From: a virus
Lineage: Duplodnaviria > Heunggongvirae > Uroviricota > Caudoviricetes
Length of the DNA stretch: 6,579 nt
Virus record (IMG/VR): IMGVR_UViG_2778261641_000015
Coordinates: 1-6,579 of that record
Direction: 5' to 3' (one strand)
Part shown: positions 1-6,579 of the stretch, one piece after another
How the letters are laid out: each line of letters starts with the position of its first letter
Numbering within the stretch: the stretch's first letter is position 1
Notes under the pieces: generated by a model
Told to the model about the DNA's origin: nothing
Databases searched by the model: none
What the model saw: the letters and a program-made list of their open reading frames with translations, nothing else
Position numbers and translations under genes: made by a program

Positions 1-898
<898 letters not shown>

Positions 899-1021
899 TT
901 AAAAGACAGGCATACTAATAAACACTGCACTGTGTATTTATTCCAACGAGTGAATACACGGAGCAATGTCGCTCGTAACTAAACAGGAGCCGACTTGTTC
1001 TGATTATTGGAAATCTTCTTT

Positions 1022-1047
1022 GCCCTCCAGTGTGAGGGCGATTTTTT
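1022..1047 (+). terminator. Intrinsic terminator-like hairpin (GCCCTC-cagtgt-GAGGGC) followed by a T-run, upstream of ea10
   Basis: 6-bp GC-rich perfect stem at 1022-1027/1034-1039, then GATTTTTTAT (T-run 1042-1047). Oriented to act on rightward (pL-type) transcription in this window. Confidence 0.6.
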
Positions 1048-1067
1048 ATCTATGAGGATATGAATAG

Positions 1068-1436
1068 GTGTCAAACATCAAAAAATACATCATTGATTAC
1101 GACTGGAAAGCATCAATAGAAATTGAAATCGACCATGACGTAATGACAGAGGAAAAACTTCACCAGATTAATAATTTCTGGTCAGACTCTGAATACCGAC
1201 TCAATAAACACGGCTCTGTATTAAATGCTGTATTAATCATGCTGGCGCAACATGCTCTGCTTATAGCAATTTCAAGCGACTTAAATGCATATGGTGTTGT
1301 GTGTGAGTTCGACTGGAATGATGGAAATGGTCAGGAAGGATGGCCTCCAATGGATGGTAGCGAAGGAATAAGAATTACCGATATCGATACATCAGGAATA
1401 TTTGATTCAGATGATATGGCTATCAAGGCCGCCTGA
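1068..1436 (+). CDS. ea10: Ea10 (lambda early protein, 122 aa, function unknown)
   Basis: Translation MSNIKKYIIDYDWKASIEIEIDHDVMTEEKLHQINNFWSDSEY... matches lambda Ea10 from memory, same length. GTG start with GAGGA about 10 nt upstream. Confidence 0.88.
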   Translation: MSNIKKYIIDYDWKASIEIEIDHDVMTEEKLHQINNFWSDSEYRLNKHGSVLNAVLIMLAQHALLIAISSDLNAYGVVCEFDWNDGNGQEGWPPMDGSEGIRITDIDTSGIFDSDDMAIKAA

Positions 1437-1459
1437 GTGCGGCTTTACCGCATACCAAT

Positions 1460-1482
1460 AACGCTTCACTCGAGGCGTTTTT
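1460..1482 (+). terminator. Hairpin plus U-run in the cIII leader (terminator-like or translational-control structure)
   Basis: AACGCTTC(1460-1467)-actc-GAGGCGTT(1472-1479), 8 bp with one G-U wobble, running into TTTTT (1478-1482), 27 nt before the cIII ATG. The lambda cIII leader is known to form regulatory RNA structures. Confidence 0.4.
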
Positions 1483-1508
1483 CGTTATGTATAAATAAGG
1501 AGCACACC

Positions 1509-1649
1509 ATGCAATATGCCATTGCAGGGTGGCCTGTTGCTGGCTGCCCTTCCGAATCTTTACTTGAACGAATCACCCGTAAATTACGTGACGGATGGAA
1601 ACGCCTTATCGACATACTTAATCAGCCAGGAGTACCCAAAAATGGATAA
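1509..1649 (+). CDS. cIII: CIII (FtsH/HflB protease inhibitor), apparently C-terminally truncated variant, 46 aa
   Basis: [46 protein letters not shown] then TAA at 1647-1649. Matches the first 46 residues of the 54-aa lambda CIII as I recall it. Strong SD AAGGAG 8 nt upstream of the ATG at 1509. The track ORF starting at 1437 is an upstream in-frame extension with no RBS. Confidence 0.85.
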   Translation: MQYAIAGWPVAGCPSESLLERITRKLRDGWKRLIDILNQPGVPKNG

Positions 1650-1785
1650 AAAACTTATGGCTATCCAGACAAAATTCACTATTGCCACTTTTATTGGCGA
1701 TGAAAAGATGTTTCGTGAGGCCGTCGACGCTTATAAAAAATGGATATTAATACTGAAACTGAGATCAAGCAAAAGCATTCACTAA
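1642..1785 (+). CDS. kil: Kil (host cell-division inhibitor, 47 aa)
   Basis: [47 protein letters not shown] matches lambda Kil except residues 3-4 (KK here, QT in my recollection of lambda). Start overlaps the cIII stop; 3' end overlaps the gam start by 46 nt, as in lambda. Confidence 0.85.
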
Positions 1786-2156
1786 CCCCCTTTCCTGTTT
1801 TCCTAATCAGCCCGGCATTTCGCGGGCGATATTTTCACAGCTATTTCAGGAGTTCGGCCATGAACGCTTATTACATTCAGGATCGTCTTGAGGCTCAGAG
1901 CTGGGCGCGTCACTACCAGCAGATAGCCCGTGAAGAGAAAGAGGCAGAACTGGCAGACGACATGGAAAAAGGCCTGCCCCAGCACCTGTTTGAATCGCTA
2001 TGCATCGATCATTTGCAACGCCACGGGGCCAGCAAAAAAGCCATTACCCGTGCGTTTGATGACGATGTTGAGTTTCAGGAGCGCATGGCAGAACACATCC
2101 GGTACATGGTTGAAACCATTGCTCACCATCAGGTTGATATTGATTCAGAGGTATAA
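1740..2156 (+). CDS. gam: Gam (RecBCD inhibitor), 138-aa long form; the short GamS form would start at the internal ATG at 1860
   Basis: [61 protein letters not shown]... is near-identical to lambda Gam from memory. Internal ATG at 1860 is preceded by CAGGAG. Confidence 0.95.
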
Positions 2157-2161
2157 AACGG

Positions 2162-2947
2162 ATGAGTACAGCACTCGCAACGCTGGCAGGGAAGCTGGCT
2201 GAACGTGTCGGCATGGATTCTGTCGACCCACAGGAACTGATCACCACTCTTCGCCAGACGGCATTTAAAGGCGATGCCAGCGATGCGCAGTTCATCGCAT
2301 TGTTGATCGTCGCCAACCAGTACGGCCTTAATCCGTGGACGAAAGAAATTTACGCCTTCCCTGACAAGCAGAACGGCATCGTTCCGGTGGTGGGCGTTGA
2401 TGGCTGGTCCCGTATCATCAATGAAAACCAGCAGTTTGATGGCATGGACTTTGAGCAGGACAATGAATCATGTACATGCCGGATTTACCGCAAGGACCGT
2501 AATCATCCGATCTGCGTTACCGAGTGGATGGATGAATGCCGCCGCGAACCATTCAAAACCCGCGAAGGCAGAGAAATCACCGGACCGTGGCAGTCGCATC
2601 CCAAACGGATGTTACGGCATAAAGCCATGATTCAGTGTGCCCGTCTGGCCTTCGGATTTGCTGGTATCTATGACAAGGATGAAGCCGAGCGCATTGTCGA
2701 AAATACCGCATACACTGCAGAACGTCAGCCGGAACGCGACATCACTCCGGTTAACGATGAAACCATGCAGGAGATTAACACTATGCTGATTGCCCTGGAC
2801 AAAACATGGGATGACGACTTATTGCCGCTCTGTTCCCAGATATTTCGCCGCGACATTCGCGCATCGTCAGAACTGACACAGGCCGAAGCAATGAAAGCTC
2901 TTGGATTCCTGAAACAGAAAGCCTCTGAACAGAAGGTGGCTGCATGA
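2162..2947 (+). CDS. bet: Bet (Red-beta single-strand annealing protein, 261 aa)
   Basis: [66 protein letters not shown]... is near-identical to lambda Bet from memory. Stop overlaps the exo start (ATGA at 2944-2947). Confidence 0.97.
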
Positions 2948-3624
2948 CACCGGACATTATCCTGCAGCGTACCGGGATCGACGTGAGAGCTGTCGAACAG
3001 GGGGATGATGCATGGCACAAATTACGGCTCGGCGTCATCACCGCTTCAGAAGTTCACAACGTGATAGCAAAGCCCCGCTCAGGAAAGAAGTGGCCTGACA
3101 TGAAAATGTCCTACTTCCACACCCTGCTGGCTGAGGTTTGCACCGGTGTGGCTCCGGAAGTTAACGCTAAGGCGCTGGCCTGGGGAAAACAGTACGAGAA
3201 CGACGCCAGAACCCTCTTTGAGTTCACTTCCGGCGTTAATGTTACTGAATCCCCGATCATCTATCGCGACGAAAGTATGCGCACCGCCTGCTCTCCCGAT
3301 GGTTTATGCAGTGACGGCAACGGCCTTGAACTGAAATGCCCGTTTACCTCCCGGGATTTCATGAAGTTCCGGCTCGGTGGTTTCGAGGCCATAAAATCGG
3401 CTTACATGGCCCAGGTGCAGTACAGCATGTGGGTGACGCGAAAAGATGCCTGGTACTTTGCCAACTATGACCCACGAATGAAGCGTGAAGGCCTGCATTA
3501 TGTCGTGGTTGAGCGGGATGAAAATTACATGGCGAGTTTTGACGAGATGGTGCCGGAGTTCATCGAAAAAATGGACGAGGCACTGGCTGAAATTGGTTTT
3601 GTATTTGGGGAGCAATGGCGATGA
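2944..3624 (+). CDS. exo: Lambda exonuclease (Red-alpha, 226 aa)
   Basis: [65 protein letters not shown]... is near-identical to lambda Exo from memory. Confidence 0.97.
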
Positions 3625-3803
3625 CGCATCCTCACGATAATATCCGGGTAGGCGCGATCACTTTCGTCTACTCCATTACAAAGCGAGGCTGGGTATTTCC
3701 CGGCCTTTCTGTTATCAGAAATCCCCTGAAAGCACAGCGGCTGGCTGAGGAGATAAATAATAAACGGGGAGCTGTATGCACAAAGCATCTCCCGTTGAGT
3801 TAA
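3621..3803 (+). CDS. orf60a: Lambda orf60a homologue (60 aa, function unknown)
   Basis: [60 protein letters not shown] matches lambda orf60a from memory. Start chosen at the ATG at 3621, which overlaps the exo stop (ATGA); the track start at 3615 adds two residues. Confidence 0.85.
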
Positions 3804-3967
3804 GAACGAGTATCGAGATGGCACATAGCCTCGCTCAAATTGGAGTCAGGTTTGTGCCAATACCAGTAGAAACAGACGAAGAATTTCATACGTTAGCCGC
3901 ATCCCTTTCACAAAAGCTGGAAATGATGGTGGCGAAAGCAGAAGCAGATGAGAGAGACCAGGTATGA
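3776..3967 (+). CDS. orf63: Lambda orf63 homologue (63 aa, function unknown)
   Basis: [63 protein letters not shown] matches lambda orf63 from memory; overlaps orf60a by 28 nt. Confidence 0.85.
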   Translation: MHKASPVELRTSIEMAHSLAQIGVRFVPIPVETDEEFHTLAASLSQKLEMMVAKAEADERDQV

Positions 3968-4047
3968 CAACCACTGAATGCATTTTTCTGGCAGCGGGCT
4001 TCATATTCTGTGTGCTTATGCTTGCCGACATGGGGCTTGTTCAATGA
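3964..4047 (+). CDS. Candidate 27-aa hydrophobic micro-protein (MTTTECIFLAAGFIFCVLMLADMGLVQ), single predicted transmembrane helix
   Basis: ATG at 3964 overlaps the orf63 stop (ATGA 3964-3967) and its TGA overlaps the ATG of the next ORF (ATGA 4044-4047). Below the length cutoff of the supplied ORF track; translated by hand. Confidence 0.4.
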   Translation: MTTTECIFLAAGFIFCVLMLADMGLVQ

Positions 4048-4259
4048 CACCTCAGCAAGAAAACGCCCTTCGCAGCATTGCCCGTCAGGCTAATTCTGAA
4101 ATCAAAAAAGCCAGACAGCAGTTTCCGGATAAAAACGTCGATGACATTTGCCGTAGCGTACTAAAGAAGCACCGCGAAACGGTAACGCTGATGGGATTCA
4201 CACCGACTCATTTAAGCCTGGCGATCGGCATGTTGAACGGCGTCTTTAAGGAACGGTGA
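4044..4259 (+). CDS. Hypothetical 71-aa basic protein at the lambda orf61 position (MTPQQENALRSIARQANSEIKKARQQFPDKNVDD...)
   Basis: ORF in the track from 3978; start preferred at the ATG at 4044 because of the ATGA coupling to the upstream micro-ORF and because the N-terminal extension looks non-protein-like. I could not confirm from memory that it equals lambda orf61. Confidence 0.55.
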   Translation: MTPQQENALRSIARQANSEIKKARQQFPDKNVDDICRSVLKKHRETVTLMGFTPTHLSLAIGMLNGVFKER

Positions 4260-4280
4260 ACATGAAAAGCAAAATCATCA

Positions 4281-4302
4281 GGGAGCTACAGGCTCCTTTT
4301 TT
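4281..4302 (+). terminator. Intrinsic terminator-like hairpin (GGGAGC-tacag-GCTCC) plus T6
   Basis: 5-6 bp GC-rich stem at 4281-4286/4292-4296 followed directly by TTTTTT (4297-4302), between the 71-aa ORF and orf73. Confidence 0.6.
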
Positions 4303-4357
4303 ATTATTCGCATTCACCCTCAAGCGTATTAACCAACAATTCAGGGATTAATGAAAG

Positions 4358-4579
4358 ATGGCAGACATCATTGATTCAGCATCAGAAATTGAAGAATTAC
4401 AGCGCAACACAGCAATAAAAATGCGCCGCCTGAACCACCAGGCTATATCTGCCACTCATTGTTGTGAGTGTGGCGATCCGATAGATGAACGAAGACGCTT
4501 GGCCGTTCAGGGTTGTCGGACTTGTGCAAGTTGCCAGGAGGATCTGGAACTTATCAGTAAACAGAGAGGTTCGAAGTGA
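4358..4579 (+). CDS. orf73: TraR/DksA-family C4 zinc-finger protein (lambda Orf73-like, 73 aa)
   Basis: CxxC-x17-CxxC motif (CCECGDPIDERRRLAVQGCRTCASC) after an N-terminal helical region, the architecture of TraR/DksA family members. Length and position match lambda orf73. Confidence 0.85.
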   Translation: MADIIDSASEIEELQRNTAIKMRRLNHQAISATHCCECGDPIDERRRLAVQGCRTCASCQEDLELISKQRGSK

Positions 4580-5124
4580 GCGAAATTAACTCTCAGGCAC
4601 TGCGTGAGGCGGCAGTAGCAATTGAAACAGTAGCAACACCTCAAAAATTGCTGGCATTTCGTATGAAAGTCACACCTCAGGTTGTGCTGGCTCTACTGGA
4701 TGAACGAGATGCATTAAATGAACGCCTAGCCGAACTGGAGGCTGATTTAGCAGGGCTGGCCGAAGACCACCAGAAAGCGACTGAGTCAATTAAGCAGGCT
4801 GATGCAGCTGTTAAGTTGGCACACGAGAAGTTTTCGGCGCTGGCGGCGGAGAATGAGCTGGCTCGTAAAGCAGTTCAGGAATTCTGCGATGTTGTTGGCG
4901 ACAGCACCGAGGTTATCTGCGAGGAGATTGGGAGAGATGGTGTTCTGGTTATTTTGGAGGCCATGAAGGCAACAGGAAATATGCCAGCCACCGATGCTTT
5001 CCTGGCTGAAGTACGGGCGCAGGGGGTGGAGATGATGCGCGAACATCCATCAATCAAACTTTGCTCTTTGACGCACATATGTGATGAGTTAGCCGCCCAG
5101 CTTCGCAAAGGAGGCAACCAGTGA
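4576..5124 (+). CDS. ea22: Ea22-like protein (182 aa), lambda-like N-terminus with divergent central and C-terminal parts
   Basis: GTG start overlapping the orf73 stop (GTGA 4576-4579). N-terminus MSEINSQALREAA matches lambda Ea22 as recalled and length is the same; the remainder (LDERDALNERLAELEADLAGLAEDHQ... coiled-coil-like) differs. Confidence 0.8.
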   Translation: MSEINSQALREAAVAIETVATPQKLLAFRMKVTPQVVLALLDERDALNERLAELEADLAGLAEDHQKATESIKQADAAVKLAHEKFSALAAENELARKAVQEFCDVVGDSTEVICEEIGRDGVLVILEAMKATGNMPATDAFLAEVRAQGVEMMREHPSIKLCSLTHICDELAAQLRKGGNQ

Positions 5125-5217
5125 CTGGACATGCAGCAATCCTCGACATGTGCTGTGGCAGTCGCATGTTCTGGTTAGATAAGAATGACGAACGGGCGAG
5201 ATAAGCGATCGGTTAAG

Positions 5218-5226
5218 TGCTATAGT
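5218..5226 (+). promoter_or_regulatory. Weak candidate extended -10 element (TGcTATAGT) upstream of the secreted-protein gene
   Basis: TG at 5218-5219 and TATAGT at 5221-5226, about 29 nt upstream of the ATG at 5255; no convincing -35. Motif match only. Confidence 0.2.
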
Positions 5227-5254
5227 AATGCGCTTTTGTATTTATGGAGTGAAT

Positions 5255-5953
5255 ATGAAAAATATCCTACTGGCATCATTGTTAGTGGCATCGCCGGGTG
5301 CATTTGCAGCCAGCTTTGACTGCCAAAAGGCTTCGACAGCAATCGAACATAAAATCTGCGATAACGAACGTCTGTCAAAATTAGACGAACAGCTTAGCTC
5401 TGCCTATTCTAGTGCCCTCAAAGGAAACCCAGAGAACGCAGACACCCTAAAAATGGTTCAACGTCAGTGGGTAAATATGCGTGGAAAACTCACTGATAAT
5501 AAGGCTCTGGAGCTGGCTTATCTTATCCAAATTAATGGCCTCAAAGGTTTGGGGAGTTCAGTCAGCGTAACAGCGGCCAATGACATACCCACGTCGGCGC
5601 AGAAACATTCTAAAGAGCAGGAAGATACAAGTAAGGCAGAAGCTAAGTCGGTCAAGAACGGCAATAAGCTAACCTTAGAGTCATTCCGAGCTAAATATGT
5701 AGAAGTAGATGGTGAGTATTACAGCACGACATCCATTCCTAGAGGCAGTTCGTTCTTGTTCACTTGCGCTAGTCGTATTGCTGATGACCAAGTGAATATT
5801 TGGAAGAAACAGGCAGCCAAAGAGGGCAAAATCGACCTATTCTTTGAGGTTGAGAATCACTTACACACGGCTATGTTGAACGCCAATTTTCAGAAGTTGA
5901 ATTCAGACCCTGCCAAAAGAGGTATTTGTAATCTGATTAACGCAGTGCCGTAA
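5255..5953 (+). CDS. Secreted (periplasmic) hypothetical protein, 232 aa: Sec signal peptide, DUF1311/LprI-like N-terminal domain, C-terminal region of unknown function
   Basis: ATG at 5255 with GGAG 5 nt upstream (the track start at 5228 lacks an RBS). MKNILLASLLVASPGAFA|AS is a classic signal peptide with an AxA cleavage site. The mature N-terminus FDCQKASTAIEHKICDNERLSKLDEQLSSAYSSAL...QRQWVNMRG resembles the DUF1311 motif from memory. Sits where lambda has ea8.5. Confidence 0.75.
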   Translation: MKNILLASLLVASPGAFAASFDCQKASTAIEHKICDNERLSKLDEQLSSAYSSALKGNPENADTLKMVQRQWVNMRGKLTDNKALELAYLIQINGLKGLGSSVSVTAANDIPTSAQKHSKEQEDTSKAEAKSVKNGNKLTLESFRAKYVEVDGEYYSTTSIPRGSSFLFTCASRIADDQVNIWKKQAAKEGKIDLFFEVENHLHTAMLNANFQKLNSDPAKRGICNLINAVP

Positions 5954-5963
5954 GTAAATTTAG

Positions 5964-5993
5964 GGCCACAGTTGTGGCCTTAAATATTTTTTT
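5964..5993 (+). terminator. Terminator-like hairpin (GGCCAC-agtt-GTGGCC) followed by an AT-rich tract ending in T7
   Basis: Perfect 6-bp stem at 5964-5969/5974-5979, 10 nt after the stop of the secreted-protein gene; the T-run (5987-5993) is 7 nt from the stem, which is not ideal. Confidence 0.45.
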
Positions 5994-6122
5994 CAGCCTT
6001 TTCTTATTTGTAATAAGCAGTACTTGGTAGTGCTTATAAAACAGAATAAAAAATATATGACTTTGGCGATTACCCAGTAAAGATATTCGAAATAAATGTA
6101 AATATCGACAATGAATAACTAT

Positions 6123-6147
6123 CCTCGCACTCGCGGGGATTTCTTTT
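6123..6147 (+). terminator. Terminator-like hairpin (CCTCGC-actc-GCGGGG) followed by a T-rich tract
   Basis: 6-bp stem with one mismatch at 6123-6128/6133-6138, then ATTTCTTTTAT. Confidence 0.4.
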
Positions 6148-6152
6148 ATCTG

Positions 6153-6177
6153 AACTCGCTACGGCGAGTTTTTTTTA
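6153..6177 (+). terminator. Strong intrinsic terminator (AACTCGC-tacg-GCGAGTT, then T8)
   Basis: 7-bp stem at 6153-6159/6164-6170 running into TTTTTTTT (6169-6176), immediately upstream of the RBS of the 55-aa ORF. Confidence 0.7.
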
Positions 6178-6189
6178 TGGAGATGATAA

Positions 6190-6357
6190 ATGCACTTCCG
6201 AGTCACAGGTGAATGGAATGGAGAACCATTCAACAGAGTTATCGAAGCCGAGAACATCAGCGACTGCTATGACCACTGGATGCTGTGGGCGCAGATAGCA
6301 CATGCAGACGTAACCAATATTCGAATTGAAGAACTGAAAGAACACCAAGCCGCCTGA
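6190..6357 (+). CDS. Candidate small protein, 55 aa (MHFRVTGEWNGEPFNRVIEAENISDCYDHWMLWAQIAHADVTNIRIEELKEHQAA)
   Basis: ATG at 6190 with GGAG 8 nt upstream, TGA at 6355-6357. Below the ORF-track cutoff; hand-translated. Bracketed by terminator-like hairpins on both sides. Confidence 0.45.
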   Translation: MHFRVTGEWNGEPFNRVIEAENISDCYDHWMLWAQIAHADVTNIRIEELKEHQAA

Positions 6358-6372
6358 TGGCGGTTTCTTTTT
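6350..6372 (+). terminator. Terminator-like hairpin (CCGCC-tgat-GGCGG) plus T-rich tract, overlapping the stop codon of the 55-aa ORF
   Basis: 5-bp GC stem at 6350-6354/6359-6363 followed by TTTCTTTTT (6364-6372). Confidence 0.55.
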
Positions 6373-6387
6373 GCCTGGAGAATTAAG

Positions 6388-6579
6388 ATGACCGATACTA
6401 GCCTGATTCCTGAGAAAGAAGTGATGAACAAGCTCGGTGTTTCATCACGTCAGACAATCTGGAACTATACCAAACGGCACGGATTTCCGAAGCCAGTCAG
6501 AACCCACCCCAAATCATACCTTCGTGAAGCTGTTGAAGGGTGGATTCTTAACGGTGGCGTTAATCAGAAATGCTCCTGA
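6388..6579 (+). CDS. AlpA-family (Phage_AlpA-like) small helix-turn-helix protein, probable excisionase or integration-module regulator, 63 aa
   Basis: MTDTSLIPEKEVMNKLGVSSRQTIWNYTKRHGFPKPVRTHPKSY...: short HTH protein with the (R/K)xGFPKP(V/I) signature typical of AlpA/Xis-like proteins found next to P4-type integrases. GGAG 6 nt upstream of the ATG. Not similar to lambda Xis as I recall it. Window ends at its stop codon. Confidence 0.75.
   Translation: MTDTSLIPEKEVMNKLGVSSRQTIWNYTKRHGFPKPVRTHPKSYLREAVEGWILNGGVNQKCS

Follow-up and report, generated by a model that had tools for sequence, protein, structure and literature searches.

Organisation of the interval between orf63 and the orf61-like gene

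The window, as the whole stretch of 6,579 nucleotides analysed here is called, corresponds to the pL (leftward early) region of a lambdoid phage, presented in the direction of transcription. In these phages, pL drives transcription of the exo-xis block during early lytic growth. Bases 3700–4400 of the window match Escherichia phage ev099 with 100% identity across all 701 positions compared, and they share 96–99% identity with some 180 lambda-like and Stx-converting phages. Three features, all of them on the plus strand, are considered: orf63 (DUF1382; 3776..3967), a micro-ORF of 27 codons (3964..4047, with its ATG at 3964 and its TGA at 4045–4047) whose product is MTTTECIFLAAGFIFCVLMLADMGLVQ, and a 71-aa orf61-like gene (phrog_303; 4044..4259) that is a CDS in ev099, mEp332 and RefSeq E. 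coli. The micro-ORF was first described in an initial annotation made from the letters of the window, and its re-translation agrees exactly with the hand translation given there.

The micro-ORF starts at an ATGA (3964..3967, plus strand) in which it overlaps the stop of orf63, its usual upstream coupling partner, and it ends at a second ATGA (4044..4047, plus strand) in which its stop overlaps the start of the 71-aa gene. Both overlaps are present as originally described, and so are those with which they had been compared, at bet/exo (2944–2947) and exo/orf60a (3621–3624). The purine tract GAGAGAGA (3950..3957, plus strand), placed 6 nt 5' of the ATG at 3964, is a moderate Shine-Dalgarno (SD)-like site whose anti-SD duplex is -5.6 kcal/mol at spacing 6 in the orf63 context. 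With 27 codons, that is, within 50 codons, the micro-ORF has a credible start, consisting of ATGA coupling and an SD-like tract, and it has the arrangement of an ATGA-coupled operon gene, with overlaps at both ends that are kept across relatives and from which the coupling is predicted. The SD of the 71-aa gene is weak (-4.7 kcal/mol).

The peptide can be divided into a polar N-terminus (MTTTE), a 16-residue hydrophobic core (C6–A21) and the tail DMGLVQ. Its GRAVY is 1.62 and its best 19-residue Kyte-Doolittle window reaches 2.33, the usual cut-off for a membrane-spanning segment being 1.6, so that the hydrophobic segment is of membrane length and the single transmembrane helix proposed in the initial annotation is again predicted. 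The peptide contains two acidic residues and no lysine or arginine; the 16-residue core is uninterrupted, but a span of 21 residues takes in Asp22. The absence of basic residues and an Asp at position 22 are unusual for a membrane anchor and count against one. The peptide shows the top hydrophobicity among the 59 ORFs of 20–40 aa in the six frames of the window, and its score is reached by 1.6% of the distinct 25–40-aa ORFs of E. coli lambdoid loci. No significant family was found for it in Pfam, NCBIfam, PHROGs or PADLOC. A 27-codon ORF is by itself unremarkable because 31 ORFs of at least 20 aa were counted within 1.3 kb; what lies beyond chance is the conservation pattern of the micro-ORF, its coupling in two upstream contexts and the existence of positional analogues, all of which are described below.

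Other readings of the interval were rejected. An RNA element was discarded, no Rfam family being present in the interval and folding being less stable than that of shuffled sequences (z=+1.6), and so was a leader peptide or attenuator uORF, with no stable structure over 3940–4070 and no codon run. The terminator-like hairpins nearest to the micro-ORF are those at 3685–3707 and 4280–4298.

Lambda (NC_001416) carries an identical 27-aa peptide, unannotated, at complement(30925..31008). The initial annotation had suspected that this interval might be organised differently from lambda and had recommended an alignment to decide it. The alignment shows that the micro-ORF is conserved and that the organisation is the same, the differences being a few SNPs and one extra A downstream. 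Two of the SNPs lie within the micro-ORF and are both synonymous in its frame; in the orf61 frame they change a stop versus Gly and Ala versus Thr. The extra A affects a run within the 71-aa gene (4104..4109, plus strand), which is A6 in the window and A7 in lambda, a frameshift that truncates the lambda copy. Among the fetched loci the run is A6 in 201 and A7 in 19.

The annotated orf61 of lambda (NP_040613, 61 aa) spans 30839..31024, and the micro-ORF lies wholly inside it. This gene model begins with 32 codons that cross the micro-ORF in another frame, continues with 22 codons of the real gene and finishes in a frameshift tail. Because of this out-of-frame reading and of the extra A that truncates the copy of the 71-aa gene, lambda orf61 as annotated appears to be a composite, and its annotation looks wrong. 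The equivalent frame in the window, from ATG 3948, has only 9 codons, as had been remarked before, being closed by a TGA at 3975..3977 (plus strand). Stx-phage records annotate a 93-aa form from ATG 3978, the first 22 codons of which are overlapped by the micro-ORF (as in vb_24B_7c). Both the 61-aa form of lambda and the 93-aa form of the Stx phages are probably mis-annotations. In the records of ev099, mEp332 and RefSeq E. coli it is the 71-aa form, starting at 4044, that is annotated, and a 76-nt gap before it stays empty; the locus-tag numbering of one RefSeq genome jumps by a number exactly at this gap. The prediction that the micro-ORF would be missed by most annotators is right for phage and RefSeq records, which skip it, but not for a few GenBank E. 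coli records and UniRef, where the 27-aa protein appears as a 'hypothetical protein'. It was also found on 981 contigs of a protein collection. Two 428-aa members of its protein cluster correspond to an unrelated glycosyltransferase-like protein and were set aside as a clustering artefact.

Frame-specific purifying selection on the micro-ORF

The 223 related loci whose variation was analysed came from IMG/VR, GenBank phages and genomes, and a number of contigs were included twice. These loci represent 96 distinct haplotypes over 3776–4351, and each distinct allele was counted once. In the micro-ORF frame there are 28 distinct substitutions, 15 synonymous and 13 non-synonymous (pN/pS 0.27, binomial p=7e-4), and third codon positions take 16 of the 28 events. 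Over the same bases neither the frame of the orf61 extension (8 synonymous to 21 non-synonymous, pN/pS 0.73) nor the third sense frame (6 to 23, pN/pS 1.10) gives a significant deviation. Variants present in at least five loci are distributed as 7 synonymous to 1 non-synonymous in the micro-ORF frame and as 1 to 7 in the other two sense frames. The variation of the micro-ORF, mostly synonymous, resembles that of its neighbours orf60a (26:27 synonymous to non-synonymous, pN/pS 0.33, p=8.6e-5), the 71-aa gene (25:27, pN/pS 0.31, p=3.1e-5) and orf73 (38:36, pN/pS 0.27, p=2.7e-8). The peptide sequence is under purifying selection that, among the sense frames, is specific to its own frame, and it is therefore more than a spacer. 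This protein-level conservation is measured at shallow divergence and next to an antisense mirror frame, and the test rests on few events because all copies of the micro-ORF are at least 90% identical.

Individual sites illustrate the same behaviour. Site 3975 is tri-allelic (T/G/A): every allele gives Thr in the micro-ORF frame, whereas the orf61 frame has a stop, Gly or Arg there. With the variant 4044 A>G, Gln27 and the TGA of the micro-ORF are both preserved, the downstream ATG becomes GTG, and the overlap persists.

The micro-ORF is intact, with its ATGA, in 221 of the 223 loci, 198 times behind orf63 and 23 times behind a methyltransferase gene. In these 23 loci, which lack orf63, the homology starts exactly at the ATG of the micro-ORF, and an unrelated gene encoding a 185-aa N6-adenine methyltransferase ends at its ATGA; the last codons of this gene form a GGGAGG SD (-10.3 kcal/mol). 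The exceptions are L009 (Escherichia sp. E1V33), in which a 14-nt deletion joins the ATG of the micro-ORF to the 71-aa frame, and L228, in which the homology breaks within the micro-ORF. A RefSeq copy (H160) is truncated beside an IS3 element.

These data bear on whether the micro-ORF could be a chance ORF, or an out-of-frame remnant, inside the N-terminal extension of a longer Orf61 protein, of 93 aa from ATG 3978 or of 61 aa from ATG 3948. In the window and most relatives an open frame starts at ATG 3978, annotated as 'similar to lambda orf61', but it is the micro-ORF frame and not that of the extension which carries the selection signal (pN/pS 0.27 and 0.73, respectively), and position 3975 specifies a stop in some alleles of the extension. 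L009 does possess a 93-aa fusion ORF with a strong SD; its origin, however, is the 14-nt deletion, which reuses the ATG of the micro-ORF itself. A usable SD is lacking before ATG 3978 (-3.8 kcal/mol at spacing 13), and published models of residues 1–23 disagree between methods (PMC8614690). In addition, the 71-aa protein has homologues with 35–48% identity in Klebsiella, Yersinia, Vibrio and Erwinia phages: those of Klebsiella and Yersinia phages are annotated from the Met equivalent to 4044, those of Vibrio and Erwinia phages align from Met1, and 4044 is also the gene start in RefSeq. Matches to PHROG 303 begin at profile position 23. Therefore, the 22-residue extension of the 93-aa form lies outside the phrog_303 family, and the 71-aa gene from 4044 appears to be the true form of lambda 'orf61'. 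The longer protein is thus a highly improbable explanation. The orf61 of lambda and of Stx phages shares with the micro-ORF the same DNA, operon and published mutants, but it is read in another frame and its extension is devoid of selection, of SD and of distant homologues; the micro-ORF, for its part, ends where the conserved Orf61-like protein begins.

The conserved frame might instead belong to an antisense ORF (3846..4031, 61 aa) that has its third codon positions in register with those of the micro-ORF. This ORF is uninterrupted both in the window and in lambda, and its frame reaches a pN/pS of 0.36 (p=0.008), a signal weaker than that of the sense frame and of the kind expected as a mirror effect when third positions coincide, which is how we would read it. 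Its ATG is lost in nine loci (4029 C>T), two thirds of its length, on its downstream side, are replaced where the methyltransferase gene is present, and it leaves codons 23–27 of the micro-ORF uncovered. Moreover, it opposes pL transcription, and no promoter-like site was found nearby. An antisense gene is hardly credible as the source of the conservation.

In complete E. coli genomes the micro-ORF was located at 4247 places, in 3142 of 5426 genomes (58%). It travels with the 71-aa gene, as indicated by the numbers of places at which the two were found (4247 and 4399, respectively; orf63 was found at 3959). A homology scan of genome contigs returned mostly lambda control-DNA contamination in unrelated assemblies and was of little use for diversity.

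Published orf61 alleles and the micro-ORF

The genetics published for lambda orf61 were re-mapped onto the window. The plasmid pGAWorf61_mut, described as carrying an orf61 frameshift, has one C deleted in CTTCATATTCTGTGTG[C]TTATGCTTGCCGACAT (Bloch et al. 2014, PMC4195576, Table 1). The primer sequence corresponds to positions 3999..4031 of the window and 30941-30973 of lambda (L001 942..974), and the deleted base is 4015 (plus strand), the first base of codon 18 of the micro-ORF, upstream of the ATG of the 71-aa gene. Hence the sole point mutation ascribed to lambda orf61 leaves the conserved 71-aa frame as it is and instead changes the micro-ORF, including its stop-start overlap. With this plasmid, phage development after induction with mitomycin C or H2O2 was delayed in comparison with the wild-type multicopy exo-xis plasmid (PMC4195576). 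The lambda Δorf61 deletion (Licznerska et al., PMC4699033; reused in PMC6213356) removes lambda 30889-30971, which takes codons 13–27 of the micro-ORF and also codons 1–13 of the 71-aa gene. As mapped here, both alleles destroy the micro-ORF. The published phenotypes could also come from polar effects on downstream translation.

With respect to expression, lambda orf61 RNA has been reported to be about as efficiently expressed as that of N after infection (PMC4195576). The reverse primer of the published 'orf61' qRT-PCR lies inside the micro-ORF and the amplicon covers its 3' end; therefore, RNA of the micro-ORF is made early.

As listed in the exo-xis papers examined, the conserved block comprises five proteins plus peptides of 7 and 31 aa from ribosome profiling. 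The 27-aa ORF is absent from these lists, including the ribosome-profiling peptides cited in the review PMC8614690. The 31-aa peptide, 'orf2313' in that review, is most likely the ORF at 4256..4351 of the window, which shows coding-type variation (pN/pS 0.38); it belongs to the same conserved block but is a different ORF, 200 nt downstream of the micro-ORF. A full-text literature search for the peptide sequence or its UniRef identifier found no paper, and the supplements of a paper on EHEC small genes contain no match to the peptide.

A recurrent slot for transmembrane micro-ORFs and the proposed role

The position immediately upstream of the orf61-like gene was compared with that of other phage lineages. 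In 73 Klebsiella-type loci the orf61-like gene is ATGA-coupled directly to various long upstream genes, most of which end in the linker GGAGGCAGC|ATGA, and there is no micro-ORF. In 23 of 36 Yersinia-phage-type loci, a micro-ORF of 29–36 aa, predicted to form a single transmembrane helix, is found at this position, and for some of them the start lies at the GGAGGCAGC|ATGA linker seen in the Klebsiella-type loci. They belong to three families that are unrelated in sequence to one another, YenA (MKRKISDGAWFWIYLIGYTVAATLYIVSNAG), YenB (..YLDWILLIVGGGVAFWLLWVKEW) and YenC (MNQPKVTEILIGICFALFIICLVVYVVGDAMNGVSM). Two of the three were tested: YenA (dN/dS 0.27) and YenB (dN/dS 0.20 at dS 0.95) are clearly coding on account of these ratios. 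Across the locus sets, a comparable hydrophobicity is reached by only 0.4–6.6% of distinct 25–40-aa ORFs. The micro-ORF of Yersinia phage vB_YenM_210.17 is unannotated, and no significant family was found for the Yersinia-type peptides in Pfam, NCBIfam, PHROGs or PADLOC.

The Yersinia-type micro-ORFs share with the 27-codon one the slot before a phrog_303 gene and one predicted hydrophobic helix, and YenA and YenB also share purifying selection. However, they have no recognisable similarity to the 27-mer and end 4 nt before a GTG start, with no overlap, and YenA and YenB contain basic residues whereas the E. coli peptide has none. Transmembrane micro-ORFs were looked for upstream of the Vibrio and Erwinia phage homologues and none was found; therefore, the pairing is facultative and not universal. 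The slot would thus be a recurrent but optional site for transmembrane micro-proteins, of which the E. coli 27-mer appears to be a fourth, unrelated occupant. The micro-ORF is dispensable, as indicated by its loss in L009 and by the Klebsiella-type phages that have no micro-ORF at all.

Frame-specific purifying selection, intactness in nearly all loci and in two upstream contexts, distant homologues of the downstream gene that start at the Met of 4044 and transmembrane micro-ORFs in the same slot together favour the original proposal of a coupled, translated micro-ORF over a chance ORF. The reading that we prefer, with a probability of roughly 72%, is that the micro-ORF is a real gene of the pL early operon, which encodes a small inner-membrane protein and also relays ribosomes to the orf61-like gene, its translation and membrane location being inferred from the features described above. 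It is transcribed together with orf60a, orf63 and orf61 in the pL (exo-xis) early operon, as is established for lambda. Ribosomes ending orf63, or the methyltransferase gene that replaces it, would restart at the overlapping ATGA, aided by the SD formed by GAGAGAGA or GGGAGG, respectively. The 27-residue peptide, with its hydrophobic core of 16–21 residues, would sit in the inner membrane as a single helix, and termination at the second ATGA would pass ribosomes on to the 71-aa gene with its weak SD. Most likely, the peptide would be a small effector or modulator in the membrane, helping to set the timing of lytic development, a role proposed because the published point mutation and the mapped deletion of 'orf61' both destroy the micro-ORF.

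If the micro-ORF were a pure relay, its translation would serve only to bring ribosomes to the 71-aa gene, which initiates weakly, and its peptide would be functionless. The ATGA at each of its ends and the weak SD of the 71-aa gene suit such a role, and some lineages lack the micro-ORF or have lost it. However, a spacer should tolerate amino-acid changes, and the pN/pS of 0.27 and the 7:1 excess of synonymous changes among common variants indicate otherwise; all four unrelated peptide families of the slot resemble transmembrane segments, and dN/dS is 0.20–0.27 in the two analogue families that were tested. The direct coupling of the Klebsiella-type loci speaks on both sides: it makes coupling upstream of the orf61-like gene a conserved feature, but it also works without any spacer, so that a relay is not needed. 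A relay alone is therefore unlikely.

A further proposal concerns what the small membrane protein would do. Its size and hydrophobicity recall those of Ibs, ShoB and TisB, and it could be a type-I-toxin-like or holin-like peptide that damages membranes for host killing or abortive infection. This is a functional sub-variant of the preferred reading and not a fully exclusive alternative. Type I toxins (Ibs, ShoB, TisB, Hok/Ldr) are likewise short hydrophobic peptides, but they have a promoter of their own, an antisense or 5'-UTR blocking RNA and a basic flank. In the micro-ORF interval no promoter-like site, no Rfam family and no stable translation-blocking fold (z=+1.6) were found, the peptide has no basic residues, and the ORF is embedded by predicted coupling in a co-translated operon. 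It is also carried in prophages of 58% of complete E. coli genomes and gives no PADLOC hit. We regard a toxin as very unlikely.

Parallels to the small inner-membrane protein that we favour exist in the host. E. coli possesses small single-pass inner-membrane proteins, such as AcrZ, KdpF, MgtS, CydX and YohP, that are recognised by conservation and translation signals and usually bind a larger membrane protein. Like the micro-ORF product, these proteins have no more than 50 aa and one hydrophobic helix (a predicted one in the present case) and have often gone unannotated. The micro-ORF differs from them in being phage-encoded, in its acidic peptide without Lys or Arg, in the ATGA overlaps at both ends and in the lack of any family similarity. 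With respect to the operon, CIII (54 aa) and Kil (47 aa) are small, non-essential, early pL-operon products that tune host physiology; unlike the predicted membrane peptide, Kil and CIII are not integral membrane peptides, and their targets are defined (FtsZ and FtsH). Kil has been described as a small host-directed product of the lambda pL operon (PMC3961180).

A more tentative extension, put forward with reserve, is that the slot between a conserved SD-ATGA linker (GGAGGCNGC|ATGA) and phrog_303 genes might be a docking site for swappable transmembrane micro-proteins, represented by at least four unrelated families in enterobacterial temperate phages. The 27-aa peptide, and not 'Orf61', might then be the effector responsible for the phenotypes of prophage induction and lytic timing attributed to lambda 'orf61', perhaps by acting on a membrane protein of the host or by partnering the adjacent Orf61-like protein or Orf63 at the membrane.

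Lambda is the reference temperate phage, and its exo-xis block is being actively studied because of its influence in shifting the lysis-lysogeny balance and the induction of Shiga-toxin prophages. If the preferred reading holds, this conserved block would contain a gene missing from the five proteins and two ribosome-profiling peptides given for it in the papers examined, and the peptide would be among the more widespread uncharacterised small membrane proteins of E. coli. The gene model of lambda 'orf61' would have to be revised, the annotated form being a composite, and the phenotypes of the frameshift and deletion 'orf61' alleles would need re-attribution because both alleles disrupt the micro-protein. 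Neither small single-pass membrane proteins nor phage genes coupled by ATGA are new as kinds, and the micro-ORF adds one more member. The newest lead is the swappable transmembrane micro-ORF slot beside phrog_303 genes, which would offer a defined place to seek more genes of this kind.

The gene model of lambda orf61

The annotated orf61 of lambda, 61 aa in length, occupies the equivalent of window positions 3948-4133 (840-1025 in the lambda locus L001) and looks like a composite of three stretches. The first crosses the micro-ORF out of frame, the middle one contains 22 codons from the conserved, orf61-like 71-aa gene, and the last is a tail made by an extra A. The A-run concerned (window 4104-4109) has six residues (A6) in 201 of 224 loci, whereas lambda carries seven (A7). 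Copies of the 71-aa gene in some E. coli prophages are marked as 'frameshifted' by RefSeq. Lambda-type sequence with the A7 allele is also present in loci L010-L023, from assemblies labelled Shewanella, Bradyrhizobium, Pseudomonas, Paenibacillus and Kitasatospora, among others; some of these contigs measure about 48.4-48.5 kb, and contamination with lambda control DNA is the most likely origin of this sequence.

A 14-nt deletion in Escherichia sp. E1V33 (locus L009) places the ATG of the micro-ORF in frame with the 71-aa gene, giving a 93-aa fusion ORF (1435-1716), upstream of which a 355-aa DGQHR-motif protein is encoded. Since orf73 is absent here, the locus may represent a prophage in decay, or an island.

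With respect to the micro-ORF itself, the RefSeq tags A5956_RS16860 and RS16850 flank the corresponding, unannotated gap in NZ_CP015240.1, RS16855 being skipped exactly there. This suggests that a gene was called at the gap in an earlier annotation run and dropped in a later one. The 90% cluster of the 27-aa peptide includes two 428-aa glycosyltransferase-like proteins (P0006 and P0007), evidently a clustering artefact.

Neighbouring elements of the pL operon

The pL-operon identity of the window is confirmed by a match to the Rfam family Lambda_thermo, the cIII thermoregulator element (1496-1554, 88.5 bits). Two terminator-like hairpins, corresponding to 't1' and 't2' of PMC4195576, are located inside orf60a (3685-3707) and, followed by a T-run, inside a 31-aa ORF (4280-4298). 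The latter ORF (4256-4351), which lies between orf73 and the 71-aa gene, varies in the manner of a coding sequence (pN/pS 0.38, p=0.009); only a few phage records annotate it, and it is probably the 31-aa peptide that a lambda ribosome-profiling study reported. The part of orf63 outside its overlaps (3804-3963) has a pN/pS of 0.84 (10 synonymous and 31 non-synonymous events), far above that of its neighbours, which suggests relaxed or diversifying selection, or a mixture of paralogous alleles.

Micro-ORFs and coupling junctions in related phages

Transmembrane micro-ORFs of 29-36 aa are found in L109 (602-697) and, in the Yersinia-phage-type loci L237-L272, just 5' of position 1201. These micro-ORFs, which are unannotated, directly precede orf61-like genes in Yersinia-phage-type contigs and belong to three unrelated families (YenA, YenB and YenC), with dN/dS values of 0.27 for YenA and 0.20 for YenB.

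Both the micro-ORF and the 71-aa gene begin with ATGACA. A linker-like motif, GG(A/T)GGC(A/T)GC-ATGAC, in which ...AA-stop overlaps Met-Thr, occurs at window 2935-2950, in L106 (1405-1424) and in L273-L343 (around 1185-1204). It recurs at bet/exo and methyltransferase/micro-ORF junctions, and in Klebsiella-type phages it joins many unrelated upstream genes to orf61-like genes. This motif may be a common SD-plus-coupling junction and a site of mosaic recombination.

What the first reader, a model, noticed from the sequence alone, without database searches (positions are those of the whole stretch)
5218..5993. Secreted DUF1311-like protein replacing ea8.5: candidate lysogenic-conversion cargo next to the integration module
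Where lambda has ea8.5 there is a 232-aa protein with an unambiguous Sec signal peptide (MKNILLASLLVASPGAFA|AS). Its mature N-terminus (FDCQKASTAIEHKICDNERLSKLDEQLSSAYSSAL...QRQWVNMRG) resembles the DUF1311 fold found in LprI-type lysozyme inhibitors and the E. coli YecT family, but appears to lack the final cysteine I would expect. The roughly 120-aa C-terminal part I do not recognise. Codon composition is patchy and it is followed by an AT-rich spacer. A periplasmic, possibly lysozyme-binding protein from a prophage could affect envelope stress, resistance to host or phage muramidases, or exclusion at the cell envelope.
Basis: partly seen in the sequence, partly recalled or inferred. Interest (0 to 1): 0.65.

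Follow-up and report, generated by a model that had tools for sequence, protein, structure and literature searches.

The report
Secreted two-domain phage accessory protein
This is a real, self-contained accessory gene cassette in a lambda-like E. coli prophage that encodes a small protein exported to the periplasm; public databases already label it "LprI-family lysozyme inhibitor", that name is not justified by the evidence, and its function is still untested.

Summary
Window 5255-5953 (+) encodes a 232-aa protein with a canonical Sec signal peptide (AFA|ASFDC). It has a short DUF1311/LprI-like N-domain: Pfam PF07007 scores 25.2 bits against a cutoff of 22, but only model positions 1-70 of 106 match and the second cysteine pair is deleted. 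A roughly 40-aa linker evolves almost neutrally. The roughly 95-aa C-domain is strongly constrained, models confidently (pLDDT 89) and has no relative among solved structures.

The gene sits exactly where lambda has ea8.5. It is a moron-like cassette (5186-5993) with a conserved TGnTATAGT extended -10 and its own terminator. The same cassette occurs in SSU5-type phage-plasmids.

The gene is not new to databases. RefSeq calls it "lysozyme inhibitor LprI family protein" in phage ev099 and 107 complete E. coli genomes, and it belongs to PHROG 4675 (function unknown). Full-length homologues occur in virulent T4-like Aeromonas and Klebsiella phages. Another lies in a Yersinia island beside Lamassu defence genes.

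The "host lysozyme inhibitor" reading is weak. M. tuberculosis LprI also carries an MliC domain that is absent here, and the LprI-domain protein ScwA gives no lysozyme resistance. My best guess (about 40%) is a periplasmic binder that neutralises incoming cell-wall hydrolases, acting in superinfection exclusion or like a T6SS immunity protein. Interest is moderate.

The parts
5186..5993 (+). Mobile cassette shared with SSU5-type phage-plasmids: about 70 nt of leader and promoter region, the CDS, and the terminator
   Evidence: megablast hit to SSU5 over query 87-894, 83% identity. Pairwise and 6-way alignments show homology beginning near 5186 and ending just after the hairpin.
5218..5226 (+). 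Putative extended -10 promoter element, TGcTATAGT (inferred, no expression data)
   Evidence: TG and TATAGT are invariant in all 6 copies, while the 'n' position varies (C/A/T). The generic -35/-10 scan did not flag it.
5246..5249 (+). Shine-Dalgarno GGAG, 5 nt before the ATG
   Evidence: Read directly from the sequence. It is invariant in all copies.
5255..5953 (+). CDS of 232 aa plus stop; PHROG 4675 member; RefSeq name 'lysozyme inhibitor LprI family protein'
   Evidence: purifying selection
5255..5308 (+). Sec signal peptide, residues 1-18 (MKNILLASLLVASPGAFA), with predicted SPase I cleavage AFA|AS
   Evidence: Hydrophobicity, the -3/-1 rule and absence of a lipobox. The junction is conserved across the family.
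5312..5548 (+). N-domain, residues 20-98: a minimal DUF1311/LprI-like helical domain with Cys23 and Cys35, lacking the Cys3-Cys4 loop
   Evidence: Pfam PF07007 at 25.2/28.2 bits covering model 1-70 of 106. Alignment with YecT. dN/dS 0.08-0.21.
5549..5665 (+). Linker, residues 99-137: low-complexity, carries indels, predicted disordered
   Evidence: Indels and variability in the alignment. pLDDT 23-32. dN/dS 0.71-0.82.
5666..5950 (+). C-domain, residues 138-232: beta-hairpin plus three helices, invariant Cys171 and Cys225, orphan fold
5958..5993 (+). Intrinsic terminator: 12-bp stem, 4-nt loop, followed by a U7 run
   Evidence: Terminator scan. RNA fold -17.6 kcal/mol, z = -4.2. The GGCCAC/GTGGCC stem is conserved in SSU5-type copies.
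5994..6114 (.). AT-rich spacer with no match to lambda, HK022 or SSU5, lying between the cassette and the lambda-homologous tL4/orf55 segment
   Evidence: blastn against lambda resumes at 6115 and against HK022 at 6060. GC 33.5% over 5954-6189.

Best explanation
Shown:
- The gene is a genuine, selectively maintained accessory ('moron'-type) cassette. It lies between the ea22-like gene and orf55/xis of a lambda-like E. coli prophage identical to phage ev099.
- It encodes a 232-aa precursor with a Sec-type signal peptide.
- The predicted mature protein (about 214 aa) has two small, mostly helical domains, each with one conserved cysteine pair, joined by a flexible, nearly neutrally evolving ~40-aa linker.
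- The N-domain is a cut-down DUF1311/LprI-like domain. The C-domain is a rare fold restricted to phages and mobile elements.

Inferred:
- The precursor is exported by Sec and cleaved after Ala18.
- The cysteine pairs (Cys23-Cys35 and Cys171-Cys225) are oxidised in the periplasm.
- The gene is transcribed from its own extended -10 promoter in the lysogen, and by N-antiterminated pL read-through after induction.
- The protein has no catalytic motif, so it probably works by stoichiometric binding in the periplasm.
- The most likely target is a peptidoglycan-cleaving enzyme delivered from outside. That could be the tail-associated muralytic enzyme of a superinfecting phage, giving a role like T4 Spackle without homology to it. 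It could also be a lysozyme-, pesticin- or transglycosylase-type T6SS effector, giving an orphan-immunity role.
- On this reading the protein protects the cell that carries the phage or element.
For: Real, constrained gene.

Export: signal peptide and conserved cleavage junction. Lipobox-bearing variants P0060 and P0062 carry the same C-domain. Conserved cysteine pairs. ScwA, another LprI-domain protein, is experimentally periplasmic and DsbA-dependent (PMC7933661).

DUF1311 relationship.

Cassette autonomy: terminator; conserved TGnTATAGT; low GC; absence from lambda and HK022; the same cassette in a different element type, the SSU5-like IncFIB phage-plasmids.

Role serving the phage or element rather than host virulence: full-length homologues in virulent T4-like Aeromonas and Klebsiella phages between primase gene 61 and gene 56. 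The Yersinia homologue sits on a serine-recombinase island together with Lamassu (LmuA/B/C) and PDC-S71 defence genes. The P0062 variant lies next to an integrase and AlpA genes.

Precedent for a phage periplasmic lysozyme inhibitor giving superinfection exclusion: T4 Spackle (PMC7677548).
Against: - No experiment or binding partner exists for this family. PHROG 4675 is 'unknown function' and there is no PADLOC hit.
- The Pfam match is barely above threshold and covers only two-thirds of the domain, without the second disulfide. Properties of full DUF1311 immunity proteins may therefore not transfer.
- No effector gene lies next to it in any context examined.
- ScwA shows that an LprI domain can act on endogenous PG enzymes instead, with no lysozyme phenotype.
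- There is no sequence or fold similarity to Spackle.
- Klebsiella T4-like phages carry both Spackle and this protein, so the two are not simple substitutes.
- The most conserved part is the C-domain, whose function is wholly unknown.
- The promoter is only a conserved motif, and the standard scan did not call it.
Confidence: 0.4

Rival explanations
1. Superinfection exclusion or envelope defence by a mechanism unrelated to PG hydrolases. The conserved C-domain would bind a host envelope component (an outer-membrane receptor, a periplasmic chaperone, or an inner-membrane channel used for DNA entry), or a phage tail-tip protein. The mini-DUF1311 domain plus linker would serve only as a stable periplasmic scaffold or tether.
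For: The C-domain is the most constrained part (dN/dS 0.05-0.08). It is reused with a different, lipoprotein-type N-terminus in P0060 and P0062. The N-terminal module recurs with other C-termini in PHROGs 14799, 33858 and 4895 and in RB49-like phages. This modularity suggests that specificity resides in the C-domain. The defence-island and mobile-element contexts also fit, as does presence in virulent phages.
Against: No known exclusion protein resembles it in sequence or fold. No partner has been identified. The N-domain is itself under purifying selection (0.08-0.21), so it is more than a passive spacer.
Confidence: 0.2
2. ScwA-like modulator of the cell's own peptidoglycan hydrolases. The protein would alter the levels or activity of endogenous lytic transglycosylases, amidases or endopeptidases. 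This could tune envelope homeostasis in the lysogen or prepare the sacculus for phage replication or lysis.
For: ScwA, a periplasmic, disulfide-stabilised protein with only an LprI domain, controls MltD and other PG hydrolase levels, and its overproduction causes lysis (PMC7933661). The protein here is periplasmic, with a related domain and conserved cysteines.
Against: ScwA is 275 aa with the LprI domain at its C-terminus (residues 185-271) and four conserved cysteines. No homology beyond the Pfam domain was seen here. The architecture is different and the domain is truncated. It is unclear why virulent T4-like phages and defence islands would share such a regulator.
Confidence: 0.15
3. One reading: a lysogenic-conversion factor that inhibits animal (c-type) lysozyme and so raises host-associated fitness or virulence of the lysogen.
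For: The family name, and the Pfam match above threshold. RefSeq annotation. Many carrier strains are from animals or patients, with poultry, pig and human sources.
Confidence: 0.1
4. Functionless hitch-hiker or decaying remnant of a DUF1311 gene.
For: The domain is truncated. Truncated or disrupted copies exist in databases (P0042, P0063, P0064).
Against: There is strong purifying selection on both domains across elements that have diverged to dS above 1. Architecture is conserved from lambdoid prophages to T4-like phages. The gene is intact in 107 complete E. coli genomes.
Confidence: 0.03

Closest known systems
Pfam PF07007 (LprI / DUF1311) periplasmic proteins such as E. coli YecT
   Same: Sec signal peptide. 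N-terminal Cys-x11-Cys motif, the 'LD..L...Y' helix and the 'QR.W...R' helix. The score is above the Pfam gathering threshold.
   Different: Only model positions 1-70 of 106 align. The Cys3...Cys4 loop (about 25 aa) is missing. A linker and an unrelated 95-aa C-domain follow.
[not shown]
   Same: Small periplasmic proteins with a signal peptide and a DUF1311 domain. They can occur as 'orphans' on mobile or variable regions, and they antagonise peptidoglycan-hydrolase toxins.
   Different: Those are single-domain proteins (SED_RS06230, the only one whose length was seen here, is 146 aa), usually next to a cognate effector. This one has two domains, is 232 aa, is phage-borne and has no effector neighbour. 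Cross-homology beyond the Pfam level was not tested.
M. tuberculosis LprI (Rv1541c), the lysozyme-inhibitor lipoprotein that gives the family its name
   Same: It shares the DUF1311/LprI domain and is extracytoplasmic.
   Different: LprI is a lipoprotein and carries an MliC domain (PF09864) (PMC7933661). Here there is no lipobox and no MliC hit even at E <= 10.
Salmonella ScwA (SL1344_0490)
   Same: A horizontally acquired, low-GC, periplasmic, disulfide-stabilised LprI-domain protein of Enterobacteriaceae.
   Different: In ScwA the domain is C-terminal and complete and there are four conserved cysteines. ScwA is chromosomal rather than phage-borne, and its role is regulating MltD and other endogenous PG hydrolases.
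T4 Spackle (gp61.3)
   Same: A phage-encoded, Sec-exported small periplasmic protein made by a phage. Homologues of the present protein lie in the same early region of T4-like genomes, near genes 41, 61 and 56. Spackle's mechanism is stoichiometric inhibition of the gp5 tail lysozyme (PMC7677548).
Lambdoid 'morons' (for example bor, lom, and cor-type exclusion genes)
   Same: An extra gene with its own terminator and a probable promoter. It has a different GC content and is inserted between conserved genes. It encodes an envelope protein.
   Different: It sits in the ea8.5 slot of the pL operon rather than in the late or tail region. Expression in the lysogen has not been shown.

Membership tests
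Pfam PF07007 LprI/DUF1311 | Whole-protein score at or above the curated gathering score (22 bits) | tested here: met
   25.2 bits, E = 2.2e-5. The N-domain alone scores 28.2 bits.
Pfam PF07007 LprI/DUF1311 | Match over the whole domain model (about 106 positions), as in YecT | tested here: not met
   Only model positions 1-70 are matched. YecT matches 1-106 at 64.8 bits. Homologues P0055, P0061 and the Klebsiella phage protein also stop at positions 70-75.
Pfam PF07007 LprI/DUF1311 | Two conserved cysteine pairs within the domain | tested here: not met
   Cys23 and Cys35 align with YecT C35 and C52. The loop holding YecT C109 and C133 is deleted. The other two cysteines (171 and 225) lie in the unrelated C-domain.
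Pfam PF07007 LprI/DUF1311 | Extracytoplasmic location (signal peptide) | tested here: met
   n/h/c regions, the AFA|AS cleavage site, and conservation across the family. This rests on sequence inspection only; no SignalP run and no fractionation.
LprI-type lysozyme inhibitor (M. tuberculosis LprI) | MliC lysozyme-inhibitor domain (PF09864) accompanying the LprI domain | tested here: not met
   The Pfam scan at E <= 10 returns PF07007 only. LprI architecture is taken from PMC7933661.
LprI-type lysozyme inhibitor (M. tuberculosis LprI) | Lipoprotein (lipobox cysteine) | tested here: not met
   No [LVI][ASTVI][GAS]C motif in the first 40 residues.
LprI-type lysozyme inhibitor (M. tuberculosis LprI) | Inhibits lysozyme activity | not testable with these tools
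   This needs purified protein and a turbidimetric or fluorogenic lysozyme assay.
T6SS immunity protein of DUF1311 type | Encoded next to a cognate peptidoglycan-hydrolase effector (bicistronic pair) | tested here: not met
   Neighbours are ea22-like/orf55/xis, HD-domain protein/ydfZ, primase/denV/gene 56, and recombinases plus Lamassu. At most it would be an 'orphan'.
T6SS immunity protein of DUF1311 type | Protects against a periplasm-acting effector | not testable with these tools
   This needs co-expression rescue or competition assays.
T4 Spackle family | Sequence or fold homology to Spackle | tested here: not met
   [not shown]
PHROG 4675 (phage protein family, unknown function) | Full-length profile match | tested here: met
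   E = 3.5e-94, residues 1-231 against profile 1-234 of 235. The same family is hit by 44RR2.8t ORF027c (4.7e-85), the Klebsiella phage protein (4.8e-57), Yersinia P0061 (2.2e-33) and the C-domain of P0062 (1.7e-12).
Moron (autonomous accessory cassette in a phage genome) | Own intrinsic terminator immediately downstream | tested here: met
   Hairpin 5958-5985 plus U7, -17.6 kcal/mol, z = -4.2. The stem is conserved in other copies.
Moron (autonomous accessory cassette in a phage genome) | Own promoter immediately upstream | tested here: inconclusive
   TGnTATAGT (5218-5226) is invariant in 6 copies with the n position variable. The -35 is weak, the consensus scan did not call it, and there are no transcript data.
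Moron (autonomous accessory cassette in a phage genome) | Present or absent between conserved flanking genes in related phages, with deviant base composition | tested here: met
   Lambda homology breaks at 4620 and resumes at 6115, and HK022 homology resumes at 6060. GC is 44% against 51-53% in neighbouring genes. The same cassette occurs in SSU5-type phage-plasmids.

The most novel reading that the evidence does not exclude
PHROG 4675 proteins could be a previously unrecognised, widespread class of phage- and mobile-element-encoded periplasmic protection factors. They would be shared by temperate lambdoids, SSU5-type phage-plasmids, virulent T4-like phages and small defence islands. In this reading the orphan-fold C-domain, tethered by a flexible linker to a minimal DUF1311 module, captures and neutralises the muralytic tip or effector of incoming phages or T6SS attacks. 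That would make it a functional analogue of T4 Spackle with an unrelated structure.
Probability: 0.25. Interest if true: 0.65.

Novelty: new variant of a known kind. Interest (0 to 1): 0.4.

Why it matters
If the protein blocks incoming cell-wall hydrolases or otherwise excludes phages at the envelope, it would add a new structural class to the very few known periplasmic exclusion factors (T4 Spackle being the one cited here).

It would also explain why the same cassette moves between unrelated temperate elements and is kept by virulent phages.

Independently of function, the result is a caution about annotation. The RefSeq name "lysozyme inhibitor LprI family protein" is propagated from a mycobacterial protein that also carries a separate MliC lysozyme-inhibitor domain, which this protein lacks. 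The only tested LprI-domain-only enterobacterial protein has no lysozyme phenotype. About 2% of complete E. coli genomes (107 of 5426) and many IncFIB phage-plasmids of Enterobacter, Citrobacter and E. coli (and the Salmonella phage SSU5) carry the gene.

Tried and rejected
- Full-length AF2 model with a shallow alignment was poor (pLDDT 53). Its Foldseek search of PDB was non-significant, with the DUF1311 structure 3gi7 only at E = 4.4. The N-domain fold was therefore not confirmed structurally.
- PDB sequence searches with the protein and with a family profile found nothing relevant.
- The AFDB50 Foldseek library was unavailable.
- PADLOC gave no hit for the protein.
- NCBIfam gave only sub-threshold noise: CpoB, A1S_1983, mevalonate kinase.
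- No similarity to Spackle.
- Spackle homologues were detected in 407 phage records with no Aeromonas among the top genera. This hints weakly at complementary distribution, but Klebsiella phages have both proteins, so I did not rely on it.
- The 69-aa membrane-protein genes immediately upstream of the Yersinia and P0062 homologues are not homologous to each other. I dropped the idea of a conserved two-gene module.
- An APEC CRISPR spacer annotated as targeting 'lysozyme inhibitor LprI' does not match this window.
- PMC10288061 has no LprI mention in its main text.
- The original LprI paper (PMC4742756) is not held, so LprI's domain architecture is cited second-hand from PMC7933661.
- Rfam found no RNA element in or near the gene.
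- A single-sequence phmmer search of 1.84 billion representatives with the C-domain found only 10 hits. This understates the family, because the T4-like members are visible only at profile or structure level.
Full report
**1. What is in the sequence**

The finding's span (5218-5993) contains one long forward ORF. Translation from ATG 5255 gives 232 aa and a stop at 5951-5953. GGAG lies at 5246-5249, five nucleotides before the ATG.

Gene callers often choose the upstream ATG at 5228, giving 241 aa (cluster P0001, 318 member sequences). That codon is AGG in all five SSU5-type copies, whereas the GGAG-N5-ATG arrangement is invariant. So 5255 is the true start.

The N-terminus has the classic tripartite signal-peptide layout:
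- n-region: Lys2.
- h-region: an 11-residue hydrophobic core.
- c-region: Pro14-Gly15, then Ala16-Phe17-Ala18 at positions -3 to -1.

There is no lipobox. The mature N-terminus ASFDC is conserved through the whole family, including T4-like phage homologues.

I could not run SignalP, so export is an inference from sequence. It is supported by three observations:
- The cysteine pairs are conserved.
- Two homologues (P0060, P0062) replace the signal peptide with a lipoprotein signal, LTGC.
- The LprI-domain protein ScwA is experimentally periplasmic and depends on DsbA (PMC7933661).

**2. Domain anatomy**

*N-domain.* Pfam finds a single family, PF07007 (LprI, formerly DUF1311), at 25.2 bits. The curated cutoff is 22 bits and E = 2.2e-5. 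The match covers residues 23-78 against model positions 1-70 of 106. The isolated N-domain scores 28.2 bits.

E. coli YecT, a canonical member, matches positions 1-106 at 64.8 bits. Aligned with YecT, the window protein keeps Cys1, Cys2, the 'LD..L...Y' helix and the 'QR.W...R' helix. It lacks the roughly 25-residue loop that carries YecT Cys109 and Cys133 and goes straight into a final helix. The same truncation is seen in every homologue tested.

*Linker.* Residues 99-137 are low-complexity, carry indels and are predicted disordered, with pLDDT 23-32.

*C-domain.* Residues 138-232 form a separate domain. With a more diverse alignment, AlphaFold gives pLDDT 89.4 and pTM 0.80. The model is a beta-hairpin followed by three helices. 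Cys171 and Cys225 are invariant.

*Selection.* Nei-Gojobori dN/dS against five other copies:

| Region | dN/dS |
|---|---|
| N-domain | 0.08-0.21 |
| Linker | 0.71-0.82 |
| C-domain | 0.05-0.08 |

This pattern is two constrained domains joined by a nearly neutral tether. It rules out a chance ORF or a decaying remnant.

**3. What the C-domain is not**

- It has no Pfam hit.
- It has no PDB sequence hit, even with a family profile.
- In the viral structure library, the only significant matches are uncharacterised proteins of T4-like Aeromonas phages: TM 0.79-0.81 for the top two and 0.68 for the third, E from 1e-4 to 4e-2.
- A phmmer scan of 1.84 billion representative proteins with the C-domain found 10 hits. 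This undercounts, because the T4-like members are visible only at profile or structure level.
- AFDB50 was not available.

**4. Genomic setting**

The window is a lambda-like early-left operon. Homology to lambda runs from 1472 to 4620 at 97% identity. It breaks inside the ea22-like gene and resumes at 6115, thirteen nucleotides past the end of lambda ea8.5.

The 1.1 kb around the gene is 100% identical to Escherichia phage ev099 (gp35). It is present at 80% coverage or more in 107 of 5426 complete E. coli genomes, and all 25 listed top hits are 100% identical. RefSeq names it 'lysozyme inhibitor LprI family protein' there. This is not an unannotated gene. PHROGs places it in family 4675, function unknown, with a full-length match at E = 3.5e-94.

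**5. A mobile cassette**

The only other phage record with nucleotide-level similarity across the gene is Salmonella phage-plasmid SSU5. It matches at 83% identity over window positions 5186-5993 and nothing more.

In the plasmid database, 126 records match at least 80% of the protein. The full-length hits listed are mostly IncFIB, non-mobilizable plasmids of about 110 kb from Enterobacter, Citrobacter and E. coli. In the four examined, the local gene order matches SSU5.

The shared block has four parts:
- About 70 nt of upstream sequence.
- The CDS.
- A 12-bp GC-rich hairpin.
- In the window, a U7 run after the hairpin. The fold energy is -17.6 kcal/mol, z = -4.2.

Upstream, all six copies keep TGnTATAGT (window 5218-5226) with the 'n' position variable (C, A or T). 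That is the pattern expected of an extended -10 promoter. The -35 is poor and the generic scan did not call it, so the promoter is an inference.

The gene's GC content is 44%, against 51-53% for bet, exo and the ea22-like gene. Taken together, this is a moron-type cassette exchanged between a lambdoid prophage and a phage-plasmid lineage. Because it is co-oriented with pL, it should also be transcribed by N-antiterminated read-through after induction. That follows from established lambda biology and was not tested here.

**6. Homologues in other lifestyles**

tblastn finds 154 phage records, 54 of them covering at least 80% of the protein. Apart from ev099 and SSU5, the listed hits are large T4-like genomes:
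- Aeromonas phages such as 44RR2.8t, 31, 25 and Aes508 have full-length homologues at 27-31% identity.
- Klebsiella phages show 77% coverage by BLAST.
- RB49-like coliphages share only the N-half.

44RR2.8t ORF027c has the same signal peptide junction, the same N-domain motifs, a linker and the C-domain motifs, including both cysteines. It and the Klebsiella protein match PHROG 4675 end to end. In these virulent phages the gene lies between primase gene 61 (and denV in 44RR2.8t) and the gene 56 pyrophosphatase. From memory, that is the region where T4 carries sp (61.3) and dmd.

In Yersinia enterocolitica, a 30%-identical homologue (P0061) lies at the end of a small island bounded by two serine recombinases. 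The island also carries Lamassu (LmuA/B/C) and the candidate defence gene PDC-S71. The homologue is preceded by a small lipoprotein gene and a small membrane-protein gene.

A variant that keeps only the C-domain behind a lipoprotein signal (P0062) lies in an element with a tyrosine integrase and AlpA genes.

The gene family therefore travels with phages and integrative elements of every lifestyle. This argues against a purely lysogenic-conversion or virulence role.

**7. What the literature says about the domain**

Evidence that weakens the 'lysozyme inhibitor' name:
- The name comes from M. tuberculosis LprI, which also contains an MliC lysozyme-inhibitor domain. ScwA and the present protein lack it (PMC7933661).
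- ScwA, the only LprI-domain-only enterobacterial protein studied, is periplasmic, needs DsbA, alters the levels of MltD and other PG hydrolases, and has no lysozyme-resistance phenotype.

Evidence that DUF1311 proteins antagonise peptidoglycan hydrolases:
- Sec-exported DUF1311-only proteins recur as immunity proteins for peptidoglycan-hydrolase T6SS effectors.
- Etsi4 rescues periplasmic Etse4 toxicity in E. coli (PMC12981562).
- Psi15 pairs with the pesticin-domain effector Pse15 (bioRxiv 10.64898/2026.08.01.741415).
- LprI-domain orphan immunities occur in Pantoea (PMC9796082).
- There is a predicted pair in S. Dublin (PMC8867033).

T4 Spackle shows that a phage can use a small periplasmic protein to inhibit the tail lysozyme of superinfecting phage (PMC7677548). 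The present protein has no similarity to Spackle.

**8. Most likely mechanism and rivals**

I take the following as shown:
- A real, selected gene.
- A two-domain architecture with a neutral linker.
- A partial DUF1311 relationship.
- An orphan C-domain.
- Cassette mobility.
- A distribution that crosses phage lifestyles.

I take the following as inferred:
- Sec export and cleavage after Ala18.
- Two disulfides.
- Autonomous transcription.
- Action by binding rather than catalysis.

The best-supported function (about 0.4) is neutralisation of externally delivered peptidoglycan hydrolases in the periplasm. That covers superinfection exclusion or protection from lysis-from-without, and/or orphan T6SS immunity.

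| Rival explanation | Confidence |
|---|---|
| Exclusion through a non-hydrolase target recognised by the C-domain | 0.2 |
| ScwA-like modulation of endogenous hydrolases | 0.15 |
| Animal-lysozyme inhibition, as first proposed | 0.1 |
| No function | 0.03 |

The main weaknesses are these:
- The Pfam match is marginal and partial.
- No effector or partner is linked to the gene.
- The best-conserved domain is uncharacterised.
- There are no expression data.

**9. Verdict**

The gene is already catalogued (RefSeq name, PHROG 4675), but it is functionally uncharacterised and its database name is probably misleading.

Relative to known DUF1311 proteins it is a new architectural variant: a minimal DUF1311 domain, a linker and an orphan domain, carried on phage cassettes.

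Interest is moderate (0.4). It is a tractable candidate for a new periplasmic exclusion or immunity factor, but nothing here is very surprising to a specialist, and the mechanism is conjectural.

Noticed in passing
window 317-820 (-): A 167-aa ORF on the opposite strand to the pL operon, between N and the DUF2528 gene. It has a C-terminal CxxC...CxxC motif and matches PHROG 1244 (E = 4.6e-53, unknown function), with no Pfam or PADLOC hit. The ev099 RefSeq record instead annotates an 88-aa + strand ORF (window 365-631) that matches no PHROG, which is probably a mis-call. An oppositely oriented accessory gene in this position may be another moron or exclusion gene.
   Followed up: partly
window 1496-1554 (+): Rfam RF01804, the lambda cIII thermoregulator RNA element: 88.5 bits, E = 3e-21, full length.
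   Followed up: no
L003 486-6576 and 9236-11437 (Yersinia enterocolitica GCA_046034595.1): The Yersinia homologue P0061 sits on a small island bounded by two serine recombinases. The island carries a Lamassu system (LmuA/B/C hits: LmuB 3e-92, LmuA 6e-26, LmuC 1.8e-5, weak) and PDC-S71 (1.7e-140). It also has a divergent cI-like HTH gene followed by a 101-aa lipoprotein gene and a 69-aa membrane-protein gene upstream of P0061.
   Followed up: partly
window 5186-5310 versus 5666-5950: There is a steep gradient of synonymous divergence between the lambdoid and SSU5-type copies. The leader and signal-peptide region is nearly identical (dS 0.07-0.14; all but one or two of the 39 nt (5216-5254) before the ATG are identical in all six copies), whereas dS exceeds 1 in the C-domain. 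This reflects either a recent recombination breakpoint inside the gene or nucleotide-level constraint on the 5' end (promoter, leader, translation initiation).
   Followed up: partly
window 5228 (alternative ATG): Public gene calls frequently start the protein 9 codons too early (241 aa; cluster P0001 with 318 members). This buries the signal peptide and could make signal-peptide predictors miss it. The ATG is not conserved in SSU5-type copies.
   Followed up: yes
P0060 and P0062 (L015 8001-8729): In these variants the C-domain is fused, through a Pro/Thr-rich linker, to a different N-terminal region with a lipoprotein signal (LTGC). P0062 is in an integrase/AlpA element, flanked by a 69-aa two-TM protein and a TM2-domain protein. 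This shows that the C-domain is an independent module.
   Followed up: partly
window 4621-6114: Relative to lambda, the whole block from codon ~16 of the ea22-like gene to just past ea8.5 is replaced. The ea22-like allele here shares only its first ~45 nt with lambda ea22. Two further terminator-like hairpins (6121-6140, 6152-6171) lie in the segment homologous to the HK022 'tL4 terminator'.
   Followed up: no
P0042, P0063, P0064 (database homologues): Natural variants exist. P0042 has an in-frame deletion that removes the end of the N-domain and the first part of the linker. P0063 is an E. coli copy truncated after the N-domain. P0064 is a chimera that keeps only the C-domain helices. They could serve as natural domain-deletion controls.
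   Followed up: no
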